Shown: positions 1 through 64,000 of the stretch, in pieces | Layout: each line of letters starts with the position of its first letter | How positions within the stretch are numbered: position 1 is the first letter of the stretch | From: a virus | Reading direction: 5' to 3' (one strand) | Virus record (IMG/VR): IMGVR_UViG_3300033475_000015 | Length of the DNA: 64,000 nucleotides | Translations under genes and position numbers: made by a program | Notes under the pieces: model-generated | The model's input: only the letters and a program-made list of their open reading frames with translations | Database searches by the model: none | Told to the model about the DNA's origin: nothing

Positions 1-166
1 CGGCGGCGTGGTTCAGGCCCTTGCAATAGGCGTTGACCACGGCGTCGGCCAGGTCGCTGGCGGCCGACTCCAGCTCGTCGTAGATGTTGTGGTCCTCGGA
101 GTGGCGCGCCGACCGCATCGTCGCGAGGATCTCGCCGAGCCGCTCGGCGCTGATGTTGAGCTCCAT
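1..166 (-). CDS. Hypothetical protein, partial (runs off the left edge)
   Basis: ATG at 166 after RBS ACCGGAGGT and the repeated leftward promoter; MELNISAERLGEILAT...; open to position 1. Confidence 0.7.
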   Translation of the reverse strand, partial: MELNISAERLGEILATMRSARHSEDHNIYDELESAASDLADAVVNAYCKGLNHAA

Positions 167-210
167 TGTCCGACCTCCGGTGTCCGGGGCGGCGGAGCCG
201 CCCTCTGAAA

Positions 211-242
211 ACCAGTCAACCATACACTTGACCCCCTGTCAA
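211..242 (-). promoter_or_regulatory. Leftward promoter TTGACA-N17-TTGACT with TTGAC-N5-GTCAA palindrome (228-242)
   Basis: Same architecture recurs at 856-870, 10389-10403, 11070-11084, 12765-12779, 14091-14105, 16266-16280. Confidence 0.65.
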
Positions 243-277
243 GTTTGACAGGGGGTCGGCGTGACTCGCGGAGCGCG

Positions 278-790
278 TCACGCCAGGTCGGCCCACTGGT
301 TCAGGAACGCGGCGGCGGCGTCGCGGTCGTACTCCTGGACGGCCCGGTCGATCGAGTCGGTGTGCTTGGTGCCGCTGGCCAGCAGCCGACGGCACTCGCG
401 CACGGCCACCTCCAGCATCCGCAGCAGCTGGGTGTCGTCAGCCTCGTCGGCCATCAGCTGGTAGATCTTCAGGTCTGCCTGGGACCGCAGCAGCGAGGCC
501 AACTGGCTGACGGTCAGGCCCAGGCCCTCGGCCAGCTTACCGGCCAGCAGGGTGTTGACCTCCTCGTTGTTGGTGACCACCCGGCGGGCGGTCCGGCGAA
601 CCGAGTGGGCCAGGAACTCGCGGTTGCGGGCGGTCTCCGCTTCCCGGGCGGACTTGCGGTCCATGGCGTCGGTGACCGCGTCGGCCAGGCTCTGCAGCAG
701 GGCGGCCGACTCCTGGTCGTTGGCGTCGCCGCTGGCGGACGACAGGACGCTGGCGAGCTGCTGGGCCAGTTCGGGGGTGAGCTCGATCAT
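278..790 (-). CDS. Hypothetical helical protein
   Basis: ATG at 790 after RBS ACCGGAGGTC; MIELTPELAQQLASVL... Confidence 0.75.
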   Translation of the reverse strand: MIELTPELAQQLASVLSSASGDANDQESAALLQSLADAVTDAMDRKSAREAETARNREFLAHSVRRTARRVVTNNEEVNTLLAGKLAEGLGLTVSQLASLLRSQADLKIYQLMADEADDTQLLRMLEVAVRECRRLLASGTKHTDSIDRAVQEYDRDAAAAFLNQWADLA

Positions 791-841
791 CTTGACCTCC
801 GGTCGCTGGGAGCGACCGGGCTGGTCGCTCTCACAGGGAAA

Positions 842-870
842 GTCAACCACAGGGGTTGTCCATACGTCAA
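842..870 (-). promoter_or_regulatory. Leftward promoter TTGACG-N18-TTGACT with imperfect operator TTGTC-N5-GTCAA
   Basis: Matches the repeated cassette promoter; followed by a 5' hairpin and RBS. Confidence 0.55.
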
Positions 871-877
871 GTTCGAT

Positions 878-1084
878 GTTGGCCGGGGAGTCCCAGTATG
901 GTGCGGCAAAGCCGCCCCGTGCTACGGTGGTATCACCGCCCGGAGCGGCGGCCCCCACCAGGGGCGACAGCCGGGGAAGGTCCGAGCGGAAGTGCCGCCG
1001 GAGTCGAGACGCAGAGTTGGGTTAGCTACCTGCGTCGAGCTTCGACAGGCACGCGCGGCGGCGTCGGGAGACGCCCCGCCCAAC
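878..1084 (+). ncRNA. Candidate structured ncRNA abutting the tRNA-Met gene
   Basis: Closing helix GTTGGCCGGGG/CCCCGCCCAAC; nested helices GTGCC/GGCAC, GTCGA/TCGAC, GACGCAG/CTGCGTC; hairpin GCGTC-GGGA-GACGC; no credible ORF. Confidence 0.4.
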
Positions 1085-1158
1085 GCGCGATAGAGCAGCT
1101 CGGTCAGCTCGCCAGCCTCATAAGCTGGAGGTCGAGGGTTCGAATCCCTCTCGCGCTA
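1084..1158 (+). tRNA. tRNA-Met(CAT), initiator-like body
   Basis: Full cloverleaf: acceptor CGCGCGA/TCGCGCT (C1:U72), D arm GAGC/GCTC, anticodon arm CCAGC-CTCATAA-GCTGG, T loop TTCGAAT; CCA not encoded. Confidence 0.9.
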
Positions 1159-1316
1159 CGACCAACCGTGGGGCGAACACGTATCGCCCGTCGACGTGGA
1201 GCGGGCCGCAGTGTCGGCTGTGGCCCCCAGATCGACGGACCGACGCGTTCCACCCTGTTCGCTGGTCGACGTGTGGGGCCTGGCCGGTTCGGACGGCGGG
1301 CCGGGCCCACACACAC

Positions 1317-1415
1317 GGGTCGATAGCTCAAATGGTAGAGCCGCGTAGTGGCGCGCCTGGTGACCTCCGGAAGCGAGCCTGCACGCGTGTGGTGGTTCGA
1401 TCCCACCTCGACCCC
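1317..1415 (+). ncRNA. tRNA-like RNA with ~36 nt in place of the anticodon loop
   Basis: Acceptor GGGTCGA/TCGACCC, D arm GCTC-AAATGGTA-GAGC, T arm GGTGG-TTCGATC-CCACC; stem CGCGT/ACGCG encloses 1347-1382. Confidence 0.7.
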
Positions 1416-1567
1416 CGGCGCACGTGGACGGATGTCCGCGCGCCCGGCTGCCCCCGAGACTGGGGGCCGGGTCTGTCACAACCCGGCACACCTAAATCGG
1501 CCAGCCGTCGACGGCCCGAGGTTGTGGTCCAACCAGCCTCGGGCCGCCGTGTCGGCACAGCCGACGC

Positions 1568-1640
1568 GGGGGCGTAGCTTAAAGGTGAAAGCAGCTGTCT
1601 TATACACAGCCGAGTATGGGTTCAAGTCCCGTCGCCCCTA
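1568..1640 (+). tRNA. tRNA-Ile(TAT)
   Basis: Acceptor GGGGGCG/CGCCCCT, D arm GCTT/AAGC, anticodon arm GCTGT-CTTATAC-ACAGC, T loop TTCAAGT. Confidence 0.88.
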
Positions 1641-1703
1641 CCCCGTGTATGTCAACGATTTAAAGGTTGACACGAAGACAATAGCCGTGCAAGAATTTGG
1701 GTC

Positions 1704-2285
1704 ATGCAAACCGACATAGAGACGCTGGTGTGCCGCGCACAGGATGGGGACGCGGAGGCGTTCGGACGGGTGTACGCGGCCACAAGAGGACTGGTCCGGG
1801 GCCGGATAGCGATCAAGCTGCGCCGGGCCACGGGAAGGGCCCCGGAAGACCTTGTGGAAGACCTGGCCGCCGACGTGTTCGTCAGCGCGTGGCGGTCCTT
1901 GGGTCGGTACAGCAACCGGGGCGCCAAGTTCGAGGCGTGGCTGACCACGATCGCCAACAACCGGGTGCTGGACCACCTCAAGTCGCACCGCACCCGGTTC
2001 GAGTTCCTGGTGCCCGAGAACGAGGACGGCGAGATCGAGCTCGATCAGCCCGCACCGGAGGTCCACCAGCCGGACAGCCGGGCCGTGGCCAAGGACGAGT
2101 GGGCCCGCGCCCTGGCAGTCCTGGGCCAGCTGACTCCGACCCAGCGCGAGGTGCTGCTGCGCCGGTACTACCTGGACCAGCCGGTCGAGGACGTGGCGAC
2201 CGCCCTGGGCGTCAAGCCCGAGTCTATAAAGTCCATGAGCCTGCGCGGTGTGAAGTCCGCCCGGCGCCTGCTCGACAACGCCTGA
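1704..2285 (+). CDS. ECF-type sigma-70 family RNA polymerase sigma factor
   Basis: Region 2 (DVFVSAWRSL...FEAWLTTIANNRVLDHLK) and region 4 (LTPTQREVLLRRYY...VEDVATALGV...SIKS). Confidence 0.88.
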   Translation: MQTDIETLVCRAQDGDAEAFGRVYAATRGLVRGRIAIKLRRATGRAPEDLVEDLAADVFVSAWRSLGRYSNRGAKFEAWLTTIANNRVLDHLKSHRTRFEFLVPENEDGEIELDQPAPEVHQPDSRAVAKDEWARALAVLGQLTPTQREVLLRRYYLDQPVEDVATALGVKPESIKSMSLRGVKSARRLLDNA

Positions 2286-2335
2286 CCCTGTCCGCCCAGT
2301 AGCCCCGTCCGACCGCCGGGGCTACACTGTTGTCT

Positions 2336-2641
2336 ATGGACACTGCCGAATCCAGCGCGTACACCGACTATCTCGGCTCGATGAACCCGGGTGGCTGGTA
2401 CGAGCGCCAGCCGGGTACGCACCCGGCCGACGGCTCGCAGGGCGTACCGGGTCTGGCCGCCCTTCCTGCGGAAGGAACGGCTGTGCGGCACGCCCGGTCG
2501 GGGGAGGGTGGTGTGGTCACGGGGTACGCGGCCAATGCCCACACGGGCGAGAGGCTGCCGACCGTGCGCTGGCAGGGCCAGCCCGCCGCTGGTTTCACCA
2601 GCGACCAGGGATACTCGCTCGATTCGCTCACCAACCCGTGA
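2336..2641 (+). CDS. Hypothetical protein, likely leaderless
   Basis: ORF; TACACT -10-like box 7 nt before ATG. Confidence 0.6.
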   Translation: MDTAESSAYTDYLGSMNPGGWYERQPGTHPADGSQGVPGLAALPAEGTAVRHARSGEGGVVTGYAANAHTGERLPTVRWQGQPAAGFTSDQGYSLDSLTNP

Positions 2642-2677
2642 CCGTGGCGGGGCCACGGTCGACGTCAGGAGTTCAAC

Positions 2678-2851
2678 ATGGTTGTGTTCTGCTATTGGGT
2701 CGCCGTGGTCAGCTTCTTCGTCGCCCTGGTGCTGTGCCTGGTCGCGCCCGCGCCGCAACCGCCCCGCTGGCACTGGGCGACGTTCGTGTGCTTGGGGCTG
2801 CTTGCCTGGGCCGTGGCGGTGGCGGCCAGCGCAAGCCACCTGGTATCGTAG
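2678..2851 (+). CDS. Small two-TM membrane protein (57 aa, below ORF-track cut-off)
   Basis: AGGAG RBS; MVVFCYWVAVVSFFVALVLCLV...WATFVCLGLLAWAVAVAAS. Confidence 0.65.
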   Translation: MVVFCYWVAVVSFFVALVLCLVAPAPQPPRWHWATFVCLGLLAWAVAVAASASHLVS

Positions 2852-3145
2852 CCACACATGCGGCAGGGACCGCCCTTGATGTGACAGCCAGACCGGGCGG
2901 GTGGGATTTGTCACCCAACCCGCTGCCGCCCTGGGCGGACCGAACCGAACGTACGGCGTAAGTAGGACGTCCAGGTTTTGAGGGCGACAGGCCGTGCGCT
3001 GGCCTAAGGTAGAGCGCCGTCGGATGAGATCCGCCGACGGTTGCCGGGAAGCCGCGCCCGGGGTAGGCCCCGGGTGAAGCCAGCGCGCGGCCTGCCGCAT
3101 ACTTGTCGGCTGCGCCGCCCTCGACCAGCGTGTTAACCTGGCGGC

Positions 3146-3379
3146 ATGACTATTGCCCACCCCTCTCCGCCTGAGCCGGGGCGTGTACCTACCTACCCGT
3201 GGGCCGAGTGGCTCAACGGCAGGGAATGGACGCTGACGCGGGGGCGCGACTACTGGGATGAAAACAAGATCATGGCCCGCCGGATCCGTGGCGCGGCCAA
3301 CAACCTGCGGATCCCGGTCGTCATCGACGACTCGGACTCCCGATTCCTGCGCGTGAAGGCGATGCCGCGTGGCGACTGA
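3146..3379 (+). CDS. Hypothetical protein (leaderless)
   Basis: TGTTAACCT extended -10 six nt before ATG; overlaps next gene. Confidence 0.7.
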   Translation: MTIAHPSPPEPGRVPTYPWAEWLNGREWTLTRGRDYWDENKIMARRIRGAANNLRIPVVIDDSDSRFLRVKAMPRGD

Positions 3380-3884
3380 TGACCCGGAGTTCAACCGGGC
3401 CGCCCTTGCCCGACGCGAGCGGGAGAAGGACGAGAACCGCCGTCTGACGCTGCAGGCCCTGGAGCTGCGCAAGAACGGCATGTCGTTCCGCGAGATCGCC
3501 GAGATCCAGCACTGCAACCCCCAGACCGCCGCCCGCCGGTATCGCAAGGGGTGCAAGCAGTACCTGCCGCAGGAGCTGGTGGAGTCGGCCCGAGCCACCG
3601 AGCTCGACCGGTTCGACGCCCTGACCCAGATCAACATCTCGTTGATCGCCGAGGCGTACAAGGCCCGCGACATCGACACGCTGCTGAAGCTCGAAGACCG
3701 CACGCTGGCGATCCACGACCGACGCAAGAAGTTGATCCCGATGGAGGTCCCGACCACCATCAAGCTGGACCAGACGATCGAGACGGTTACCGACCAGGAC
3801 AGGGAGCTGGCCGCGTTCCTGGACCAGCACGAGGCCGAGGTGGAAGCGGAGATCCGCCGGATCCGAGAGACTGCCGCGCCATGA
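3369..3884 (+). CDS. HTH protein, probable terminase small subunit
   Basis: ALELRKNGMSFREIAEIQHCNPQTAARRY HTH plus helical body; upstream of terL. Confidence 0.55.
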   Translation: MATDDPEFNRAALARREREKDENRRLTLQALELRKNGMSFREIAEIQHCNPQTAARRYRKGCKQYLPQELVESARATELDRFDALTQINISLIAEAYKARDIDTLLKLEDRTLAIHDRRKKLIPMEVPTTIKLDQTIETVTDQDRELAAFLDQHEAEVEAEIRRIRETAAP

Positions 3885-4336
3885 CCGCCTCCCGATTCGA
3901 CCGGTACTACGGTCCGGCCATCTTCGGTGCCTTTGACGGCGTGGTCACCGTGCTGGGCGCCGTGTTCAGTCTGACCCACGACAGACACGCGCTGATCCTG
4001 TCCGGCGTCGGCCTGGCCGCCTCGGGCGCCGTGTCGATGGGCGCGGGTGAGTACCTGTCCGACAGCGACGCCGGGCTGGGCGCCAGCGCCGTCATCGGCC
4101 TGACCACCGGAGCGGGCACGCTGCTGCCCGTCGTGCCGTACATGGCGGACATGCCGCTGGCCACCTTCACCTCGATCACGCTGTGCCTGTTCGTCGCCGT
4201 CGGGATCAGCTGGGTCAAGTCCCGGACCGACCGGGGCACAACGCTGTTGCGCGCCGCTGCCCAGACGCTGGGCATTCTCGGGTTGGCCACCGCGTTCATC
4301 CTGCTATGCGCGTGGGCAACCGGTGCGGTAGGGTGA
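3881..4336 (+). CDS. VIT1/CCC1-family membrane protein (short)
   Basis: AIFGAFDGVVT...GAVSMGAGEYLS signature; several TM helices. Confidence 0.75.
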   Translation: MTASRFDRYYGPAIFGAFDGVVTVLGAVFSLTHDRHALILSGVGLAASGAVSMGAGEYLSDSDAGLGASAVIGLTTGAGTLLPVVPYMADMPLATFTSITLCLFVAVGISWVKSRTDRGTTLLRAAAQTLGILGLATAFILLCAWATGAVG

Positions 4337-4340
4337 CCGG

Positions 4341-4628
4341 GTGTCTGGAGAGATCGATAGCCGAGCAGCCAACGAATTTCTGACCAACGCGGTCGACGCC
4401 TACATCGAGCAGATGGGCTGGAAGGTCGAGGACATGGCGCTGACCGACGTCATGGCCGTGTTCGTCCGGCGCGGCTGGGCGCCGGACGGCGGAAAGACCC
4501 TGATAAACGCCGTGTGCGTGACCGACACCAGCGCCATCATGGCTCTGGGCATGGTCAAGTTCGCCGAGCTCAAATTCGACTCCATCGCCCGCCAGGGGTT
4601 CGAGGCACCCGCCGACGAGGAGGACTGA
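4341..4628 (+). CDS. Hypothetical protein
   Basis: ORF in tightly packed rightward run. Confidence 0.6.
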   Translation: MSGEIDSRAANEFLTNAVDAYIEQMGWKVEDMALTDVMAVFVRRGWAPDGGKTLINAVCVTDTSAIMALGMVKFAELKFDSIARQGFEAPADEED

Positions 4629-4629
4629 A

Positions 4630-5034
4630 GTGCAACAGGCCAACCCGACAACTCCGGCGCATGCGGGGGCGGGGGTGGTGTCCCCGCTGTGGCGACGCGA
4701 CCCGGTACACGGCTGGGAGATGGTCGAGCATTCGCTCGCCAGCCCGTCCCCGACCGGAGAGGTCGCCTACTTCTTCGACGTCCTGTCGCCGCATACGCTG
4801 CCCGTCGATGCCGAGGACGGGCCGCCCATCACGTTCAACAGTCTGATCGGCCGGGCCGCCATGCACTACCTGATGGCCAGCGCCATGGGCCGCAGACTTG
4901 AGATCTCCGACGGCCCGTATCTTCAGGTCCTCGAAGACGATGGGGCCGTACCCCCGGGCTGGGTCGTGCTCAGGGCGGTCTTGTGGGCCGACGAATTTGA
5001 CCTCGTGGTGCCGACCGAGGAGGCGACGCTGTGA
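4630..5034 (+). CDS. Hypothetical protein
   Basis: ORF in tightly packed run. Confidence 0.6.
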   Translation: MQQANPTTPAHAGAGVVSPLWRRDPVHGWEMVEHSLASPSPTGEVAYFFDVLSPHTLPVDAEDGPPITFNSLIGRAAMHYLMASAMGRRLEISDGPYLQVLEDDGAVPPGWVVLRAVLWADEFDLVVPTEEATL

Positions 5035-5267
5035 CCGGCCGAGTGGTTACCGCTCCGGCCGCGCACCTGGTGGGCGTGCGGGCAGCTGACGGCGGTTTGC
5101 TGGTCGGGCACACCGCCTGCTCCGGCCCGTGGGTGTTCGTGCCCAACATGCCGGGACAGGACCACGCGCTGGCCATCGACATCGCTCAGGCGATCATCGC
5201 CCACCAGTGCCCGCCCGGCGAGGGCGACCACGGCCAGGAGGCTGAGCGGGCGGGGGTGGTGTCGTGA
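5031..5267 (+). CDS. Hypothetical protein
   Basis: GTGA-coupled to neighbours. Confidence 0.55.
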   Translation: MTGRVVTAPAAHLVGVRAADGGLLVGHTACSGPWVFVPNMPGQDHALAIDIAQAIIAHQCPPGEGDHGQEAERAGVVS

Positions 5268-5545
5268 AGCAGCGTGCGGGAGACCAGCCGTTGCCCGTCG
5301 TGAACGACGGGCCGTGCATTCAGGACCTGGTGACAGCCGACGTCGAGCAGCGCAAGCAGGTCGGGATCGAGCGGTACGGCACGCCGCTGCAACCGTTCAA
5401 CGGCCGGGACGCGCTGCAGGACGCGTACGAAGAGGCTCTCGATCTGGCGACGTATCTCAAGCAGATGATCGTGGAGCGGGACAAGGTGCGGGCCGTGGTC
5501 AACCACCCGGCGGCCCTGGCGAAACGGCTGCGCGACAGTGCCTGA
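5264..5545 (+). CDS. Conserved phage protein, possible MazG-like nucleotide pyrophosphohydrolase fold
   Basis: GIERYGTPLQPFNGRDALQDAYEEALDLATYL with EExxD. Confidence 0.5.
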   Translation: MKQRAGDQPLPVVNDGPCIQDLVTADVEQRKQVGIERYGTPLQPFNGRDALQDAYEEALDLATYLKQMIVERDKVRAVVNHPAALAKRLRDSA

Positions 5546-5753
5546 ATATGAGTCCCTGGAGGACCAGCACGAGGACGAGGGAGTCTACGCGTGCGAGGGA
5601 CTGAAGGCGGGCGAGGGCTGCATCAGCGGCAGCATTTACGGGTACTGCGGCAACTCGAACTGCGACGGGGTGTGCCTCGACGCGTTCGGGTACTGTCCGT
5701 GCCGCTGTCATGTCGGTAACGGACTTCCTCCTGAGCCGAAGGTAAAGCCATGA
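5538..5753 (+). CDS. Small Cys-rich protein
   Basis: 8 Cys in 71 aa; coupled to neighbours. Confidence 0.55.
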   Translation: MPEYESLEDQHEDEGVYACEGLKAGEGCISGSIYGYCGNSNCDGVCLDAFGYCPCRCHVGNGLPPEPKVKP

Positions 5754-6001
5754 CCGAACCTCCCGCCCTTGACCCCGACCTGCTGACGATGCGCCGGGCC
5801 GTGGCCCAGGTTGTGCAGCTCAACGACCCGCTGATCTGGGAGACTCTCGGGCTGCCGCTGGCGCAGACACTGGCCCAGATGGAGGGCTCGCTTCTGTCCG
5901 GCCAGCCCGTAGAGATCCCCGAGGCGCAGCGGTACGTGGCCGAGAACATCGACGCCGCTATCGTCTCGTTCCGCCTGATCAAGGAGTTGCACAGTGCCTG
6001 A
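5750..6001 (+). CDS. Hypothetical protein
   Basis: ATGA-coupled ORF. Confidence 0.6.
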   Translation: MTEPPALDPDLLTMRRAVAQVVQLNDPLIWETLGLPLAQTLAQMEGSLLSGQPVEIPEAQRYVAENIDAAIVSFRLIKELHSA

Positions 6002-6461
6002 CCAACGTCTTGACGGCACCCGGGTGACCACCCTGGTGCGTCAGAAGTTTGCTGCCATCAACCACGTAACAGCCGACATGCTGGACGGTGCTGGGGTAGA
6101 CATCATCGAGGACATGATGTCCGACCAGTTCGTGGCCCGGCTGTCCACGGACGTCTACGGCGAGAAGCTGGTCCCGCACGAGGCCAGCCGGACCGTCGAG
6201 TTCCCGACGACCTGGTGGCAGATGTTCCGGCGAGAGCACGCGGGGGCGTGGTGGATGCGCTGGCACGTCAAGCGCTGGCCGCTGCGGCTGGAGCAGGTCG
6301 TCTTGACGGCCGTCTGGGACAACTATGTGCTGTACCCGTGGGCCGACCTGCGCGGATTCGTTCCGCCGACTCTCGGCAACCCGGTTCGCCAGATCATGCC
6401 ACCCGTGATCCGGGTCGAGATGCCGACCTCGTTCTACCGACCGGACAGCCAGTGGCAGTGA
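5994..6461 (+). CDS. Hypothetical protein
   Basis: ORF with AGGAG RBS. Confidence 0.65.
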   Translation: MPDQRLDGTRVTTLVRQKFAAINHVTADMLDGAGVDIIEDMMSDQFVARLSTDVYGEKLVPHEASRTVEFPTTWWQMFRREHAGAWWMRWHVKRWPLRLEQVVLTAVWDNYVLYPWADLRGFVPPTLGNPVRQIMPPVIRVEMPTSFYRPDSQWQ

Positions 6462-6814
6462 CCGAACCGCGCGACTGGTACACCGCCGGTAAGCTGCTGT
6501 GGGCCCTCGGACAGGAACGTGAAGTTCCCGACAAGATCCTGATCCACCCGGCCGACCGGCACCGGCTGCTGCAGCGAATCCGCCCTCACGAGACCGGCTG
6601 GGACGGACAGTCCGTGTTCGGCGTGCCGCTGGAGACCCAGCTGGAGCGTCCCGAGCACGTTGCCGAGCTGGTGTTGCCCGGCCACCGCTGGGTGCCCGTG
6701 ATCTTCGACCCGATCGACTTCCCGGAGCCCATTCCCCTCAAGGTGTTTCCGGACGGCAGGGCCCTGGCCGAGTGGCGCAGTCGGCACGTGCTCACCTGGT
6801 CGGGCACCTACTGA
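6458..6814 (+). CDS. Hypothetical protein
   Basis: GTGA-coupled start, VTEPRDWY... Confidence 0.6.
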   Translation: MTEPRDWYTAGKLLWALGQEREVPDKILIHPADRHRLLQRIRPHETGWDGQSVFGVPLETQLERPEHVAELVLPGHRWVPVIFDPIDFPEPIPLKVFPDGRALAEWRSRHVLTWSGTY

Positions 6815-7119
6815 TGTGGCCGTTCCGGCGCCGGGGGCGGGTGGTGCTGGTCGAGCCGGACCCGGCCATGGCCGAATTCAACCGGGACGACTGGCGGGTC
6901 AGCCTGTTCAACTGCGAGGTCTACGTACCGAACGGCGTCGGACTGTGGGATCAGGCGGTATTCAGGCACGCGGGCGGGTTCTGCTCCGAGCCGATGTGGT
7001 ACGACGAGGTGGCCCGTCGCGAGGACCTGGGCACGCTGTGGCCGCACCTGGAGTCGCAGCGTCAGCTGGCCGAGGCACGGTGGCGTCACGCCAAACGCCG
7101 CGCTAAACTGATCCCGTGA
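6814..7119 (+). CDS. Hypothetical protein
   Basis: TGATG-coupled start, MWPFRRRG... Confidence 0.6.
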   Translation: MWPFRRRGRVVLVEPDPAMAEFNRDDWRVSLFNCEVYVPNGVGLWDQAVFRHAGGFCSEPMWYDEVARREDLGTLWPHLESQRQLAEARWRHAKRRAKLIP

Positions 7120-7598
7120 GTGCGCGTCGACCTGTGGGGTCCGCCGACGGTGTGGGTGGGAGCAATTCGAACGCTCCCACCCGCGACCGCATGTCCAAGG
7201 GCTGGCCGATGGACGTAGGCTCGTCCGGCCCGCCGTCCGCGCCCGCCGGTATCAACGCCCGAAGCTCGGGCAACCCGACCACGGTGCGTCCCGCCAGCGC
7301 GCTGGACTACCAGGCGTACGCGCAGACCCCGACTCAGCACGTTGTTGTCCACAACAACACACCCGTGGGCTACGTGCACCAGTACACCGACCCCGGCCAC
7401 GGCCCATTGTGGGCGGCCACGCTGGCCGACCACGTCCACGCGCTGAACACCCACCGGCCCAAGACCCAGCCCGGTTTCGTCGAGCCGACCGACGCCGCCC
7501 AGCACATCGCCGACGCGCACCGGGACGTGGCCCAGATCGAGAACGTCGGCAGCTGGCGCCCGGTCCTGGGCGCCGGGCCGAACATGCCAGGGCACTGA
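7116..7598 (+). CDS. Hypothetical protein (start uncertain)
   Basis: ORF in run. Confidence 0.55.
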   Translation: MSARRPVGSADGVGGSNSNAPTRDRMSKGWPMDVGSSGPPSAPAGINARSSGNPTTVRPASALDYQAYAQTPTQHVVVHNNTPVGYVHQYTDPGHGPLWAATLADHVHALNTHRPKTQPGFVEPTDAAQHIADAHRDVAQIENVGSWRPVLGAGPNMPGH

Positions 7599-7615
7599 GG
7601 GCAGGGGTGGTGTAG

Positions 7616-7804
7616 GTGGCCGAGGACAAGAAGGACCACGGCGGAAAGTCGCCCGGACCGATGCACAGCAAGGCCCAGTGGCGATTCTTGATGGCGACGC
7701 ACAAGACGTTTGCTCACAGGTGGGCCCACCAGGTCGAGGCCGAAAAGGGTAAGGTTACCGGATACCGCAGCCTGCCCGACCGCAAGGGCGTCAGAAAGAG
7801 GTGA
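7616..7804 (+). CDS. Small basic phage protein
   Basis: SKAQWRFLMATHKTFAHRWAH. Confidence 0.6.
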   Translation: MAEDKKDHGGKSPGPMHSKAQWRFLMATHKTFAHRWAHQVEAEKGKVTGYRSLPDRKGVRKR

Positions 7805-7808
7805 GTCT

Positions 7809-8330
7809 GTGACCGCGCTGGTTCCCGCCGCCGGGTGGATCGGACTGGTCAAGATCGATGGGTTCGTAGGAGAGGCCATCCGAATCGCCCAGTGGCTCAA
7901 CGGCGACGGATTCAAGGATTACGAACACGCGTTCGTCATGGTCGACGGCCAGACGCTGGTCGAGGCGGAGCCGGGTGGTGTCCGGACCGCTGTGCTGACC
8001 GAGTACCAGGGACGCGAGGTTCTGTGGATCCCGTGCCCGCCGCAATACGCCGCCGCCATGGTCTCGGCCGCCCTGGCGTACGTTAAGATCCCGTACTCGT
8101 ACACCGACTACGTGGCGATCGCCGCTCATCACCTCGACCTGGACCCGCTGCACCTGGCGCAGTTGGCCGTCAGTAAGTCCGGGCATGTGATCTGCAGCCA
8201 GATGGCTGCCGCGTGTGCGGCCAAGGCAGGCTGGCCGCTGATCCCGGACCACGAGTGGCCCGGCTACATCACCCCTGCGAAGCTCACCCGGTGGGCACCG
8301 AGCCCGCCGGTGCCCCAGCTGGTCGCATGA
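7809..8330 (+). CDS. Permuted papain-like (YiiX/NlpC-P60 superfamily) amidase or peptidase
   Basis: His motif (EHAFV...LVEAEPGGV) precedes PYSY and the catalytic CSQ motif, then ITP. Confidence 0.7.
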   Translation: MTALVPAAGWIGLVKIDGFVGEAIRIAQWLNGDGFKDYEHAFVMVDGQTLVEAEPGGVRTAVLTEYQGREVLWIPCPPQYAAAMVSAALAYVKIPYSYTDYVAIAAHHLDLDPLHLAQLAVSKSGHVICSQMAAACAAKAGWPLIPDHEWPGYITPAKLTRWAPSPPVPQLVA

Positions 8331-10066
8331 CAGCCACGCTGGACCAGCAGGCCACCGGAGATACCTCCGGTGGCCAGAACGGGGTATTCCCGACCCGCAT
8401 CATCTCCGCCTCGGAGTCGATCGGGTTCTTGGACGGCGAGACGTCCGAGACCTTCGACTGGAAGTCCTACGTCCGCAGCAGGGACAGGCGGTGGAAGGGC
8501 GAGAGCCTGTTGCACCCCAGCGGCAAAGCCAGCCGCGAGGTGATCCGCCAGTCGTCCCGCTTTCGTCGGCTGCAGACCCGGCGCGACCCGATGCTGTTTG
8601 CTCTGGTGTATCTGCGCGACCACCTGCGCTCCGAGGCTACCGGAGGCGAGATCACCATGTGCGACGCTCACATCGACTGGTGCAAGCAGGCCCTCGAATG
8701 GATCCGCCGATCCAGCCGACCACGTGAGAAGCGCGATGTCTACGTGGCCCCGCGTGAGCTGGGCAAGTCGACCTGGTTCTTTTTGATCCTGCCGCTGTGG
8801 GCCGCCGCCCACGGGCATCGCAAGTTCATCGCTGCCTTTGCCGACGCCGGTACACAGGCTGAGATGCACCTGCAGACATTCAAGAACGAGCTCGACACGA
8901 ACGCCCTGCTGCGCCGGGACTATCCCGACCTGTGCGAGCCCGCCGTCCGTGACCGTGGCATGACCCTGTCCGACACCAAGGGCCTGACCATCCGCAAGTC
9001 CGGATTCGTCTTCGGTGCCCGTGGCGCGGACTCGAAGACCCTCGGCATGAAGGTCGGGCACCAGCGGCCCGACATGCTCATCCTCGACGACATCGAGCCG
9101 GGCGAGGACCAGTACAGCGAGTACCAGGTCCAGGGCCGTCTGACCACGATCATCGACGTCATCTTTCCGCTGTCCGAGTACGCCCAGGTCGTGATCGCCG
9201 GAACAGTGACGTTGCCCGGCTCCATCATCCACCAGCTGGTCAAGTCTGTGACCGAGCCGGACGAGGAGCCCGCCGAGTGGATCCGCGAGCAGAATATGCG
9301 GGTGCACTACTACCCGCCGGTTATCGCGAACGACGACGGCACCGAGCGTTCGATCTGGCCCTCGAAGTGGCCCATCGAGTTCCTGCAGGCGATCCGCCAT
9401 ACCAGGTCGTTCCTTAAGAACTTCGCCAACAGCCCGCTCGGCCTGGACGGCGACTACTGGACCAAGGACGATTTCCAGTACGGTTCGCTGCCGCTGACCA
9501 CCAAGACCGTGCTGTCGATCGACCCGGCCATGAAGGACAAGAAGGCGACCGACTGGACGGGCCTGGCCGTGGTCGGCTGGATGCCGCCGCCGTCGCGCGA
9601 CCCGCGTGTCAAGGCCACCGACGCCGAGGACATCCAGTCCCGGATCCTCGGCAACTTCGGCATGTGTGAGGTCAAGTACGTCAGGGCCGTGAAGCTGATC
9701 GGCGAGAAGCTGCGGGCCGAGGTGCTGCGCATCCTGGAGATGTTCCCGGAGATCGGGCTGGTCCTGGTCGAGGTCAACCAGGGCGGTGAGCACTGGATCG
9801 ACATCCTGCACCACCTGCCGTGCAAGATCCAGCTGATCGAGCAGTCTGTCGACAAGCGCGTGCGGGCGGCCCAGCTGCTGGCGCACTACCAGCGCCAGCG
9901 GGTGCTGCACACCACCCGCCACGGGTCGGCCGAGGAGCAGATGGTCGGGTTCCCCAAGGCGCCGAACGACGACATGGTGGACGCCATCGGTTCGGCGGCG
10001 GTGCGCATGCTGCGACCGCCCAAGAAGGACTCCATGGGCGGCCGCAACATCGGGTCGTACGTCTAA
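8327..10066 (+). CDS. terL: Terminase large subunit
   Basis: Walker A APRELGKST, Walker B LILDD, nuclease SIDPA and DDMVDA. Confidence 0.92.
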   Translation: MTATLDQQATGDTSGGQNGVFPTRIISASESIGFLDGETSETFDWKSYVRSRDRRWKGESLLHPSGKASREVIRQSSRFRRLQTRRDPMLFALVYLRDHLRSEATGGEITMCDAHIDWCKQALEWIRRSSRPREKRDVYVAPRELGKSTWFFLILPLWAAAHGHRKFIAAFADAGTQAEMHLQTFKNELDTNALLRRDYPDLCEPAVRDRGMTLSDTKGLTIRKSGFVFGARGADSKTLGMKVGHQRPDMLILDDIEPGEDQYSEYQVQGRLTTIIDVIFPLSEYAQVVIAGTVTLPGSIIHQLVKSVTEPDEEPAEWIREQNMRVHYYPPVIANDDGTERSIWPSKWPIEFLQAIRHTRSFLKNFANSPLGLDGDYWTKDDFQYGSLPLTTKTVLSIDPAMKDKKATDWTGLAVVGWMPPPSRDPRVKATDAEDIQSRILGNFGMCEVKYVRAVKLIGEKLRAEVLRILEMFPEIGLVLVEVNQGGEHWIDILHHLPCKIQLIEQSVDKRVRAAQLLAHYQRQRVLHTTRHGSAEEQMVGFPKAPNDDMVDAIGSAAVRMLRPPKKDSMGGRNIGSYV

Positions 10067-10326
10067 GCTCGCTTGCGCCGTCGGTCGCCGGGGGCGGGGG
10101 TGGTGTAGCGGACGGTGTCGATCGTGTCTTTGAGGGCCCGGACCTGGCGCACGGTGTCCAGTTCGGTGTCGCCCCGGCCCAGTGCGCTCTCGATCAACCA
10201 GGTGATCTCGTCGGCGAGGCGGCCCGCGTCCTCCTGGGTCAGACTGATGACCATGCGGTCGTTGATCTTGCTGGCCACCGGGTGGCCCTGCGGGTGAATG
10301 AGCGTAAGGTTCTTGTCGTGGTCCAC
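10063..10326 (-). CDS. Hypothetical protein
   Basis: GTG after ACCGGAGGTC RBS and cassette promoter (10389-10403). Confidence 0.65.
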   Translation of the reverse strand: MDHDKNLTLIHPQGHPVASKINDRMVISLTQEDAGRLADEITWLIESALGRGDTELDTVRQVRALKDTIDTVRYTTPAPGDRRRKRA

Positions 10327-10430
10327 GTTGACCTCCGGTCGGCGGGGGCCGACCGGGTGGGCGGCCCCACAACCAGCCAAGCACACAGTTGACCCCGGGT
10401 CAAGGACCCGGGGTCTGGGGTGTTGCTGGG

Positions 10431-10805
10431 CTACTTGTAGTCGACGTCGGTGATGACCTCGGCGTCCCGCAGGTGGTGCGCCAGATACTCGTTGCCGACG
10501 TAGGACTTCACGTCCTCCCGCACCGCCTTGGCGGAGGTGTCGGTTCCGAACTCGCGCGCCCAGGCGTCGACGTCCACGGTCAGCTTGACGGTGACGGACA
10601 CTGTGATCTCGCGTGTGACGACTTTCACGAGCTTGGCGTTGACCCAGTTGGCGGTCTGCGGCACTCCCGGCCGGGTCGAGGGCTCGACGCGGAACCCCGG
10701 GGTGGTCTCATCGAGATCGGTCTCGGGGGTGCCCTCGCGCACCTCGCCCTTGGTGTAGTAGACCACGCCGTGCATCTCAACATTGTGCAGGAACTGGACC
10801 TTCAT
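10431..10805 (-). CDS. Hypothetical protein
   Basis: ATG after ACCGGAGGTC RBS. Confidence 0.7.
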   Translation of the reverse strand: MKVQFLHNVEMHGVVYYTKGEVREGTPETDLDETTPGFRVEPSTRPGVPQTANWVNAKLVKVVTREITVSVTVKLTVDVDAWAREFGTDTSAKAVREDVKSYVGNEYLAHHLRDAEVITDVDYK

Positions 10806-10834
10806 GACGACCTCCGGTGTTGAATGGGTTGATG

Positions 10835-11008
10835 TTAGCCGTGATTGTGGGCGCAGCAGCGGATGCAACGACCCTCGTAGCGGGCTACCAGGCTCGGGTC
10901 GCGGTCAGCACCGTTGTCGGTGATCGGGGTGCTGTCCGGACGGCTGGTGCACAACAAGCTCTTAGGCAGGTCATCGCGCTGGCACCTGACGCAGTATGCG
11001 CTGTCCAT
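10835..11008 (-). CDS. Small Cys-rich (CxxC...CxxC) protein
   Basis: MDSAYCVRC...CIRCC; RBS and promoter at 11070-11084. Confidence 0.6.
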   Translation of the reverse strand: MDSAYCVRCQRDDLPKSLLCTSRPDSTPITDNGADRDPSLVARYEGRCIRCCAHNHG

Positions 11009-11085
11009 CTCGACCTCCGGTGCTGCGGGCCGGACCTCCCGGCCCCGCAACACCCATTCAACCATCCTCTTGCCAACGTGTCAAG

Positions 11086-11346
11086 CTAGTAGATCTTCAT
11101 CGTCATGTCGAGGGCTGCGCACCACGCCCGTGTGTCGGTCAGTGTCGGGTCATTGATCCGGCGCTCCCACGCCGACAGTGCGGACTGACCCACGCCGATC
11201 CGGCGGGCGACGCGCCCCTGAGTCCAACCTCGCTTCTTGCGCTCTTCGACCAGACGAGTTATCAGCGGATCCTCCGGGAACCTGGCGGTGGTCCGTCCGC
11301 TGGCCAGCTTCCTAGGCACCCTCGGGCCGACCGAACGTCTCGTCAC
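11086..11346 (-). CDS. XRE-family HTH protein
   Basis: ERKKRGWTQGRVARRIGVGQSALSAWERRINDP. Confidence 0.8.
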   Translation of the reverse strand: MTRRSVGPRVPRKLASGRTTARFPEDPLITRLVEERKKRGWTQGRVARRIGVGQSALSAWERRINDPTLTDTRAWCAALDMTMKIY

Positions 11347-11614
11347 GGGTCTTGGTCAGGAACCGGACGAGCTGGCCCAGACGGGCCCTGTCCTGGCTGT
11401 CCAGGTCCACCTGGACCGTGTGCGGCCAGTCGCTGTCCCGGGCCGTGCGATCCAGCAAGAGCAGGTACTCGCTGGTGAACAGAACGAACTCCAGCTGCTC
11501 CTGGCTGAGCCGGAGCAGGGCCGTCGGCTGGATCTCGGTGCGCGGGCCGGGCATCTTTCTCCTAGGGTCGGCCGACGCCCCGTCCGGGGCGTCGGGGTTG
11601 TACAGTCTAGGCAT
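11312..11614 (-). CDS. Hypothetical protein
   Basis: MPRLYNPD... ORF in leftward run. Confidence 0.55.
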   Translation of the reverse strand: MPRLYNPDAPDGASADPRRKMPGPRTEIQPTALLRLSQEQLEFVLFTSEYLLLLDRTARDSDWPHTVQVDLDSQDRARLGQLVRFLTKTRDETFGRPEGA

Positions 11615-11637
11615 GTCGGTATCCTCGGATCTATCGG

Positions 11638-12021
11638 TTACAGCGCCAGCGCCAGTCCGGTCTCGATGCTCTCGTGCAGCCGGGCCACCTGGCTGCCCAG
11701 CGGCTCGCCCTCCGGCCCGGTCGGGCACTGCTCCTGGATCCAGGAGAGCATCTCCAGCAGTTCCTTGGCGTCGCGTCGGCTGATCTTGACCGTCCGGGCG
11801 TCCAGGTGCTGGTCCTGGGTCTTGGCCTCGACAGACCGCCAGATCTTGTCGTCCCCGACCCGGAAGATCTCGATGTCGGCCCCCCGATCCAGCTGCTCCC
11901 GGGCCCGGAGGTCGGCCACCTGCACGGACGAGCAGACGATCACGCCCTGTCCGCGCAGCCCGGACCCCGAGGGGAACTTGAACTTGACGCGGTAGGGTTG
12001 GACCTCGCCTCTCTTGGTCAT
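11638..12021 (-). CDS. Hypothetical protein
   Basis: MTKRGEVQPYRV... Confidence 0.65.
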   Translation of the reverse strand: MTKRGEVQPYRVKFKFPSGSGLRGQGVIVCSSVQVADLRAREQLDRGADIEIFRVGDDKIWRSVEAKTQDQHLDARTVKISRRDAKELLEMLSWIQEQCPTGPEGEPLGSQVARLHESIETGLALAL

Positions 12022-12086
12022 TTCAACATCCTTATCAGACGGCCCCGCCCGGCCGTCGGTGGCCGGGCGGGGGTGGTGTGGGTGGG

Positions 12087-12287
12087 TCAGGCCACCTGCT
12101 GCCAGTCGGTGGCCTGAATCTCTTCCTCGGTCAGCTGGTGCGGGGTGCGGTTCCCAGTATTGGCGTCGTGGTCGACCAGATACCCCTCCATGTTCATGCC
12201 CAGCCACTGCTGCTCCGGCCAGTCGGGCCTACGCACGAAGTTGTAGACGCTCGCGGAGACGTGACGCAGGGTCTCGGTGTAGTTCAC
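12087..12287 (-). CDS. Hypothetical protein
   Basis: GGAGG RBS. Confidence 0.6.
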   Translation of the reverse strand: MNYTETLRHVSASVYNFVRRPDWPEQQWLGMNMEGYLVDHDANTGNRTPHQLTEEEIQATDWQQVA

Positions 12288-12341
12288 TCTACCTCCAACA
12301 GTTGAAGGGCCCAGCCCGCGAGTGCGGGCTGGGCGGTGTCG

Positions 12342-12704
12342 TCACCAGTCGACGTCGGTCTCGAACTGGTACTTGGTGCCCTTGTGCTCGAAGAGGACCT
12401 TCATGAATCCGCTGTTCATCGCCAGCTCCGCCAGCCGGTTGATGGTCAGCGGGATCTCCCACATCGGGGTGCTGTCCTCTGCGGCCTTGTCCTCGGGCTC
12501 ACGAGCGTCGAATACCAGCTTGTCCCAGTCCAGCGGTCCGACTGTGGCGGGGTCGATGTCCAGGAACACCAGTACGAGCTCGCACACCCACTCGAAGTTG
12601 GTGATCTCCTCGGTCCGGTCCCCGTGCGGGCTCTCAAAGACCCGGGAAATCTCGAAGTGCCAGCCGGGGCTGACCTCGCGCTCTCCGATACGGGTAACGT
12701 TCAT
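12342..12704 (-). CDS. Hypothetical protein
   Basis: ACCGGAGGTC RBS and promoter at 12765-12779. Confidence 0.7.
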   Translation of the reverse strand: MNVTRIGEREVSPGWHFEISRVFESPHGDRTEEITNFEWVCELVLVFLDIDPATVGPLDWDKLVFDAREPEDKAAEDSTPMWEIPLTINRLAELAMNSGFMKVLFEHKGTKYQFETDVDW

Positions 12705-12805
12705 GTGTTGACCTCCGGTTCGGTGCGGGGCCGGTCGGCCCCGCACCCCCATCCAACCATACCCTTGACCGGCTGTCAAGTTGACTGACAGCCGGTCGGG
12801 GGCGC

Positions 12806-13012
12806 CTACTGGGTCGGGCTGGTCTGCTGCTTGCGGCACTCCGGGCAGTCCCTGGGTCGGTGCATGTCGTCGTCGCTGAGAGTGTACGTGGCGCCGCTGG
12901 GTGTCTTGAACTGCACCAGCCCGTAGTACCGAGTGATCATGCTCGGTCGCATGCCCCCCTGGATCAGACCGTTGTGGAGCTGGGTCTGACGGTCCTGTCG
13001 GGCAGCGGGCAT
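12806..13012 (-). CDS. Hypothetical protein (CxxC)
   Basis: Coupled to the upstream HTH gene. Confidence 0.5.
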   Translation of the reverse strand: MPAARQDRQTQLHNGLIQGGMRPSMITRYYGLVQFKTPSGATYTLSDDDMHRPRDCPECRKQQTSPTQ

Positions 13013-13434
13013 CAGCTGCCCCCCAGCGCCCGAGCCATCTCGTCGGCGACCGACAACAGGTCCTCACTGACCAGGCTGCTCTTGCCCTCCATCTGCTTGG
13101 CCACCACGATCAGGTACCCCATCGCCAGCGCGATCTGGTACTTGGTCAACGACACCTCGATCTTCTCGTCGTCCGGCTTGCGGCGCGGCGCCCTCTTGGC
13201 CGGGGCGTCGCCCTTGACCAACACCACCTTGTGACCGAACACCCCCGCCCACGCGTGCAGCACGTCCAGCCTGGGCTGCATGTCGCCCCGCTCGTACCCG
13301 CTTACCGACGACCCGGACTCGAACCCGAGTTCGGTCGCGAGCTCCGGCTGGTGCATCTTGGCGGCCAGTCGGAGCTTGCGCAGCTCGGCGACGATCGGGT
13401 CGATGTCGCGGTCCTCGGGAATCGGCTTGCTCAT
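13012..13434 (-). CDS. XRE-family HTH protein
   Basis: LRKLRLAAKMHQPELATELGFESGSSVSGYERGDMQPRLD. Confidence 0.8.
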   Translation of the reverse strand: MSKPIPEDRDIDPIVAELRKLRLAAKMHQPELATELGFESGSSVSGYERGDMQPRLDVLHAWAGVFGHKVVLVKGDAPAKRAPRRKPDDEKIEVSLTKYQIALAMGYLIVVAKQMEGKSSLVSEDLLSVADEMARALGGS

Positions 13435-13509
13435 ATTAACCTCCAGTAATTGATACACCAGTCGTTGGGCGCCCCCGCCCTGACACGGGCGGGGGCGGGT
13501 GTTGCTATC

Positions 13510-14019
13510 TCAGACGCCGCAGTCCTCGAACTGTTCGGCGTTGGAGATCTCGGCGGGCTTCTTGTCCGGGATCGTGTTGGACAGGTACCGCTTGACCGCG
13601 TAGACGATCTGGTCGGCCCAGACGGAGTCGCTCTTCGAGGCCCACAAGGACCTTTCGATCGCGACCGCCTGCTCTCCGTCCGGAGTCCAAACCTCGACAC
13701 CGCCGTGCCCGTCCGTCTCGACGGCGAACATCGGGAACCCGTGGTCCCACGCCCGGTACGCGTTGCCGCCCGGGTAGTTGCCGTCGACGTCGTTCTCGGT
13801 CAGCTGCTCGACCAGGCCCGTGTGCTGCCAGTACACCTTGATCTGGGCGGGCAGGGCCTGGGCGATGCCGAGCTGGGTGGCGGACTCCTCGACCGACAGG
13901 CCCTCGGTGGAGGGCGTCGGCGGATAGACCGCCTCCACGATCACGCCCGTGTTCTCGGTGTTGAACGGGGCGCCCGCGCGCCGGACCTGGTGCCCGACGC
14001 CCAAGTTCTTCATGCTCAT
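13510..14019 (-). CDS. Hypothetical protein
   Basis: RBS and cassette promoter at 14091-14105. Confidence 0.7.
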   Translation of the reverse strand: MSMKNLGVGHQVRRAGAPFNTENTGVIVEAVYPPTPSTEGLSVEESATQLGIAQALPAQIKVYWQHTGLVEQLTENDVDGNYPGGNAYRAWDHGFPMFAVETDGHGGVEVWTPDGEQAVAIERSLWASKSDSVWADQIVYAVKRYLSNTIPDKKPAEISNAEQFEDCGV

Positions 14020-14101
14020 GTGCGGTGACCTCCGTACTCGGGGCGGGGCCCCGACCGGGCCCCGCGCTAAGGAAAAGCCAATCAGCCGGGTTGACCGCCT
14101 G

Positions 14102-14296
14102 TCAATCCCCGGTCAACCACGCCCCGACCAAAACCAGGACGATCGGGAACCACAAGAACATGAGCATAAAGAACCAGACCGTCTTGGTGACCCACCCGAA
14201 CTTGCTGAACTGTCGGCTGTTGATGGTCGTGAACGCGAACCCGACACCGACCAGCAGGTACCCGGCTGCCAGCAGCGTCAACACCAACCGGGTCAT
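14102..14296 (-). CDS. Small two-TM membrane protein
   Basis: MTRLVLTLLAAGYLLVGVGF...FLWFPIVLVLVG. Confidence 0.6.
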   Translation of the reverse strand: MTRLVLTLLAAGYLLVGVGFAFTTINSRQFSKFGWVTKTVWFFMLMFLWFPIVLVLVGAWLTGD

Positions 14297-14730
14297 CGGG
14301 CCGCCGCCTGGGCGATGTCGTCGGCCACCTGCTCCAGGGCCGCCGCGTGGCTCTCGTCGTCCTTGTGGACCCGGGCCGCTGCTGTGAGCAGGTGGCCCGC
14401 CGCGAGGACCGCACAGGCCCTGTTCGTGACCACGACGAGGCTGTGGAGCGGCACGTCCTCGTCTCGGCTCGGGGCCGGAGTGTCGTCGGACGGCAGCGAG
14501 TTGTCCGCGACTGCCCGCTGGATCAGCGCCCGCAACCACGAATCGGGGCACAGCCCCTTGCCGTCGGCCAGGTCAGCGACCACGAGCCCCGGGTGGGTGG
14601 TCGCTTCCAGCGCCCACTCTCCGCCGTTCAGCTGCACGACCTTGGGGTTGTCGGAGCTGGGCACCCCCGCGTCCTGCAGGATCGCCACCGCTCGGTACGC
14701 CGTTGCCTTATCCATTGATTTACTCTCCAT
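14293..14730 (-). CDS. Hypothetical protein
   Basis: Coupled ORF. Confidence 0.6.
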   Translation of the reverse strand: MESKSMDKATAYRAVAILQDAGVPSSDNPKVVQLNGGEWALEATTHPGLVVADLADGKGLCPDSWLRALIQRAVADNSLPSDDTPAPSRDEDVPLHSLVVVTNRACAVLAAGHLLTAAARVHKDDESHAAALEQVADDIAQAAAR

Positions 14731-14995
14731 CCTTGATCGGCAGCCACCTCGGGCCTCGGTCGGTCGACAGCAGGTCGCACCGGACCCACTTCGAGCCCTC
14801 GTACAACTGGACGACACTGGAGCGCCAGCTGTCGCCCGGGTGGGCGGGCGTCCCGAACCCGAACGCGAACGGCGCCATACTCGCGTCGGTCGGGTGGTCG
14901 GCCACGGCCACGCACTTGAACACCATCACGGTTTCGGGCGCGCGGAACGGCTGGTCCTCCATGTACGTCTTGCCGGGTTCCATCAGGTACTTCAT
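14720..14995 (-). CDS. Hypothetical protein
   Basis: GAGGAG RBS; MKYLMEPG... Confidence 0.65.
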   Translation of the reverse strand: MKYLMEPGKTYMEDQPFRAPETVMVFKCVAVADHPTDASMAPFAFGFGTPAHPGDSWRSSVVQLYEGSKWVRCDLLSTDRGPRWLPIKDGE

Positions 14996-15084
14996 GTCAA
15001 TCTCCTCTGCAACGGGCCGCCCCCGCACCGAATGGGCAGTGCGGGGGCGGGTGGTGTGGCGACGTCTGTCCTGCTGTCAAGTAC

Positions 15085-15399
15085 CTACCTGGTCGGGTGA
15101 AGCTGCTCCGTCAGCTTCTTGACCCAGTCCGGCCAGTCGTCGCGAACGGTGGTGAACCTCTCCATGCGCTCCTCGCGACCGAGCCCGCCGTTGGCCAGCC
15201 GACGGAATCCCCAGACCACGGCCTGAGCGGCCTTGAACGGGAGGTCGTTGGCCGAGTGGTAGTTGATCGACAGCCTGTGCGGGACGATGGACTCGCGCGC
15301 GTAGTGCCGTTCGACGTCGGGAGCCGGGCCGCCGAGCTCCCTGACCAGGTCCTCCGCGTTAAGCTCGACCAGGTGGTCGTGCGTCACTCTGGTGTACAT
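15085..15399 (-). CDS. Hypothetical protein
   Basis: ORF in run. Confidence 0.6.
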   Translation of the reverse strand: MYTRVTHDHLVELNAEDLVRELGGPAPDVERHYARESIVPHRLSINYHSANDLPFKAAQAVVWGFRRLANGGLGREERMERFTTVRDDWPDWVKKLTEQLHPTR

Positions 15400-15591
15400 C
15401 TATCTGCCTTCTCTCTTCTCCTTGCGGAAGCGGCGACGGTCGCACGCCTGCAGCAACTCGACGCTCAGGTGGTCCCGGTGGCACCCCTCGTGGTGGTAGT
15501 ACGTCTTCGGCTCGACCCGGCGCCGAGGCTTTCGCGGCACGCGAAACGGGCCGCCGATCCGTACCCGGCCGATCCCGATCGACCACCACAC
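15400..15591 (-). CDS. Small basic hypothetical protein
   Basis: AGGAGG RBS. Confidence 0.55.
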   Translation of the reverse strand: MWWSIGIGRVRIGGPFRVPRKPRRRVEPKTYYHHEGCHRDHLSVELLQACDRRRFRKEKREGR

Positions 15592-15648
15592 GGTGACCTC
15601 CTGACCTGACGGCCCCCGCCCCGAGTGGGGCGGGGGTGGTGTGTGGTA

Positions 15649-16203
15649 TCAGTTCTTGAAGGTGTTCTTGGTGACGACGATCGCGCCCAGGTTCGCGGCG
15701 TTGCTGACCTCGATCATTTCCGAAATCGCCGCGCCCACCATCCGGGCCAGCTGGTTCTCGTCGACGTCCTGAGCGCACGATCCGAGGTACTGGCGGGCTG
15801 CGTCGGCGTTGATCTGGAACTGCAGCACGACCGTGTGGGTCTTGGACTGGCGGGGGGCCTTGGCCGCCTTGGCGGTGTTGCGTCCGGTGACCTGGATGGT
15901 GCAGATCGTGTCACCGTCGATCCAGGTGGTCTCGTAGGTGTACCCACGCTTGTCCAGAGCCGCAGAGATGTTGTACCGACGGTACTCGATCACCCGGCTG
16001 ATCTCGGCCTGATCGTGGATCACGTCGTTCGGGTCGGTGATCAGGATGCGGGGCCAGTCGTCGTTAAGCAGCCGGTCGCCACTGCGTACCGTGACCCCGG
16101 TGTCGCGCTTGTCGCCCGTCGGCCGAACGTGGAATCCCGCGTCCCTCTTAATCAGGGCGCTGATTGCCGCCGCCCGAGACTTCGCGCTGGCCGAGACCGC
16201 CAT
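15649..16203 (-). CDS. Hypothetical protein
   Basis: ACCGGAGGT RBS and promoter at 16266-16280. Confidence 0.7.
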   Translation of the reverse strand: MAVSASAKSRAAAISALIKRDAGFHVRPTGDKRDTGVTVRSGDRLLNDDWPRILITDPNDVIHDQAEISRVIEYRRYNISAALDKRGYTYETTWIDGDTICTIQVTGRNTAKAAKAPRQSKTHTVVLQFQINADAARQYLGSCAQDVDENQLARMVGAAISEMIEVSNAANLGAIVVTKNTFKN

Positions 16204-16276
16204 TTGGCACCTCCGGTGTCTGGGGGCCGGTCCGTCCGGCCCCACAGGACAAGTCAACCACCTCCTTGACTACGTG

Positions 16277-16546
16277 TCAAGCTTTCCCGACGGCACGCCG
16301 GTCAAGACGGCCCCGGCGGGCGCAACGGCGGTGCACCACCCGCCAGCACTCATTCCAGGTGCCGTCGGGCGGAATCCTCGCCTCGACCCCGTCCTGCCAC
16401 ATCGTCCGCTCGCAGATCCAGCACTCGGGCAGGTTGTCCCGAGCCGTCGCCAGCCGCAACCGCGCCAGCCGAGCGGTCTTCCCGAGCACGATCAGCCAGG
16501 CCAGGCAGACCAAAGACATCAGACCCCAGTACAGCGGCCCGCTCAC
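16277..16546 (-). CDS. Small membrane-anchored protein with CxxC...HxxC
   Basis: N-terminal TM then ECWICE...VHRRC; GTGA-coupled. Confidence 0.55.
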   Translation of the reverse strand: MSGPLYWGLMSLVCLAWLIVLGKTARLARLRLATARDNLPECWICERTMWQDGVEARIPPDGTWNECWRVVHRRCARRGRLDRRAVGKA

Positions 16547-17157
16547 GAGGGGCTGTCGCCCGGGTCGGGCGTCGTCGGGTCGGTCGAGGGCGCGGCCGAC
16601 CCGGTGTCCGGCGAGGTGTCGGTGCTGGTCGGGGCGGACGAGTCCGGGGCCGGGTCCGGCAGACCCCCGCCGGGGCCGCCGGGGGCGCCCCCGATGCTGG
16701 GCAGCGGGTCGGCCGACCGACGGGGGCCGGACGGGGCCGACTGAGTATCGGTGGGGACGGGGGTGGTGTCGGTGGGGTCCGTGGTCACGGGGTCTCCGGT
16801 GGGGGCGGTGGTGTCGGCCGCAACAGCGGCCCGGCGGACCAGCGTCGCTCCGTCGGTGGGCACCACTATGGTTCCCCCGTCCGACGCCGGGGAGTATGTC
16901 TGGGTCAGTCCCGTGCTGGCCGGGGCGGGCTGGTTCGTCGAGTCGGCGGTGGCCGAAAACCAGACACCACCCCCCAGCGCGCTTCCGGACAGCACGGCCA
17001 GCAGCGTCCAGCCGTACACAGACGACAGGGCCTTGCGCGATCCGGTCCGGGTCGTCGCCGGAACCACCCGTTCGACCCTCTCGGTCGGCCAGTCCGGCAG
17101 TTCCAGCTCTGCGGTGTCGAGAGCCTCCATGGGCTCGGTGTCCTGTGTGATGGTCAT
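16543..17157 (-). CDS. Membrane-anchored Pro/Thr/Ser-rich low-complexity protein
   Basis: One TM (VYGWTLLAVLSGSALGGGVWF) then P/T/S/D-rich tail. Confidence 0.65.
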   Translation of the reverse strand: MTITQDTEPMEALDTAELELPDWPTERVERVVPATTRTGSRKALSSVYGWTLLAVLSGSALGGGVWFSATADSTNQPAPASTGLTQTYSPASDGGTIVVPTDGATLVRRAAVAADTTAPTGDPVTTDPTDTTPVPTDTQSAPSGPRRSADPLPSIGGAPGGPGGGLPDPAPDSSAPTSTDTSPDTGSAAPSTDPTTPDPGDSPS

Positions 17158-17287
17158 GTAACCATGGGAGCACTCACCTTGCGTGGGTGTCAAGTACTGC
17201 GTGGTCGGGTCGCCCCGTGGCCTCGCCATGATTTCAAATGGTTCAATTGACCTAACTCTCACGAGCTCCCACAACCCCGGAGGACCA

Positions 17288-18919
17288 GTGGCCGACCCGA
17301 CCAAGGTGGTGTTGGCCACCAACCCGGACCTGATGGAGGGTCTGCAGGTGCTGGCCAACAGCCTGCCGGACTACCACCGGGCCGAGATGTATTACGAGGC
17401 GACGAACCCTGAGTTCTTCGCGTCGATCCGTCTCCGGCGGGCGCTGGAGCGTACGGGCATCACGTTCCGGTTCAACCTGGCCAAGACCCCGGTCGACGTG
17501 ATGGCCGACCGCCTGGAGATCAATGCCATTACGGTTCCGGACGACGAGGAGGCGGACCAGATCCTGCAGGAGATCTGGGACCGCAACATGCTGTCGCTGG
17601 AGTCGACCAACATCCACCGCCGGGCCGGAGAGTTCGGCGACGCCTACCTGATCGTGTGGCCGTCGGCCGACCAGGGGCAGGACGAAGACCCGGACGACCC
17701 GGAGTCCGACGATGAGGCGATGGCCGCCCTGGATTTCCAGAACGTCGACATCTTCTACAACAGTGCCAAGACTACGCGTGTCGTCTACGACCTGGAGAAT
17801 CCGCTGCGCAAGCGGTTTGCCGTCAAGAAGTGGACGATGCCCGCCCAGCTCGGCATGAAGGCCAAGCCCCCGACCCGGGTCAACCTGTACTACCCGGACC
17901 GGATCGAGAAGTACGTCAGCTCCCCGAACAGCAAGGGCAACCAGCGCCGGGACTGGATCCGGTTCCAGGACGACGAAGACGAGGGCTGGCCGGTGGCCAA
18001 CCCGTTCGGCGAGATCCCGGTGTTCCACTTTCGGACCGGGACCCCGTACGGCGACCCAGAGCACCGAGCGGGCTACGGCCCGCAGGACGCCATCAACAAG
18101 CTGATCATCACGCACGCCGCGACGATCGACTACTACGGCTTTCCCCAGCGGTACCTGCTGGCAAACCCCGACCACGGGTCGGACGAGCTGGCCGACTTCG
18201 ACACCTCGGACGACATCAACCGGTTCGAGGACACGGGACACGACTCCACGCTGCGATCCGGTCCCGGCGAGGTGTGGTGGCTCAACGGCGTGCGACAGGC
18301 GGGCCAGTTCGAGCCGCCGGACCCGGCGGTGTTCCTCAACCCGCTGGACACCTACATCCGCATGATGGCCCAGGTGACCAGTACGCCGCTGCACTACTTC
18401 GACCCTCAGACCTACACCCGTCTGCCCCCGTCGGGCGAGTCCATCCGCGCGGCCGAGGTGCCGCTGCTCAAGCGGGTGCGCCGTCGGCAGATCACCTACG
18501 GGCGCGGATGGACCGATACCATGTCGTTCGCCTTGAAGGTGGCGACCTGGGACGACGACTCTGGCACCGGCCGGATCCGGCGTCCCAACCTGACGATCCG
18601 CTGGACTCCGGCGGCCACCATCGACGACACCGCCGGGTGGCAGATGCTGCAGGCCAAGCAGACGCTCGGGGTGCCTCCGCGCCAGACCCTGCTGGAGGCG
18701 GGCTACGAGGACGAGCAGGTCGATTCGTGGCTGCCCTACGGCGGAGACGACCTGAACCAGCGGGTGGACATGTTGGTGAAGGTAGGTACCGCCGCACAGG
18801 CCCTGGCCACCGCCGCCAATCTCGGGGCGCTGGACGGCGGCACTGTCGAGTCCATCATCATGGGCATGCTCAACCTTCCGGCAGAGAAGAACACCCAATT
18901 CGACGAGGGGACATCGTGA
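17288..18919 (+). CDS. Portal protein (SPP1 gp6-like)
   Basis: NLAKTPVDVMADRLEI, NPFGEIPVFHF, QDAINK, YYGFPQRY motifs; position after terL. Confidence 0.88.
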   Translation: MADPTKVVLATNPDLMEGLQVLANSLPDYHRAEMYYEATNPEFFASIRLRRALERTGITFRFNLAKTPVDVMADRLEINAITVPDDEEADQILQEIWDRNMLSLESTNIHRRAGEFGDAYLIVWPSADQGQDEDPDDPESDDEAMAALDFQNVDIFYNSAKTTRVVYDLENPLRKRFAVKKWTMPAQLGMKAKPPTRVNLYYPDRIEKYVSSPNSKGNQRRDWIRFQDDEDEGWPVANPFGEIPVFHFRTGTPYGDPEHRAGYGPQDAINKLIITHAATIDYYGFPQRYLLANPDHGSDELADFDTSDDINRFEDTGHDSTLRSGPGEVWWLNGVRQAGQFEPPDPAVFLNPLDTYIRMMAQVTSTPLHYFDPQTYTRLPPSGESIRAAEVPLLKRVRRRQITYGRGWTDTMSFALKVATWDDDSGTGRIRRPNLTIRWTPAATIDDTAGWQMLQAKQTLGVPPRQTLLEAGYEDEQVDSWLPYGGDDLNQRVDMLVKVGTAAQALATAANLGALDGGTVESIIMGMLNLPAEKNTQFDEGTS

Positions 18920-19200
18920 ACGGCGACAGGTACACCAAGGGCGCGGCGTCGGACGCCGAGCTGCTGCACGGCTGTGGTCAGACCGGTAAAGTCATGGCGC
19001 CGGGCAACCGACACTCCGACATCACCAGCTCCACCACCAAGGGCATGGACCCCGGCATGTCGGCCACGCTGGGTCGGCCCAAGGCCAGTTCCGACTACAA
19101 GGGCTCGACCCCCGAGGACGTGAGCACAGCGCCGGGACAGCGCACGACCCAGGTCTTCGGCGCGGGCCGGGTCGCCCGTCCGAACCCCAACAACCCCTGA
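18916..19200 (+). CDS. Small head-region protein
   Basis: GTGA-coupled to portal. Confidence 0.6.
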   Translation: MNGDRYTKGAASDAELLHGCGQTGKVMAPGNRHSDITSSTTKGMDPGMSATLGRPKASSDYKGSTPEDVSTAPGQRTTQVFGAGRVARPNPNNP

Positions 19201-19239
19201 CATTGTCTTCGAGTCACTCAGTAGGATAGGCTGGTCGGC

Positions 19240-21342
19240 ATGGGCGACAACTGGGCCAAGTGGGACGCTGAGCATCCCTACATCCACCACCCCCGCGTGC
19301 GCAAAGAGGGCGAGAAGCCCAAGAGCTCGGCCGACAAGCTGGCCGAGATGATCAAGTCCACCGTGGGCAACCACGAGGGGTCCCGTGCCACCGTCCACGA
19401 GCACGGGTCCGGCGGGTCCGTCGTGCACAAGTCGGCCAAGGGCGACTTCAAGCGGCCGGTCCAGCCCAAGGGACACAAGGACCGGGCCGATAGTGCCCGT
19501 ACCACCATCCGCATGGCCGCCTACAACCGGGGCAAGAAGGGCGAGTCCCCCGAGGTCGGCAAGATCGCGCCCGAGTCTGGCAACACGGGCAAAATCCGCT
19601 CCGCCGACAGGCTGGCCGCCCAGGTTACCGGGGCCAAGACGGTTAAGGGAACCGACGGCAGCTACACTGTGTCGCACCCCGACTGGGAGGTCCGATCGGC
19701 TCAGAACCGGACCATCCGCAACAAGGCCGGGGCCGACGCGATCGGCAAGTACCAGGATGACATCTCCCGGGTGGTCAAGCAGTCCGGCGCCAAGGGTCGT
19801 CCCGGCCTGAACATCCACCAGAACGGCGACGTCTTCGACGACGACAGTGGCAAGAAGCTGGGCCACATCGAGACCCCAGGCGAGCGCAAGGCCCGTGAGG
19901 CGGGCGGGGGTGGTGTGGATGCGGGGGCCGAGTACCGGGCGCAGCGGGCCCAAAAGTACGAGGACGCCAAGTCCAAGGCCATGTCCGCCGGAGACGCCGC
20001 CAGCACGGCGCAGGAGCACCGGGCGGCAGCGGCGCTGCACGAGGTGGCCATGGAGCACGCCGCCAGTCCCAACCACCGGTCGCTGCACTACAAGCAGGCC
20101 GAGAATCACAAGAAGCAGGCCGACCTGGCGGACAAGCAGGCGGCGCGAGAGGCGGCCAAGGCGGAGCGCGCGACCCAGTCCAAGGGCAAGCCGGTGAAGC
20201 TGGTTGCCGAGTTCAACGGTCAGACCCACACCCGTACCAGCGCCCGGCCGTACACCCACGCTGCGATCTACCGCAACAGCGAGGGCAAGCACTACGCCTC
20301 GTTCCACGAGTCGCGTGCGAGCGCTCTGCGCGGCAGTGACGGCGCCCGTCCCATCGGCGTGGTTGCGGTACGTCCGGCCGACGAGGCTACCGCCGCCGAT
20401 GACGCGGCGCGCAAGCACTACGACATGGTAGCCGGGCGGGCCAAGCAGGCCAGCGACACCGCCAGGTCGGCCCGGGACCATGACGACGCGACCAAGCTCA
20501 ACCGCCGGGCCGCCGAGTTGGCTCCGACCGAGAACCACCGCAACGTGCACACCAAGCTGGCCGAGACCCACGAGAAGCTGGCCGACAACGCCCGACGGCA
20601 GGACGCTCTCAACGCCCAGAAAGAAGCCGACCGAAAGAAGGCCAGCGACGAGGCGGCCCGCAAGGTCGAGGAGGCCAAGGCCCGGGTCAACGATCGCCAG
20701 ACCAAGTACAACGACGCCCGCCAGAAGGCGTTCGAGGCCGGACGCAAGGCCGAGACCGAGAACACCCCCGAAGCGTACGAGGCGGCGTCGGCCGCCCACA
20801 CAGGTGCGGGCAACCTGGCGATCTCCGACCAGCAGCAGCGATCCCACGACACCCAAGCCAGGGCGTACCGCGAGAACGCCAAGAACCTGCGCGGCCAGAG
20901 CTCCGCCAGCAAGCTGGTAGCCGCCCGTGACAGCCGGGCCGCCAAGCCCGCCGCCCTGACTGGCCAGAATGTGCACAAGGCCCTCGAAGGTTCGGGCTTG
21001 CGGCGCAAGGTCAGCCAGGGAACCTCCACCGACTACCGGGGCCGGGTTCTGCAGCGCGGCGGCGGCATCGGTGAGGGCAAGTACGACTCCAAGAAGAACT
21101 ACGATGGTTCCTACCGGGTGGACGTCCATGGTGATCGCACCACCCCGCAGGGCGCAGCCCGTCACGACACCAACATCGCCAAGGCCCGCCAGGCCCTGGA
21201 GGCCAAGGGGTGGCAGGTCGACGAGGGTCACACCGGGATGGCTGGTCACCTGGAGGTGTCCGAGCGTAAGGCCGACGCCCAGATCGCCAAGGACCGCGCC
21301 GCGACTATCGCGAGCGTCTCGGGAAAAGCGGCAGCCCGGTAG
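19240..21342 (+). CDS. 700-aa Lys/Ala/Arg-rich head-region protein (short form of frameshift product)
   Basis: Leaderless TAGGCT -10; basic, low complexity; ends G-GGA-AAA-GCG-GCA-GCC-CGG-TAG. Confidence 0.8.
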   Translation: MGDNWAKWDAEHPYIHHPRVRKEGEKPKSSADKLAEMIKSTVGNHEGSRATVHEHGSGGSVVHKSAKGDFKRPVQPKGHKDRADSARTTIRMAAYNRGKKGESPEVGKIAPESGNTGKIRSADRLAAQVTGAKTVKGTDGSYTVSHPDWEVRSAQNRTIRNKAGADAIGKYQDDISRVVKQSGAKGRPGLNIHQNGDVFDDDSGKKLGHIETPGERKAREAGGGGVDAGAEYRAQRAQKYEDAKSKAMSAGDAASTAQEHRAAAALHEVAMEHAASPNHRSLHYKQAENHKKQADLADKQAAREAAKAERATQSKGKPVKLVAEFNGQTHTRTSARPYTHAAIYRNSEGKHYASFHESRASALRGSDGARPIGVVAVRPADEATAADDAARKHYDMVAGRAKQASDTARSARDHDDATKLNRRAAELAPTENHRNVHTKLAETHEKLADNARRQDALNAQKEADRKKASDEAARKVEEAKARVNDRQTKYNDARQKAFEAGRKAETENTPEAYEAASAAHTGAGNLAISDQQQRSHDTQARAYRENAKNLRGQSSASKLVAARDSRAAKPAALTGQNVHKALEGSGLRRKVSQGTSTDYRGRVLQRGGGIGEGKYDSKKNYDGSYRVDVHGDRTTPQGAARHDTNIAKARQALEAKGWQVDEGHTGMAGHLEVSERKADAQIAKDRAATIASVSGKAAAR

Positions 21343-21351
21343 AGTCCGGGC
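21321..21351 (+). other. Predicted -1 programmed ribosomal frameshift (GGGAAAA plus downstream hairpin)
   Basis: In-frame G GGA AAA at 21321-21327; hairpin GCCCGG-TAGAGT-CCGGGC at 21334-21351; -1 frame open to 22586. Confidence 0.75.
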
Positions 21352-22586
21352 GATCCGCCGACAAGCTGGCCGCGCAGACACGCACCACCGAGCAGGAGGT
21401 TGAGGCGGTCAAGCGTGACCACCCCAACGTGTCGTTGTCGGTGCACCGCTCCAGCGGCGGGCACATGGTGGTGTCCAAGATCGTTGTTCCCAAGGAGGAG
21501 CGCGGTAAGGGCACAGGCGGTCAAATCATGAAGCGGCTGACCGACGCTGCCGACCGCAACGGAGACACCATGGCGCTCACCCCGTCCAAGGACTTCGGGG
21601 CGTCCAGCGTCAGCCGCTTGAACACCTTCTATAAGGGCCACGGGTTCGTCGACAACAAGGGCAAGAACAAGGACTTCGGCACCAAAGAGTCCATGATCCG
21701 TGAGCCCAAGAAGGGCCCAGCGGGCGGGGGTGGTGTAAACGCTCTGCAGTCGTCGACCAAGGCACCAAGCACGGGGTCTGGACCGGCTGACATGCGCACC
21801 ACCGACGCCCAGGTAGTCCGGGACCGCAAGGCCACGGCGGCGGCGGCCAAGCCCGACGACAACACCTTTACCCAAGCGGGTAAGGATTACAAGCAGGCCT
21901 TGAAGGACCGCAACGACTCCCGGTATCGGCTGTCCACTGGGAGCAGTGCGGACGCTGACGCCGACCGGAAGACACTGACAAGCAGCGAGGCGGCCATGAA
22001 AAAGCTGTGGCCACAGCTAACCAGTCGGGACGTTGCCGAGCAGGCGGTCCGGATGGATCCGTCGGTCAACCCGGAGATCCGGCAGTCGATGGTGGACGAG
22101 GTCACCAAGCACGTCCAGTTCACGGGCAAGCACGACCTGTGGAAGAGGGCGACCATCAACCTGGGCAAGACCCCGCCCAAGGTCAACGGAACCACGATGC
22201 ACGGGGAACACATCGTGGTCGGCGATCATCTGGTCGGCAGGGACTCGTTCGGCAAGGCCAACGTCAAAAAGAACGACTTCAAAACCGGTCACCACGCCGT
22301 CGGCACCCTGGGCTCGGACGATGTCGGCGGGCACAAGGCCACCTTGGCCCATGAGATCGGCCACGTCGTGCACCACCAGGTGTACGGCGGCTCCGGCAGG
22401 ACCACTCCGGCGGTGCCCGGCACCCGGGGCACGCACAACTCCAGCTATGGCAACACCAACCACCACGAGGGTGCGGCCGAGGCGTACGCCGCCGCGTTTG
22501 CCCGTGCCCAGGGGCATCAGTACCGGAACGACCAGCTCGCCGACGTCGGCGACCAGATGGCCAAGAAGGCCCGGGAGGACAAGTGA
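21327..22586 (+). CDS. GNAT acetyltransferase plus HExxH zincin domains; probably the -1 frame extension of 19240 (fusion about 1115 aa)
   Basis: GNAT: VVPKEERGKGTGG...FYKGHGF; zincin: TLAHEIGH...EGAAEAY; first GTG at 21429 lies inside the domain context. Confidence 0.75.
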   Translation, partial: SGSPVESGRSADKLAAQTRTTEQEVEAVKRDHPNVSLSVHRSSGGHMVVSKIVVPKEERGKGTGGQIMKRLTDAADRNGDTMALTPSKDFGASSVSRLNTFYKGHGFVDNKGKNKDFGTKESMIREPKKGPAGGGGVNALQSSTKAPSTGSGPADMRTTDAQVVRDRKATAAAAKPDDNTFTQAGKDYKQALKDRNDSRYRLSTGSSADADADRKTLTSSEAAMKKLWPQLTSRDVAEQAVRMDPSVNPEIRQSMVDEVTKHVQFTGKHDLWKRATINLGKTPPKVNGTTMHGEHIVVGDHLVGRDSFGKANVKKNDFKTGHHAVGTLGSDDVGGHKATLAHEIGHVVHHQVYGGSGRTTPAVPGTRGTHNSSYGNTNHHEGAAEAYAAAFARAQGHQYRNDQLADVGDQMAKKAREDK

Positions 22587-22747
22587 CCGCCGCCCCCACC
22601 CTGGAGCAGATCGCAGCCGGGTACGGAGTAAAGCCGACCGACGTCAGTTGTTCGGGTTACGGGTCAGCGCCGGACAAGCCCCGGACCTCCGCGCAGAAGC
22701 TGGCAGACAGGATCAAGAGCAGTGGCGCAGGTCAACAGCGCCGGTAA
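22583..22747 (+). CDS. 54-aa ORF not on the track, carries KPRTSAQKLADRIKS
   Basis: GTGA-coupled; motif resembles KPKSSADKLAEMIKS in the 700-aa protein. Confidence 0.5.
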   Translation: MTAAPTLEQIAAGYGVKPTDVSCSGYGSAPDKPRTSAQKLADRIKSSGAGQQRR

Positions 22748-23843
22748 CACCCCCGCTGAGCAGCAGGCCGTCAGCGCGGTCACGACGGAGAACGCCGCCG
22801 CCGTGGCTGCGCTGCTGGTGCTGGAGAAGCAGGCTCTCGACCGGGTGACCAGCGGGCTGCGCCAGATCCTCAACGAGTTGTTCCGGCGCCTGTCGGCCAA
22901 ATACGTGCTGCTGACCGGGGCCCTGGCCAACACCACCTCCCCCCAGCAGGCCGACCAGCTCAGGCAGATCCTGATCGACGGCATCCAGGACCTGGCGACC
23001 CAGGCCCAGCAGGCTGCACAGGCTCTCGCACAGGCCGCGCAGCAGGCCCTGGCCCGGGGCCGGGAGTACGCGAACCGGTACCTGTCGGACCCGGTCGACG
23101 ACGTGTCTTTGCCTGCTGAAGTCCAGCAGCTGATCGACGGTCTGCCCGCCCAGATCGAGGCCAAGATCGACGACGCCACCCGCGCCATCGAGCAACTGGC
23201 CCTGCCCGACTGGGACAGCCTGGTCAAGGCCGTCGGCCGGGCGAACCAGGTCCCCAACTCGGTGACCCGCACCGTGACCACGGCCGTGAACCGAGCGAAC
23301 AGCAGCGCCGTCCGACAGGTCGCTGTCGAGCGGGGTGCCTCTGTCCTGTGGGTGGCCGAGCCAGACGCATGCGTTATCTGCCTGGCCTTGTCCGGCCACA
23401 TCATCGACCCGATGTCGGGCGACGGGTTCGACGAGGAGGCCACCTTCGGCCGCCCCGGGTCGGCACCTGATGTGTGGCCGCCCGGCCAGCCGCTGATGGA
23501 GCCGCCCCGGCACCCGAACTGCCGGTGTCACCCGGAACTGTGGTTTGGCCCGCACGTCGCACCGGGCGGCCCCGAGGAGACCAGCCTGTACAACCGCCCC
23601 GGAATCGGCGAGCGCGTCGATCTTGCCGCCGCACTGCGCCGGGAGGCCAAGCGCTCGGTTCTGTACGGCTGGTCCCTCGAATCCGAGTCCAACAACACCC
23701 GGCTGTATGCGGCCCGGCGCCTGCTATCCCTTGGCGCCGGACTGCCCAAGTCTGTCGAGGAGCGCGCGCACCTGGCTGTGGCACGCGGCCAGTTCGAGGG
23801 CCGTGTCCACCCGTCAAAGCGGCGTACTGCACACCGGCAATAG
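22722..23843 (+). CDS. MuF-like (phage Mu gpF) minor head protein
   Basis: ACVICLALSG...PPRHPNCRC signature. Confidence 0.8.
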   Translation: MAQVNSAGNTPAEQQAVSAVTTENAAAVAALLVLEKQALDRVTSGLRQILNELFRRLSAKYVLLTGALANTTSPQQADQLRQILIDGIQDLATQAQQAAQALAQAAQQALARGREYANRYLSDPVDDVSLPAEVQQLIDGLPAQIEAKIDDATRAIEQLALPDWDSLVKAVGRANQVPNSVTRTVTTAVNRANSSAVRQVAVERGASVLWVAEPDACVICLALSGHIIDPMSGDGFDEEATFGRPGSAPDVWPPGQPLMEPPRHPNCRCHPELWFGPHVAPGGPEETSLYNRPGIGERVDLAAALRREAKRSVLYGWSLESESNNTRLYAARRLLSLGAGLPKSVEERAHLAVARGQFEGRVHPSKRRTAHRQ

Positions 23844-23909
23844 TCGATGTTAAACTGACCGTAGCCGACGGATGTCGGCGGTCAGCATCGTCCCGGTTGG
23901 GAGCCACTC

Positions 23910-24755
23910 TTGAAGGTCAACCGCCTGATCCCCCCGCTGCTCGGCGTGCCCATCGGGTACCTGCCCAGCGGCAAGCCCGTCTACCCCGTCTTCGGCGGGG
24001 CCGAGGACCTCGACATCGAGCCGGACGGCGAGGGGGGTGAAGAGGAGGACCCCGAGGGCGAGGACGACCCGGACGAGCCCGAGCAGGAGCCCGCCGGGAA
24101 GAAGGGCAAGTACACCCCGCCCGAGCAGTCCGAGTGGCTTAAGGTCCAGAATTCCCTGATGCGGGCCAGCGGCCAGGCCAAGCAGCGCCGTGAGGCCCTG
24201 GCCGAGGCCACCAAGAAGATTGCGGAGCTGGAGGCCGAGAAGGCCGAGCGCGAGGCGGCCGACGAGCGTGCGGCCCTGCGTGAGCAGCGCAAGCCCGCTG
24301 GCGGCAAGGCCAAGGCGGGCGGGGGTGGTGTACCCGACCTGCCGGAGGGCGTGATGACCAAGGCTCAGGTTCGCCAGGCGACCCTGGCCGCAGCCAAGGA
24401 GGCGGAGGACCGGGCGGCCGACAAGTATCGGGGCATGCTGGTTGGGACCGCCGCCCGCGCGGCCCTGGTCTCCGAGGGTGTCGGCAAGGAGGCGGCCAAC
24501 CGCCTGGTGAAGCTGCTGGACCTGGGTGAGATCGAGCTCGACCCGGACAACGGCGAGATCACCGGCGGCCTGGACGAGCAGCTGGAATCTCTGAAGACCG
24601 AACTGCCGCAGTTGTTCGCCAAGCCCGAGCCCGAGGCCCCCCGGCCCCGGCGCCGTCCGGCACCTCGGGTCACCGCCGCGCCCCAGCCGGAGGCACCAGA
24701 GCGTCCCCGCTCCTCGGCCGAGCTGATGGCCCAGTCCATCCTTGGAGGGCGTTAA
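23910..24755 (+). CDS. Capsid scaffolding protein
   Basis: Acidic/coiled-coil protein directly before the capsid gene; LKTELPQLF motif. Confidence 0.75.
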   Translation: MKVNRLIPPLLGVPIGYLPSGKPVYPVFGGAEDLDIEPDGEGGEEEDPEGEDDPDEPEQEPAGKKGKYTPPEQSEWLKVQNSLMRASGQAKQRREALAEATKKIAELEAEKAEREAADERAALREQRKPAGGKAKAGGGGVPDLPEGVMTKAQVRQATLAAAKEAEDRAADKYRGMLVGTAARAALVSEGVGKEAANRLVKLLDLGEIELDPDNGEITGGLDEQLESLKTELPQLFAKPEPEAPRPRRRPAPRVTAAPQPEAPERPRSSAELMAQSILGGR

Positions 24756-24881
24756 GCAGTTCGACGTGGTTGACACGGCCGCGACGTGGTAACATGGTAA
24801 CAGCCTGCGGATGCGGGTGGGTAGACCGGTTGGTCGACGTGATACTCACAACTCACCCCCAGCCCCAGGAGGTTCGCGGCC

Positions 24882-25928
24882 GTGCTCCGCATCAACCTGC
24901 TGAGTGGCCCCGGCGTCGCCCCCCAGACGCTCCTGGGTCACACCAGCTCCGGCAAGCCCATCTTTGCGATCGCCGGTGGCGCCCGCGACACGATGGAAGC
25001 GTGGATCCCCGAGGAGTTCGACTCCCAGGTGATCATGCGGGTCAACCAGATCTCGGGCGTCGAGGCGCTCGGGTCCCCGGTCCCCATGAACTCGGAGACG
25101 CGCTCCGTTCCCCGTTCCGCCGGTATCGGCGTGAGCGTCGTCGCCAAGGGCGGCACCTACAACGAGGACCAGTCGGTCAACGACTCGGTCATCCTGTCCG
25201 CCTCCAAGTTCGGCCAGGCCGTCCGCATCGCGGAAGAGGACATCGACGACTCGATCGCCGACGTCATCGCCACGAAGCAGAAGGACTGGGCGACCTCGTA
25301 CGGCAAGATGTTCGACAACGCCTGTCTGGCCACCTCGGCCGCCCCGGGCGCTGGCGTGCCGTTCGCGTCGGTGTACTACTCGCTCACTCAGAACGACTCG
25401 AACACCGGCTACACCGCCAACAGCAACCTGACCCAAACCGGGTCCGGCGGCACCACGTACACCACCCTGTCCAACTCCCTGGGCAACGTCGAGCGCGGCA
25501 ACTACTTCGACATCTCGGAGATGGTCTGTCTCGCCCACCCGGCGTACCGCAACCTCCTGCGGAACATCAAGGACACGAACCAGCGTCCGATCTTCCAGGA
25601 GTCGACCGGTGGCTTCCCCGGCGGCGGTATGGCCGCCTCGCCAGACACCATCTTCGGCATCCCGATCCACTGGTCGCTCGGCGCGATGACCTCCGCCACG
25701 GCGACCGCCACCCCGACCGGCAACCCGCTGCTGATCTGGGCGAACCGCAACTACATGATCGTCGGCCGCCGCTCCGGCCCGGAGTCGGTGTTCATCGACG
25801 GTCGCAACGGCCTGGCCGCCCTGACCGACGAGTCGATCCTGAAGATGCGCGCCCGGCGTGCGTTCGCGGTCGGCCACGAGGCTGCCTTCGCGGTCCACGA
25901 GGACAACAGCGGCTCGCTGCTGATCTGA
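24882..25928 (+). CDS. Major capsid protein (HK97 fold)
   Basis: AWIPEEFDSQVI, KFGQAVRIAEEDIDDS, TIFGIPIHW, LKMRARRAFAV. Confidence 0.88.
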   Translation: MLRINLLSGPGVAPQTLLGHTSSGKPIFAIAGGARDTMEAWIPEEFDSQVIMRVNQISGVEALGSPVPMNSETRSVPRSAGIGVSVVAKGGTYNEDQSVNDSVILSASKFGQAVRIAEEDIDDSIADVIATKQKDWATSYGKMFDNACLATSAAPGAGVPFASVYYSLTQNDSNTGYTANSNLTQTGSGGTTYTTLSNSLGNVERGNYFDISEMVCLAHPAYRNLLRNIKDTNQRPIFQESTGGFPGGGMAASPDTIFGIPIHWSLGAMTSATATATPTGNPLLIWANRNYMIVGRRSGPESVFIDGRNGLAALTDESILKMRARRAFAVGHEAAFAVHEDNSGSLLI

Positions 25929-26015
25929 CCTCCAGCCGAGGGCCCATGACGGGGGCGGGTGGTGTCTCAGGCGGAACACCGCCCGCCCCTTCTCGGATCG
26001 GAACAGGAGATTGAC

Positions 26016-26558
26016 ATGCCGGACTTCACCGGGGGCCAGTTCCCGTCTCTCGACGGACGCCCCGAGGACGAGGTCACCCAGCGAACCGAGGCCCCGACCG
26101 AGGGCAACTGGTTCACGCGGGTGTTCACCGTCCACAACCGCAACCACACTCGCGACCTTCCGGCCGACCACGAGTCGCACCTGGCGAACTTCGCGTCGAC
26201 CCTGCAGGACGCGCTTCAGCGGGGTCTGCACCCCAAGGCCGCGCCGGAGCTGGTCTCCGAGACCGACCACCCGGTCGACCCGAACAGCACCGACCTGACC
26301 TATCGGGTCCCGGTGGTGCCCGCCGTGGCCGATGAGGAGCCGGAGACCACGGTCACCCCGGGTGTCCTTGGTCAGGCCCTGGCCCAGTCGGCGTCCCCCG
26401 CACCCGCCACGGCGCAGGAACTGACCGAAACTGTCCAGGCTCCCGCCCCCAAGAAGGGCACGAAGACCGCCTCCGCGCCCTCGGCGGACCCGGCCCCGGC
26501 CGAGACCACCGCCGCTCCGTCCGAGGCCCCCGAGACCCCCTCCGAGCCCACGGAGTAA
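26016..26558 (+). CDS. Head-associated hypothetical protein with P/A/T-rich tail
   Basis: AGGAG RBS; follows capsid gene. Confidence 0.65.
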   Translation: MPDFTGGQFPSLDGRPEDEVTQRTEAPTEGNWFTRVFTVHNRNHTRDLPADHESHLANFASTLQDALQRGLHPKAAPELVSETDHPVDPNSTDLTYRVPVVPAVADEEPETTVTPGVLGQALAQSASPAPATAQELTETVQAPAPKKGTKTASAPSADPAPAETTAAPSEAPETPSEPTE

Positions 26559-26561
26559 CCA

Positions 26562-27413
26562 GTGACGCTCGCGACCAACCAGGGCGCGACGGCCGTTGTC
26601 CCCGCGTCCTGGTCGGTCAACGGGGCGCCGACCGATCCGTCGGCCCTGAGCATCCGCATTACGGCCAACATCGACGGCAGCACGGTGGTGCCCACCACGA
26701 CGGATGGGATCTACCACGCCTCGACGGGTGAGTACCAGTTCAGCTGGGCCGTGTCGACCTCCCAGACCGTCGGCGACTACACCGCTACGTGGAACGCCAC
26801 TCTGGCCAGCTCCGCCGCCACCCAAGCCGTCACCGTCACGGTCCAGGACGCGAATTTCGGCATGCCCGGGTTCAAGACCTGGTGCGACATCTCGCTGACC
26901 GAGGACCTGATCAACGGCCAGGGCAACGTGAACCCGGTGGACCCGGTGGTGTGGGTCAAGGCCGTGACCGGGTCGACCCTGACTCTGGACCAGATCCAGC
27001 AGGCTCAGCAGGTGCTGAACATGTTCAGCAACTACACTCCTGAGAGCTCAGGGTTTAACATGCAGCCGTTCGACCTGATGTGGCTGCGCTACGGCCTGGC
27101 CTATCAGGGCTCCTGGATGCTGGGCCAGCCGGGCCTGCTGCAGCGCGGGACCATCAAGCAGCTGTCGCAGGACGGTCTGTCGACCACCTGGGACACCGAC
27201 CAGGGCACAGAACGCGCCCTGATGCTCGGCCCGCTGGCGCTGCGCTCTCTCAAGCAGCTGAGCTGGCAGAAGTCCCGTTCGCTGCGTGTCCGCACGCCGT
27301 TCATCGACGACCAGACCCCGATCTCGTCCGACCCCGACGCCGAGGCCAACGACCTGTACGAGCGCTGGGTGGACATGTACAACTTCGGCTATCGAGGGAG
27401 CTCAGTTCCCTGA
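26562..27413 (+). CDS. Head-to-tail adaptor with N-terminal Ig-like domain
   Basis: Beta-rich N-terminus (GEYQFSW...GDYTATW) plus adaptor-like C-terminus; synteny. Confidence 0.6.
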   Translation: MTLATNQGATAVVPASWSVNGAPTDPSALSIRITANIDGSTVVPTTTDGIYHASTGEYQFSWAVSTSQTVGDYTATWNATLASSAATQAVTVTVQDANFGMPGFKTWCDISLTEDLINGQGNVNPVDPVVWVKAVTGSTLTLDQIQQAQQVLNMFSNYTPESSGFNMQPFDLMWLRYGLAYQGSWMLGQPGLLQRGTIKQLSQDGLSTTWDTDQGTERALMLGPLALRSLKQLSWQKSRSLRVRTPFIDDQTPISSDPDAEANDLYERWVDMYNFGYRGSSVP

Positions 27414-27820
27414 TGTCCAAGTCCGCCGACTCGATCGCCGCACGTGAGCAGGTCTACAACCAGCTCAGCGGGAAGTTCCCGAAGGACGCCATCACCTGGG
27501 TCAAGACCGTGCGCTGGGACCCCCCGGCAAAGTACGACCTGGACGAGTTCGACACCGACGACGCGTCGGACTGGTCCGCCAGCAAGGACCCGAAGCGCGT
27601 CGACCACGAGATCGAACGCTGGCAGTCCGGCAGGGCTCACCCGATCGTCACCGTTCAGGTGGGTGATGGCCCGCTGATCATCGTCGACGGCCACCATCGG
27701 TTCTTGGCCCGGGAGCGGATGCATAAGGGCCGGGCGCTGGCGTTCGTCGGTCACGTGCCCAACACCACCGGCCCCTGGATGGACACACACCTGTCCCAGA
27801 AGGGGGGCGACTCCGCATGA
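27413..27820 (+). CDS. ParB/Srx-like nuclease-fold protein
   Basis: PIVTV...IIVDGHHRFLA motif; TGATG-coupled. Confidence 0.7.
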   Translation: MSKSADSIAAREQVYNQLSGKFPKDAITWVKTVRWDPPAKYDLDEFDTDDASDWSASKDPKRVDHEIERWQSGRAHPIVTVQVGDGPLIIVDGHHRFLARERMHKGRALAFVGHVPNTTGPWMDTHLSQKGGDSA

Positions 27821-28149
27821 CGATGTTCTGGCCCACCACCACCGTCAGCATCCTGCGCGGGACGGCCACCAACGACGCCGGGGACGTGATCGACGCCGAC
27901 ACGGCCGTCTACACGGGCGTGCTCGCGTCGGTCATGGAGCGTAACCGCACCACCATCGACACCCAGACCCAGGACCCCCGCGTCGTGCGCACCACCACTA
28001 TGCGCGTCGCGGCCGGAACCGACATCCTGGATACCGACCGGGTTCGGGACGAAGTCACCGGCAAGGTGTACGCCGTGGCCGGTGTCTCTGTCCTGTCCAG
28101 CCCCGTCCACACGCCCGACCTGCGTGTGGACCTGAAGTACGTCAACTGA
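27817..28149 (+). CDS. Head-closure/stopper protein
   Basis: DILDTDRVRDEVTGKVYAV; synteny. Confidence 0.65.
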   Translation: MTMFWPTTTVSILRGTATNDAGDVIDADTAVYTGVLASVMERNRTTIDTQTQDPRVVRTTTMRVAAGTDILDTDRVRDEVTGKVYAVAGVSVLSSPVHTPDLRVDLKYVN

Positions 28150-28311
28150 AGGGAATAAGCCTAACGAATAGCCGAACTGACCAGATCCATACAATTTAAC
28201 GGGTGTCTGCAGCCATGTGCCGGTCCGGTTAAACCTATGTCTACTGCAGGTTGAGCACCGGTCCGGTAAAATTGATGTCCAGAAACAGACAAACTCAGGG
28301 ACGGAGTTACC

Positions 28312-28536
28312 ATGGCCAACATCCCCGACCTGGGGACCAAGGACCCGGTCAGCGCGAAGATGCCCGCCAGCCACGCCTCCAACGGTGTCGCGCCGGGTCA
28401 GACCGCCCAGCTGCTCAAGGGCCAGGGCGCCATCGGCGGTGCGCAGGAGGCGAACCACCAGCCGACCAAGGTGCCGCACCCGCACGGCAAGTTCGTGGAC
28501 CGCGACGGCAGCCGATTCGACGTCAAGTCTCAGTGA
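28312..28536 (+). CDS. Small hypothetical protein
   Basis: GGAG RBS. Confidence 0.6.
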   Translation: MANIPDLGTKDPVSAKMPASHASNGVAPGQTAQLLKGQGAIGGAQEANHQPTKVPHPHGKFVDRDGSRFDVKSQ

Positions 28537-28646
28537 CCGACGCAGGACCCGCCCGCAACAACTGAACCCCAACACCACTACACCACCCCCTGCCGAAGGG
28601 GTAGACCCGAGGGCGGGTGGTGTAGCCGCCCAACGTAGAGAAGGGT

Positions 28647-29018
28647 GTGGCGGTGGTAGCCGAACTTGTGATGGAATCCGGCTGGCCTGAAGAGCTGGCC
28701 CCTTACATCAACCGCATGGTCATGCGCATGACCGAGGCGGTTCGCGACGACGCCCAGAAGATCTGCCCTGTCGACACGGGCGCTCTCAAGGCGTCGCTGA
28801 CGGCTATCAACGCCGCACCCGGTGTCGGTCGGGTCATCTCGGACCTGCCCTACGCCGCCGCCGTCGAGTTCGGATTCGATGGCGAGGAGATCGTCAGCGC
28901 CCACATGCGGCTGGGCCGCCCGGTACGCGAGCACACCCGCCACGGCAGGTCCCCGGAGCAGCCGTACCTCCGTCCGGCCCTGTACCGCGAGCGCGACGAG
29001 TCGGGCGGGACGATCTGA
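28647..29018 (+). CDS. HK97 gp10-like tail-completion protein
   Basis: PVDTGALKAS, YAAAVEFG, QPYLRPAL. Confidence 0.8.
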   Translation: MAVVAELVMESGWPEELAPYINRMVMRMTEAVRDDAQKICPVDTGALKASLTAINAAPGVGRVISDLPYAAAVEFGFDGEEIVSAHMRLGRPVREHTRHGRSPEQPYLRPALYRERDESGGTI

Positions 29019-29482
29019 TGACCGTCCCGAACCGGGCCAACACCGAGCTGGTCGCCCAGGCGTGGCTGGCCAGCCTCCCGTTCCTGAACACGGGCATGGT
29101 CAACCCCCGGCTGCCCGAGGGTATCGAGAAGGACACGACCGCCCAGGCCAACGGGTTCGTGACTCTCATGGGCACGGGCGGCACACCCAACATGTACGTG
29201 CCCGAGCGTCAGCCCGTTGTGGGCCTGAAGGCCTACGGGTTCCCGGCTCCGGGCAGCCGCAAGGCCCCGTTCAACGTGGCCAACCGCCTGCTCGAAAACA
29301 TCATCGCGGCTACCTACGACACAGCAAGCTTCAACGCCACGCTGTCTCTCGGCAACGGGTACCCGACCGCCCGGGTCCACTCGGCTCACGCGATCTCCGA
29401 GATCCGACCCTCGTACGGTGACTCGGCCTACTGGGCGGTCTACACGCTCGATCTACAGATGTACTGGGTGGAGTTGCCATGA
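29018..29482 (+). CDS. Tail terminator
   Basis: Synteny, size, C-terminal YTLDLQMY. Confidence 0.65.
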   Translation: MTVPNRANTELVAQAWLASLPFLNTGMVNPRLPEGIEKDTTAQANGFVTLMGTGGTPNMYVPERQPVVGLKAYGFPAPGSRKAPFNVANRLLENIIAATYDTASFNATLSLGNGYPTARVHSAHAISEIRPSYGDSAYWAVYTLDLQMYWVELP

Positions 29483-29709
29483 GCCGACGTTACGCCCTCA
29501 AGGGGTCGGTGTCCGGCGAGCTGCTGACGTTTGGCGGGCTGGTCCTGGTCCACGGCGATCGAGCCGAGATGGAATACCTGTTCGCCGGGACCCAGGTGGT
29601 CGAGATCGGGCCGCAAATTCCCGAGTGTGACACGATGTTGCTGGCCCAGCACCCAGACATCGCGGGCAAGATCCGTTTCCCGCTGAGGCGAGAGGACTTC
29701 GTGCAATGA
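29479..29709 (+). CDS. Hypothetical protein
   Basis: Coupled ORF. Confidence 0.6.
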   Translation: MSRRYALKGSVSGELLTFGGLVLVHGDRAEMEYLFAGTQVVEIGPQIPECDTMLLAQHPDIAGKIRFPLRREDFVQ

Positions 29710-29948
29710 CCCACCGCATCACGACCACGATGCAGCCGGGCAGGGTGGTGGAGGTCAGCGACACCGAGTTGGTCGACCTGACCCGGATGGGTGTGGTCGC
29801 CAGCGAGGTGCTGTACACCCTGGACGACCAGCCCGCACCGACCCCCCTGGTCAGCTCCATGCAGGCCGGGGTGGATTCACAGGAGGTGGAAGATGGCAAA
29901 GAGCAAGAAGCTGACGGCGGCGGATCGCCGCAAGCTGCCGTCCAGTAG
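29706..29948 (+). CDS. Hypothetical protein
   Basis: Coupled ORF. Confidence 0.5.
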   Translation: MTHRITTTMQPGRVVEVSDTELVDLTRMGVVASEVLYTLDDQPAPTPLVSSMQAGVDSQEVEDGKEQEADGGGSPQAAVQ

Positions 29949-30138
29949 CTTCGCTCTGCCGGGTAAGGACCCCGACGTCAAGGGCGCCAAGGGCACCTAC
30001 CCGATCGACACGCCGGGGCGGGCACGCGCCGCCCTGGGCAAGGCCAAGGTCAACGCGACCCCGGCCGAGCAGGCCAAGGTCAAGAAGGCCGTGGCCAAGA
30101 AGTACCCGGGCATCAAGGTGTCCAAGAAGTCCAAGTAA
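29896..30138 (+). CDS. Small Lys-rich phage protein (DUF6582-like)
   Basis: LTAADRRKLPSSSFALPG...YPIDTPGRARAAL; AGGAGG RBS. Confidence 0.65.
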   Translation, partial: AKSKKLTAADRRKLPSSSFALPGKDPDVKGAKGTYPIDTPGRARAALGKAKVNATPAEQAKVKKAVAKKYPGIKVSKKSK

Positions 30139-30187
30139 CCCGCCACCCCGGACCGCCTGCCGGGAAGCTACCAACTGAGGAGGCACG

Positions 30188-30763
30188 GTGTCCGTCACCG
30201 TCACCAACCTGATCCTCGGTCCCGGCACCCTTTACACGGGCCTGTTCGGGGCCGTCGAGCCCACCGATGCCACGGTGAACGTGTCGCCCCCGTCCTCCTC
30301 CTGGGCGGACGTCGGCGGCACCCTGAACGGCGTGGTCCTGTCGGTCGACCAGACCTACACCGAGCTCCAGGTCGACCAGCTGGTCGACTCGATCGGACGC
30401 CGTCTGACCAAGCGCGAGTTCACGGTCACCACTCAGCTGGCCGAGCCCACGCTGACCAACATGTCGCTGTCCCTGAACGGGTCGACCCAGTCCTCGGGGT
30501 CGATCACCTCCGGCGGCAGCTACCAGACGCTGGAACCGCTGTTCGCCACCTCGGCCACCCAGCCGACCTACATCGCGCTGATGCTGGACGGGTTCGCGCC
30601 GAACTCGTTCCGCCGCCGCGTGATCGTCCGCCGGGCGCTGTCGACCGCCAAGGTCGACACCTCGATGGACAAGTCCAAGCAGACCGTGTTCACAGTGACT
30701 TTCAACGGCCACTACGTGAGCTCGGTCATCGCCCCGCTCCACATCGTCGACCAGGTCTCCTGA
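30188..30763 (+). CDS. Major tail (tube) protein
   Basis: ILGPGTLY...WADVGGTLNGV...VDQLVD; precedes chaperones. Confidence 0.8.
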   Translation: MSVTVTNLILGPGTLYTGLFGAVEPTDATVNVSPPSSSWADVGGTLNGVVLSVDQTYTELQVDQLVDSIGRRLTKREFTVTTQLAEPTLTNMSLSLNGSTQSSGSITSGGSYQTLEPLFATSATQPTYIALMLDGFAPNSFRRRVIVRRALSTAKVDTSMDKSKQTVFTVTFNGHYVSSVIAPLHIVDQVS

Positions 30764-30811
30764 CCCGACGTTCGAACCCTCGTCTCCGCCTGACCCGATA
30801 GGACCAGCTCA

Positions 30812-31165
30812 ATGACCGCCAAGACGCGCAAGCACACCACCCCGCCCCCACCTGAATTTGTGTTCGAGGCGGCCGACGGCGCCGAGGATCAGCCGGTCGA
30901 CACCGTGCCGCTGTTCCAGGTGGGCGACAAGGTGTACACGATGCCTGCCGTCCCGGGCCAGGCGGACGCCGTCCGCATGCTGCGCGAGATCCGGCTGCGC
31001 GGCGTCGCGTTCGCTTCGGAACTGATGCTGTCGATGTACGTCGGAGACGAGGGTGTCGACGCCCTGATCAACTCCAAGGGGTTCGATGTGGACCGCTGGA
31101 ACGATATCACCTCCAAGGTCACCGCCCGGATCTTCGGGGCCAGCGACCAGGGAAAAGAGGACTAG
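30812..31165 (+). CDS. Tail assembly chaperone (gpG-like)
   Basis: Between tail tube and TMP; slippery GGGAAAA at 31150-31156. Confidence 0.85.
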   Translation: MTAKTRKHTTPPPPEFVFEAADGAEDQPVDTVPLFQVGDKVYTMPAVPGQADAVRMLREIRLRGVAFASELMLSMYVGDEGVDALINSKGFDVDRWNDITSKVTARIFGASDQGKED

Positions 31166-31470
31166 ACCGGATCGCCGAGCTGTTCTGGGTCCTGAGATAC
31201 CTCAAGGACCTGGAGTCCGATCTCAGCGTGTATCACCGCATTGACGACGTAGAGTCGATGCCGTCGGCCAGGTACTTCGAACTGGCCGAACGGGTCGGGG
31301 CGTACGGCGGGGTGATAGCGCTGCGGATGCGGACCCAGGACCGGCGAGAGACTCAATCGGCCCCGACCCCGGCGGTTCCGGTCGAGGCTCCACCCGGGGC
31401 GCGCCAGGTCGAGTCAAGCCGGGCGGCCCTGACCAATTCAGACATCGGCGACATGTTCAGCTGGGGGTAG
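31150..31470 (+). CDS. Tail assembly chaperone -1 frameshift extension (gpGT-like, about 219 aa total)
   Basis: -1 frame from G GGA AAA open to TAG at 31468. Confidence 0.8.
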   Translation, partial: GKRGLDRIAELFWVLRYLKDLESDLSVYHRIDDVESMPSARYFELAERVGAYGGVIALRMRTQDRRETQSAPTPAVPVEAPPGARQVESSRAALTNSDIGDMFSWG

Positions 31471-31485
31471 GGGCAGGTGGTGTAG

Positions 31486-34275
31486 GTGTCCGACGAGGGG
31501 TTCCGGATCGCGTCGGCTTATGTCGAGATCCATTCGAATACGGGTGGTCTGGCCGAGGAGATCCGCACCAAGTTGCGGGCGGCGGTGGACGAGGGTACCG
31601 CCGACATCGGCAATGTTGTAGGTGCCAACCTGGGCGCCGGGGTGCAGCAGTCCCTGGACGGATTCGTCCAGGAGACCCTGCCGGGCCTCGGGGACGACAT
31701 CGGGCAGACTCTCGGGGACGAGATGGGCCGGGGCGTCCGTGAGGGCCTGGAAGCGGCCACGGAGGACGCTGTCCCGGCCGTGGGCGACGAGATCGGCCGG
31801 TCGCTCGGGGATGGGATCGACAAGGGCATCGAGGACGCCAAGCCCAAGATCCAGGACTCCGGCCGTAAGGCGGGGCAGGCGGCCGGTGAGGGCGCGTCCG
31901 AGGGACTGTCTCCGCTGATCGTGACGGCGATCGCCGGGGCCGCCGCCCTGGGCGCGCCGCTGCTTCTGGCCGGACTCGGTACGGCGTTCGTCGGCATCAC
32001 CGCCTTGGCCCTGAAGAACAACAAGGTCATCGCCGACGACTACTCCGAGTTGGGCAAGACCGCCAAGGCGGCCATCCAGGAGGCGACGGCGCCTCTGGCC
32101 GGGGACATGCACCAGGCATTGCAGACCGTCGACGGAGACGTCAAGGCCCTGCAGCCCGACCTCAACAGCCTGTTCGCCCAGGTCGGGCCCGACATCGACT
32201 CGGTGGCCGCCGGGATCGACAACTTCGTGTCCGGCGTGCTGCCGGGCCTGGCCACCGCCCTCGGTGGGTCGCACCAGATTGTGTCCGACTTCGCGTCGGG
32301 ACTGGGGTCGCTTGGGTCCGGTGTCGGGTCGTTCTTCGCCAACCTGACCCGGGACAGCTCGACCACGGGCGCGGCCCTGCAGTCTGTCATGGGGCTGCTC
32401 GGCAACACCCTGTCCACCGTCGGCTCGATCGTGGGATCGGCGAGCGCGGCCATTGGTACCGACCTGCTGGCGCTGGACCCGATCCTGTCGGGCCTGATGA
32501 CCACCATCCGGAACCTGGCCAACCCCGCCACGGTGGGCGCGCTGGCGGGCCTGTTCGGCGCCATGAAGTTCGGCGACTCGATCGGCTCGGGCCTGGACTC
32601 GGTCGCGGGCAAACTCAAGAACTTCGCCGGGGCCCAGAAGGACGCCGAGGGGCTGATGGGCGGGCTCGGCTCCGCCGCCGAGGGTGCGTCCGGCATGCTT
32701 GGCAAGATGGCGGGGGTGGTGTCCGGGCCGTGGGGTCTGGCCATCGGCGCAGGTGTGGGCCTGGCCTCGGGCCTGATCGGGTCTCTGATCAACATGTCGC
32801 ACGCCACCGACGCCGTCACCCTCTCGACCCAGGGGCTTCAGCAGGCGGTCCAGGCGGACAGCGGCGCGTTCGGCGAGAACACCGCCGCGTTCATCGCCCA
32901 GCAGGACGCGGCGAACGGACTGGCCGACACGGCCAAGTCCGCCGGGGTCAGCATCGAGACGCTGACCGCCGCCATCGGAGGCAACGGTCAGGCTCAGGCC
33001 GCACTGACCGCCGCCATCTCCAAGGCCAACCAGGCCCAGGTAAACAACAAGCTGGCCACCGACAGTGCGGCCAAGGCCAACAGCCACGCCGGGCAGGATC
33101 TGCAGGGTGCCACGGTGGCAGCCGACGGCGCCCGCGCGGCCAACAACACCTTGACCGACGCGAACCTGAAGCTGGAGAACTCGGTAAAGGCCCAGATCCA
33201 GCAGGTGTCCCAAGCGATCACCAAGCAGCAGCAGATGACAGCGGCCACCACCGCCCTGAACAACACCACCCAGGTGTTCAACGCCACGCTGAAGGCCGAC
33301 TATACTCAGATGGTGGCCAATGCCACCCAATCCTCGACCAACACCGTCGCCGCCCTGAACCTGGGCACCCAGTACACCGACTTGAACCAGACTCTGCAGG
33401 AGCAGGTTAGCCGGTACCAGCAGACTCAGCAGCAGGGTAACGCCTACGCTGCTGTGGTCCAGTCCCTGAACAACACGACGCAGAACAGCCTGTCGACCCA
33501 GGCCAACTTTACGCTGTCCCTGGGGAACATCTCCAGCCAGGCTCAGTCCGCCGGTACCAGCCTGGACATCGCCAACCAGAAGGGTGCCCAGAACATTCTG
33601 GTGTTCACCCAGGCCGCTCAGGCGGCCGATGCCTCGGCCGAGGCCCTGTACAACAGCGAGTCCAGCACCAAGGGAGCCTCGACTGCGTACAACGACGCCA
33701 ACAACAAGTTGGCCACCCAGAAGCAGGCCTTTATCGACGCGGCCGACAAGGCGGGCTACAACAAGGGCCAGGTCCAGCAGCTGGCCAACCAGCTGTTCCA
33801 GCTGCCCAAGACCGCCTCGACCGCCATCGACGCGAACACCAACCCAGCCAAAAATAAGCTCAACTCCCTGATTAACGAGATCGACAATTCCAGCGGCACC
33901 GTGACGATCTACACCAAGACATCGCCTACCAACCTGAAGGGCTACGCCCGGGGCGGTCAGCCTCCCCTGAACGAGCCTGTGATCGTCGGTGAGGAGGGGC
34001 CCGAGGTGGTCATGTTCGGGTCTCAGGCGACGGTTGTGCCCAACGACCAGCTGCCCAGGTTGGAGCCGTCTGGGGAGATGCTGGCGGGGCAGGGTGGTGT
34101 GGCCGGAGCGGCGTCTGGGCCGACCTACGCTGTCAATTTCGGCGATATCAACATCCAGGGTATCGTTGATCTGACCAACCCGCGCGGCATGACCACGGCG
34201 GCCAAGCAGATGGTCTGGCAGCTTCGCAACGCCATCAAGGTCGTCGAGCAACAGTATGGGGTGAGTGTCGGATGA
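31486..34275 (+). CDS. Tape measure protein
   Basis: 929 aa A/G-rich; starts FRIASAYVEI; C-terminal GYARGG...IVGEEGPEVV. Confidence 0.88.
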   Translation: MSDEGFRIASAYVEIHSNTGGLAEEIRTKLRAAVDEGTADIGNVVGANLGAGVQQSLDGFVQETLPGLGDDIGQTLGDEMGRGVREGLEAATEDAVPAVGDEIGRSLGDGIDKGIEDAKPKIQDSGRKAGQAAGEGASEGLSPLIVTAIAGAAALGAPLLLAGLGTAFVGITALALKNNKVIADDYSELGKTAKAAIQEATAPLAGDMHQALQTVDGDVKALQPDLNSLFAQVGPDIDSVAAGIDNFVSGVLPGLATALGGSHQIVSDFASGLGSLGSGVGSFFANLTRDSSTTGAALQSVMGLLGNTLSTVGSIVGSASAAIGTDLLALDPILSGLMTTIRNLANPATVGALAGLFGAMKFGDSIGSGLDSVAGKLKNFAGAQKDAEGLMGGLGSAAEGASGMLGKMAGVVSGPWGLAIGAGVGLASGLIGSLINMSHATDAVTLSTQGLQQAVQADSGAFGENTAAFIAQQDAANGLADTAKSAGVSIETLTAAIGGNGQAQAALTAAISKANQAQVNNKLATDSAAKANSHAGQDLQGATVAADGARAANNTLTDANLKLENSVKAQIQQVSQAITKQQQMTAATTALNNTTQVFNATLKADYTQMVANATQSSTNTVAALNLGTQYTDLNQTLQEQVSRYQQTQQQGNAYAAVVQSLNNTTQNSLSTQANFTLSLGNISSQAQSAGTSLDIANQKGAQNILVFTQAAQAADASAEALYNSESSTKGASTAYNDANNKLATQKQAFIDAADKAGYNKGQVQQLANQLFQLPKTASTAIDANTNPAKNKLNSLINEIDNSSGTVTIYTKTSPTNLKGYARGGQPPLNEPVIVGEEGPEVVMFGSQATVVPNDQLPRLEPSGEMLAGQGGVAGAASGPTYAVNFGDINIQGIVDLTNPRGMTTAAKQMVWQLRNAIKVVEQQYGVSVG

Positions 34276-35513
34276 CCCAGTACGGGACGATCCAGGTTGG
34301 CCGGTTGACTCTGGTCGAGCTGCCCAAGTCTGCGGCCGTTGACCAGTTCTCGGACCGCGACACGTACGGACGGACGCTGGCGATCCAGGGCCAGGAGTCC
34401 GTACCCGGGTTCTTCAACACCACCCTGCCCCAGCTCAAGGCCAAGATCGACGACCTCGTAGGCAATGTCAACAGCTTTGTCCCGGTGTCCTTCACCGACA
34501 AGTCCGACCGGAATGGGTACTACACCATCTCCCTGGCCCAGGTCAATGAGGTCAACTGGGAGGGCGAGATGGCGTCGGCCACCTGGTCAATCACGCTGAA
34601 TCGGATCGGAGCCGACAGTGAGATCGACCTGCAGTCCCGCCTGACCGGGGCACAAACCCGCAACACCAGCGGGGCGGCGTCCGGGTCCACGGGCGTGCGC
34701 ACCCACACCCCGCCGATCGGGGCGTACGGCTACTGGTCCGGACCGACGATCCCGTCCCAGATCAACAGGCCGAGCGCCGACGGCACGGTGATCACGTACT
34801 CCGGCCTGGCCATCACAAGCACCGTCCGTTGGGGATGCGCGGTGGGGAACTACCCCGGGGGCCGGGTGAGGTTCCTGGACGACAACGGCGTCGAGCGCTC
34901 CGGCACCCAGTTCCCAGCGCCCGCGCCGTCCGCCGCCTGGTCCTTCAGCAACGCGCTGGTGAACGTCGCCCCACTCACGTCCGGCGGGGTGCTGAACGTG
35001 TCGGCGTACACCTCCGGCGCCTACCAGGCCAAGAGCTGGGACCTGCAGGTCAACGGGTCCACCCTCGGCGTACCGCTGAGCATCAAAATGCTGCACAACG
35101 AGTACGAGATGGGCGTGCTCCGGATGACCTGGAATTCGACCAACGTTGGACGGGTGACCGCCGACCTGACTCTGCGGCGCGGGTCCAGGCTGCTGGAGCT
35201 GTATTTGCAGACCGAGTCGTCCACCACCATCAAGGTGGTGCGGTCCTCGGCCGAGATCGGCACCAGCACATTGACCTACGTCTCGGCGTCCTCCAACGAC
35301 GCGGCGGGCAACCGGTACATCGTCGGATCTGCCCACGCAGACACCGCCGACGTGGCCAACGGGGGCGTCTCCGTGTCGGCGTCAGTAGCCATGGACGCGT
35401 TCATCGGGGTGGTCGCGGGCGGGTCCGGCGCGATCGTCGGCGACCGGGCCTCGGACCTGTTCGGGCAGTACCTCGGTTTTCCGGCCGAGCAGGTTACTGG
35501 CGTGATCCGATGA
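34272..35513 (+). CDS. Minor tail protein (distal-tail region)
   Basis: Directly after TMP; beta-rich. Confidence 0.7.
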   Translation: MTQYGTIQVGRLTLVELPKSAAVDQFSDRDTYGRTLAIQGQESVPGFFNTTLPQLKAKIDDLVGNVNSFVPVSFTDKSDRNGYYTISLAQVNEVNWEGEMASATWSITLNRIGADSEIDLQSRLTGAQTRNTSGAASGSTGVRTHTPPIGAYGYWSGPTIPSQINRPSADGTVITYSGLAITSTVRWGCAVGNYPGGRVRFLDDNGVERSGTQFPAPAPSAAWSFSNALVNVAPLTSGGVLNVSAYTSGAYQAKSWDLQVNGSTLGVPLSIKMLHNEYEMGVLRMTWNSTNVGRVTADLTLRRGSRLLELYLQTESSTTIKVVRSSAEIGTSTLTYVSASSNDAAGNRYIVGSAHADTADVANGGVSVSASVAMDAFIGVVAGGSGAIVGDRASDLFGQYLGFPAEQVTGVIR

Positions 35514-35532
35514 GGGCGGGGGTGGTGTAGCG

Positions 35533-38448
35533 ATGCCGGTGACAGAGGTCATCCAGGGTCCCGGGCAGTGGTCGGTGACCCTGTCCGAGAACACCCCGCG
35601 CGATCTGCTCGACAAAATCCAGGCGGCGTACTTCGGGCACATCGCGATCAGCGCAGGGTGGAACGACCCCCGCGTCGCCGGAGACAGCCTGTTGACGTCG
35701 GCCCGGTACGTGGGCCCGATGACCGGCGTGTCCCTGGTTGACGGTACCGGATTCCAGCTGTCCGGGTCGGGCATGTGGACCTGGCTGACCGGTCCAAACG
35801 GCGTGGGCTCGACGGCGTACGAGACTGCGCTGAACATCACGTCGAAGAACTTCAGTCAGGCGATCTCTGCCGCCCTGGCCCCGGTCTCCTCGGTCAGGGT
35901 CGGCAACCTGACCAACCCGTCCAGCGGCCTGCTAACCCAGTCCTACCAGTTTACCGACCCGGCCACTGTGCTGACCAGCATCGGGTCCCTGATGGGCGGT
36001 CTGATCCGGGTCAATGGCAACGGGACTGTGGACGCCGGACCGCCGTCGGCCATCTTCAACACCATCCCGACCGCCCTGATCGTAGCCAACGACTCCGGCG
36101 GAGATATGGGTCTGACCGCCATCCAGGGGTTCAACTCCCTGAATGAGGACGTGACCGACTGGACCAGTCGCGTGGTCCTGCTGGGGGACAACAACGGAAC
36201 CACTGTCAGTTCTGGAACGGCCAACCTGGCGGACATCGGGTCGTCCAACCCGTACAAGGACCTGTTTGGCAACCCCGTGGCGCGCGTGCGCACGGCGTCC
36301 GACTCGTCCACCGACAGTACCAACGTCACCGCCCAGGCCCAGGCCCTGCTGCAGCAGTACGACACCCCGGTCGATCAGATCCTGCTCAACAGCATGGAGT
36401 ACGACATCCGGGGCACGTTCGCCGTCGGTGACTACATATTTGTGTACGACCCGGAAGCCGACCTGGTGGACCTCACCAACGAGATCACCTTCCACGGTCA
36501 GCGGATCAACCCCCTGAAGATCCAGTCGACCGAGGTGGACTGGCCGATCACACCGGGGATGGGGGTGGCGTTCCGCGACGGCGCGGGGGTCTGGTACGAC
36601 CTGACCCCGTACGTGATCTTCGAAGACGACACCACCAACATCGTGGTGGGTGGCCTGAACCGACCGTTGGTCAGCGGGGGCGAGTCGGTCACGCTGCGCA
36701 CCTCGACTGGTACGGTAACCCCGTCCGTACCCGGCGTGCCCGTGTTCGGGGCCTTCACCACCGCCGCCTACCAGTCCGCCAGCGATGGGTCCACCAAGGC
36801 CCAGATTCAGGCCACCTGGTCCACGCCCCTTAACGTCGACGGGTCCACGATCACCGACGGCGACCACTACGAGATCCAGTACCGCCCGGACTTCGGTGTG
36901 TTCACCACCAACCCGAGTCACAACCAGCTCAACTCCGCCGGATACACCCACGCCCAACTGGCTGCCCTTGGTGGTACTCTCAATCAGCTGATCCCGCTGC
37001 CGATCACCCAGTGGAAGGTTACTTATGTGGCCTGGGGGATCAACACCCTGCTGATTCAGGAGTTGACCCCGGGAGTCAACTACGACTTCCAGATCAGAGC
37101 CGTGAACTCCGCTCTTCCGCCGGTCCCGGGCGCGTGGTCTGCCACCACCACGGTACAGGCACAGACGGACATCATCGCCCCGCAGACGCCCGACGCACCG
37201 ACGGTGGCGGCCAACATGGCGTCCGTACAGGTGACCTGGGACTGTGGGTCGGCATCGGGTGGGTCATTCAACCAGGCTGTGGACCTGAACCACATCGAGG
37301 TGCACGGGTCGTACGAGCCCCTGTTCACCCCGACCAACGATACAAAGCTAGGCAACGTCGGGGCCACGATCGCCAATATCGCCGGACAGATCCCGGTGGT
37401 AGCCAGCTTCACCATCCCGCCTGGTCAGCCCCCTGCACAACAGATGTACATCAAGATCGTCGCTGTCGACACGTCGGGCAACAAGTCCAGCCCATCGGCC
37501 GCTGCCGGAGCCACCGCCCAGTTGTGGTCGGACGCTTATATCACCGACTTGAACGTCAGCAAGATCACGGCCGGTACGCTGACCGCCTCGGTGATCATGG
37601 GCGGCACGATCGCTACGGCCCTGTCCGGAGTCCGCGCGGGCATGGACTCGTCCGGGTTCTGGGCGTACGACGCCGACGGAGACCAGACGTTCTTTGTGAA
37701 TGCAGCCACCGGACAGGTAACTCTGTCCAGCAGCGGACAGGGCCAGCGTATCTCTCTGAAGACCGGGGTCGACCTGACCCCGTACGCGGGTCCCGGGTCG
37801 GCCGACGCCCTGGAGTTCTGGCCGGACAGCTCGGTCACCAACCCGCCGCTGATCGCCGGGTACGACCTGCACGCGGGCGGATCGGCCATCACCGCATTCA
37901 GCGGTATCGTCCCCGACACCGTGTTCGGGGTCTCCAGCAACTACGTATGGGCGATGTCCCTGCAGGGGTCTACCGCCGGTAACGGCAACGCCCTGATCTC
38001 TTATCTGGACACCGCCACCAACGCCTTCAACGGCGGGGCGGTTCAGGTGGCCAGCTCGTTCGCGTTCGTGGGTGTGGCCAACGAGGGCGGGATCGCCGGA
38101 GGGTTCCTGTCCGCCCTGTCCCCGCCCTCGTCCTCGACCGATATCAAACTGGAGCAGGTCGGCTATTACGGCGACAATGGCCAGGTCGGTCCCAACCTGT
38201 CCGACGCCGTTATCCACGGCAACATCACACCGATCTCGTCCTCCCTGACCACCCAGCCGTGGTCGTACGGGCCGACGATGCTGTCTACTCCGATGGTGCT
38301 CTGCAACGCCAGTTGTGGCACCAGTGGCGCCCCCGCCGTCGGTGGTGTCAACACGAGTCTGTCAACCACCGGATTCATCTACAAGATTTCGGCCGCGATG
38401 CCCAGCAACTGGTCCCTGTTCTTCTTTGGTGTGAGGACGCGAGCATGA
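35533..38448 (+). CDS. Large minor tail/baseplate-hub protein with FnIII-like segment
   Basis: 971 aa; LTPGVNYDFQIRAVN; ITAGTLTA-type repeats. Confidence 0.75.
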   Translation: MPVTEVIQGPGQWSVTLSENTPRDLLDKIQAAYFGHIAISAGWNDPRVAGDSLLTSARYVGPMTGVSLVDGTGFQLSGSGMWTWLTGPNGVGSTAYETALNITSKNFSQAISAALAPVSSVRVGNLTNPSSGLLTQSYQFTDPATVLTSIGSLMGGLIRVNGNGTVDAGPPSAIFNTIPTALIVANDSGGDMGLTAIQGFNSLNEDVTDWTSRVVLLGDNNGTTVSSGTANLADIGSSNPYKDLFGNPVARVRTASDSSTDSTNVTAQAQALLQQYDTPVDQILLNSMEYDIRGTFAVGDYIFVYDPEADLVDLTNEITFHGQRINPLKIQSTEVDWPITPGMGVAFRDGAGVWYDLTPYVIFEDDTTNIVVGGLNRPLVSGGESVTLRTSTGTVTPSVPGVPVFGAFTTAAYQSASDGSTKAQIQATWSTPLNVDGSTITDGDHYEIQYRPDFGVFTTNPSHNQLNSAGYTHAQLAALGGTLNQLIPLPITQWKVTYVAWGINTLLIQELTPGVNYDFQIRAVNSALPPVPGAWSATTTVQAQTDIIAPQTPDAPTVAANMASVQVTWDCGSASGGSFNQAVDLNHIEVHGSYEPLFTPTNDTKLGNVGATIANIAGQIPVVASFTIPPGQPPAQQMYIKIVAVDTSGNKSSPSAAAGATAQLWSDAYITDLNVSKITAGTLTASVIMGGTIATALSGVRAGMDSSGFWAYDADGDQTFFVNAATGQVTLSSSGQGQRISLKTGVDLTPYAGPGSADALEFWPDSSVTNPPLIAGYDLHAGGSAITAFSGIVPDTVFGVSSNYVWAMSLQGSTAGNGNALISYLDTATNAFNGGAVQVASSFAFVGVANEGGIAGGFLSALSPPSSSTDIKLEQVGYYGDNGQVGPNLSDAVIHGNITPISSSLTTQPWSYGPTMLSTPMVLCNASCGTSGAPAVGGVNTSLSTTGFIYKISAAMPSNWSLFFFGVRTRA

Positions 38449-38900
38449 CGGACATTATCGTCAAAAATGTGACCCGGGTGTCGATGCTGCCTAACGGGGC
38501 CTGGATGGTCGAGTACGACGACGCGAGCGGTCACGGGTTTCCGCCAGAGACCCTGGCCTGGCGGGCGGCCGAGTACGGGATCGACCCGACAGACACGGCG
38601 ACCCTGTTGGAGATCGTGCTGCACGAACCGCACGTCAACCTCCAGCACACCGACCCGACATTCTTGTACAACATCGACCAAGACACGGCCCGCAAAGCCC
38701 ACCTGGAGCGGGTGGGAGCGTCGCCGACCCGGGTGTCCGACCCGCACGGACACCTGGACCGAGTCCACAAGCACCACCTGGCCGCGCACACACCCGAGGC
38801 TCACGCCGAAAAGGTGTGGATGGTGGCCCAGGTCCGGAAGGGCAACCACGCCCCGCACCACCGCCACCAGATGTCTGTGAAGCCGAAGGAGCGCCGGTAA
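38445..38900 (+). CDS. Tail-region hypothetical protein
   Basis: Coupled ORF. Confidence 0.6.
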   Translation: MTDIIVKNVTRVSMLPNGAWMVEYDDASGHGFPPETLAWRAAEYGIDPTDTATLLEIVLHEPHVNLQHTDPTFLYNIDQDTARKAHLERVGASPTRVSDPHGHLDRVHKHHLAAHTPEAHAEKVWMVAQVRKGNHAPHHRHQMSVKPKERR

Positions 38901-39998
38901 ATGGCTGACTCGAACACCGCGAATCTCGGCCTGTTCCTGCCGGACCTGAACGACACGTACAACTTCTCCACCCAGGTGGAGACCAACTTCACCACCCTCG
39001 ACACCTTCATGGGTGCAGTGGACTGCACGAGCACCTCGCGGCCGTCCAACACCTACAAGGGCCAGATCGTCTACGAGCATGACACCGGCCGGTATGCGCA
39101 GAACACGGGCACAAAGGCGTCGCCCGTGTGGACCTACACATCCCACGCGGCGGCGGCCACCCTGTCGACCACGCTGCCGACCTCCGGTCTCAGCAACGGA
39201 TTCATGGTCTACGCCACCGACACCAACGCCCTGCTAGTCAGCGACGGCGGCGTCCTGCGGTACAAGACCATCGTCTCCTGCACCAGCACAACCAGGCCCG
39301 CGTCGGGCACGGTCGAGACCGGCGCCGTGATCTACGAGACCGACACGGGCCAGCTGCTGGTCTGGTCCGGCAGCGGCTGGGCTCACAAGACCAACAACAA
39401 CTTTGTGTGCACCAGCACCACGCACCCATCTTTCGCGTTCCAGGGACTCGACATCTACGAGACCGACACGGGAATGAGTGCGATCTACTCGGGCTCTAAC
39501 TACCAGTACCAGCTGCAGCAGATCGCCCCCACCCAGACCGTGTCCGGCGCGTCCAGCGTCACGTTCAGCAGCATCCCGGCGGTCAAGCGACTGCTGGTGC
39601 TTTGGCGCGCCCGCTACGGGACCACCGGGTCCACCGACCTACTGATCCAGATGGACGGCGACACCACCGCACACTACGCCTGGTCCAAGCTGACCGGACG
39701 CGGTGCGGCAGCGAGTGCGTCCGACAGCGCCGGGGCCGTGAACAACGGTCGAGTCGGAGTTATCGGAGGAACCACGGCCAGCTACCCCGCCAACGGTGCG
39801 GTCTGGATCGACGGGTGGAACCAGTCCAACACGTTTGCCACTTACACCGGCAATAACGCGACCTGGGACACGGCCACCTCGTATTGGAACGAGATCTACA
39901 GCGGGATCTATGGCGTAGCCGGGCCCCACAACTCGATAAAGCTGTTTTTGTCTTCCGGAACGATGACCGGCGAATTCTCGATCTACGGAGCGATGTGA
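38901..39998 (+). CDS. Tail fibre/minor tail protein with four internal repeats
   Basis: Repeats of CTSTxxP...G..(I/V)YETDTG. Confidence 0.65.
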   Translation: MADSNTANLGLFLPDLNDTYNFSTQVETNFTTLDTFMGAVDCTSTSRPSNTYKGQIVYEHDTGRYAQNTGTKASPVWTYTSHAAAATLSTTLPTSGLSNGFMVYATDTNALLVSDGGVLRYKTIVSCTSTTRPASGTVETGAVIYETDTGQLLVWSGSGWAHKTNNNFVCTSTTHPSFAFQGLDIYETDTGMSAIYSGSNYQYQLQQIAPTQTVSGASSVTFSSIPAVKRLLVLWRARYGTTGSTDLLIQMDGDTTAHYAWSKLTGRGAAASASDSAGAVNNGRVGVIGGTTASYPANGAVWIDGWNQSNTFATYTGNNATWDTATSYWNEIYSGIYGVAGPHNSIKLFLSSGTMTGEFSIYGAM

Positions 39999-40225
39999 TG
40001 AACGCACCCGACCAGCCGCACCACATGCTCCACGACGTTGCCACGGGAGCCACCACCTATGTGCTACTGACGGAGCGGGAGCTGGCGGAAGACGCCGCCC
40101 GGTCCGCTGCGGCAGCGAGGACGGCCGAGGAGGCCCAGAAGGAGCGCGAGGACCTCCGTGCGGCCGTAGAGGCCCACGACGACCCTGTGGTGAAGGCCCT
40201 GGCCAAGCTGGCAGGCCTGGCATGA
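39998..40225 (+). CDS. Small tail-region protein
   Basis: TGATG-coupled. Confidence 0.6.
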   Translation: MNAPDQPHHMLHDVATGATTYVLLTERELAEDAARSAAAARTAEEAQKEREDLRAAVEAHDDPVVKALAKLAGLA

Positions 40226-40431
40226 CCGAGCAGCCGGACACGGTGCCCTTCCAGTTCGTCATCGCCGAGCTGGAGGAGCGGTTGCGCCAGAGAGAGGCCG
40301 AGGTGGTTCTGGCCAGGGCCCAGGGCCGCCAACAGGCCGAGGAGATCAAATTTCTGAAGGAACGCAACACCGAGCTGCTGGCCCACCTGAACAGGCGGCC
40401 CGCAGACACAGACCCGCCCGCACCGGAATAA
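40222..40431 (+). CDS. Small coiled-coil protein
   Basis: ATGA-coupled. Confidence 0.6.
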   Translation: MTEQPDTVPFQFVIAELEERLRQREAEVVLARAQGRQQAEEIKFLKERNTELLAHLNRRPADTDPPAPE

Positions 40432-40526
40432 CCGGGCGGGCGGGGGTGGTGTAGTCGCCGACCCTACCCGGAGAGGGGGCGCGGTCGGCCAGACAGCCGG
40501 TTTGACAGGGTGGAGCCGGACCCATC

Positions 40527-40757
40527 CTAGGCGGATACCAGCTCGAACTTCTTGATCACGTCCTCCGGAGTGATCGCGCTCTCCGGCTGGTCGGCGTCGG
40601 TGCGTACGTGCAGCCCGTCCCAGGTGCTCTGCACCCAGCTCCCGTCCAGCCAGATCAGGTACTGCGTCCCGTCGGGGCACTGGATCTGGCGCACCGGGTA
40701 GCGCAAGTCGTGGTCGCGCAGCGGGGCGGGGGTGGTGTCGGTGTCGATCGACGGCAT
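40527..40757 (-). CDS. Hypothetical protein
   Basis: MPSIDTDTTPAPL...; GAAGGG RBS-like. Confidence 0.55.
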   Translation of the reverse strand: MPSIDTDTTPAPLRDHDLRYPVRQIQCPDGTQYLIWLDGSWVQSTWDGLHVRTDADQPESAITPEDVIKKFELVSA

Positions 40758-40851
40758 CGGGGGTGTTTCCCTTCGCGGTGTGGGGGCTCTGTGGGGCCGG
40801 TTAGGCCCCACTAACTCCAGCAAACCATGGGGATGTCACCGGGACAAGACC

Positions 40852-41196
40852 CTACTCGGGTGTGTCTGGTAGCGCGTCCGGGCCCTCGTGCGCCTCCCCC
40901 ATCAGGACAGCCTCCAGGGCCGCCACCCGGGCCTCTGCGGCCAGCCGTCCGGCGCGCTCCTGCTCGAATGCCACCTCCAACATGGCGCTCTCGTGCACCA
41001 TTGCGGCGATCAGTCGAGCGTTCTTGACCTGGGTCGCCCGCTGAACCGCCGCCGGGTCCACATTGACCTGAACTCCGTCCGCCTCGATCCTGACCGGCTC
41101 GGGGTTGACCGAGTCCACGGCGATCGCCTCGGTAGCCACCGCCTCGACCGCGTTGGTCGGGGTCGGCTTGGGCACCGCCCTCTTCTTGGTGCTCAC
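40852..41196 (-). CDS. Hypothetical coiled-coil protein
   Basis: GTG after AAGGAG, coupled to GT gene. Confidence 0.55.
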   Translation of the reverse strand: MSTKKRAVPKPTPTNAVEAVATEAIAVDSVNPEPVRIEADGVQVNVDPAAVQRATQVKNARLIAAMVHESAMLEVAFEQERAGRLAAEARVAALEAVLMGEAHEGPDALPDTPE

Positions 41197-42056
41197 TGGG
41201 TCTCCTTCTCGGCGATGCGCCGGTACCGGTCGAGGATGTCCGTCTTGCGGACGACCTGTCCTTGCGGGTAGAACGTGTAGTGGCTGACCAGCGCGTCCCC
41301 GATGATGTCGTTGGTCTTGCCGACCAGCGGCGGCCGGTGCACCGTGATCCAGTGCTCCTCTTCCGGGTAGTCCAGTACACCCGGGGTCGGCAGTTCGCAG
41401 AAGTCCGCGCCGTCGATCACGTGGCAGCTGACGCTGAACTGCTGGCGCGGGGCCAGCGGGTAATTCTGGTAGAAGTACGCCCGCTCCGGCGTGCCCTGCT
41501 CGATCCAGTCCAGCAGCAGCCGGTGAATCTTCACGGCGAACTGTCCGTCGCCCCAGCCGACCGGGTCCATGCAGAACGGGGACTGCACGACCCCGTACGA
41601 GGTCGGGATGATGTCCAGCTTCTGGGCGTACCAGCTGATGATCGCGTTGTTCCACATCAGCGCGAACGCGGCCAGCGTCCCGGGCAGCGCCACCTTGGCC
41701 TTGCACATCCGCTCGACCGCGTCCCGGTGCACATACACGATGTCGTCGTCGAACCGGACGAACAGGGTGTCGGGGTCGGCCATGTACCGGTAGGCGTACC
41801 CGGTGTTGCGCTGCTTGGGCGCCAGCTGGGGACACTCGGCCGGGCGACTGATCAGCCGGATGAACCCCTTGTACTGCTTGGCCAGCCGGTAGGCGTAGGC
41901 CAGGTCCCCGACCTGGCTGGGGTCGGTGTTCAGGTAGAGCCAGTATTCGTCGACGATCCCGCGCTCGTGTTCGCGCAGCAGATATTGCAGCAGGATGCTG
42001 ACAGTCGCCTCCCGACCGTACGGAGTCCAGGCGACAACCTTCTTGCCGTCGATCAC
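41193..42056 (-). CDS. Glycosyltransferase (GT-A-like, DDD motif)
   Basis: VVAWTPYGRE...LFVRFDDDIVYV. Confidence 0.7.
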   Translation of the reverse strand: MIDGKKVVAWTPYGREATVSILLQYLLREHERGIVDEYWLYLNTDPSQVGDLAYAYRLAKQYKGFIRLISRPAECPQLAPKQRNTGYAYRYMADPDTLFVRFDDDIVYVHRDAVERMCKAKVALPGTLAAFALMWNNAIISWYAQKLDIIPTSYGVVQSPFCMDPVGWGDGQFAVKIHRLLLDWIEQGTPERAYFYQNYPLAPRQQFSVSCHVIDGADFCELPTPGVLDYPEEEHWITVHRPPLVGKTNDIIGDALVSHYTFYPQGQVVRKTDILDRYRRIAEKETQ

Positions 42057-43075
42057 GGGCGGTCTCCGAACAGCAGGGGCGCCCACAGCCGGGCGGCCAG
42101 TCTCTCGATGGTGTATTCCTGGGCGACCTCGCGGGCCGCCGCGCCCATCTGCGCGCGCAGTTCGGGCTCGTTGATCAGAGTTCTGATCGGGGTCTCCCAA
42201 TCTCCGCCGGGCGGGACGAGGAACCCGGTCACCCCATCGCGGACAAAGGCCCGGTAGGGGATGGTGTCGCTGGCCACGATCGGGATTCCTAGGAACGCCG
42301 CTTCGAGAGCCTTGGTCGGGGCCTTGGCCTCGTTGTACCGGGTCCGGCGGTACGGCGCCACCCAGATGTCGAAGTCGACCACGTCCAGATACGCGTAGCT
42401 GTCGGGCACCCATCCGGTGATCGAGACCCCGGGCCGCGCCAGCCCGATCTCGCGCATCTCGTGGAACGGTACCCCCACAGTGTGCAGTTTCCCGCCCATA
42501 TCGCCGACCTTGGACAGGACTTCCTTGACGTCGTTGGTCAGCTCCCATTTGGTGAACGCGGTCCCAGCCCAGCCGACCGTCGGCCCGTCCTTGAGGGAAA
42601 GCGGGTCCAGCTCGTAGCGGGCGGGCTGGTCCAGGTACGCCTTGGGCAGGCCGTTCGGCACAACTACCGTGTTGGTGCAGTAGTCCGCGAACATCTCGGC
42701 AATGACGGGGGATACGCAGGTGGTGAACGTGCTCATGCCCGCGTTGGCCAGGATCCTGGTCTGCAGGCGGGTGTTGCCGTACTCAACCGCCGATCGGCCA
42801 AACTCCGGGTGCTCTGACAGATGGAAGTAGTCATCGTCGGCGTCGAACAGCGTCCTTTTGGCCTGCTGGAAGTTGAACCTCGACCACAGGATCGAGGGTC
42901 CGGGGGAGCTGACCCGCTGGCCCAGGACCGCGTCGCAGTCGCCGTAACCCTCGTGGTCGAACTCCAGGCCGGACCCGACGTCGTGACCCAGGGCGCGCAG
43001 GGCCTCCGCGACGATGACGGTGCGGTACCAGCCGCACCCGCCCTCGTCGGCCGACCACAGCCACGCCTTACCCAC
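42053..43075 (-). CDS. Glycosyltransferase (GT-B, family 4-like)
   Basis: DIWVAPY...KALEAAFLGIPIVASD...VRDGVTGFLV. Confidence 0.82.
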   Translation of the reverse strand: MGKAWLWSADEGGCGWYRTVIVAEALRALGHDVGSGLEFDHEGYGDCDAVLGQRVSSPGPSILWSRFNFQQAKRTLFDADDDYFHLSEHPEFGRSAVEYGNTRLQTRILANAGMSTFTTCVSPVIAEMFADYCTNTVVVPNGLPKAYLDQPARYELDPLSLKDGPTVGWAGTAFTKWELTNDVKEVLSKVGDMGGKLHTVGVPFHEMREIGLARPGVSITGWVPDSYAYLDVVDFDIWVAPYRRTRYNEAKAPTKALEAAFLGIPIVASDTIPYRAFVRDGVTGFLVPPGGDWETPIRTLINEPELRAQMGAAAREVAQEYTIERLAARLWAPLLFGDRP

Positions 43076-44066
43076 GAGACGGCTCGGTCACGTAGGCGCC
43101 CCCGCCGTGCAGCTGCTGCCCAGCCCGCCAGGTCGGCAGCCACCGGTCCAGGTACCAGTCGACCGTGACCTGGATGCCCGCCTCCAGGTCGGTCAGGTAG
43201 TCCGGGTCCATCCCGATGCTGTGCATCGTGTCGTTCAGCGCCACCACCCGCGCGCCCGGGGTCTCGCCGGGGCGCATCGGAGCGTGCACCAGGCCCGCCC
43301 CCTTGTGTCCCCGACGCTCGGCCGCCTTGATCACCAGCTCGGCCACCTCGTTCACGGTACGGTGCTCGGTCGGCCCGACCTCGATCACGTGCTTGAACAC
43401 GTCGCCTGCAGCTGCGAACTCCAGGGCGTTGACCAGAGCCGTGGCCACGTCGGTCACGAACACACAGTCGCTGACCTGCTCGCCGTCGCCGTAGATCTCG
43501 ATCGGCTGACCGGTCAGGGCCCGAGCCACGAACGCGGGCATGATCTTGCGGACCTTGCCGACACCGTATGGAGCGGCCATCAGCTGGCGCGGGCCGTAGG
43601 CGTTCACCACCCGCACCTGGTTGATCTTCGCCCCCCGATCCCGCACATACATGTGCCCGAGCGATTCGACGCAGGTCTTGGACGCCGAGTAGGGGTTGGA
43701 CATCCCGTGGTTGCCGACGCAGATGTTGACGGCCGGGATGCCGTACTGGACCGCCGCCTCCATCACGTTCATCCCGGCGATGACATTGGTCATCACGGCC
43801 GGACGCGGGTTGTGGACGGTCTCCTGTGTGCCCAGCACCGAGGCGAGGTGGATGATCCCGTCGCAGTGGGCGGCCAGTTCCGTGACCGCCACGTCGTCCC
43901 GTACGTCCCCGAGCGTCACCGGGACGAAGGACCGCTCGTCCATCGGGTGAGTGTGCGGGCGGTCCTTGCGGTTGTCGAAGATCACCGGAATGTGCCCCCG
44001 ATTGATCAGTTCGTCGACGACGTGGCCGCCGATGAACCCGGCGCCCCCCGTAACCGCGATCTTCAT
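43068..44066 (-). CDS. NAD-dependent sugar epimerase/dehydratase (extended SDR)
   Basis: VTGGAGFIG, HLAS, YSASK, NAYGPRQ, IYGDGEQ..DCVFVTDVA. Confidence 0.92.
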   Translation of the reverse strand: MKIAVTGGAGFIGGHVVDELINRGHIPVIFDNRKDRPHTHPMDERSFVPVTLGDVRDDVAVTELAAHCDGIIHLASVLGTQETVHNPRPAVMTNVIAGMNVMEAAVQYGIPAVNICVGNHGMSNPYSASKTCVESLGHMYVRDRGAKINQVRVVNAYGPRQLMAAPYGVGKVRKIMPAFVARALTGQPIEIYGDGEQVSDCVFVTDVATALVNALEFAAAGDVFKHVIEVGPTEHRTVNEVAELVIKAAERRGHKGAGLVHAPMRPGETPGARVVALNDTMHSIGMDPDYLTDLEAGIQVTVDWYLDRWLPTWRAGQQLHGGGAYVTEPSRG

Positions 44067-44193
44067 GCGCGCTCTCCTAAACAGACTGTCAAGCCATTCG
44101 GCCGAGCGTACCACGTCGGTTCAACCCAGCCAACCGGGCAAGGGGGAGGGGTGGTGTATGGCTGGCGCGGCGCGTCGATGTTAACCTGGGGGC

Positions 44194-45090
44194 ATGACAG
44201 ACACTGTGCTGATCGGTGACAGTGCCTACCCGCCTGCCACCTACCCCACGTCGTTCAACGGTAAGCCGTTGTCCGGCTGGATGGTCTATATCGGGGGGAA
44301 CACCCCGCACCCGTGGACGGATGCGGAGATCGAGCACCTGAAGTCGCAGCCGTGGTGCCGTTACATCGTCCCGGTGTTCACCCGGTCCAACCCCACAGCG
44401 TCCGGCGTGTCAGCCACGGCCGACGCCGACGAGGCGATCGCCTGGTCCCGCGCGCACGGACAGACCCCCGGCACCAAGATCCTGTGGGACGGCGAGACCG
44501 CCGTCGCCAGTGCGTACTACACCGCCGTCGATCAGCGGCTGCAGTCTCAGGCCGGTCTGCACGAGATCCTTTACGGATCTAAGGCCACCGTCGTCAAGAA
44601 CGCCCGCCCGTCCGGCGGGTACGACGAGGCCGCGTGGACCCAGACGGACTACGCCCCGGCCGACGAGGCCAACCAGTTCGGCAGCTGGACCGCCTACGAC
44701 CTGGGCGAATTCAAGGTCGACGAACTGTGGGACCTGCGCCCGACCGCCACACCACCCGCCCCCGCCAGTCCGGAGGATGACGACATGGCACCAGCAGTAG
44801 ACGGAATCGCGACCCTGTCCTGGTCCGAGGGGACCCGCCATATCGTCCAGGTGGCGTGTAACCTGTACTCCGGCTCGAACCAGCCCGTGCTGAACGTGGT
44901 GCTGCTGCTGGAGGGCGGCCCCGTCGAACTCGCGGGTGGCGGCAGCGGCAACCCGCCGTGGAAGCCGGACTACACCGCCGAGGGCAAGGTGTTCAGGTTC
45001 CCGGACAACTTCAAGGACAAGGCGTACGGCATCGAGCTCAGCCCGTCCGAGGGGTCCAAGCCCGCTCGCTACGCGGCCAGCGTGTCCTGA
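44194..45090 (+). CDS. Endolysin, glycoside hydrolase (DUF1906/GH25-like) plus C-terminal domain
   Basis: WMVYIGG, ILWDGET, Q-containing TIM-barrel end; precedes membrane genes; leaderless TAACCT. Confidence 0.55.
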   Translation: MTDTVLIGDSAYPPATYPTSFNGKPLSGWMVYIGGNTPHPWTDAEIEHLKSQPWCRYIVPVFTRSNPTASGVSATADADEAIAWSRAHGQTPGTKILWDGETAVASAYYTAVDQRLQSQAGLHEILYGSKATVVKNARPSGGYDEAAWTQTDYAPADEANQFGSWTAYDLGEFKVDELWDLRPTATPPAPASPEDDDMAPAVDGIATLSWSEGTRHIVQVACNLYSGSNQPVLNVVLLLEGGPVELAGGGSGNPPWKPDYTAEGKVFRFPDNFKDKAYGIELSPSEGSKPARYAASVS

Positions 45091-45093
45091 GCC

Positions 45094-45414
45094 GTGACTG
45101 TTAACCTGGCTGCTGGCAGCAGCCCGTGGGTGCTGCTCGGCATCCTGGTTGGAGTCCTGGTAGGACTCGGATGGGCCCGCATGTGGTTGGGGGAGATGCG
45201 GGGACTGGTTGACCTGGTCCGCCTGGCGCGGGACGAGGAAAGGGAGGGCCGAATCAAGGCGGAGAGGCAGCGAGATGAGCTCCTGGCAAAGTACGGAAGC
45301 ACTACAGTCCAGGTTCTCTCCGCGCTCCCCGTCGCCACCAACCCCGACCCCGGCGGGCCACAGCTCCAGGCCCTCCAACCTGGAGGTGGCCCCGATGCGC
45401 CTTTGGCCGCGTAG
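45094..45414 (+). CDS. Membrane protein, holin or lysis accessory
   Basis: N-terminal TM plus coiled coil; follows lysin. Confidence 0.55.
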   Translation: MTVNLAAGSSPWVLLGILVGVLVGLGWARMWLGEMRGLVDLVRLARDEEREGRIKAERQRDELLAKYGSTTVQVLSALPVATNPDPGGPQLQALQPGGGPDAPLAA

Positions 45415-45628
45415 GGGAATCCGTAAGCAGTTGAAGGCGGAGCAGGCCGAGGCTCGCGAGATGATCGCCGAGTCTCAGGCCTCCCGCCGCCGAGTAGAGG
45501 CCAAGGACCCTCATGTCCGCCACATGGTCGGCCGACTGGAGTTCCTGAGCGAGCGCAACGGGTTCGCCGACGCGTTTGAACGAATGCTGAACGAGGGGAG
45601 GGGTGGAAACCATGCGGGTGGAGGCTGA
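45395..45628 (+). CDS. Small lysis-region protein
   Basis: GGAGG RBS; ...NGFADAFERML. Confidence 0.55.
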   Translation: MRLWPRRGIRKQLKAEQAEAREMIAESQASRRRVEAKDPHVRHMVGRLEFLSERNGFADAFERMLNEGRGGNHAGGG

Positions 45629-45926
45629 CTTTCTGGCTGCCGCGTTCTGGTACGCTTGGGGCTGCGGCTGGCTGTTCCTGGTCGGGTACTCCCGTATGAC
45701 GCCCTGGTGGGAGCGGCGGGCGGGTTGGGTCGCCGCGTCTCACGGCGTCGCCGACCTGTGTTTCACCACCCCTTTTCTGCTGCACTACCTGTGGCACTGG
45801 GTGGGCACCGAGTCGTGGTTCCTGTGGTACTTCGTGGGCTCGGAACTGATGGCCGGATCCATCGAGTTGGCCCGCCTGTACCTGGTCTGGTCACTGCAAC
45901 CGGGTCGACGAAAGAGCAATCCATAG
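45612..45926 (+). CDS. Putative holin (three hydrophobic segments)
   Basis: FLVGYSRMTPWWE motif; hydrophobic segments. Confidence 0.55.
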   Translation: MRVEADFLAAAFWYAWGCGWLFLVGYSRMTPWWERRAGWVAASHGVADLCFTTPFLLHYLWHWVGTESWFLWYFVGSELMAGSIELARLYLVWSLQPGRRKSNP

Positions 45927-45959
45927 CCCGTCGGGCAAGACCCGTGCTAGTATAAGGGT

Positions 45960-46265
45960 ATGGACAGCTCCACCAAATCTCCCCAGTCACAGCCGCCCCC
46001 GAGCGGCTGGGCCACAAACACCACGTTCGCCCGGACGGTGGGTGTACACTTCACCACGGCCAGCCGCTACCGTAACGGGGAGCGGGTGCCGTCCACAGGC
46101 GTGGCCCAGCGCATCGCCGCCGCCTACTCCCTCGACCCGGGCGATCTGCTTCAGGCGATTGTCGACGGTCGCGAGGCGTTCGGCCACTTCATGCGCATGA
46201 ACGTATTCGGCCCCGAGCCGAAAGTCGACCTCAACGAAGACGGAACCGAAAGGCTGGCTGCCTGA
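45960..46265 (+). CDS. XRE/Cro-like HTH protein
   Basis: FARTVGVHFTTASRYRNGERVPS; leaderless TAGTAT. Confidence 0.75.
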   Translation: MDSSTKSPQSQPPPSGWATNTTFARTVGVHFTTASRYRNGERVPSTGVAQRIAAAYSLDPGDLLQAIVDGREAFGHFMRMNVFGPEPKVDLNEDGTERLAA

Positions 46266-46559
46266 ATGACTACCAAAACGTACGAGTCCCGGAACCTGAC
46301 CCCCAGCCAGCGGGCCGACCTGGCGCAGCACACGCTCTCGGCCGTTCGCCTGGCTCTGCTCCAGAACGGCTGGGCCCAGGTCCGGCCGGACCGGTTCGAG
46401 CGGGGCCCCGAGGGAGCAGAGACGAGATACGTGTACGGACAGTCCCGGGTGGCCGTGTGGGCCACCCGACGATCCGTCAGCCCGGTGGCCGAGTTCAGCT
46501 TCGTCGGCCAGCCTCGGGACTCGGCCGAGATGGACCGGTTCAAGACCCTGATCAAGTAG
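46266..46559 (+). CDS. Hypothetical protein
   Basis: ORF in run. Confidence 0.6.
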   Translation: MTTKTYESRNLTPSQRADLAQHTLSAVRLALLQNGWAQVRPDRFERGPEGAETRYVYGQSRVAVWATRRSVSPVAEFSFVGQPRDSAEMDRFKTLIK

Positions 46560-46623
46560 TTCAGCAGGCTGATGCGGGCGGGGGTGGTGTAAGCACCACC
46601 TCCGCTTTGGTGTCTTCGTCCCC

Positions 46624-46652
46624 TTGACAACAGGGCAACCCCGTGATTGGAT
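46624..46652 (+). promoter_or_regulatory. Rightward member of the cassette promoter class (TTGACA-N17-TTGGAT; TTGAC-N5-GGCAA)
   Basis: Followed by RBS CCGGAGGTC and ATG at 46694. Confidence 0.6.
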
Positions 46653-46693
46653 GGGTGTTGCAAGGGCAGGCAACCAACCCGGAGGTCAGGCTC

Positions 46694-47470
46694 ATGGACA
46701 CCACGCTGGAGTACGAGATGGCGACGGACGCGCTGGCCGTTCTGACCGCCGCTGGCAAGGGGGACACCCCCCTGGCCGCTCGGGCCCGCGAGCTCCAGGC
46801 CAAGTACCAGACCACGGCAACGAGCACGGGATTCGGGGTGGCGGATTTGGTCCGGCTGAGCAACGGCGAGAAGCCTGCCAAGAAGACCGACGGCGGTCAG
46901 AAGGCCACCGGGTCCTCCAAGCGCGGGGGCGCGACCGACAAGCAGCGCGACTTCGCCAAGAGCCTGATGAACGACCGCGACTTCGGCAGCCTGTTCTACA
47001 CCCACCCGCTGCTGCACGAGGCGGGCACCCGGCTGCAGGGCGACGGGCCGATCGACTGGCAGACCTGCTCTGAGCTCATCAGCGTCCTGAAGGAGACCGC
47101 CTACCGCGCGGACTACGTGCCCAAGGCCCAGCGCTCCACCACCACCACCTCCCCCCGCGCCCCGCGCGAAGTCCGCGTGGAGGAGGGAATCTACCTGCTG
47201 GGCGACGATTACGTGAAGGTCGTCCACAACCAGGACCACACCCGCCTGTACTCCAAGGTCTGGGACGGCGAGTGCTGGGACTACGAGCAGGGGCGCAACC
47301 TGATCTACAAGCTGACCCCGGAGATGGCGCTGACCGCCGAGGACGCGCATGAGTTCGGGGACCTCTACGGCGAGTGCTGCTTCTGCGGCCTGGCACTGAC
47401 CGACGAGCGGTCCATCTCCGCCGGGTACGGCCCGACGTGCGCCAGCAAGCACGGCCTGCCCTGGGGCTGA
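46694..47470 (+). CDS. DUF6011-like Zn-finger protein
   Basis: C-terminal GECCFCGLALTDERSISAGYGPTCA. Confidence 0.75.
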   Translation: MDTTLEYEMATDALAVLTAAGKGDTPLAARARELQAKYQTTATSTGFGVADLVRLSNGEKPAKKTDGGQKATGSSKRGGATDKQRDFAKSLMNDRDFGSLFYTHPLLHEAGTRLQGDGPIDWQTCSELISVLKETAYRADYVPKAQRSTTTTSPRAPREVRVEEGIYLLGDDYVKVVHNQDHTRLYSKVWDGECWDYEQGRNLIYKLTPEMALTAEDAHEFGDLYGECCFCGLALTDERSISAGYGPTCASKHGLPWG

Positions 47471-47539
47471 CCGCCCCCCTGATTTCTCGGACCCGCCCTC
47501 GACCGAGGGGCGGGCCCTACGACCCCGAGAGGTAAACCT

Positions 47540-48349
47540 GTGAACGAGCAGCAGCGTACGCCCGAGTGGACCGTGACCCCGCTGTCACGGCACGTGGCCG
47601 TCTGGCCGCACACCCTGGGCGAGTTCGAGAAGTTCCCCGACGCGGTGGCCACGGTCGCCGACAACGGCGCCCTCCACATCTGGCGCCAGAACCCGACCGG
47701 CGCCCCCGACCGCAACCTGCCCCCGCTCAAGGTCTACGCCCCGGGGTACTGGGCGACCGTGGAGCACGTCGGTGACTGGTCCGAGCTGCAGCCGCCGCTC
47801 CGCACTCCGGCCGAGCGGATCAAGAACTTCGTGAACAACTACAGCGTGTCGGGGGAGAAGCTGGCCAGCCTGGACCCTCGCCCGGATTCCACGCAGGAGC
47901 TGCCCCCGGTCCCGGCCGACCCTTTCGAGGAGCTGGACCCGGACAAGCTCGCGGAGACCAACGGGGACGTCTCGCGCAACTCCGGGGTGGGACACATCCC
48001 GCCCTACCCCACAAGGGCCGGGGAGGGCCCGGAGGAGCCCGGGGAGGGGGTGGTGTCGCAGCCCCCAAAAGCCGGGATGTCGGACGACACCGAAGAGTCG
48101 CCCGACACGGACATGAGCGTCGCCCTGTTCGTGCTCGGCGACTGGTGGGGCAGGCTGCTGCGCTGGCGGCCGGAGCGGCTGTCGGGCTGGTTCCGTGGCG
48201 CGGCGCGCTCCCGTCGCGGGACCGAGTCGCCGACCCCGGCGCCCACGCACTCGCTCTCCCCGGACCAGCGCAAGTCGTACTTGCCCGTGCTGGTGAGTTC
48301 GGCCGCATTCTGTTTGGGACTGCTGACCCTGACGCAGATGCACCTCTGA
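47540..48349 (+). CDS. Hypothetical protein with C-terminal TM
   Basis: GAGG RBS; acidic linker. Confidence 0.55.
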   Translation: MNEQQRTPEWTVTPLSRHVAVWPHTLGEFEKFPDAVATVADNGALHIWRQNPTGAPDRNLPPLKVYAPGYWATVEHVGDWSELQPPLRTPAERIKNFVNNYSVSGEKLASLDPRPDSTQELPPVPADPFEELDPDKLAETNGDVSRNSGVGHIPPYPTRAGEGPEEPGEGVVSQPPKAGMSDDTEESPDTDMSVALFVLGDWWGRLLRWRPERLSGWFRGAARSRRGTESPTPAPTHSLSPDQRKSYLPVLVSSAAFCLGLLTLTQMHL

Positions 48350-48418
48350 TCCACTCGGTCACGCTGCCGCTGTGACCGCCCTGACTTACCTACAGAAAGT
48401 AACCGGAGGTTGCCTGAG

Positions 48419-49150
48419 ATGACTGTTGTGACCACAACTGCCGCCGACACCGACACCGACCACCGGGCCGGGACCAGCTTCGAGGACGACGGCAGGTGGT
48501 GCACCCCCTGCGGCTGTGGCAAGAGGTTTACCAGCGACAGCCCCAGCAAGGCCCAGGCGCGCCAGCGCAAGCACGCCGAGGAGGAGCGCGAGAAAACTGG
48601 CAAGGTCGCGCCCAGGCCGCACACTCCGGTCGCCCGTGCCAAGGAGTGCGGGTGCGGGTGCGGACAGGCCCTGGCCCCCAAGGCGGGCGGTCTGTTCCGG
48701 TCCGGCCACGACGCCCGTTTCAAATCCATGCTGACTGTGGCCCACGCCAGCGGGGAGCAGCTGCCGCACCCACTGAGCAAGGAGCCGATGTCGGCGATGG
48801 CCATTGCGGTGTGGCTGGACGAGCGTCGCGGGGGAGGTTCGTTCTGGCAGGACAAGGTGGCGGCCGGGCACAAGCCCGCGCCGGAGCGCAAGCCTCGGGT
48901 GCCTCGGCAGGCCACCCTGTCGGCCGAGGAGCGGGGGGAGGCTCGTGCCGCCCGGCTCATGGACGCGCTGGCGTCCCGGCGTCCGGCAGCCGGTGAGGTC
49001 GGCATGGTCACCCTGCGGTCCGGCAGTCAGCACGGGGCCCGGGTGGTCAGCCGCAAGGACCACCAGAGTCTGGTGGTCAGGTTCCTGGACGGACCTAGCT
49101 GCAACCAGGAGGTTGTGGTCCTGGACCACAGGTTCACCAAGAAGAAGTAG
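48419..49150 (+). CDS. Hypothetical Zn-binding protein (CGCG motifs)
   Basis: CTPCGCGKRF; CGCGCGQ...FRSGHDAR; ACCGGAGGT RBS. Confidence 0.65.
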   Translation: MTVVTTTAADTDTDHRAGTSFEDDGRWCTPCGCGKRFTSDSPSKAQARQRKHAEEEREKTGKVAPRPHTPVARAKECGCGCGQALAPKAGGLFRSGHDARFKSMLTVAHASGEQLPHPLSKEPMSAMAIAVWLDERRGGGSFWQDKVAAGHKPAPERKPRVPRQATLSAEERGEARAARLMDALASRRPAAGEVGMVTLRSGSQHGARVVSRKDHQSLVVRFLDGPSCNQEVVVLDHRFTKKK

Positions 49151-49236
49151 CCGCACCGGCAAGCCGCCGGGTAGCGTGGGGCGCGGTTCCGTATCTCGGG
49201 ACCGCGCCCTAACCACGCTCCCGAGGAGGTACCCGC

Positions 49237-50124
49237 GTGACCAGTGCGGGCCGAACTCTCAAACCGGTCACTATCTCGTGGTCGGAGGTCGATACCTATC
49301 GCCAGTGCCCTCACAAGCACCAACTGACGTACAAGGAGCGCTGGGTCGGCAAGACCACCAGCCCCAGCCTGCAGAGGGGCTCGCTGTACCACAAGGTCAT
49401 GGAGGGGCACTACCGTTCACTCATGGAACGGCCCGGGGATCTGGTGGCCGCCCGCCGACAGGCGGAAACCTGGTGGGCCGAGTGGCGCCAGGAGTGGGGC
49501 GACGAGGAGACCGCCGAGCTGGTCTGGTGGATGTATGAGGGGTACATCGACCTGTACGGCGCCGACGATGACTGGGACATTCGGGGCGTTGAGCAGAAGC
49601 TCGAAGTGCCGCTGCTGACAGCGGGGGGCAACCGGTCCCGGTTCACGCTGAAGATGCAGATCGACCTGATCGTCCGAGACCGGTCGATGGGCAACAAGCT
49701 GCTGATCATCGACCATAAGACCGGCGCCGACCTTCCGTCGCGCAAGCAGCTAGACATGGCCGATCAGTTCGGCTTCTACCTGTGGGGGATGCGCCAGCTC
49801 GGGCACGACGTATTCGGCGGAGTCTGGAACGGCGCCCGCACACGCCGCTTGAAGACAAAGGAGCAGCCGCTTCGCGAGCGGTTTTCCCGGCCCATGCTGG
49901 CCCGGACCGACCACGAGCTGACCACGATCGCCCAGGAGGCGTACCAGACCGCCCGCAAGGCATACGCGGCGGGTGCCGTGGCCGAACGGCACCCGGACGC
50001 CGACACCTGCCAGTGGAAGTGCGGGTTCCTGGAGGCGTGTCTGCTCGGGCGCAAGACCAGCGACGCCAAGGAACGCGAGTTCCTGGAGGATTCCGGCTAC
50101 GTGGTCGACCACACCCGCCACTGA
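49237..50124 (+). CDS. PD-(D/E)xK (RecB/Cas4-like) exonuclease
   Basis: YRQCP, EQKL, IDLIV, IIDHKTG, CQWKCGFLEAC. Confidence 0.85.
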   Translation: MTSAGRTLKPVTISWSEVDTYRQCPHKHQLTYKERWVGKTTSPSLQRGSLYHKVMEGHYRSLMERPGDLVAARRQAETWWAEWRQEWGDEETAELVWWMYEGYIDLYGADDDWDIRGVEQKLEVPLLTAGGNRSRFTLKMQIDLIVRDRSMGNKLLIIDHKTGADLPSRKQLDMADQFGFYLWGMRQLGHDVFGGVWNGARTRRLKTKEQPLRERFSRPMLARTDHELTTIAQEAYQTARKAYAAGAVAERHPDADTCQWKCGFLEACLLGRKTSDAKEREFLEDSGYVVDHTRH

Positions 50125-50160
50125 CCGAAGACTTGGGTCTCCACCTATAGACACGGTGTC

Positions 50161-50460
50161 TAATCGTGTGGCAGGATTTCCCTTGTCGCCATCACGGGCG
50201 TCGAGACGCGGTGCCTGGCCTGTCGGGCGCGGTCGTTCATGGGTGGCTGAGAGGTGGCTGGGTCATGCGGGAGCTTGAGAACTCCGCCCGCACGGTCGGT
50301 ACAGGCGGATTCAGAACTTGGGAATCGGCAGCAACACCCTGTGGCAGCAGGGGCCCCGCGCCAACGGGGCAGGCCGGACTCGGGGGACCTTTCCCGTCGC
50401 TAAGCCCGTTGAATTCGGGCTGCCTCTCAGCCGTTAAATGACAGGCAGAGACTAGACAGA
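50161..50460 (+). ncRNA. Candidate structured intergenic RNA
   Basis: Long-range helices GCCTGTC/GACAGGC and GGCTGAGAGGT/GCCTCTCAGCC plus several hairpins; no protein-like ORF. Confidence 0.4.
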
Positions 50461-50470
50461 GAGACTGAAA

Positions 50471-51397
50471 TTGACCAGTACCAAACTCCGGACCTACAGC
50501 GGGTCGCTCGACGACGCGCCTGAGTTCCTGAACGTGCTGTACTACGGCGAGCCCGGGTCGGGCAAGACCTCGAACGCCGCATTCATGGCCCTGCTGGGCA
50601 AGGTCTACCTGGTGGACGTCGAGTCCGGCGCCAAGGCCAAGGCCCTTCGCGGCCTGGGCATCCCCACCAAGAACATCGTTCTGGTCCCCGTCAACAGCTA
50701 CCAGGATCTGGACGACTTCTACTGGTCGGTCAAGAACGAGTTGGCCACCGACCCGGACAGCGTGGCCGGGATCATCTTCGACTCATACTCGGAGATCCAC
50801 GACCAGCTGATCCGCGAGCAGGTCGACAAGCGCCACGCCAAGGCCGTCCGCAAGGCTACCAACGCCCAGGGTACGCTGGTCATGGACGTCGACGACAACG
50901 AGTTCTTGGTCGAGCTGTCGGAACGCGGCATCGTGACCGAGCAGCTGCGGACCCTGACCCGTCGATTCCGGGACCTGCCGTGCCACTGCGCGTTCGTGGC
51001 GCTGGCCAAGCGCGATGTCGATCCGGATGGGGGCGGGGTGGTGTACCTGCCCCAGCTGCCGCCGAAGTTCGGTGCCCAGCTGCGCGGGTTCGTCGACATC
51101 GTGTGCTACACCTCTCAGGCCGAGGGCATCGACGAACCCTCGGGATACCTGGGTGTGTGCCGCGAGCTCGGCAAGTACCGGGGTAAGGATCGACTGGGCG
51201 GGACCCTTCCGGTCACCGCGTTCCCCTCGTTCGACCGGCTGGTGTCCGTCGTGTTCGACGATATGGACCTGACCAAGGACCCGATCCAGCTGCGGTACAT
51301 GAACCGGGTGAGGTCGGCCATGGCCAGTACGGCTGATCAGGACCAGGACGAGCCGGACACGGACCAGACCCCGGTCTACGCGCCGGTCGACCAGTAG
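50471..51397 (+). CDS. AAA ATPase (AAA_24/Sak4-like recombination protein)
   Basis: YGEPGSGKT, LVDVESG, IFDSYSE; between nuclease and SSB-like gene. Confidence 0.8.
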   Translation: MTSTKLRTYSGSLDDAPEFLNVLYYGEPGSGKTSNAAFMALLGKVYLVDVESGAKAKALRGLGIPTKNIVLVPVNSYQDLDDFYWSVKNELATDPDSVAGIIFDSYSEIHDQLIREQVDKRHAKAVRKATNAQGTLVMDVDDNEFLVELSERGIVTEQLRTLTRRFRDLPCHCAFVALAKRDVDPDGGGVVYLPQLPPKFGAQLRGFVDIVCYTSQAEGIDEPSGYLGVCRELGKYRGKDRLGGTLPVTAFPSFDRLVSVVFDDMDLTKDPIQLRYMNRVRSAMASTADQDQDEPDTDQTPVYAPVDQ

Positions 51398-51462
51398 CGC
51401 CCGGCTACCGCACAACACCGGGCAGAAGAAACCAAACAAGCAGACCAGAGAGCAGGAACACC

Positions 51463-51921
51463 ATGCCCAAGCTGACCAGCAACGTCGCCCAGAAGACGGC
51501 CGAGGCCGAGGGCGGCAACTTCGAGCCGCTGCCGGAGAACACCTACCTGGCGGTGCCCGAGGAGGTCACCATGGAGCCGGGCGGCGCCAACGGCCCGTAC
51601 TGGAAGTGGACCTTCAAGATCGCCGAGGGCCAGGAGTACGCGGGCCGCAAGCTGTTCATGAACACCTCGCTGTCCGAGAAGGCCCTCTGGAAGCTCAAGG
51701 AGACCTTCGAGGCGTTCGGGGTCTCGACCGACACCGACACCGACGACCTGATCGGCAAGCCGGTCAAGCTCTACGTGGTCCAGCGGCCGATCGAGCAGGG
51801 CAAGCGCAAGGGCGAGATCGGCAACGAGATCCGCAACCTGCTGCCTGCTGACGGCACCAAGGCCGCCAGCGCGTCCGGCGCCAAGGGCGCCGCCAAGGCG
51901 GACGACGTCCCGCTCTTCTAG
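51463..51921 (+). CDS. DUF669-like ssDNA-binding protein
   Basis: FEPLPENTY, YAGRKLF, LIGKPV; C-terminal DDVPLF. Confidence 0.75.
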   Translation: MPKLTSNVAQKTAEAEGGNFEPLPENTYLAVPEEVTMEPGGANGPYWKWTFKIAEGQEYAGRKLFMNTSLSEKALWKLKETFEAFGVSTDTDTDDLIGKPVKLYVVQRPIEQGKRKGEIGNEIRNLLPADGTKAASASGAKGAAKADDVPLF

Positions 51922-52039
51922 GCCCGCGCAGGGCGCGACCCTGCTTGCTGAACCTGGCCCCGTTGTCCTATACGCAGGACAGCGGGGCCAGCTGTCTTAT
52001 ATGCTTGGTGCGAATCTCTATCAATAAGGCGGTGGCTAC

Positions 52040-54499
52040 GTGCTCAACGCGGCGGTCGAGGCCCAGTGGCGCGAGCTGGCAGGCCAGGGGGCGTATGTTT
52101 TCCCCCTGCCCGAGGGTGGCAAGAACCCGGGGGAGCTGGGCATCAAGTGGAAGGAAGGCTGGATCAGCCGAGGGCGCAACCCCTGGCCCCAGCTGGTGTC
52201 CGTCCACTTCGAGGCGACGGGGTTGTGGCTGGCCACCGGCCAGGTGTCCAAGCGGGTTGTGCTGGACATCGACAAGCCCGAGGCGGGAGACTACTGGCGC
52301 GACAAGATCGGCGCTGACATCTTCGACAGGGCCCTGCGAGTGACCACTGGCAAGGGATACCACCTGCACTTCCGCATCCTGGCCGACGACGACCGGGTGT
52401 GGGACAGCCATTCGGACAACGAACTGGGGTACGACCTGAGAGGGGACGGGGGTGGTGTAGTAGTCCCGCCGTCCGTCCACCTGTCTGGGCGCCGGTACGA
52501 GTGGGCCGGGGGTGAGCTGCTGGACGTGCCCGAGGTGCTCCGCCACCCGACCAAGACCAACGTGTCGTCCCTGGAGCGCGCCCGAGAGAAGCGCAAGCCC
52601 GGGTCGACACTGGCGGGCCTGCTGTCCGACCCGCCGGAAGAGGGCGGTCGCAACAACTGGCTGACCCGGGTCGGCGGGCACCTGGCCAAGTTCTGGCCCG
52701 GCCCGATGGAGGACGGATACGCCGAGCTGATGCAGTACATTGGCGGGCGCCTCGACTCTCCGATGGACGAGGAGGAGATCGCCAAGACGGCCAAGTCGGT
52801 GTGGGCCAAGGAGAAGGACCACGCCGGGGCCGATCACTGGTCGGACGAATCAGGCCAGCTGGTCGGCCGGGATGGGAAGCTGTACACCCGGCGCAAGGGC
52901 GAGGATGGGAACTATTACGTCACCGAGTGGGCCGACTTCGATATCAAGGCCCGCCGCGTGATCCAGGAGGGCGAGGAGCGCGTCTTTTACGTCGACATCG
53001 AGACCTCGCACACCACCTACGCCAACGAGCCGCTGAGGGCCGAGGTGCTCGGCAGCATCAATAGGCTGAACGTCTGGACCGCCGCACACCACTGCTCCGT
53101 CATCGGCCACCCGGCGGACCTGTGCAAAATGGCCTACGGCACCCGGCTGATGCGCTACCTGTTGTCCCAGGAGCCGGACGCCAGCCAGACCGCATTCTTC
53201 TACGGCCAGCAGGAGGACGGCACCTTCCTGACCCCGGACGGGCTGCTGGAGGGGGGTGGTGTCACGCCGTACCGGGGCACCATCCCCGCTGCTCACCTGC
53301 CTGGATGGGTCAACTACAGGTACGGCACCTGCCCGACCGACGAGGCGGTCGGCGTGTTGCGTGAGGTGATGACCTTCCAGGAGGAGACTGCCGCCTCGGT
53401 ATTCGGAGCCTGGTGGGCGATGGCCCTTCTCAAGGGACGCTACCAGTCCTCGCTGTTCCCGTTCATGCTGCTGGAGGCGGGCTCCGAGTCTGGCAAGACC
53501 ACCGGGTTTTTCGCGATGATGGTGGCGCTGGCCGGGTCCCTGGACGGCGCGGGGCAGAACACGCTGGCCGGGTTCCGTGACTCGGTGGCCGCCCACCGCA
53601 ACGGCGTTGCCTGGCTGGACGACATGACCGAGATGTCGGCGGGTCAGGTGATCGACATCATCCGTCAGGCGACATCCGAGGGATCGCGGGGAAAGAAGGG
53701 CGGGGACAACAAGACCACCGAGCGGGTCACCCTGCTGTCCCCGATCTTGGTGTCCGGCGAGGGCTCTGGGTCGATGATGTCCGAGAAGGCCATGTCGGAC
53801 CGATCGGTCCAACTGAGGTTCGGCAGTCCCAAGGGCCGCCGGTCCCTGCACGACCCCGACCGCCCACAGTGGGACGACATCCTGGCGCTGGAGGCCCGCT
53901 ACGGTGGCCGCACGGCGGGCCTCACGGCGGTCTCCGGGACGCTCGTGGCACAGATCCTGGCCAGGGCCCCCCTGCTGGACCAGATGGCCTCTCTGCGGCC
54001 GGACGCGGGCCGTGTGGCGGACAAGTGGGCGATTCTGCGGATGGGTGCCCGGGTACTGGATGACCTGCTGGGCGGACAAGATCACGCTATTCGGGTCGAC
54101 AAGTGGGTCTCCGAGCAGGTAGACAACGGGGCGGCCAACCTCGCCATCAACGAGATCATTCCATGGGCGCTGCGCAACACGGGGGGCGGTGTGGCCGAGT
54201 CCCCTCTTGGCTGGCAGCCCGCCTACTTCAACCCCCGCACCAAGACGGTCTGGATCTCGATTCCCCGCCTGGCCGACCGCTGGCTGGATCGTAACCACAT
54301 CACGGCCCGTGAGCGTCAGCTGGGGTCCGAGGACGCGATCCGAACCGAGCTCAAGGCTATCGGGGCCGAGACTTCCGGAAAGGTCCGAGAGGTGGACCAC
54401 AAGGACGGCAAGGCGGTGGGCCGCCGATACGTAGAGGTCCCGGCCGAATGGACCGCCCGGCTGCTGGCGGCGGCCGGGGCGGAGGTCCCCGAGGACTAA
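52040..54499 (+). CDS. Bifunctional primase-polymerase with PriCT and helicase-like domain
   Basis: VVLDID, GYHLHF, DLRGDGGGVVVPPS, GGRNNWLT, Walker A GSESGKTT. Confidence 0.85.
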   Translation: MLNAAVEAQWRELAGQGAYVFPLPEGGKNPGELGIKWKEGWISRGRNPWPQLVSVHFEATGLWLATGQVSKRVVLDIDKPEAGDYWRDKIGADIFDRALRVTTGKGYHLHFRILADDDRVWDSHSDNELGYDLRGDGGGVVVPPSVHLSGRRYEWAGGELLDVPEVLRHPTKTNVSSLERAREKRKPGSTLAGLLSDPPEEGGRNNWLTRVGGHLAKFWPGPMEDGYAELMQYIGGRLDSPMDEEEIAKTAKSVWAKEKDHAGADHWSDESGQLVGRDGKLYTRRKGEDGNYYVTEWADFDIKARRVIQEGEERVFYVDIETSHTTYANEPLRAEVLGSINRLNVWTAAHHCSVIGHPADLCKMAYGTRLMRYLLSQEPDASQTAFFYGQQEDGTFLTPDGLLEGGGVTPYRGTIPAAHLPGWVNYRYGTCPTDEAVGVLREVMTFQEETAASVFGAWWAMALLKGRYQSSLFPFMLLEAGSESGKTTGFFAMMVALAGSLDGAGQNTLAGFRDSVAAHRNGVAWLDDMTEMSAGQVIDIIRQATSEGSRGKKGGDNKTTERVTLLSPILVSGEGSGSMMSEKAMSDRSVQLRFGSPKGRRSLHDPDRPQWDDILALEARYGGRTAGLTAVSGTLVAQILARAPLLDQMASLRPDAGRVADKWAILRMGARVLDDLLGGQDHAIRVDKWVSEQVDNGAANLAINEIIPWALRNTGGGVAESPLGWQPAYFNPRTKTVWISIPRLADRWLDRNHITARERQLGSEDAIRTELKAIGAETSGKVREVDHKDGKAVGRRYVEVPAEWTARLLAAAGAEVPED

Positions 54500-54551
54500 C
54501 CGCCGCCCCAACGGCCCCGCGCCGTTGGGGCGGTCCCCCCGCCTGTTATGA

Positions 54552-54760
54552 TAACTCCCCGTGACTGTTGTAGTCACGGGGAGTTACTGTGCACCCCCAT
54601 CCTACACACTCATAACACGTTATACTCTATCTACTAACAAGAAGATATGTTATGTCTTGCACCCCTTCTGACCGGCCTGTTGTGTCCTGGATAACGCACT
54701 AACGCCTTTCCGGGGAGCGTGTTCACGTGTGCGCGCTGGCGTGTGCACACGCACGCGCAA
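54552..54760. other. Putative replication origin
   Basis: 15-bp perfect inverted repeat (54552-54586), AT-rich tract (about 54598-54660), alternating purine-pyrimidine tract; directly after primase. Confidence 0.5.
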
Positions 54761-54820
54761 CCCCCATTCTCTCGCCGGGGGCCGTTATCTCCGCCCCAAG
54801 ACGGGGGGTAGACTGCCCCC

Positions 54821-55330
54821 ATGACAAGATCCGACATGTTCGAAGACGCAGTGCAGCATGAGACAGAGATCCGCTGGCACGACGACCCCGCCCGGTACCC
54901 GTACCTGCGCCAGCAGATCATGGGGCACACCTCCCGGTCCCGGGTGATCGGAGCGGGTGACCGCTGGTCGCTGGGCAAGCGCATCGTGGGCTACGCCGTA
55001 CTGGGTCCCAAGTCCCCTCCGGGACGGTTCGATCGTCGAATATTCTGGTGCAAGATGGTCGATCGGGACGGCAGTCGGGAGGACCCACCCTACAACGAGG
55101 CGGTGGATCCCCGGCTGATCCGGGCGGGGGTGGTGTGCCCATGGCTGTTCGGCTACTCCGTGCCTCTGGAGGACTGCGCCAGTTGGCTGGCTGCTCGCCG
55201 CAAGGAGATGGGGCTGGCCGAGGGGGAGCGGGCCGCTGCCGCCCCACCGAAGCGGGTACCCCCCATGACCAGGCAATCTTCGGTTTCACCCGGCGTTGCT
55301 CGATTGACAAGCCAACGCGGGGCACGGTAG
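54821..55330 (+). CDS. DUF6009-like protein
   Basis: EIRWHDDPARYPYLRQ...VGYAVL...FDRRIFW; leaderless TAGACT. Confidence 0.6.
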   Translation: MTRSDMFEDAVQHETEIRWHDDPARYPYLRQQIMGHTSRSRVIGAGDRWSLGKRIVGYAVLGPKSPPGRFDRRIFWCKMVDRDGSREDPPYNEAVDPRLIRAGVVCPWLFGYSVPLEDCASWLAARRKEMGLAEGERAAAAPPKRVPPMTRQSSVSPGVARLTSQRGAR

Positions 55331-55333
55331 TCT
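55304..55333 (+). promoter_or_regulatory. Sigma-A-type promoter for the Y RNA cluster
   Basis: TTGACA-N18-TAGTCT, 7 nt before the first Y RNA stem. Confidence 0.7.
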
Positions 55334-55339
55334 GGTACA

Positions 55340-55414
55340 CAGATCGAGCCGAACGGCAGCGGGTTACCCTTTCGCTAAGAGACAACCCCGCCGCCAACCA
55401 ACTCGCCCGATCTG
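55340..55414 (+). ncRNA. Y RNA-like 1 (short)
   Basis: Stem CAGATCG/CGATCTG; GCCGAACG Ro-binding motif; 3' ACCAACTCGCCC. Confidence 0.7.
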
Positions 55415-55428
55415 CGCACAATCGTCCT

Positions 55429-55512
55429 GGCGCCCGAGCTGAACGACCGTGGGTTACCTTTCACTCTGGATGAAACAAGTCACCCCACAGTCACCCCACT
55501 TGCCCGGGTTCC
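55429..55512 (+). ncRNA. Y RNA-like 2 with anticodon-like hairpin (CTG, Gln)
   Basis: CGAGCTGAACG; TTTCA-CTCTGGA-TGAAA; 3' ACCCCACTTGCCC. Confidence 0.7.
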
Positions 55513-55539
55513 TGGACGCGGCACCACTTGCTGGGCCTC

Positions 55540-55742
55540 GGCCGAGCGAGCTGAACGACCGTCGGTTATCGCCTCTTAAGCGGGTGGTTGCGGGTTCAAG
55601 TCCCGCCGAAGGCAGTACGACCGTGAGCCGGTGAACGGACGTTACGACGATCCGACCCGGGCAACCTCACGGCTCCACCTCCCTCGTAGCTCAATTGGCA
55701 GAGCACCTAAACACCGGCAGTCACCAACTCGCTCGCTCGGCC
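55540..55742 (+). ncRNA. Y RNA-like 3 (YrlA-type) with permuted tRNA module and 66-nt insert
   Basis: 12-bp terminal stem; anticodon loop CTCTTAA, T arm GCGGG-TTCAAGT-CCCGC, then D arm GCTC-AATTGGCA-GAGC. Confidence 0.8.
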
Positions 55743-55761
55743 GGGACCCAGTTGGTGGACC

Positions 55762-55894
55762 GCGCGAGCTGAATGAGAGTCGGTTATCTCTTTAGAAAAG
55801 GGCCGGTCCGGGTTCGAACCCCGGCGTCTCCACGTGGGGACGTAGTGTAATTGGCAGCACGGTAAACACCGACGATCAACCACCTTGCCCGCGC
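55762..55894 (+). ncRNA. Y RNA-like 4 (YrlA-type) with permuted tRNA module
   Basis: CGAGCTGAATG; T arm CCGGG-TTCGAAC-CCCGG; acceptor CGTCTCC-ACGT-GGGGACG; D arm GTGT-AATTGGCA-GCAC. Confidence 0.82.
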
Positions 55895-55996
55895 ACCCCA
55901 GTCCGGCCCCGATCCGTTTGGCCCCCCCGGCGGATCGGGGCCGGGCCCATCCTCGCCCGATGACTGCGTCATCGAGCCGAATGCTAGGAGATCGAC

Positions 55997-57691
55997 ATGA
56001 GCAACGCTTTGTCTCGCCACGGCCAGACACACTCGACCCCCCAGACGTCCCCGATCCCGGGCCGCGAGCCCGACATGGTCCAGAACGCGGCGGGCGGCTA
56101 CGCCTTCGCCAAGGACCTGTTCGAGCGACTCCAGGACTTCCTGATCCTGGGCACCGAGGGCAACACCTACTACGCCGACGAGAAGTCCCGCACCCTGCAG
56201 AACGTGCAGGTGGTGCACGACGCGATCCGGGCCGACGGTCTGCGGGCTGTCAAGCTGGCCGTCGAGATCTCCACGGCCCGTCCGGCCCGTGCCGTCAAGA
56301 ACTTCCCGGCCCTGTACACGATCGCCGCTGCGCTGTGCTCGGACGACCTGGCCACCCGCCAGGCGGCGGCGGGCTCGACCCACCTGGTCGCCCGAACCAC
56401 CGACCATCAGGCCCACCTGTTCGGCTACGTCAAGTCGATGAAGGGCAAGCCCGGCGGGCGCAACGGCCGGTCCCCGTCTGTCGGCGGTCCCGTGTTCAAG
56501 CGTGCCTGGACCAACCTGTTCGTCCAGGACCGGGCCGACGCCGTGGCGTACCGGTACCTCAAGGCCCGGTCCCGCAAGACCGGTGACGGCGAGCCCTTCT
56601 CTCCGCGCGACCTGCTGCGCATCGCCAAGCCCGTCCCGAACAGCGAGGTCCAGAGCACCCTGTTCGGCCTGATCTCTGGCAAGGTCAGCCCCATGGAGGC
56701 GAGTGGTGCGCTGGCCTCGTGCAAGTCGTTCTATGAGGCTCAGCTGGCCGACACCCCGGCCAAGGCGGTCCGGGCGATCAACGCCTACCACGTCCCGTGG
56801 GAGTTCCTGCCCACCGAGGTCCTGAAGCACCCGGAGGTCTGGGAGGCCCTGGTCCCGCACCTGGGCATGACGGCCCTGATCCGCAACCTGTCGCGGATGA
56901 CCCAGATCGGAACCCTCGGCCCCTTCAAGCGGGCCAACCGCCGGGTGGCCCAGCGGCTGACCGACCAGGCCGAGCTGCACGCGGCCCGGATCCACCCGTT
57001 CGACCTGCTGCTGGCCCTGAAGGTCTACGAGTCCGGCGCGGCCCAGCCGAATCTTAAGGCACCGGTCCGCACCTGGGACCCGGTGCCCGAGATCGTCACC
57101 GCCTTGAACGAGGCCTACGTCAAGTCCTTTGCGGTCTGCGACAAGATCCCCGGCAACCTGCTGGTGGCCGTCGACAGCTCGGGCTCGATGCAGGGCACGA
57201 ACGTCCAGCACGGCGGGTCAAATCTGGGGTCGGCCTATCGCATGGCCCTGGCGTTCGGCCAGATCCTGATGCGCACCTGGGGCGGCCAGGTCCACATGGT
57301 CGACTTCGACCAGGAGCTGCGCCGCAGCCCGCTGCGGGCCGACATGACCCTGTCCGAGATCAACCGTCTGCACAACGGCCGGGGCTGGGGTACCGACGCC
57401 TCGGTCGTGATGCGCTGGGCCACCCAGCACCGCCACTTCGTCGACGGGTTCGTCCTGATCACGGACAACGAGTCGTGGGCCGGGGACCGCCACGCCAGCC
57501 AGGCCCTGACCGAGTACCGCCGTACGGTCAACCCCAACGCCCGCGTGATCTGGGCGGCCACAGTCCCGAATGGCTACAGCCTCGGCGACCCGACCGACCC
57601 CGGCATGCTGAACGTCCAGGGGTTCGACAGCAACCTGGCCACCCTGGTCTCCTCGTTCATCGGGCCCGCCGTGCGGGCGCCGATGGGGTAG
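55997..57691 (+). CDS. rsr: Ro60-related TROVE-domain RNA-binding protein with vWA domain
   Basis: QNAAGGYAF, FLILGTEGNTYY, MTALIRNLSRM, RIHPF, VAVDSSGSM, GTD, ITDNE, DPGMLNVQGFD. Confidence 0.93.
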   Translation: MSNALSRHGQTHSTPQTSPIPGREPDMVQNAAGGYAFAKDLFERLQDFLILGTEGNTYYADEKSRTLQNVQVVHDAIRADGLRAVKLAVEISTARPARAVKNFPALYTIAAALCSDDLATRQAAAGSTHLVARTTDHQAHLFGYVKSMKGKPGGRNGRSPSVGGPVFKRAWTNLFVQDRADAVAYRYLKARSRKTGDGEPFSPRDLLRIAKPVPNSEVQSTLFGLISGKVSPMEASGALASCKSFYEAQLADTPAKAVRAINAYHVPWEFLPTEVLKHPEVWEALVPHLGMTALIRNLSRMTQIGTLGPFKRANRRVAQRLTDQAELHAARIHPFDLLLALKVYESGAAQPNLKAPVRTWDPVPEIVTALNEAYVKSFAVCDKIPGNLLVAVDSSGSMQGTNVQHGGSNLGSAYRMALAFGQILMRTWGGQVHMVDFDQELRRSPLRADMTLSEINRLHNGRGWGTDASVVMRWATQHRHFVDGFVLITDNESWAGDRHASQALTEYRRTVNPNARVIWAATVPNGYSLGDPTDPGMLNVQGFDSNLATLVSSFIGPAVRAPMG

Positions 57692-57814
57692 CGCTCACCG
57701 CCCCGACTCTCGGCCCCTCCGGTTCCGCCTCCCGGAGGGGCCGAGGCGTACCCGGGGCGGGGGGTGGTGTGGGGCTGGCCGGGGGCAACATCGGCCTTGG
57801 GTTGACTCAGTCCC

Positions 57815-57844
57815 TTGACACACAGGCAACGGTCGCCGTAAGAT
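57815..57844 (+). promoter_or_regulatory. Sigma-A-type leaderless promoter of the helicase gene, overlapping TTGAC-N5-GGCAA
   Basis: TTGACA-N18-TAAGAT; ATG 6 nt later. Confidence 0.7.
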
Positions 57845-57850
57845 GGTTGC

Positions 57851-59839
57851 ATGACGACGATCAAGACATGGCACCAGGCCGAGGCCCGGCTGGCCGAGGT
57901 GATGCCCGGATTCCGGTCCCGGCCCCAGCAGCAGGAGCTGGGTCAGCGGGTGGCACAGGCGGTCTCCGGCAACTCCGCCCACCCGGTCCTGATGTCTCAG
58001 GCCGGGTGCGGCGTGGGCAAGTCCCTGGGCTACCTCATCCCGGCGATCGCTGGCGGCGGGCGCACCATCGTTGCTGTCAGCACCAAGGCCCTGCAGGACC
58101 AGCTGATGGGCAAGGACCTGCCGATGCTGCACGACACCCTGTTCCCCGCGCTGACCTTCGCGTCCCTGAAGGGACGATCCAACTACGTGTGCCAGCGGGC
58201 GGCCGACAAGAACAACCTGACCGCCGCAGTCACCCCCGGCTCGGCCGGTGAGCGACAGGACCTGCTGCGCCCGGTCGACGACAAGACCTGGTCCGAGATC
58301 AGCGTCGACGCCGAGGGCTGCGTGGGCAAGGGCTGCCCGTTCCGCTCGGAGTGCCACTCCGAGCGCGCCCGACAGAAGGCCCTGAATGCCCGAGTGGTCG
58401 TGGTCAACACCAGCCTGCTGACCCAGGACCTGCGTCTTCGGGGCATGACCAAGGGCAACGCGTCCCTGCTTGGCGACTTCGACTTCCTCGTGGTCGACGA
58501 GGCCCATGAGATGCCCGACATCGTCTCGGGCGGCCTGTCCACCCGGGTCAGTCTGCGCCGGATCGTGGACTGCGCCAGCAAGCTGACCTACCACCTGTCG
58601 GCGGACAAGTCCGCTGCCTGGGTGAGCGAACTGGTGGACGAGGCGACCGCCTACTTCGACGGCTGCTCGGCCTGGTTCAAGTCCCAGGACGAGCGCACCC
58701 GCACCGCTGAGCTGGCCGAGGAGGACTTCGCCACCCTGGCCCGGCTGTGCACCCTGCTGGACCCGCTGCACAAGGCCACTCAGGACGCCGACTGCTCGTG
58801 CGAGCCGGGCGAGTCCCCCGACGGCGAGATCGTCGAGGGCTGCGAGTTCGCCCGCCGTATCGCCTCTCTGGCCACCGACCTCGAACTGTTCGCCCGGTCC
58901 GAGGGCTCGATCAACGTGGTCTGGATGGAGCGCACCCGCGCGGGCCAGGTTGCCCTGATGTCCAGCCCGGCCGAGGTCGGCGGATTCCTGGACTCGACCC
59001 TGTGGCACCCGAACTGGCGCAAGCCGGAGCGGGGGGAGGGTGGTGTGCCAGTCACCCGGGCGGCTCTGACCAGCGCCACTCTCGCCGTCGGCGGGGACTT
59101 CACCTACCTCGCCCGGCGCCTGGGCCTGAAGAACTACGACTCGATGGACGTCGGCACCCCCTTCGACTTCGAGCGGCAGGCCCGGACGTACCTGGCCTCG
59201 GCCGACGCCCCGAACCCCTCGAAGGAGTACGGGCGCTGGAAGATGTGGGCCCAGCGCGAGACCACCGCCCTGGTCAACTCGGCTGGCGGGGGCGCCCTGC
59301 TGCTGTTCACCTCGACCGCCGCCATGCGCGAGTCCTATGACGCCCTGCGCCAGCGGTTCGCCAACAGGGGCTGGCACTCCAAGATGCAGGGTGACGGCCT
59401 GACCAACCGGGAACTGTCCGACTGGTTCCAGCGCGACACCCATGGAGTGCTGTTCGCGACCCGCTCGTTCATGACCGGTGTCGACTTCGCTGGGGACACC
59501 TGCCGCCTGGTGGTCTTGGACAAGATGCCGTTCCCCGTGCCCGACGAGCCCGTATTCAAGGCCCGGTGTGCCGCCGTCGACGCCAGGTTCGGCGAGCGCA
59601 GCAGCTTCGGCCGGGTCTCGGTCCCCGAGATGTCGCTCGTGCTGATCCAGGCCTACGGCCGTCTGATCCGCACCGTGGACGACACGGGCGTGGTCGCCAT
59701 CCTCGACCCGCGCATGCGCGCCGGATGGGCCGCCCCGATCCGCAGGAGCCTGCCCCCGGCGCCCGTCGTGGGCTCTTCCGACGACGTGGCGGCCTTCTAC
59801 GGGACGCTGGCGCTCCGAACGTCCGGGAGGGCCGCGTGA
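57851..59839 (+). CDS. dinG: DinG/YoaA-family Fe-S helicase
   Basis: Q motif RPQQ, QAGCGVGKSLGY, four Cys, VVDEAH, TSATL, LLLFTS, GVDF, DKMPF, LIQAYGRLIR. Confidence 0.92.
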   Translation: MTTIKTWHQAEARLAEVMPGFRSRPQQQELGQRVAQAVSGNSAHPVLMSQAGCGVGKSLGYLIPAIAGGGRTIVAVSTKALQDQLMGKDLPMLHDTLFPALTFASLKGRSNYVCQRAADKNNLTAAVTPGSAGERQDLLRPVDDKTWSEISVDAEGCVGKGCPFRSECHSERARQKALNARVVVVNTSLLTQDLRLRGMTKGNASLLGDFDFLVVDEAHEMPDIVSGGLSTRVSLRRIVDCASKLTYHLSADKSAAWVSELVDEATAYFDGCSAWFKSQDERTRTAELAEEDFATLARLCTLLDPLHKATQDADCSCEPGESPDGEIVEGCEFARRIASLATDLELFARSEGSINVVWMERTRAGQVALMSSPAEVGGFLDSTLWHPNWRKPERGEGGVPVTRAALTSATLAVGGDFTYLARRLGLKNYDSMDVGTPFDFERQARTYLASADAPNPSKEYGRWKMWAQRETTALVNSAGGGALLLFTSTAAMRESYDALRQRFANRGWHSKMQGDGLTNRELSDWFQRDTHGVLFATRSFMTGVDFAGDTCRLVVLDKMPFPVPDEPVFKARCAAVDARFGERSSFGRVSVPEMSLVLIQAYGRLIRTVDDTGVVAILDPRMRAGWAAPIRRSLPPAPVVGSSDDVAAFYGTLALRTSGRAA

Positions 59840-59967
59840 GGGCCCGCGTGGCCGTCCTGGTGGCCGCCCTGGTCTGTGGGCTGCTGCTGTCCGCCGGGGC
59901 CTGTGACCCAAGCTGCACCGACAAGGTCCACCCCGTATCCAGCGGTCCCGAGGTCCGCTGCAACTGA
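59836..59967 (+). CDS. Small putative lipoprotein
   Basis: Hydrophobic leader ending LSAGA-C; GTGA-coupled. Confidence 0.4.
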   Translation: MRARVAVLVAALVCGLLLSAGACDPSCTDKVHPVSSGPEVRCN

Positions 59968-59999
59968 AAGTCGGCCGACCGGCCGGGAAGGAGCACCGA

Positions 60000-60482
60000 A
60001 TGACCACCGCACGGGAGCTGGCCAGGCTCGAACCCCCGCCCCCCATCGACTACGCGTACGCCACCCGGCGCCGGACCCTGGCCAACCTGATCGCCGACGA
60101 CCTGGGGTACCGCATCGTCTCGGGTCAGTACGGCGAGGGCGAGGTCCTGGACCTGCCCGGTCTCGAACGCCAGTTCGCCGTCTCGCGCAACTCCATGCGC
60201 GAGTGTCTGATCGCGTTGACCAGCAAGGGTCTGATCCTGAGCACCCCCAACACGGGCACGGTGGTCCGGCCCCCGTCCCACTGGCACCTGCTCGACGCCG
60301 ACGTGGTCCGCTGGATGCAGCTGTCCAACACCCTGACCGAGTCCGGCCGCGACTTCCTGCAATTCCTTGACACCGACCCGTGGGTGACCGAGTCCCTGGC
60401 CGGTGGCAACATGTTGGTGGTTCACCTGGTCCGGCTGCTCAAGGGCCTGACGGGACAGGGGGTGGTGTCGGGTGTCGAGTGA
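60000..60482 (+). CDS. GntR/FadR-family regulator (wHTH, truncated effector domain)
   Basis: RIVSGQY...LERQFAVSRNSMRECL...KGLI...GTVVRPPSHWHLLD. Confidence 0.85.
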   Translation: MTTARELARLEPPPPIDYAYATRRRTLANLIADDLGYRIVSGQYGEGEVLDLPGLERQFAVSRNSMRECLIALTSKGLILSTPNTGTVVRPPSHWHLLDADVVRWMQLSNTLTESGRDFLQFLDTDPWVTESLAGGNMLVVHLVRLLKGLTGQGVVSGVE

Positions 60483-60765
60483 GCTTCCGACCGTCTGCAC
60501 GTCCGGCCTGCTGGTGCTGTGGGCCCGGCACGGACAGGACCGCCCCGTGCTGGCCGAGTCGGTCGAGGTCTTCGGCCGCCCGATGGTGATCGTCCACCGC
60601 ATGATGAGCGATCAGGCCAAGGTGATCGAGTCCTGTGTCGACGGCTGGCTCGACATGGAGTACGACGCCGACCGCCGCCGACTGACCCTGAATCCGACCG
60701 ACAAGGGCCGAGACTGGCTGGTCGGCTGGCACGCCCGCCGGGGGGTGCACTCTCCGTGGTCCTGA
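60472..60765 (+). CDS. Hypothetical protein
   Basis: Overlapping ORF in run. Confidence 0.55.
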   Translation: MSSELPTVCTSGLLVLWARHGQDRPVLAESVEVFGRPMVIVHRMMSDQAKVIESCVDGWLDMEYDADRRRLTLNPTDKGRDWLVGWHARRGVHSPWS

Positions 60766-60929
60766 CCGTCGGTGCCCTGGGCGTGGTCATGATGGGCTGC
60801 GGCCTGCTGATGGTGCTTCGCGGCACCGACGACAAACTGATCGAACACCCCGTCCTGTTGCTGGCTGGCGAGCTGGTCGGGTTCCTCGCCGTGATTGCGG
60901 GCGGCGTGGTGGCCGTCCGCTCTGCCTGA
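60759..60929 (+). CDS. Small two-TM membrane protein
   Basis: VVLTVGALGVVMMGCGLLMVL...LLLAGELVGFLAVIAGGVVAV. Confidence 0.5.
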   Translation, partial: VLTVGALGVVMMGCGLLMVLRGTDDKLIEHPVLLLAGELVGFLAVIAGGVVAVRSA

Positions 60930-60940
60930 AAGGAATTGGT

Positions 60941-61594
60941 ATGCCCGTTACCGCAAGGGACGTCCTGGGTCCAAAGGACCTGAATTCCAGGTACTTCGAC
61001 TGCCTGCTGCACCTGCCGCGCGAGCCGTACACCGTGCTGACCCTGCGTGACGCCAACTGGTCTCACCGGGGCCGCTGGCACCTGTCTGGCTCGATGCACG
61101 GCCTGGCCGAGGACAGATTCGATCTGGCCATGTCGGACGGCTGCCAGATTCTGTACCAGGACGGATCGCGCGAGTCGGTCGACTTCTACCTGGTCAAGGG
61201 CAACCCGATCTATCAGGTCACCGAGGTGCACGGCCGGTTCGGCGTATTCATCAAGGGCGTGCCCCGGTACCCCAGGGGCAAGTCGGAGGAGCGGCAGGCC
61301 GGGGTGGAGGTCACCACCCGCCTGGTGCCCGAACTCCACCAGCTGCTGACCAAGTACCTTGGCGAGATCGACATGCAGCGCCGTACCTGGCTGGTCGAGC
61401 AGCTGCAGGCCCTGCGCGACCGGGAGGTGGCCGCCAGCTCCGCCCGCCTGGCTCGCCAGTGCGCCGACACCCTCGACCGCCTGAACGACCTGAAGATCCG
61501 GGTCGGCGAGGCCGTCCAGGACTGGCACGAGGGCGACGCCCACGACGAGGTGTTCGACCGCATCCAGAAGCTGCTCCACGCCGACGGATCCTGA
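60941..61594 (+). CDS. Hypothetical protein
   Basis: AAAGGA RBS. Confidence 0.7.
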   Translation: MPVTARDVLGPKDLNSRYFDCLLHLPREPYTVLTLRDANWSHRGRWHLSGSMHGLAEDRFDLAMSDGCQILYQDGSRESVDFYLVKGNPIYQVTEVHGRFGVFIKGVPRYPRGKSEERQAGVEVTTRLVPELHQLLTKYLGEIDMQRRTWLVEQLQALRDREVAASSARLARQCADTLDRLNDLKIRVGEAVQDWHEGDAHDEVFDRIQKLLHADGS

Positions 61595-61683
61595 CTCATC
61601 AGGACCCTGACGCCAAGGCTATCACCCGGCCCAACCCGGGTGATAGCCTGTCCTTTACACCCCCATTACCGAAAGGCAACCTC

Positions 61684-61899
61684 ATGCGCGAGTTCTGCGC
61701 CTTTGTCAGTATGCTGTTCGCGGCCGTCTGCGGGGCGGCCCTCGTCGTCGGCTGGAAGCTGCAGGACTGGCACGCCGCTGTCGTTCTGGTCGAGTGCGCG
61801 GCCGTGATGGTCGGAGGGGCGGGGGTGGTGTGGGGCGCCCTGTGGGGAGCTTGCGCTTTGGGCCGACGGGCCATTCTTGCCCGTCGCGCAAGCCGTTAG
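61684..61899 (+). CDS. Small membrane protein
   Basis: MREFCAFVSMLFAAV...; GAAAGG RBS. Confidence 0.55.
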   Translation: MREFCAFVSMLFAAVCGAALVVGWKLQDWHAAVVLVECAAVMVGGAGVVWGALWGACALGRRAILARRASR

Positions 61900-61912
61900 G
61901 TAGTCTGCCCCC

Positions 61913-62314
61913 ATGACCACCCCAGGGCGTCTGTATCAGCCCCTCGGCGACCGAGAACTGCAGATGGTCCGCCTGATGTGTGAATTCGGTTCCGACCTGA
62001 AGACCATCGCCGCCGTCATGGGCATCAAGATGACCACGGCCAGATCGATGCGGTACCGGATCGCCACCAAGCTCGGAGCGGTGAAGTCTGGACAGATGGG
62101 CGCGGGCTCGTCCAGCTGCCTGATGGTGGCCAATGCGTTCCGGTCCGGGCTGCTGAACGACGTGCCCCCGTTCGCGGCACCCTCTCCCGAGTACGCCCGG
62201 GAGAGGGCTGCCAACCCGTACGTGATCCGGTATGGGCGAGCCGGGACCGACATCGAGACCGTCAGCTACTGGCTGACCAGAAGGCCGATGCACGAGGAGA
62301 CAGACAGTGAGTAG
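61913..62314 (+). CDS. LuxR-type HTH protein
   Basis: LGDRELQMVRLM...KTIAAVMGIKMTTARSMRYRIATKLG; leaderless TAGTCT. Confidence 0.75.
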   Translation: MTTPGRLYQPLGDRELQMVRLMCEFGSDLKTIAAVMGIKMTTARSMRYRIATKLGAVKSGQMGAGSSSCLMVANAFRSGLLNDVPPFAAPSPEYARERAANPYVIRYGRAGTDIETVSYWLTRRPMHEETDSE

Positions 62315-64000
62315 CACACTGGTCGGGGGCGTCGAGCTGCCCGACCTGCCGCCGGGCACCCCGGTGGCGTTCGACACCGAGACGTGCGGGCTGTACGTCG
62401 ACGGAGACCCCAGCGGGGAGACCGGGGACTCGGGAGCTCCGCCCGCCCGCGTCAGTGCGGCGTCCATCGCTTACCGCGACCCCGAAACCGGTGTCCTGGT
62501 CAAGCATGCTTGGGGATTCGACCAGGGCCCGCACCCGGACAAGCAGGGCCGGGCGCTGCGGCCCAGCGAGGGCGGCGGGTTCGAGACCCTCGACGTCGAC
62601 AAGATGCTGTTGAACCTGGCCAAGGCCAAATTCAACAGGGGCACCAAACCCAGGATCTCGCCCAAGACCGGTCGAGAGCTCAAGACCCGGGACCCGATCC
62701 CGTACACCTGGCAGGAGTGCTACGAGGCCATCGGCCTGCAGCACTGGGTCAACCTGCTGAAATGGCTGCGTGACCGGGACCTGATCGTCAACCAGAATTT
62801 GAAGTTCGACATGCTGACCACTCACGCCGGAATGCGCGAGGAGCTGGTCCGTCGGGAGATCGACAGCAACCCATCCGTGTGGGACGCGTTCCGGCCGGGT
62901 GCGGCCAGCCTGGTCCTGAGCCACCTTCGCCACGGTAAGACCGCCGCGCAGTTCTTCGCCTGCGACCTGGACTACCTGTCCGACGGCGCCACACTGCGCC
63001 CGGTCCGGGGATTCTGGGACACCATGTTGGTCCAGGCGATGTTCGAGCCCCTGAAATCGGTGGCCCTGAAACCGACGGCCAAGCGGCTGTTCGGAGTCGA
63101 CGCCGACCAGGCCCAGCAGGACCTTAAGGCCGCGATGTCCAAGCAGGGCAAGGGCCTGACCAAGCGGTACGACCTGGTCCCCTGGTTCATCATGGAGCCC
63201 TACGCCGCCGACGACGCCGAACTTGCGCTGCTGGTCTACGAGTACCAGCAGCAGTGCATCGCCGAGGGAGACCACCCCGAGAACCTCGACTACCACCTGG
63301 ACCTTGAGTTCGAGCTGATGCGGACCCTGTACCGCATGGAGCGCCGGGGCGTGCCGTACGACGTGACGGGGTCACGCCGTGGGGCGGACAGACTCCGGGC
63401 CCGGATGGCCGAGGTCCGCAAGACCCTGCCCTTCGACCCGTCCAAGACCGACGAGGCCAAGGCCTACTACTTCGGCCCGAAGCCCGACGGGCTGGCCCTG
63501 GCCCCCCTGAAGGTCACCGAGGTACGCAAGGACCCGTGCCTGGACGAGTCCCAGCTCCGGGTCTGGATGGAGCAGTCCGTTCCGCCGCCGCACGTCGAGG
63601 CATATGACGAGTGGTCCCACTGCAACTCGGCCCTGGGCAAGTGGTACCGGGGCTGGGCCGAGCGCACCGGACCGGACGGCAAGCTCCGGTGCGTATTCCG
63701 CCAGTGCGCCCAGGACGAGGGCAAGGCGGGGGGGAGGGGTGGTGGAACGATCAGCGGACGGCTGGCCGTGTCCCGTGTCCAGCTGCAGGCGATTCCGCAC
63801 AACAACCAGCTGCCCAAGCAGGTCGAGGATCTTCCCATCCGTGCCCTGATCGGCGATGAGGACGACTTCGAGCTGTGGGAGATGGACCTGCCGCAGGGCG
63901 AGGTCCGGATCGCCACAGCCATCGCCAACTGCTCCGGCATGTGGGACGCGATCGAGCGGGGCGACGACCTGCACGGTGCCAACGCCAAGCGCGTCTGGGA
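62307..64000 (+). CDS. polA: Family A DNA polymerase, partial (runs off right edge, so absent from ORF track)
   Basis: Exo I AFDTET, Exo II NLKFDM, Exo III YAADDA, GRLAVSRVQLQAIP, motif A DLPQGEVR. Confidence 0.9.
   Translation, partial: MSSTLVGGVELPDLPPGTPVAFDTETCGLYVDGDPSGETGDSGAPPARVSAASIAYRDPETGVLVKHAWGFDQGPHPDKQGRALRPSEGGGFETLDVDKMLLNLAKAKFNRGTKPRISPKTGRELKTRDPIPYTWQECYEAIGLQHWVNLLKWLRDRDLIVNQNLKFDMLTTHAGMREELVRREIDSNPSVWDAFRPGAASLVLSHLRHGKTAAQFFACDLDYLSDGATLRPVRGFWDTMLVQAMFEPLKSVALKPTAKRLFGVDADQAQQDLKAAMSKQGKGLTKRYDLVPWFIMEPYAADDAELALLVYEYQQQCIAEGDHPENLDYHLDLEFELMRTLYRMERRGVPYDVTGSRRGADRLRARMAEVRKTLPFDPSKTDEAKAYYFGPKPDGLALAPLKVTEVRKDPCLDESQLRVWMEQSVPPPHVEAYDEWSHCNSALGKWYRGWAERTGPDGKLRCVFRQCAQDEGKAGGRGGGTISGRLAVSRVQLQAIPHNNQLPKQVEDLPIRALIGDEDDFELWEMDLPQGEVRIATAIANCSGMWDAIERGDDLHGANAKRVW

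What the first reader, a model, noticed from the sequence alone, without database searches (positions are those of the whole stretch)
55304..57691. Phage Ro60 operon with four tandem Y RNAs carrying a graded set of tRNA parts
Seen: one promoter, then four RNAs sharing 5' CGAGC(C/T)GAA(C/T)G and 3' ACC(A/C)(A/C)CT(C/T)GC(C/T)C strands, then the TROVE/vWA gene. Their distal modules differ: a plain hairpin (Y1), an isolated anticodon arm (Y2), and complete permuted tRNA modules (Y3, Y4). Known: bacterial Ro60 binds Y RNAs via a GNCGAA(N)G motif; YrlA RNAs mimic tRNA; Ro/Y loci occur in some phages and are often linked to RtcB tRNA repair. No RtcB is visible in this window. Inference: interchangeable RNA adaptors give one Ro ring several specificities, for example as decoys or tethers against tRNA-targeting defences. 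Four paralogs with anticodon loops goes beyond what I know of described loci.
Basis: partly seen in the sequence, partly recalled or inferred. Interest (0 to 1): 0.85.

Follow-up and report, generated by a model that had tools for sequence, protein, structure and literature searches.

The report
Phage Ro60 operon with four Y RNAs
An uncultured soil phage carries the gene for the ring-shaped RNA-binding protein Ro60 behind four small partner "Y RNA" genes, two of which imitate transfer RNA; the locus is real and well conserved, but it belongs to a kind of system that is already described.

Summary
One conserved promoter (55304-55333) is followed by four RNAs that share a Ro60-type bulged helix (55340-55894), then a full-length Ro60 gene (55997-57691). 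Four related viral or metagenomic contigs (Ro60 53-57% identical) carry the same array, and its helices covary.

Y3 and Y4 have the published YrlA architecture: YUAY, a "V" hairpin, a T arm, a closed acceptor stem and a D arm. Y1 and Y2 are simple, YrlB-like RNAs.

Four copies is not exceptional. GenBank phages carry two to six unannotated tandem units, and one metagenomic locus carries about seven. No RtcB is present.

Three points go beyond the literature I could read:
- In one YrlA class the V loop is invariant, CUNUUAA (a tRNA-Lys/Asn anticodon loop), over covarying stems.
- A 7-nt loop with U33 and R37 is strongly enriched in V hairpins generally.
- Every Ro60 leader holds a miniature copy of its own genome's Ro-binding helix next to the ribosome-binding site, which suggests autoregulation.

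Expression, Ro60 binding and function are untested. The decoy idea remains speculation.

Verdict: new member of a known kind, moderate interest.

The parts
55304..55333 (+). Promoter, TTGACA-N18-TAGTCT. It overlaps the stop codon of the upstream DUF6009 gene.
   Evidence: One of only two matches to TTGACR-N17-19-TANNNT in the window. The same TTGAC(A/G)-N18-TANNNT lies at the same place in all 4 distinct relatives. The E. coli-type scan missed it because the -10 box is weak.
55340..55414 (+). Y1: a simple Y RNA. It has a terminal stem, a bulged Ro-type helix (GAGC|C|GA paired with UC|GCCC), a GGGUUAC upper stem and a small distal hairpin.
   Evidence: Fold z-score -3.3. Sub-threshold match to the nematode Y-RNA homologue family RF01656 (30.7 bits, gathering 38). 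Helix table.
55432..55509 (+). Y2: a simple Y RNA whose distal hairpin (55459-55475) has a 5-bp stem and a 7-nt loop, CUCUGGA.
   Evidence: The hairpin dimensions are kept in L010 (loop CUGCGGA) and L012 (loop UAUCGGA), with a covarying closing pair. U33 is not conserved.
55540..55742 (+). Y3: YrlA-type Y RNA, class 1. V hairpin loop CUCUUAA at 55573-55579; T arm 55590-55606; acceptor 3' strand 55607-55613; a 66-nt insert at 55614-55679; acceptor 5' strand 55680-55686; D arm 55687-55704.
   Evidence: Rfam YrlA RF02553, 29.6 bits, E 3e-4. Fold z-score -3.4. In the alignment of 5 orthologues, 18 of 37 pairs show compensatory changes.
55762..55894 (+). Y4: YrlA-type Y RNA, class 2. V hairpin 55788-55802; T arm 55808-55824; 7-bp acceptor stem 55825-55831 paired with 55836-55842, closed by the loop ACGU; D arm 55845-55860.
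   Evidence: The 7-bp acceptor stem covaries across 5 orthologues. The T arm plus acceptor give a sub-threshold match to tmRNA_permuted (24.5 bits).
55903..55944 (+). GC-rich 14-bp hairpin with a C-rich loop and no U tract. Probably a leaky terminator or a stabilising hairpin between the Y RNAs and the Ro60 mRNA. Relatives have a tRNA plus a similar hairpin at this position.
   Evidence: Sequence; relatives. The terminator scan reports none, because there is no T run.
55951..55983 (+). Leader 'mini-Y' helix: a Y-RNA 3'-strand (CUCGCCCGAU), a short hairpin, then a Y-RNA 5'-strand (CGAGCCGAAUG). It ends 2 nt before the AGGAG ribosome-binding site (55986-55990).
   Evidence: Fifth exact copy of the 5' motif. 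The predicted fold has the same bulged helix. In 5 genomes the leader box equals a Y RNA box of the same genome. The design also occurs in Streptomyces phage EGole and in a Streptosporangiaceae genome.
55997..57691 (+). Ro60 (TROVE ring plus vWA domain with a DxSxS MIDAS motif), 564 aa.
   Evidence: Pfam PF05731 and PF25045. PDB Ro60 and Rsr matches at E 1e-57 and 7e-56. 371 phage records with a 'Ro-like' protein, all 36% identical or less. D393, S395 and S397 are invariant.
57711..57743 (+). GC-rich hairpin after the Ro60 stop codon, the probable end of the transcription unit. The next promoter is at 57815.
   Evidence: Sequence; promoter at 57815.

Best explanation
This is a self-contained phage transcription unit for a Ro60-Y RNA ribonucleoprotein. 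It is of the YrlA/YrlB kind known from actinobacteria and mycobacteriophages.

Proposed mechanism, with each step marked as shown or inferred:
1. A conserved SigA-type promoter makes one precursor (inferred; M. smegmatis is the precedent).
2. The precursor is cut into four Y RNAs (inferred).
3. Each Y RNA presents the same Ro60 docking site: a 4-bp box, a bulged pyrimidine and a GA/YY step. This has the geometry of the metazoan GGUC-C-GA/UU-GACU helix. The structure is shown by covariation; binding is inferred.
4. The distal ends differ. Y1 and Y2 carry simple hairpins. Y3 and Y4 carry a permuted tRNA-like domain. Y4, with a 7-bp acceptor stem closed by a tetraloop, is probably opened by RNase P and given a CCA end, as M. 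smegmatis YrlA is (inferred).
5. The RNAs act as alternative adaptors or gates that couple the Ro60 ring to host RNA enzymes. These would be a 3'-5' exoribonuclease such as PNPase, plus tRNA-binding proteins for the YrlA types, used to remodel or degrade structured RNA during infection (inferred from D. radiodurans, Salmonella and Thermus phage phiLo).
6. A leaky hairpin lets a fraction of transcripts continue into the Ro60 gene (inferred).
7. The Ro60 leader carries a miniature copy of the docking helix beside the ribosome-binding site. Free Ro60 would therefore limit, or otherwise control, its own translation (inferred from genome-specific covariation).
For: Protein: Ro60 domains and full-length similarity to solved Ro60 and Rsr.

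Motif clustering: the 5' motif occurs 5 times, only here, against 0.22 expected. The profile of 5' halves hits only the four RNAs.

Docking helix: it is present in 18 of 19 units from 5 genomes. The 4-bp box covaries (GAGC, GAGA, GAAU, GGAC, AGUC, CGGU, GGGC), while the bulged pyrimidine and the GA step stay fixed.

Conservation: four independent relatives, two of them complete 77-kb phage genomes, keep the order promoter, 3-4 Y RNAs, Ro60.

YrlA features of Y3 and Y4: YUAY; T loop UUCRANY; D loop with A14, R15, G18, G19 and A21; a closed acceptor stem; a 15:48 pair. RNAalifold finds compensatory changes in 18 of 37 and 14 of 37 pairs.

Rfam scores: the accepted phage YrlAs of ET08 and Cashline score only 37 and 42 bits against a gathering score of 69. 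Y3's 29.6 bits is therefore in the family's normal range for actinophages.

Literature precedents:
- Thermus phage phiLo Ro60 binds two upstream Y-like RNAs and forms a complex with host PNPase (PMC12135203).

Leader helix.
Against: There is no expression or binding data. No RNA run could be examined, and the phage is uncultured.

No Rfam gathering threshold is met.

Y2, Y3 and Y4 have U where the published GNCGAAN0-1G motif has C.

Neither the partner nuclease nor the host is known.

Transcription through the hairpin at 55903-55944 is assumed, not shown.

The leader helix could stabilise the mRNA or mark a processing site instead of repressing translation. My search found it in only about a quarter of the more distant Ro60 loci.
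Confidence: 0.72

Rival explanations
1. Counter-defence decoy or sensor. The tRNA-like Y RNAs, held on Ro60, display anticodon-loop mimics, above all a tRNA-Lys/Asn loop. They would soak up, or report, host anticodon nucleases and tRNA-cleaving toxins.
For: Class-1 YrlA loops are CUCUUAA, CUCUUAA, CUGUUAA, CUUUUAA and CUUUUAA in five genomes. Only the wobble position varies, and all three stem pairs covary.

Across 37 YrlA modules, 24 have a stem of 3 bp or more closing a 7-nt loop with U33 and R37. Shuffled controls give a mean of 1.5 and a maximum of 7 in 2000 trials.

Relatives co-transcribe genuine tRNAs (Asp-GUC twice, Arg-ACG) or a mini-tRNA at the end of the array.

From general knowledge: Lys, Asn, Asp and Arg tRNAs are classic targets of anticodon nucleases.
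Against: No defence or nuclease partner is identified.

The stems are only 3-4 bp.

The loops of class 2 and of Y2 are not conserved.

The loop could instead be a relic of a tRNA-dimer origin, or a tertiary-contact element.

ARAGORN's acceptance of the de-permuted modules does not discriminate: 69% of controls with a shuffled V region also pass.

The window itself has no tRNA in the operon.
Confidence: 0.15
2. Permuted pre-tRNA genes. Y3 and Y4 would be storage forms that mature into working tRNAs, by RNase P opening of the acceptor loop plus removal of the Ro-binding stem and ligation at position 26/27.
For: All four tRNA arms are present in permuted order. 9 of the 10 modules in the family have 7 pairs (Watson-Crick or G-U) or nearly so in the acceptor stem. 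M. smegmatis YrlA receives a CCA end in vivo.
Against: No bacterial pathway is known that would excise the terminal stem and join 26 to 27.

There is no RtcB or other ligase in the window or in the complete relatives.

The anticodon-like stems are 3-4 bp.

Y3's acceptor stem has only 5 of 7 pairs and carries a 66-nt insert.

Discriminator bases are not conserved.
Confidence: 0.03
3. Non-functional repeats. The four units would be decaying duplicates of a tRNA or Y RNA, or generic intergenic hairpins, with no role of their own.
For: No expression data exist. Two of the four folds are not better than shuffled sequence (Y2 z -0.65, Y4 z -1.15).
Against: The same four-unit order is kept at 53-57% protein identity. 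There are many compensatory base changes, and the loops and motifs are invariant. A conserved promoter lies directly upstream.
Confidence: 0.03

Closest known systems
YrlA and YrlB of Mycobacterium smegmatis and Salmonella Typhimurium (Chen et al. 2014, PMC4201824; Wang et al. 2018, bioRxiv 10.1101/312249)
   Same: The RNAs lie upstream of and on the same strand as the Ro60 gene. M. smegmatis makes them from one precursor. The shared elements are a 5' GNCGAA-type motif, YUAY, a V hairpin, a T arm, a closed acceptor stem and a D arm, with a 15:48 pair. A 7-bp acceptor stem as in M. smegmatis is present in Y4. As in M. smegmatis, there is no RtcR/RtcB linkage.
   Different: There are four RNAs (two simple and two YrlA-type of distinct classes) instead of two. 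Y2-Y4 have U for C in the motif. Y3 carries a 66-nt insert in the acceptor stem. The class-1 V loop is a fixed tRNA-Lys/Asn-like CUNUUAA, whereas the Salmonella structure paper states that YrlA lacks an anticodon loop. A mini-Y helix lies in the Ro60 leader.
Actinophage Ro60 loci in GenBank: Mycobacterium phage ET08 (Bxz1 group), Gordonia phage Cashline, Microbacterium phage FuzzBuster, Mycobacterium prophage prophiGD43A-5, Streptomyces phage EGole
   Same: A phage-borne 'Ro-like RNA binding protein' is preceded by unannotated tandem Y-like units carrying GGUUAY and, in some units, T and D arms. The unit counts are ET08 3, Cashline 2, FuzzBuster 3, prophiGD43A-5 6, EGole 1. EGole also has the leader mini-Y helix.
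   Different: Ro60 identity is only 30-36% and there is no nucleotide similarity. The variants of the docking motif differ. The pairing of two YrlA classes and the promoter type are specific to the window's own clade.
Thermus phage phiLo Ro60 with Yrl1 and Yrl2 (NAR 2025, PMC12135203)
   Same: A phage Ro60 gene has Y-like RNAs immediately upstream. Binding was shown experimentally, and a RYPER-like complex forms with host PNPase. This is the best experimental model for how the present locus may work.
   Different: The protein is only distantly related (E 7e-5, partial). phiLo has two RNAs, and none is described as tRNA-like.
Metazoan Y RNAs and nematode stem-bulge RNAs (Rfam RF00019, RF01656)
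   Same: A terminal helix with one bulged pyrimidine followed by GA paired to YY. An upper stem ends in GGGUUAY. Y1 scores 30.7 bits on RF01656.
   Different: The score is below the gathering threshold of 38, and RF00019 gives no match. The distal modules differ. Homology as opposed to convergence is not established.
Two-piece (permuted) tmRNA and permuted tRNA genes
   Same: The T arm precedes the D arm. An acceptor stem is formed across a loop that RNase P could open. Y4 has G3-U70 and A73, like tmRNA and tRNA-Ala.
   Different: There is no mRNA-like reading frame and no pseudoknots. The Rfam tmRNA_permuted score is 24.5 bits against a gathering score of 47. G3-U70 is present in only 2 of 5 orthologues.

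Membership tests
Ro60 / Rsr protein (TROVE plus vWA) | TROVE HEAT-repeat ring domain | tested here: met
   Pfam PF05731, 64 bits against a cut-off of 23. Pfam covers only residues 268-341. The protein aligns over its full length (residues 14-554) to Xenopus and human Ro60 and to D. radiodurans Rsr, at E 1e-57 to 7e-56.
Ro60 / Rsr protein (TROVE plus vWA) | C-terminal vWA domain with a MIDAS DxSxS motif | tested here: met
   PF25045 vWA_Ro60, 118 bits, covering the full profile. D393, S395 and S397 are invariant among three homologues.
Y RNA (generic Ro60 partner) | Encoded next to Ro60 on the same strand | tested here: met
   All four lie within 660 nt upstream on the + strand.
Y RNA (generic Ro60 partner) | 5' and 3' ends pair into a stem that carries the conserved bulged Ro-binding helix (GNCGAAN0-1G in bacteria, GGUCCGA in animals) | tested here: met
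   Y1 matches GNCGAANG exactly. Y2-Y4 read GCUGAAYG, with U for C. The geometry of a 4-bp box, a bulged pyrimidine and GA/YY is kept, with covariation, in 18 of 19 units.
Y RNA (generic Ro60 partner) | Physical binding to Ro60 | not testable with these tools
   Requires RIP or EMSA. No RNA-seq holder was listed.
Y RNA (generic Ro60 partner) | Rfam Y_RNA or sbRNA model at the gathering score | tested here: not met
   RF00019 gives no match. RF01656 gives 30.7 bits (Y1) and 17 bits (Y2) against a gathering score of 38.
YrlA (RF02553; Chen et al. 2014) | T arm and D arm with the tRNA-invariant nucleotides, T arm 5' of D arm | tested here: met
   Y3 has T loop UUCAAGU and Y4 has UUCGAAC. Both have D loop AAUUGGCA, giving A14, A15, G18, G19 and A21.
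YrlA (RF02553; Chen et al. 2014) | [quoted passage not shown] | tested here: met
   Y4 has a 7-bp stem with a 4-nt loop. Y3 has 5 of 7 pairs and a 66-nt structured insert. The stem covaries in orthologues.
YrlA (RF02553; Chen et al. 2014) | Conserved YUAY leading into a 'V' stem-loop 5' of the T arm | tested here: met
   GGUUAUC is followed by a hairpin in both Y3 and Y4 and in all 10 orthologous modules.
YrlA (RF02553; Chen et al. 2014) | Levitt-type 15:48 pair | tested here: met
   A15 pairs with U48 in Y3 and Y4. Relatives with a G15 D loop have C48.
YrlA (RF02553; Chen et al. 2014) | Rfam gathering score (69 bits) | tested here: not met
   Y3 scores 29.6 bits as a local match; Y4 is not reported. 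The published phage YrlA of ET08 scores 37.4 bits and Cashline 42.2 bits, so this cut-off excludes accepted actinophage members too.
RtcB-linked RNA repair operon (rsr-yrlBA-rtcBA) | RtcB, RtcA or RtcR encoded with Ro60 | tested here: not met
   No PF01139 in two complete related phage genomes. None among the window's ORFs of 330 aa or more. RtcA and RtcR were not searched for separately.
tRNA gene (canonical or permuted) | Recognised as a tRNA by tRNA finders, with a 5-bp anticodon stem | tested here: not met
   ARAGORN and Rfam tRNA find nothing at threshold in 55300-56000. Modules de-permuted in silico pass ARAGORN, but so do 69% of controls with a shuffled V region. The stems are 3-4 bp.

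The most novel reading that the evidence does not exclude
The 'V' hairpin of YrlA-type Y RNAs is a working anticodon stem-loop mimic. In this phage clade it copies tRNA-Lys/Asn (CUNUUAA). Once RNase P opens the acceptor loop, Ro60 would carry a complete five-armed tRNA look-alike. That look-alike would serve as bait, shield or sensor for host enzymes that cut or modify tRNA anticodon loops. Its dosage would be set by a Ro60-binding helix in the Ro60 mRNA leader. On this reading, phage Ro60-Y RNA particles are a counter-defence device aimed at tRNA-targeting immunity.
Probability: 0.15. Interest if true: 0.85.

Novelty: new member of a known kind. Interest (0 to 1): 0.5.

Why it matters
What bacterial and phage Ro60-Y RNA particles do is still largely unknown. 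This clade has five independent loci with abundant covariation, which makes it a clean comparative data set.

It sharpens three testable points:
- Ro60 docking needs a geometry (a 4-bp box, a bulged pyrimidine and a GA step) and not a fixed sequence.
- Many YrlA RNAs keep an anticodon-loop-like hairpin. This fits the proposal that they arose from tRNA dimers, and it may indicate which tRNA-binding partner they recruit.
- Ro60 probably senses its own level through a copy of the docking helix placed at its ribosome-binding site.

None of this changes the classification of the locus. Culturable phages with the same features (FuzzBuster, EGole, ET08, prophiGD43A-5) make the ideas experimentally accessible.

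Tried and rejected
- Rfam at gathering thresholds found only the two ordinary tRNAs at 1084 and 1568 and nothing in the locus.
- ARAGORN found no tRNA in the locus.
- Megablast of the locus against 50,697 phage records gave no match.
- No whole genome is held for the window.
- Sequencing runs: one soil DNA holder with a 0.22 share of words, and no RNA holder listed. The RNA-only query listed none. Neither result bears on expression.
- The first genome-contig scan, using the alignment, found nothing. The second gave one useful cellular relative.
- ARAGORN called all 10 in-silico de-permuted modules tRNAs, but it also accepted 69% of controls with a shuffled V region. I rejected this as evidence for an anticodon arm.
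- The loop length of the longest-stem hairpin in V regions shows no clear preference for 7 nt. The support for anticodon-like loops rests on the composite pattern test, which does not correct for relatedness among the sequences.
- The E. coli-type promoter and terminator scan missed the operon promoter and reported no terminator.
- Two reviews (PMC10870794, PMC6047535) are not held. I cannot exclude that they already discuss an anticodon-like V arm, multi-copy arrays or a leader site.
- A search for Ro60 autoregulation found nothing relevant in the held library.
- I considered and rejected Y4 as a tmRNA. It has no coding or pseudoknot part, and the score is sub-threshold.
- I did not run the count of structure pairs, because it needs a long typed structure string.

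Full report
WHAT IS THERE

The window is a phage genome. It has an SPP1-type portal, glycosyltransferases, and a replication module with PrimPol, an AAA_24 protein, a DinG-like helicase and a family A polymerase. No cellular genome is held for it. Its two closest relatives are complete 77-kb viral genomes with terminal repeats.

The ORF 55997-57691 is a full-length Ro60:
- It matches Pfam TROVE and vWA_Ro60.
- Residues 14-554 align to solved human and Xenopus Ro60 and to D. radiodurans Rsr, at E 1e-57 to 7e-56.
- The MIDAS DxSxS motif is conserved.
- It is at most 36% identical to the 371 'Ro-like' proteins of sequenced phages. The locus has no nucleotide match among those phages.

THE FOUR RNAs

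The motif CGAGCYGAAYG occurs five times in 64 kb, all between 55345 and 55983 on the + strand, against 0.22 expected. The matching 3' strand closes four of them. A profile of the 5' halves finds nothing else in the window. The units are Y1 55340-55414, Y2 55432-55509, Y3 55540-55742 and Y4 55762-55894.

A promoter, TTGACA-N18-TAGTCT, lies at 55304-55333. That pattern has only one other match in the window, at 57815 just after Ro60. Together with the hairpin after the Ro60 stop codon, this points to one autonomous transcription unit.

RELATIVES AND COVARIATION

Four independent loci carry the same layout. They are L001/L009, L002/L012, L010 and L011, with Ro60 53-57% identical to the window's. 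Each has the same promoter type, one or two simple Y RNAs, two tRNA-like Y RNAs, and then Ro60.

I tabulated the docking helix in 19 units. In 18 of them a 4-bp box is followed by one bulged pyrimidine and by GA paired to YY. The box changes with full compensation (GAGC, GAGA, GAAU, GGAC, AGUC, CGGU, GGGC), while the bulge and the GA step stay fixed. This is the geometry of the animal GGUC-C-GA/UU-GACU helix. Y1 even scores 30.7 bits on the nematode Y-RNA-homologue model, below its cut-off of 38.

For the tRNA-like units, RNAalifold finds compensatory changes in 18 of 37 pairs (class 1) and 14 of 37 pairs (class 2).

COMPARISON WITH THE DESCRIBED FAMILY

Chen et al. 2014 define YrlA by these elements: the GNCGAAN0-1G motif, a conserved YUAY that begins a 'V' stem-loop, a T arm, a closed acceptor-like stem, a D arm, and a 15:48 pair. 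In M. smegmatis, YrlA and YrlB come from one precursor upstream of rsr. There, the 7-bp acceptor stem lets RNase P cut and CCA be added.

Y3 and Y4 have every one of these elements. Y4 has an exact 7-bp acceptor stem closed by four nucleotides.

The low Rfam score of Y3 (29.6 bits against 69) is not evidence of novelty. The accepted phage YrlAs of ET08 and Cashline score 37 and 42 bits.

Copy number is not exceptional either. Unannotated tandem units number 3 in ET08, 2 in Cashline, 3 in FuzzBuster and 6 in prophiGD43A-5. In prophiGD43A-5 one unit is annotated as tRNA-Thr. A low-GC metagenomic locus has about 7. The literature describes two Y-like RNAs for Thermus phage phiLo and three candidates for a Listeria phage.

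RtcB is absent from the window's large ORFs and from the complete relatives. This matches the situation in M. smegmatis and the mycobacteriophages.

WHAT GOES BEYOND THE PAPERS I COULD READ

1. Two YrlA classes per phage. Each phage of the clade has two YrlA classes. Class 1 includes the window's Y3. Its V loop is CUCUUAA, CUCUUAA, CUGUUAA, CUUUUAA or CUUUUAA. That is six invariant positions, as conserved as the T and D loops, with change only at the wobble position. All three closing pairs covary. This is the anticodon loop of tRNA-Lys/Asn. In class 2, which includes Y4, the loop varies.

2. V hairpins in general. Across 37 distinct YrlA modules, including ET08 and Cashline, 24 have a stem of 3 bp or more closing a 7-nt loop with U at position 2 and a purine at position 6, placed 3-8 nt before the T arm. 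Shuffled controls give a mean of 1.5 and a maximum of 7 in 2000 trials. The loop composition is Y32, U33, A37, A38.
   - The Salmonella structure paper states that YrlA lacks an anticodon loop, and it treats the stem leading to Ro60 as the anticodon stem.
   - The present data fit the tRNA-dimer origin model cited in that paper, with the hairpin as the first tRNA's anticodon arm.
   - Caveats: the sequences are related to one another, the stems are short, and two cruder tests did not discriminate.

3. A docking helix in the Ro60 leader. The fifth motif copy (55973-55983) belongs to a 33-nt element (55951-55983). In it, a Y-RNA 3' strand, a short hairpin and a Y-RNA 5' strand rebuild the docking helix, ending 2 nt before the AGGAG ribosome-binding site.
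   - In all five genomes the leader box equals a Y RNA box of the same genome: GAGC|C|GA, GAGC|C|GA, GGAC|U|GA, GAAU|U|GA and GAAU|U|GA.
   - The same design occurs in Streptomyces phage EGole and in a Streptosporangiaceae genome whose Ro60 is 50% identical.
   - The simplest reading is feedback control of Ro60 synthesis by free Ro60.
   - I found no description of this in the held literature, but two key reviews were not available.

MECHANISM AND RIVAL READINGS

The best-supported reading is a Ro60-Y RNA particle system. The four RNAs would be alternative adaptors or gates that link the Ro60 ring to host RNA enzymes. The models are the Ro60-Y RNA-PNPase machines of D. radiodurans and Salmonella and the phiLo complex. 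The structure, conservation and family assignment are shown here. Transcription as one precursor, processing, binding, the partner proteins and the autoregulation are all inferred.

The decoy or sensor idea gains some support from the fixed Lys/Asn-type loop. It also gains from the genuine tRNAs (Asp-GUC twice, Arg-ACG) or the mini-tRNA that relatives place at the end of the array. It has no direct evidence, and I give it about 0.15.

Maturation into functional tRNAs, and non-functional repeats, are both unlikely (about 0.03 each).

VERDICT

The locus is a divergent new member of the known YrlA/YrlB-Ro60 kind. The points that deserve follow-up are general to the family and not peculiar to this window. 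Interest 0.5.

Noticed in passing
window 55951-55983; L012 1441-1472; L010 1466-1494; L009 1462-1488; L011 1094-1120; L089 about 1474-1500; L092 about 1415-1450: A miniature Ro-binding helix lies in the Ro60 mRNA leader, next to the ribosome-binding site. In each genome it uses that genome's own Y RNA box. This suggests Ro60 autoregulation. It also occurs in Streptomyces phage EGole and in a Streptosporangiaceae chromosome.
   Followed up: partly
L012 1281-1355; L010 1267-1339; L011 798-870; L009 1367-1427; L007 1-45: Relatives place a tRNA between the last Y RNA and Ro60: Asp-GUC (L012, with C at position 33), Asp-GUC (L010) and Arg-ACG (L011). In L009 the element is a tRNA-like RNA with no anticodon arm and an encoded CCA (Rfam tRNA 46 bits; ARAGORN finds nothing). 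L007 starts inside a tRNA 3' half. The window has only a GC hairpin at this position.
   Followed up: partly
L010 about 1345-1470 and L011 about 875-1000: A conserved, GC-rich and apparently structured spacer of about 130 nt lies between the tRNA and Ro60. It is shared by these two loci and has no Rfam match.
   Followed up: no
L011 about 1010-1060 and L012 about 1370-1410: A possible fifth, very small Y-like RNA lies after the tRNA. It has a 5' GCCGAAAG-type motif and a 3' strand ending ACCACUUGC(C/U)CGGGG.
   Followed up: no
L091 (Mycobacterium prophage prophiGD43A-5) 560-1440: Six tandem Y-like units lie upstream of the Ro-like gene, four of them with T and D arms. They use a different docking motif (GUGAACAGGA). 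One unit is annotated in GenBank as tRNA-Thr (tgt), because its V hairpin reads as an anticodon arm.
   Followed up: partly
L027 430-1400: A low-GC metagenomic contig carries about seven tandem Y units upstream of Ro60. Each starts with GGGUCGAANG and has GGUUAUC, and several have T arms.
   Followed up: no
window 55825-55842; L011 about 538-560: The class-2 acceptor stems of the window's Y4 and of L011_Y3 read GGGGA(C/G)G paired with C(G/C)UCUCC, followed by A. This gives G3-U70 plus A73, the alanine identity set. The other three orthologues have C3-G70, so the feature is not conserved.
   Followed up: partly
window 55614-55679: Y3 alone carries a 66-nt structured insert inside the acceptor stem-loop, where its orthologues have loops of 4-6 nt. 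Long acceptor stems are reported for some cyanobacterial YrlAs.
   Followed up: no
window 55304-55333 and 57815-57844; relatives' promoters: The promoters share an extended motif, TTGACA-N4-5-GCAAC (the window's own operon promoter reads CCAAC), before the -10 box. They are the only two matches to the actinobacterial promoter pattern in the 64-kb window, and they bracket the Ro60 unit.
   Followed up: partly
window 55903-55944: A 14-bp GC hairpin has a loop containing seven consecutive C residues. It gives a weak Rfam 6C match (21 bits, E 2.8). Similar C-rich-loop hairpins follow the tRNA in relatives. Whether it acts as a terminator or as a regulator is unknown.
   Followed up: no

What the first reader, a model, noticed from the sequence alone, without database searches (positions are those of the whole stretch)
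55459..55583. Canonical anticodon loops (Gln CUG, Lys CUU) displayed on Y RNAs
Seen: Y2 has TTTCA-CTCTGGA-TGAAA and Y3 has TCGC-CTCTTAA-GCGG, both 7-nt loops with pyrimidine 32, U33 and purine 37; Y4 has a weaker CTCT-TTAGAAA-AGGG. Known: tRNA-Lys and tRNA-Gln are frequent targets of anticodon nucleases. Inference: Ro-protected decoy substrates, or sensors that are cut when host tRNA nucleases fire.
Basis: partly seen in the sequence, partly recalled or inferred. Interest (0 to 1): 0.7.

Follow-up and report, generated by a model that had tools for sequence, protein, structure and literature searches.

The report
Real anticodon arms on phage Y RNAs
The small hairpins on this phage's Ro60-partner RNAs (Y RNAs) are conserved tRNA anticodon arms belonging to complete, inside-out tRNA mimics, although published work calls this hairpin a variable arm and says such RNAs lack an anticodon loop; what the loops are used for is untested.

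Summary

**Y3 and Y4: far beyond chance.**
- In 51 distinct YrlA-type units from phages and bacteria, 44 have a 3-bp local stem closing exactly 7 nt.
- U33 occurs in 48/51, R37 in 49/51 and A38 in 41/51, while positions 34-36 vary freely.
- Two further pairs (27:43, 28:42) form in trans with the nucleotides after the D arm, and they covary. A normal 4-5-nt variable loop with the 15:48 Levitt pair follows.
- The hairpin is therefore the anticodon arm of a full cloverleaf, with the Ro-binding stem inserted between nt 28 and 29. It is not the "V arm" of Chen et al. 2014.
- After in-silico de-permutation ARAGORN units tRNAs. Y3 comes out as Lys(CUU) and Y4 as "Ser"(AGA).

**Y2 (no tRNA body): weaker.** Its one ortholog keeps the 7-nt loop but has A33.

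**Function.** The decoy/sensor idea is untested.

**Earlier notes.** The scan has noted Ro60/YrlA-like tRNA mimics on other DNA. None of the notes I saw addresses a retained anticodon loop.

The parts
55304..55333 (+). Promoter-like TTGACA-N18-TAGTCT ahead of the Y RNA array
   Evidence: Read. The same TTGACA...TAGACT / TACCGT layout sits ahead of Y1 in the relatives L002 and L001. The consensus scan did not list it.
55340..55413 (+). Y1: Y RNA with a plain distal hairpin (5-nt loop) and no tRNA parts
   Evidence: Below-threshold Rfam match to the nematode Y-RNA homolog family RF01656 (30.7 bits, E 3e-4). Fold z-score -3.3. Carries GCCGAA and GGGUUACC motifs.
55431..55509 (+). Y2: Y RNA without a tRNA body, carrying an isolated 5-bp stem with the 7-nt loop CUCUGGA (hairpin 55459-55475)
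   Evidence: The ortholog in L002 has UUUUG-UAUCGGA-CGAAA. A canonical arm is found in 8/45 T-less Y RNAs against 1.95 expected.
55533..55749 (+). Y3: YrlA-type Y RNA with a complete permuted tRNA module
   Evidence: Partial Rfam YrlA match 55582-55710 (29.6 bits). Whole-RNA fold z-score -3.7. After de-permutation ARAGORN calls tRNA-Lys(ctt).
55570..55584 (+). Y3 anticodon arm: nt 29-31 CGC, loop CUCUUAA (55573-55579), nt 39-41 GCG, nt 42-43 GG
   Evidence: Parse. L002 Y3 has the same loop on a different stem, GGA/UCC. The loop is identical to that of real phage tRNA-Lys(CUU) genes in the same loci.
55585..55606 (+). Y3 variable loop UGGUU (55585-89) and T arm (55590-55606)
   Evidence: The 15:48 Levitt pair is A15:U48 here and covaries across units.
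55607..55686 (+). Y3 acceptor stem (55607-13 with 55680-86, 5/7 pairs), closed by a structured 66-nt insert
55689..55707 (+). Y3 D arm (55689-55704), A26, then C27 C28, which pair with G43 G42 (55584, 55583)
   Evidence: Covariation of 27:43 and 28:42 is shown.
55762..55894 (+). Y4: second YrlA-type Y RNA with a complete permuted tRNA module
   Evidence: ARAGORN after de-permutation calls 'tRNA-Ser(aga)'. Y4 is a row of alignment A3.
55789..55803 (+). Y4 anticodon arm: UCU, loop UUAGAAA (55792-55798), AGG, nt 42-43 GC. These pair with U28 G27 at 55863, 55862.
55997..57691 (+). Ro60/Rsr ortholog (TROVE + Ro60 vWA domains)
   Evidence: Pfam PF05731 (E 1.7e-17) and PF25045 (E 4.8e-34). 371 phage records hold homologs annotated as Ro-like RNA-binding protein.

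Best explanation
**Structure (shown by comparison).** Y3 and Y4 are YrlA-type Y RNAs whose distal module is a complete, circularly permuted tRNA cloverleaf. The order along the RNA is:

- 5' strand of the Ro60-binding stem, then GGUUA(Y);
- nt 29-31, a 7-nt anticodon loop, nt 39-43;
- a 4-5-nt variable loop, then the T arm;
- an acceptor stem closed by a loop, then the D arm;
- nt 26-28, (U)AAAC(A), and the 3' strand of the Ro-binding stem.

The anticodon stem is composite. Three pairs are local and two are made in trans, so the Ro-binding stem is in effect inserted between nt 28 and 29.

**Mechanism (inferred).** Ro60 holds the terminal stem while the distal module passes as a whole tRNA, anticodon loop included, to host proteins that read tRNAs. 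[quoted passage not shown] I infer that anticodon-loop readers also see it, such as t6A37 or m1G37 enzymes, synthetase anticodon-binding domains or nucleases. This would stabilise the RNA and tether or compete Ro60 with tRNA-handling machinery.

**What selection acts on.** It keeps the U-turn frame (U33, R37, A38) and the tRNA-like 36/37 rule, and lets the triplet change.

**Y2.** It carries the arm alone. It may be a stripped-down relative.
For: - **Loop and local stem.** 44/51 distinct units have a 7-nt loop closed by 3/3 pairs. U33 is present in 48/51, R37 in 49/51 and A38 in 41/51, and positions 34-36 are variable. The subset chosen only by Ro60 homology gives 17/20.
- **Trans pairs.** 27:43 and 28:42 form in 91/102 cases. 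Permuted partners give a mean of 65.7 and a maximum of 77. Slid partners give 15-55.
- **Independent count.** In A2, helix 1 is 90.8% paired and helix 2 is 94.8% paired, and every pair in both helices shows changes on both sides. 28:42 reads AU 13, GC 10, CG 3, GU 1. The whole structure has 96% of cells paired, with 0/500 shuffles reaching that. A3, which includes window Y4, gives 96.9%.
- **True variable loop.** The 4-5 nt before the T stem hold position 48. G15:C48 occurs in 22 units and A15:U48 in 21, out of 46. The hairpin is therefore not the variable arm.
- **De-permutation.** ARAGORN then units tRNAs, with the anticodon in the proposed loop.
- **Identity with real tRNA loops.** The loops match real phage tRNA loops from the same loci: Lys CUCUUAA and CUUUUAA, Asn CUGUUAA, Pro UUUGGGA.
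- **36/37 coupling.** G36-G37 occurs in 12 of 14 units with G36, and non-G36 goes with a non-G37 in 30 of 30 (Fisher p 4e-9).
- **An experimentally verified YrlA has the same arm.** The probe sequences for M. smegmatis YrlA in Chen et al. 2014 (PMC4201824) read UUA-CCA-CUUCUAA-UGG-AA-UGGUC.
- **A GenBank annotator was fooled.** The SM23 unit is annotated tRNA-Asn.
Against: - No transcript, Ro60-binding or modification data exist for this phage.
- Rfam YrlA scores only 29.6 bits against a gathering score of 69.
- Thermodynamic folding of the short hairpins is unremarkable. The MFE of Y3 picks another register.
- Whether the hairpin stacks under the 27-28:42-43 helix, as a real anticodon arm would, or whether the Ro stem does so instead, cannot be decided without a 3D structure.
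- The units were parsed with a free choice of 4 or 5 nt for the variable loop. The nulls had the same freedom.
- 31 of the 51 units came from a pattern that fixed the GGUUA-to-T-loop distance at 16-24 nt.
- The acceptor end does not match the anticodon identity: N73 fits in 7/44 units against 8.6 expected (the identity rules were taken from memory).
- Y4's AGA and some other A34 triplets are not natural tRNA anticodons, so the mimicry is of the loop frame and not always of a real isoacceptor.
- Y2's ortholog lacks U33.
Confidence: 0.6

Rival explanations
1. Decoy or tripwire. The Ro60-bound Y RNAs display isoacceptor-like anticodon loops. These would soak up, or be cut by, host anticodon-loop nucleases fired as anti-phage defence or as toxins. 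That would protect host and phage tRNAs, or signal the attack.
For: - The loops are identical to real tRNA loops: Lys, Asn and Pro.
- One conserved scaffold (CCA/UGG stem with AG-AGGUC) carries UCU, UGU, UUU, GUU, GUA, ACG and UUG triplets in different phages. Each phage carries two or three different triplets. This looks like diversification of a specificity element.
- The 36/37 coupling is tighter than in real tRNAs.
- Hughes et al. 2020 (PMC7790460) proposed that Salmonella YrlA competitively inhibits an SOS-induced anticodon nuclease. They found that YrlA is not cut by it.
- Phage tRNAs are known countermeasures to tRNA-targeting defences (my own knowledge of the T5/PARIS and PrrC literature; not checked here).
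Against: - No nuclease interaction was tested.
- There is no RNA-repair or nuclease gene in the neighbourhood, which is a replication module.
- Y4 (AGA), L123 (AUG) and L158 (AAG) show triplets that match no usual bacterial tRNA.
- The anticodons are spread over about 16 amino-acid classes with no visible focus on known nuclease targets.
- Bacterial chromosomal YrlAs such as that of M. smegmatis have the same arm, so it is not phage-specific.
Confidence: 0.2
2. Evolutionary leftover. YrlA arose from a tRNA or a tRNA dimer, as Wang et al. 2018 suggested. The anticodon arm is carried along, kept only because any stable hairpin is needed at the three-way junction.
For: - The dimeric pre-tRNA origin is discussed in 10.1101/312249.
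- GGUUA resembles the D-loop GGUUA of real tRNAs, which contaminated my motif search.
- The acceptor identity is not matched to the anticodon.
- Salmonella YrlA does without the hairpin.
Against: - Ro60 proteins of these loci are only about 30-57% identical, yet U33, R37 and A38 and the exact 7-nt size are kept while the stems covary. A mere spacer hairpin would drift in loop size and sequence.
- The G36-G37 coupling (p 4e-9) is not expected under neutrality.
Confidence: 0.1
3. Pre-tRNA or chargeable tRNA. The permuted module is opened at the acceptor by RNase P, receives CCA (as M. smegmatis YrlA does) and is aminoacylated. It would then act as a two-piece tRNA or tmRNA-like molecule.
For: [quoted passage not shown]
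- The cloverleaf is complete, with an anticodon.
- It resembles the permuted tRNA genes of algae and archaea.
- The 7-bp acceptor stem of Y4 contains G3-U70.
Against: - N73 does not follow the anticodon's identity rule.
- Y3's acceptor has 5/7 pairs and a 66-nt insert.
- The Ro-binding stem, about 25 bp, protrudes from the anticodon stem and would probably clash with the ribosome (inference).
- No bacterial enzyme is known that excises such a stem (Wang 2018).
- A34 triplets such as AGA are odd for decoding.
Confidence: 0.05
4. Variable arm or chance. The hairpin is the 'V' (variable) arm as drawn by Chen et al. 2014, or an accidental hairpin. The anticodon look would be a coincidence, with roughly 1 in 16 for Y32-U33-R37 in any 7-nt loop.
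For: - Chen et al. 2014 label it V and say the YUAY motif begins the V loop.
- For a single sequence the hairpins are not thermodynamically special.
- Y2's ortholog lacks U33.
Against: - A separate canonical 4-5-nt variable loop with the covarying 15:48 pair lies between the hairpin and the T stem.
- Two covarying pairs (27:43, 28:42) separate the hairpin from the variable loop.
- The loop is 7 nt in 44/51 units with U33 in 48/51. By my recollection, class II variable arms have 3-5-nt loops.
Confidence: 0.05

Closest known systems
YrlA (Y RNA-like A) of bacteria and mycobacteriophages: Rfam RF02553; Chen et al. 2014 (PMC4201824); structure of the S. Typhimurium domain, Wang et al. 2018 (10.1101/312249)
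   Same: - Encoded next to Ro60/Rsr.
- Terminal stem with a GNCGAA-like motif, and a YUAY motif.
- T arm, closed acceptor stem and D arm in permuted order, with 15:48 covariation.
- By its published probe sequence, the M. smegmatis member has the very same CCA-CUUCUAA-UGG hairpin.
   Different: - Published descriptions call the hairpin a less-conserved 'V' (variable-arm) stem-loop.
- They state that YrlA mimics only the D arm, T arm and acceptor stem, and 'lacks the anticodon loop'.
- Here the hairpin is shown to be a conserved 7-nt-loop anticodon arm completed by two trans pairs, with a separate normal variable loop.
- The Rfam model has no such hairpin, and the window scores 29.6 bits against a cut-off of 69.
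D. radiodurans Yrn1 'anticodon arm' (Chen et al. 2014, Fig. 2E text)
   Same: A Y RNA drawn with a 5-bp stem in the anticodon-arm position.
   Different: Yrn1's loop is 6 nt, its orientation relative to the RNA ends differs, and its D arm is doubtful. No conservation of U33 or R37 was claimed.
Circularly permuted tRNA genes of Cyanidioschyzon merolae and Thermofilum (Soma 2007; Chan 2011, as cited in Wang et al. 2018)
   Same: The 3' half precedes the 5' half. The acceptor stem is initially closed. The ends pair to extend the anticodon-stem region.
   Different: Those are processed by the splicing endonuclease and a ligase into decoding tRNAs. Here the end-stem is a Ro60-binding Y stem, no such enzymes are known in bacteria, and the break lies in the stem (28/29) with the anticodon loop intact.
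Phage-encoded tRNAs as counters to tRNA-targeting defence, and the proposed YrlA competition with an anticodon nuclease (Hughes et al. 2020, PMC7790460)
   Same: Phage or stress-operon RNAs with tRNA shape, proposed to interfere with anticodon nucleases.
   Different: Real phage tRNAs decode. Salmonella YrlA has no anticodon loop. Here a non-decoding, Ro60-bound RNA shows the loop itself. Nothing has been tested experimentally.
Nematode sbRNAs / metazoan Y RNAs (Rfam RF01656, RF00019)
   Same: Y1 and Y2 give below-threshold matches to RF01656 through the shared stem and the GGGUUAUC-like motif.
   Different: The metazoan RNAs have no tRNA module or anticodon-like arm.

Membership tests
YrlA-type Y RNA | Encoded beside a Ro60/Rsr (TROVE) gene, on the same strand | tested here: met
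   The Ro60 gene lies at 55997-57691, with TROVE and vWA_Ro60 domains. The Y RNAs lie at 55340-55894, upstream on the + strand.
YrlA-type Y RNA | GNCGAAN0-1G motif near the 5' end (Chen 2014) | tested here: inconclusive
   Y1 has GCCGAACG, an exact match. Y2 to Y4 have GCUGAAC/UG, with U for C at the third position. Relatives show GCCGAA, GUCGAA, GACGAA and GAUGAA.
YrlA-type Y RNA | Conserved T and D stem-loops flanking a closed acceptor-like stem; YUAY motif | tested here: met
   Y3 and Y4. UUAU follows the 5' stem strand. Helices 3-5 are 95-100% paired with covariation.
YrlA-type Y RNA | Reaches the Rfam RF02553 gathering score | tested here: not met
   29.6 bits against 69, a local match to model positions 23-87 only. 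Nothing is found at the gathering threshold.
YrlA-type Y RNA | Bound by Ro60/Rsr in vivo | not testable with these tools
   Needs immunoprecipitation. It is shown only for the M. smegmatis relative (PMC4201824).
YrlA-type Y RNA (as described for S. Typhimurium) | No anticodon loop; the anticodon stem runs straight into the Ro-binding stem | tested here: not met
   A 7-nt-loop arm is present and conserved. This is the respect in which the actinophage and actinobacterial form differs.
tRNA (RF00005) | Contiguous cloverleaf recognised in native order | tested here: not met
   ARAGORN and Rfam at gathering call only the two real tRNAs at 1084-1159 and 1568-1642. Partial tRNA matches of 18.9 and 16.3 bits fall below the cut-off of 29.
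tRNA (RF00005) | Full cloverleaf with a 7-nt anticodon loop, U33 and R37 | tested here: met
   After joining 28/29 and opening the acceptor stem in silico, 47/51 units are called tRNA. Y3 is Lys(ctt) and Y4 is Ser(aga).
tRNA (RF00005) | Free acceptor ends with a discriminator fitting the anticodon's identity | tested here: not met
   The acceptor is closed by a loop of 0-66 nt. N73 fits the identity rule in 7/44 units against 8.6 expected by permutation (rules taken from memory).
Permuted pre-tRNA (algal/archaeal type) | Processed by end-excision and ligation, then acceptor opening, into a decoding tRNA | not testable with these tools
   Only the topology is shared. Wang et al. 2018 note that no bacterial equivalent of the splicing endonuclease is known.
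Anticodon-nuclease decoy or sensor | Substrate-like anticodon stem-loop | tested here: met
   The loops are identical to those of real Lys, Asn and Pro tRNAs in the same phage loci.
Anticodon-nuclease decoy or sensor | Binding to, cleavage by or inhibition of a nuclease | not testable with these tools
   Needs biochemistry or phage genetics.

The most novel reading that the evidence does not exclude
Ro60-bound Y RNAs of actinophages, and of actinobacteria such as M. smegmatis, carry a fast-evolving panel of isoacceptor-like anticodon arms. The panel would serve as decoys, competitive inhibitors or tripwires for proteins that read anticodon loops. Anticodon nucleases of defence and toxin systems are the leading candidates. 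Ro60 would protect the bait or couple its cleavage to RNA decay or repair.
Probability: 0.2. Interest if true: 0.85.

Novelty: new variant of a known kind. Interest (0 to 1): 0.6.

Why it matters
Why bacterial and phage Y RNAs mimic tRNA has been an open question since 2014. The published picture is that YrlA copies only the elbow half of tRNA (D arm, T arm, acceptor stem) and lacks an anticodon loop.

Most actinophage and actinobacterial YrlAs carry a conserved, canonical anticodon arm with real-tRNA loop sequences, and the triplet changes on a fixed scaffold. That widens the list of candidate partners to anticodon-loop readers: t6A and m1G37 enzymes, synthetase anticodon domains and anticodon nucleases.

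The question also becomes directly testable in M. smegmatis and its cluster C phages, which are tractable.

There is a practical point too. Such units are being mis-annotated as tRNA genes in phage records.

Tried and rejected
1. **Rfam at gathering threshold** finds no Y RNA in the window. Only below-threshold partial matches appear.
2. **BLASTN of the Y RNA region against phages** found one 47-nt match. It hits an annotated 'tRNA-Asn' of Microbacterium phage SM23, which is itself a YrlA unit next to that phage's Ro gene. It is not evidence of descent from a real tRNA.
3. **Rfam YrlA search of 151 Actinomycetota genomes**. Most 'full-length' hits were tandem real tRNAs. Only L026 and L034 were usable. 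L036 comes from an unpublished genome (G049) and was excluded from every analysis.
4. **First MAFFT alignment A1** was out of structural register in the hairpin region and was not used for counting. I replaced it with A2 and A3, anchored on the T stem.
5. **Matched tRNA identity.** I tested whether the acceptor end carries the identity matching the anticodon, as expected for recent capture from a tRNA or for a chargeable mimic. It does not.
6. **Kissing loops.** I looked for complementarity between the window's own loops (CUU, AGA, CUG) by eye and found none.
7. **Reviews not held.** The reviews of Sim & Wolin 2018 and Sim et al. 2020 are not in the library. I cannot exclude that one of them already notes the anticodon-like loop.
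8. **Single-sequence folding** of the hairpins is uninformative.

Full report
**What is there**

The window is a 67% G+C actinophage-like sequence.

At 55997-57691 (+) lies a Ro60/Rsr ortholog with TROVE and Ro60-vWA domains. It sits inside a replication module: PD-(D/E)XK nuclease, AAA_24 ATPase, Prim-Pol, DUF6009, a DinG-type helicase and DNA polymerase A.

Upstream, behind a TTGACA-N18-TAGTCT promoter-like site, lie four tandem Y RNAs. Each has a long terminal stem with GCCGAA or GCUGAA on the 5' strand, followed by GGUUA(Y)C.

- Y1 and Y2 give below-threshold matches to the nematode Y-RNA homolog family.
- Y3 gives a partial match to YrlA (29.6 bits against a cut-off of 69).
- Y3 and Y4 contain obvious T and D arms.

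**Relatives**

- The Ro60 protein has two close relatives in IMG/VR, plus the same and a few more contigs in metagenomes (54-64% identity). There is one in a Streptosporangiaceae genome.
- It has 371 more distant relatives (about 30-35% identity) in cultured actinophages.
- The close relatives have the same layout of four Y RNAs.
- I fetched the regions upstream of Ro in nine cultured phages.
- To widen the sample without constraining the hairpin sequence, I scanned IMG/VR for CGGTTA-N16-24-GGTTCRANTCC.

**The hairpin is an anticodon arm, not a variable arm**

I parsed every unit from fixed landmarks, namely the start of the T stem and the end of the D stem. The only freedom was a 4- or 5-nt variable loop. 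After removing duplicates and real tRNAs this gave 51 distinct YrlA-like units: 2 from the window, 18 found through Ro60 and 31 found through the pattern.

Local stem and loop:

- 44 units have three local pairs closing exactly 7 nt. Shuffled connectors give a mean of 6.3 and a maximum of 14 in 1000.
- With the 3' strand fixed, loop lengths 3-6 and 8-11 give only 0-8 units.
- Position 33 is U in 48/51 units, position 37 is a purine in 49/51, and position 38 is A in 41/51.
- Position 32 is C in 32 units, A in 11 and U in 7.
- Positions 34-36 use all four bases.
- The subset found only through Ro60 gives the same picture: 17/20 full arms and U33 in 19/20.

Trans pairs:

- The two nucleotides after the hairpin (42, 43) pair with the second and third nucleotides after the D stem (28, 27). 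This holds in 91 of 102 cases.
- Permuting partners among units gives a mean of 65.7 and a maximum of 77. Sliding the partner gives 15-55.

Two gap-free alignments, anchored on the T stem, were then scored with the count of structure pairs:

| Alignment | Units | Cells paired | Shuffles | Slid partners | Local hairpin paired | Trans helix paired |
|---|---|---|---|---|---|---|
| A2 | 29 | 96.0% | 69.6%, 0/500 | 30-42% | 90.8% | 94.8% |
| A3, includes window Y4 | 17 | 96.9% | 68.4%, 0/500 | 34-50% | 96.1% | 88.2% |

In A2 all five pairs of the two helices show compensatory changes. 28:42 reads AU 13, GC 10, CG 3 and GU 1.

The 4-5 nt between nt 43 and the T stem are a normal variable loop. Its last base covaries with D-loop position 15: G15:C48 in 22 units and A15:U48 in 21, out of 46.

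So the topology is a complete cloverleaf in which the Ro-binding stem enters between nt 28 and 29. UUA(Y) and (U)AAAC(A) are the linkers. When the units are de-permuted in silico, ARAGORN of 51 tRNAs with the anticodon in the proposed loop. Window Y3 becomes tRNA-Lys(CUU) and Y4 becomes 'tRNA-Ser'(AGA).

**How tRNA-like the loops are**

- Real tRNA genes in the same loci have Lys loops CUUUUAA and CUCUUAA, Asn CUGUUAA and Pro UUUGGGA. These are identical to Y RNA loops.
- Position 37 follows position 36 as in tRNAs: U36, A36 and C36 go with A37, and G36 goes with G37 in 12 of 14 units (Fisher p 4e-9).
- One conserved scaffold (CCA/UGG stem, AG, AGGUC) carries UCU, UGU, UUU, GUU, GUA, ACG and UUG in different phages. 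The triplet therefore turns over on a fixed frame.
- Against full isoacceptor mimicry, the base after the acceptor stem does not follow the anticodon's identity rule (7/44 against 8.6 expected).
- A32 is over-represented (11/51 against 8/431 real tRNAs).
- Some triplets, such as Y4's AGA, are not normal tRNA anticodons.

**Y2**

Y2 has no tRNA body, only a 5-bp stem with the loop CUCUGGA. Its one ortholog (L002) keeps a 7-nt loop and has a compensatory change in the closing pair, but reads UAUCGGA, so U33 is not kept.

Among 45 Y RNAs without a T arm in my loci, 8 carry a stem of at least 3 bp with an N-U-N-N-N-R-N loop. The expectation is 1.95, with a maximum of 7 in 1000 shuffles. These include a second Y RNA of mycobacteriophage Rizal (CUGUCAC) and two IMG/VR phages with 5-bp stems (CUUCUAA, CUGCUAA). 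An isolated anticodon-like arm is thus a recurrent minority feature. For Y2 itself the evidence is modest.

**What is already known**

- Chen et al. 2014 (PMC4201824) found YrlA RNAs beside Ro60 in more than 250 bacteria and phages. [quoted passage not shown] They wrote that the YUAY motif begins the V loop.
- Their probe sequences show that M. smegmatis YrlA contains UUA-CCA-CUUCUAA-UGG-AA-UGGUC, exactly the arm described here. That RNA is Rsr-bound, cleaved by RNase P and receives CCA.
- Wang et al. 2018 solved the Salmonella domain, which has no such hairpin, and state that YrlA 'lacks the anticodon loop'. They also discuss a dimeric-tRNA origin and the likeness to permuted tRNA genes.
- Hughes et al. 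2020 suggested that YrlA might competitively inhibit an anticodon nuclease.
- I found no paper that recognises the hairpin as an anticodon arm. Two relevant reviews are not held.

**Mechanism**

Shown by comparison: the fold, and the selective constraint on the loop frame.

Known from experiment on relatives: Ro60 binding, TruB and DusA modification, and RNase P and CCA processing.

Inferred: the module presents itself as a whole tRNA, loop included, to tRNA-reading proteins while Ro60 holds the other end.

| Reading | Odds |
|---|---|
| Generic whole-tRNA mimicry | about 0.6 |
| Decoy or tripwire for anticodon nucleases | about 0.2 |
| Evolutionary leftover | about 0.1 |
| Chargeable or pre-tRNA | about 0.05 |
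| Variable arm or chance | about 0.05 (realistic only for Y2) |

**Verdict**

- The structural reading is right.
- The functional reading is open.
- The locus is a new member of the known Ro60/YrlA kind.
- The retained, conserved anticodon arm is a variant not described in the literature I could read.

Noticed in passing
L010 1171-1237 (PQ655446.1 26711-26777); L015 4227-4315; L016 1140-1348: YrlA-type Y RNA units beside phage Ro genes are annotated or called as tRNA genes. Microbacterium phage SM23 has 'tRNA-Asn'. Gordonia phage Mareelih has 'tRNA-Leu(gag)', which ARAGORN also calls and which overlaps tRNA-Gln. Rhodococcus phage Trina has a pseudo 'tRNA-OTHER'.
   Followed up: partly
L001 2372-2430 (same in L004): After the fourth Y RNA and before Ro60 lies a tRNA-like minihelix. 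It has an acceptor stem with G3-U70, D and T arms and an encoded ACCA end, but no anticodon arm. ARAGORN does not call it. At the same place L002 has tRNA-Asp(gtc) and L005 has tRNA-Arg(acg). The window has only a G+C-rich hairpin there.
   Followed up: partly
window 55903-55948: A long G+C-rich inverted repeat (GGCCCCGATCCG...CGGATCGGGGCC) lies between Y4 and the Ro60 start codon, with no U tract. It could be a processing site or an attenuator separating the RNA genes from the mRNA.
   Followed up: no
window 55614-55679: Y3's acceptor stem is closed by a structured 66-nt insert, where other units have 0-16 nt. The stem itself has only 5/7 pairs. The insert folds into its own long helix in the MFE structure.
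   Followed up: no
window 55825-55842: Y4's 7-bp acceptor stem (GGGGACG/CGUCUCC) contains G3-U70 and is closed by the 4-nt loop ACGU.
   Followed up: no
all YrlA units: Position 32 of the Y RNA anticodon loops is A in 11/51 units, against 8/431 real tRNAs from the same loci. G36 is followed by G37 more strictly (12/14) than in the real tRNAs (65/106). Unexplained.
   Followed up: partly
window 54821-55330: A DUF6009 protein gene lies directly upstream of the Y RNA promoter, between Prim-Pol and the Y RNA array. Function unknown.
   Followed up: no
loci L027, L029, L030, L035, L040, L044 and others: The Rfam YrlA model gives 'full-length' below-threshold hits (31-46 bits) on pairs of adjacent ordinary tRNA genes in Actinomycetota. 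This is a trap for homology searches, and it echoes the proposed dimeric-tRNA origin of YrlA.
   Followed up: partly

What the first reader, a model, noticed from the sequence alone, without database searches (positions are those of the whole stretch)
55568..55704. Y3 is a full tRNA-Lys-like cloverleaf permuted at position 26/27 with a 66-nt structured insert between the acceptor strands
Seen: order is anticodon arm, variable loop, T arm, 3' acceptor strand (55607-55613), insert 55614-55679 (CCGTGAG/CTCACGG helix), 5' acceptor strand (55680-55686, 5 of 7 pairs), D arm. Known: permuted tRNA genes in some algae and archaea mature by ligation and end processing. Inference: RNase P/Z processing could excise the insert as a separate small RNA and leave a two-piece tRNA mimic.
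Basis: partly seen in the sequence, partly recalled or inferred. Interest (0 to 1): 0.62.

Follow-up and report, generated by a model that had tools for sequence, protein, structure and literature searches.

The report
Phage Y RNA with extended acceptor arm
This is one of four small "Y RNAs" that a soil phage encodes in front of its Ro60 gene: a known kind of rotated tRNA look-alike (here lysine-tRNA-like) whose closed acceptor end carries an unusually long extra hairpin, so it is an unusual member of a described family, not a new kind of gene.

Summary
At 55568-55704 the sequence has, in rotated order, an anticodon-like hairpin (loop CUCUUAA), a 5-nt variable loop, a T arm, a 3' acceptor strand, a 66-nt insert, a 5' acceptor strand (5 of 7 pairs) and a D arm. 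ARAGORN calls the re-joined pieces tRNA-Lys(CUU).

It is not a permuted tRNA gene. It is the third of four Y RNAs upstream of a Ro60/Rsr gene (55997-57691) and belongs to the YrlA class. That class is already described as resembling circularly permuted tRNAs with closed acceptor stems (Chen 2014; Wang 2018).

A model built from relatives without Y3 finds it at 73 bits. Comparative data move the junction to about position 28/29, not 26/27.

The acceptor arm is the hypervariable part of the family. Caps are mostly 2-25 nt, and Y3's is the second longest seen. One related phage (L237) has an orthologous 69-nt insert, 50% identical in sequence but folding into the same long hairpin.

Excision by RNase P has a precedent in M. 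smegmatis YrlA. Y3's imperfect acceptor stem, missing CCA and helix-continuing insert argue for a sealed, extended arm instead.

The scan had already noted anticodon-bearing phage Y RNAs on another genome.

The parts
55304..55333 (+). Promoter-like TTGACA, 18-nt spacer, TAGTCT, in front of the Y RNA array
   Evidence: Read. TTGACA/TTGACG stands at the same place before the first Y RNA in L001, L002, L003 and L011. The strict sigma-70 scan did not call it, so this is inferred only.
55530..55753 (+). Whole Y3 RNA as bounded by its long basal stem (about 196-224 nt, depending on where the ends lie)
   Evidence: MFE fold -106.2 kcal/mol, z -3.35, 0 of 200 shuffles as good. The R1 match covers 55558-55726 at 73.2 bits.
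55542..55570 (+). 5' strand of the Ro60-binding basal stem, with GCUGAACG (55550-55557) and GGUUAUC (55564-55570)
   Evidence: A profile of the simple Y RNAs (R2) hits it at 18.3 bits, E 1.6e-6. The motif is a variant of the GNCGAAN0-1G motif of PMC4201824.
55568..55584 (+). Anticodon-arm mimic: stem 55570-55572 with 55580-55582, 7-nt loop CUCUUAA at 55573-55579, 'anticodon' CUU at 55575-55577
   Evidence: The hairpin covaries in relatives (helix 2). It is invariant in four orthologs whose Ro60 proteins are only 62-65% identical to this one.
55583..55585 (+). 3' side of the short helix (tRNA positions 42-44) that pairs with 55705-55707, directly after the D stem
   Evidence: Both central pairs form in 61% of 41 distinct modules against 19% after shuffling partners (0 of 2000 shuffles). 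Pair types UA, CG, GC and UG all occur. The same helix is in the Rfam YrlA consensus.
55590..55606 (+). T arm
   Evidence: 100% of cells are paired in 31 relatives.
55607..55613 (+). 3' acceptor strand CGAAGGC, followed by A55614 at the discriminator position
55614..55679 (+). 66-nt expansion of the acceptor cap. It is an irregular hairpin: helices 55619-55627/55666-55675, 55628-55631/55657-55660 and 55636-55642/55647-55654, a 3'-side internal loop GCAAC at 55661-55665, and an apical loop UACG.
   Evidence: An orthologous 69-nt insert with the same layout lies within L237:510-592. No similarity to anything else in the window or in the loci fetched so far.
55680..55686 (+). 5' acceptor strand UCCCUCG
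   Evidence: It makes 5 of 7 pairs. The MFE fold instead bulges C55613 and adds A55614-U55680 and G55615-C55679.
55689..55704 (+). D arm GCUC/AAUUGGCA/GAGC, preceded by U8 and A9 at 55687-55688
55705..55741 (+). Partner of 55583-55585 (ACC), then linker UAAAC, then the 3' strand of the basal stem
   Evidence: R2 gives a weak match at 55711-55741.
55997..57691 (+). Ro60/Rsr gene served by the Y RNA array
   Evidence: Pfam vWA_Ro60 at 4.8e-34 and TROVE at 1.7e-17. 371 phage records carry relatives annotated as Ro-like RNA-binding protein.

Best explanation
Y3 is a YrlA-class Y RNA of an uncultured actinophage. It is transcribed with three other Y RNAs ahead of the phage's Ro60 gene.

Its long basal stem, which carries the conserved GCUGAACG strand, is the expected Ro60 binding site. 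The rest folds into an L-shaped mimic of tRNA-Lys(CUU).

- The T and D arms form the elbow.
- A short helix after the D stem stacks on a hairpin with a canonical lysine anticodon loop, together making a full anticodon arm.
- The acceptor stem is closed rather than open.

In Y3 and in one related phage the closing loop has grown into a hairpin of about 66-70 nt that continues the acceptor helix.

The most likely working form is the intact RNA. Ro60 holds the base. The conserved anticodon arm and elbow are offered to a tRNA-binding host or phage factor, as tether or decoy. The acceptor extension is a tolerated, structurally maintained expansion of the one arm that the family does not use.

Shown here: the anatomy, the family membership by model and context, the covariation, and the conserved insert.
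Inferred: Ro60 binding, the lack of processing, and the decoy or tether role.
For: Context:
- A Ro60 gene lies directly downstream.
- Four RNAs share the Y RNA 5' strand.

Family:
- Rfam YrlA matches 55582-55710 with a 68-nt gap placed exactly in the acceptor loop (29.6 bits, E 5e-4).
- Model R1, built without Y3, scores it at 73.2 bits, E about 1e-20, over its full length.
- R1 also finds Y RNAs of cultured Mycobacterium and Gordonia phages.
- The structure covaries.

Literature:
- YrlA has T, D and acceptor-like stem-loops plus a fourth stem-loop upstream of T.
- Acceptor stem length varies and is much longer in some cyanobacteria.

Insert:
- Caps are mostly 2-25 nt. Only L083 (46 nt), Y3 (66 nt) and L237 (69 nt) are very long.
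- Against L237 the insert is 50% identical while the flanking parts are 83-89% identical.
- Both inserts fold into the same long hairpin.

Use of the arms:
- The anticodon hairpin is invariant in four orthologs whose Ro60 proteins are only 62-65% identical to this one.
- Across Y3 and those orthologs the acceptor arm ranges from a 7-bp stem with a 5-nt loop to a 69-nt insert.
Against: - There are no RNA data of any kind, so ends, processing and Ro60 binding are all inferred.
- The Rfam gathering score for YrlA is not met.
- The literal GNCGAA motif has U for C in Y3.
- Nearest-neighbour folding prefers a 7-bp hairpin in another register and gives the composite anticodon arm +4.3 kcal/mol. That part rests on comparative data only.
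- A conserved structured insert could also mean that the insert has a job of its own. The sealed-arm reading does not explain that.
- The precedent of RNase P cleavage in M. smegmatis YrlA keeps processing open.
Confidence: 0.72

Rival explanations
1. RNase P cuts 5' of U55680. The 3' side is trimmed back to A55614 and receives CCA. This releases the insert as a hairpin RNA of about 65 nt and leaves a two-piece tRNA-Lys mimic held together by the basal stem and still bound to Ro60.
For: - M. smegmatis YrlA is cut by RNase P in vitro and in vivo and gains CCA, and both halves co-precipitate with Rsr (PMC4201824).
- Many relatives keep exactly 7 acceptor pairs.
- 9 of 17 caps of 10 nt or more, and 4 of 42 shorter ones, encode NCCA right after the 3' strand. 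That is far above the 1 in 64 expected and suggests that some caps are cleavable linkers.
- Both Y3 and L237 have A at the discriminator position.
- The conserved hairpin could be a product.
Against: - Y3 has no CCA.
- Its acceptor stem has mismatches at 1-72 and 4-69 and lacks G1. Short-cap orthologs are 7 of 7.
- The insert pairs across the would-be cleavage site (A55614-U55680 and G55615-C55679, probability 0.74).
- Caps that carry CCA look AU-rich and unpaired by eye, unlike this GC-rich helix.
Confidence: 0.2
2. A true circularly permuted tRNA-Lys gene. The transcript ends would be joined to make a circle, and the acceptor would then be opened to yield a decoding tRNA, as in Cyanidioschyzon merolae.
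For: The order of the parts is the same, and the in-silico rotated sequence is called tRNA-Lys(CUU).
Against: - The termini form a long stem with the Y RNA motif shared by Y1-Y4, not a bulge-helix-bulge.
- The gene sits in a Ro60 operon.
- The acceptor stem is defective.
- The splicing endonuclease pathway is not reported in bacteria (bioRxiv 10.1101/312249).
Confidence: 0.02
3. A decaying copy. Y3 would be a Y RNA inactivated by a 66-nt insertion, or a remnant of two tandem tRNA genes, with no function of its own.
For: The acceptor stem is imperfect. Tandem tRNAs can mimic the pattern (PMC4201824). Such false positives were seen downstream of rsr in L061.
Against: - All other helices and the tRNA-invariant bases are intact.
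- The core is 83-89% identical to L237 although the Ro60 proteins are only 65% identical.
- The insert keeps its hairpin through sequence change.
Confidence: 0.04
4. The insert is a second, nested Ro60-binding (Y-like) module, so that Y3 would carry two Ro60 rings.
For: By eye the insert has GAGCC..UGAACG and CAACC..UCAC strings that recall the basal stems of Y1-Y4.
Against: - Local alignment to Y1-Y4 is no better than shuffles (46 of 500 for the best).
- The Y RNA profile R2 finds Y1-Y4 but not the insert, even at E 10 with filters off.
- The strings are not kept in L237.
Confidence: 0.03

Closest known systems
Mycobacterium smegmatis YrlA (Chen et al. 2014, PMC4201824)
   Same: [quoted passage not shown]
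- It has T and D arms, an acceptor-like stem-loop, and a further stem-loop upstream of the T arm.
- It is bound by Rsr.
   Different: - The M. smegmatis RNA has a clean 7-bp acceptor stem and is opened by RNase P with CCA addition.
- Y3 has a 5 of 7 stem continued by a 66-nt hairpin and no CCA.
- I could not fetch the M. smegmatis sequence for a direct alignment.
Salmonella Typhimurium YrlA (Rfam RF02553; crystal structure PDB 6CU1, bioRxiv 10.1101/312249)
   Same: - A closed acceptor stem, the T/D elbow, the UA linker, and a short helix after the D stem that leads to the Ro60 module.
- It is described as resembling a circularly permuted tRNA.
   Different: - Salmonella YrlA lacks an anticodon loop and has a 6-bp acceptor stem with a small loop.
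- Y3 has a complete anticodon-like hairpin and the long insert.
- Y3 scores 29.6 bits against the Rfam threshold of 69.
Cyanobacterial YrlA RNAs with long acceptor stems (e.g. Stanieria cyanosphaera, PMC4201824)
   Same: The acceptor arm is much longer than in tRNA.
   Different: Only the published statement was available. Lengths and shapes were not compared here. Those are cellular RNAs; Y3 is from a phage.
Y RNAs of cultured actinophages (Mycobacterium phage BackyardAgain, Gordonia phage Cashline, Microbacterium phage SM23)
   Same: They follow the same model (R1 at 60.9-99.8 bits), have the same position before a Ro-like gene, and have anticodon-like hairpins.
   Different: - Their caps are 3-18 nt.
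- The RNAs are not annotated in the BackyardAgain and Cashline stretches.
- In SM23 part of one is annotated as tRNA-Asn.
Circularly permuted tRNA genes of Cyanidioschyzon merolae and one archaeon (cited in bioRxiv 10.1101/312249)
   Same: The 3' half comes before the 5' half, and the acceptor is closed by an intervening sequence in the precursor.
   Different: - Those mature into real tRNAs through a bulge-helix-bulge cut and ligation.
- Y3's ends are a Ro60-binding stem, and nothing suggests maturation to a decoding tRNA.

Membership tests
YrlA class of bacterial/phage Y RNAs (Chen 2014; Rfam RF02553) | Encoded next to a Ro60/Rsr (TROVE + vWA) gene | tested here: met
   The Y array at 55336-55890 lies directly upstream of 55997-57691, which matches Pfam TROVE and vWA_Ro60.
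YrlA class of bacterial/phage Y RNAs (Chen 2014; Rfam RF02553) | GNCGAAN0-1G motif near the 5' end, in the stem formed by the two ends | tested here: inconclusive
   Y3 has GCUGAACG at 55550-55557 (U for C). Y1 has the exact GCCGAACG. The profile of the relatives' simple Y RNAs hits 55542-55570 at E 1.6e-6.
YrlA class of bacterial/phage Y RNAs (Chen 2014; Rfam RF02553) | Conserved T-like and D-like stem-loops with tRNA-invariant bases, separated by an acceptor-like stem-loop | tested here: met
   Shown by the Rfam alignment, ARAGORN on the rotated sequence, R1 at 73.2 bits and covariation. The acceptor element is present but expanded and imperfect.
YrlA class of bacterial/phage Y RNAs (Chen 2014; Rfam RF02553) | Reaches the Rfam gathering score (69 bits) | tested here: not met
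   Y3 scores 29.6 bits. No actinophage relative reaches the threshold either: 32.6-47.5 bits for four short-cap relatives including SM23, 37.4 for a mycobacteriophage and 42.2 for Gordonia phage Cashline. The shortfall therefore reflects the model's reach more than the insert.
YrlA class of bacterial/phage Y RNAs (Chen 2014; Rfam RF02553) | Bound by Rsr/Ro60 in vivo | not testable with these tools
   This needs immunoprecipitation or a gel shift.
Circularly permuted tRNA genes | The transcript ends form a bulge-helix-bulge that is cut and ligated into a circle | tested here: not met
   In the fold the ends form a long stem with single-base bulges that carries the Y RNA motif. There are no two 3-nt bulges around a 4-bp helix.
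Circularly permuted tRNA genes | The product is a standard tRNA with an intact 7-bp acceptor stem | tested here: not met
   The stem makes 5 of 7 pairs, with U1-C72 and C4-A69 mismatches.
tRNA (Rfam RF00005) | Scores as tRNA in native order | tested here: not met
   A partial match of 18.9 bits against a gathering score of 29. ARAGORN finds nothing there.

The most novel reading that the evidence does not exclude
Y3 and its ortholog in L237 are opened at the acceptor end. RNase P would cut at 55679/55680, and the 3' side would be trimmed and given CCA at A55614. This would release a conserved hairpin RNA of about 65 nt with its own role. It would leave a Ro60-tethered two-piece tRNA-Lys(CUU) mimic, with a lysine anticodon and A73, that could be charged or could bait lysine-tRNA-specific anticodon nucleases of the host.
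Probability: 0.1. Interest if true: 0.7.

Novelty: new member of a known kind. Interest (0 to 1): 0.3.

Why it matters
Ro60-Y RNA particles are widespread in bacteria and phages, but the partner of the tRNA-like module is still unknown.

This locus, together with its relatives, gives a clear conservation contrast. The lysine-type anticodon hairpin and the elbow are frozen. The acceptor arm is free to grow from a 5-nt loop to a 70-nt hairpin.

That points the search for the partner towards factors that read the anticodon arm and elbow, and away from factors that need a free CCA end.

It also supplies natural variants for testing whether RNase P opens these RNAs: short caps, caps that carry CCA, and hairpin caps.

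In itself the finding is an unusual member of a described family.

Tried and rejected
- **Nested Y RNA in the insert.** Local alignment was no better than shuffles, and the Y RNA profile R2 was silent on the insert. Rejected.
- **Insert as a repeat or mobile element.** There was no other copy in the window or in the roughly 660 kb of loci fetched so far. An exact 23-mer was absent from the viral contigs. A blastn search of the phage collection found only the tRNA-like core in SM23.
- **Fetching M. smegmatis YrlA by the primer sequences in PMC4201824.** A 21-mer gave nothing.
- **The window's own contig.** No whole genome is held. The Ro60 protein is not on record for a contig look-up. No near-identical phage record exists.
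- **Promoter and terminator scan.** It found nothing under its criteria.
- **Pattern scans of the viral contigs for further long-cap Y RNAs.** Caps reached 37 nt with at least partly paired acceptor stems. None was like Y3's.
- **Thermodynamic test of the composite anticodon arm.** It is not favoured by the energy model. I kept it on comparative grounds only.
- **Annual Review by Sim et al. 2020 (PMC10870794).** Not held.

Full report
**1. What is there**

The region 55330-55890 holds four consecutive structured RNAs. They share a 5' strand of the type CGAGCYGAAYG...GGUUAYC and a C-rich 3' strand. A 564-aa gene with TROVE and Ro60-vWA domains follows at 55997-57691. Its neighbours are replication genes: Prim-Pol, a DinG-like helicase, a PD-(D/E)XK nuclease and a family A polymerase.

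Relatives of the Ro60 protein occur in 371 phage records, mostly actinophages, at 36% identity or less. The nearest cellular relatives, at about 50%, are from Actinomadura and Nonomuraea. The window is therefore an uncultured actinophage with a Ro60-Y RNA operon, and the finding is its third Y RNA.

**2. The observation**

- When 55680-55705 is joined to 55568-55614, ARAGORN calls a 76-nt tRNA-Lys(CUU). It has U8, A14, an A15-U48 pair, G18, G19, a UUC T loop and A73. It also has acceptor mismatches at 1-72 and 4-69.
- In native order neither ARAGORN nor Rfam tRNA calls it.
- The whole RNA (55530-55753) folds with z -3.35.

**3. What it is**

Rfam's YrlA model aligns 55582-55710 and places a 68-nt gap exactly in its acceptor loop (29.6 bits, E 5e-4, below the gathering score of 69).

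I built a covariance model (R1) from six relatives, without Y3: window Y4, two RNAs each from two metagenomic phage contigs, and Microbacterium phage SM23.

- R1 scores Y3 at 73.2 bits over its full length.
- R1 also finds Y RNAs before the Ro-like genes of Mycobacterium phage BackyardAgain and Gordonia phage Cashline.
- On 31 matches, 94.6% of cells pair, 20 of 23 pairs show double changes, no shuffle reaches this, and slid controls fall to 39-51%.
- All these actinophage RNAs fall below Rfam's threshold (32-47 bits). The miss therefore reflects the model's reach, not only the insert.

The literature already describes the class.

- YrlA RNAs lie beside rsr in more than 250 bacteria and phages.
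- They have T, D and acceptor-like stem-loops, and often a fourth stem-loop upstream of T (PMC4201824).
- The Salmonella structure is an L-shaped tRNA mimic with a closed acceptor stem.

**4. Where the rotation point lies**

In 41 distinct modules, the two bases just 3' of the anticodon-like hairpin pair with the second and third bases after the D stem. They do so in 80% and 66% of cases, and both pair in 61%. After shuffling partners the last figure is 19% (0 of 2000 shuffles reach the observed value). Pair types UA, CG, GC and UG all occur. Pairing with the hairpin's own 5' flank reaches only 59%.

In Y3 these pairs are G55583-C55707 and G55584-C55706, plus U55585-A55705. Among orthologs, L236 and L002 show double changes at these pairs.

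The D stem therefore runs straight into a short helix that abuts the hairpin with no linker. Together they make a full anticodon arm. The Ro60 stem branches from its 5' strand at about position 28/29, not 26/27.

Topologically the hairpin occupies tRNA positions 29-41. It is not in the place of a variable arm, which is how the 2014 paper labelled it. The energy model does not prefer this arrangement (+4.3 kcal/mol), so it rests on comparison. Another follow-up of this scan reached a similar view on a different phage (e1-5694908).

**5. The insert**

Among 59 distinct modules with at least 5 acceptor pairs:

- 42 caps are shorter than 10 nt;
- the long tail runs 10-30 nt;
- L083 has 46 nt and Y3 has 66 nt.

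The insert matches nothing else in the window or in the loci fetched so far. It is not a hidden Y RNA. On its own it folds no better than shuffles.

The decisive datum is L237, a 22-kb contig whose Ro60 is 65% identical. Its Y3 ortholog (L237:461-632, 66.7 bits) has a 69-nt insert at the same place (the CM alignment shows a 73-nt gap there).

- Flanks are 83-89% identical and the insert 50%.
- L237's insert folds strongly (-42.7 kcal/mol, z -4.1).
- Both inserts share one plan:
  - a helix beginning CCGU;
  - a 3'-side internal loop, GCAAC against GCUACAA;
  - a second helix, CCGG/CCGG against CCCCAG/CUGGGG;
  - an apical helix with a UAC-containing loop.

By hand I count at least four pairs changed on both sides. 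With only two sequences this is suggestive, not proof.

Orthologs at the same protein distance lack the insert. L239 has 7 bp and a 5-nt loop, L236 has 7 bp and 13 nt, and L240 has an irregular 9-bp arm. The acceptor arm is thus hypervariable, and the long hairpin is a derived trait of one sub-lineage.

**6. Is the insert cut out?**

The idea has a precedent. M. smegmatis YrlA, with a 7-bp acceptor stem, is cleaved by RNase P, gains CCA, and both halves remain on Rsr (PMC4201824).

I also found that 9 of 17 caps of 10 nt or more, and 4 of 42 shorter ones, encode NCCA immediately after the 3' acceptor strand. By eye these linkers are AU-rich. They look like cleavable linkers.

Y3 and L237 belong to a different type.

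- Neither encodes CCA.
- Both inserts are GC-rich and paired across the would-be cleavage site (A55614-U55680 and G55615-C55679, probability 0.74).
- Their acceptor stems are imperfect (5 of 7 and 6 of 7), while short-cap orthologs are perfect.

I therefore put excision at about 0.2 and the intact, sealed and extended arm at about 0.6-0.7. No RNA data could be obtained.

**7. How it probably works**

- Inferred from the family: Ro60 binds the basal stem, and the tRNA-like module engages a tRNA-binding factor.
- New here: the pattern of constraint. A 23-nt stretch, GUCGGUUAUCGCCUCUUAAGCGG, covers the junction and the lysine-type anticodon hairpin. It is invariant in Y3 and four orthologs whose Ro60 proteins are 62-65% identical to this one. 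The acceptor arm varies freely in the same RNAs.
- Other Y RNAs of the family display other canonical loops, such as CUGUUAA, CUUUUAA, CUUCUAA and CUCAUAA.

This favours a partner that reads the anticodon arm and elbow. Candidates are a modification enzyme or an anticodon nuclease for which the RNA is bait. It argues against partners that need a free 3' end. The identity of the partner is speculation.

**8. Verdict**

- The object is a member of the published YrlA class with an unusually large, structurally conserved acceptor-arm expansion.
- Novelty is modest: a new member of a known kind.
- The sub-threshold Rfam scores of all actinophage Y RNAs, and the mis-annotation in SM23, show that the class is poorly covered by current annotation.

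Noticed in passing
L003:285-351 (Microbacterium phage SM23, PQ655446.1 26711-26777): The feature annotated as tRNA-Asn is the 5' part of a Y RNA (R1 match at L003:297-402, 99.8 bits). It lies upstream of the phage's 'RNA-binding protein'. Its CUGUUAA hairpin and T arm were read as a tRNA.
   Followed up: partly
window 1317-1412: A tRNA-like element lies between the two called tRNAs. It has acceptor GGGUCGA/UCGACCC, a D arm and a T arm, but about 47 nt where the anticodon arm and variable loop should be. Neither ARAGORN nor Rfam tRNA calls it.
   Followed up: no
fetched loci, e.g. L020:1337-1454, L095:5098-5216, L019:1157-1271, L096:8337-8445: Many Y RNAs with acceptor caps of 6 nt or more encode N-CCA directly after the 3' acceptor strand, followed by a linker that looks AU-rich (13 of 59 modules against about 1 expected). 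This looks like a built-in tRNA 3' end to be exposed by cleavage.
   Followed up: partly
window 55966-55996; L002:2955-2979: The rsr 5' leader contains GAGCCGAAUG (window) or GAGCCGAAAG (L002) just before the start codon. This resembles the Ro60-binding motif of the Y RNAs and could mean autoregulation. The Y RNA profile R2 did not score it.
   Followed up: partly
L001:2863-2923, L002:2781-2855, L011:1267-1339, L012:798-870, L008:1-45: In relatives a real tRNA gene follows the Y RNA array before rsr. In L001 it is only 61 nt and appears to lack a normal anticodon arm. The window has none there, only a 12-bp GC hairpin at 55905-55942.
   Followed up: no
L237:540-575: The L237 insert contains GCUACAACG twice, once as the apical loop and once as the internal loop. 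The window has GUUACGAC and GCAAC at the matching places. This could be a repeated protein-binding motif.
   Followed up: no
L083:1009-1149: A Y RNA from an unrelated metagenomic contig has a 46-nt structured acceptor cap without CCA. It is the only other very long hairpin-type cap seen.
   Followed up: partly
window 55336-55416 and 55431-55509: The two simple Y RNAs (Y1, Y2) give their best Rfam matches to the nematode stem-bulge RNA family RF01656 (30.7 and 17 bits, below the threshold of 38).
   Followed up: no
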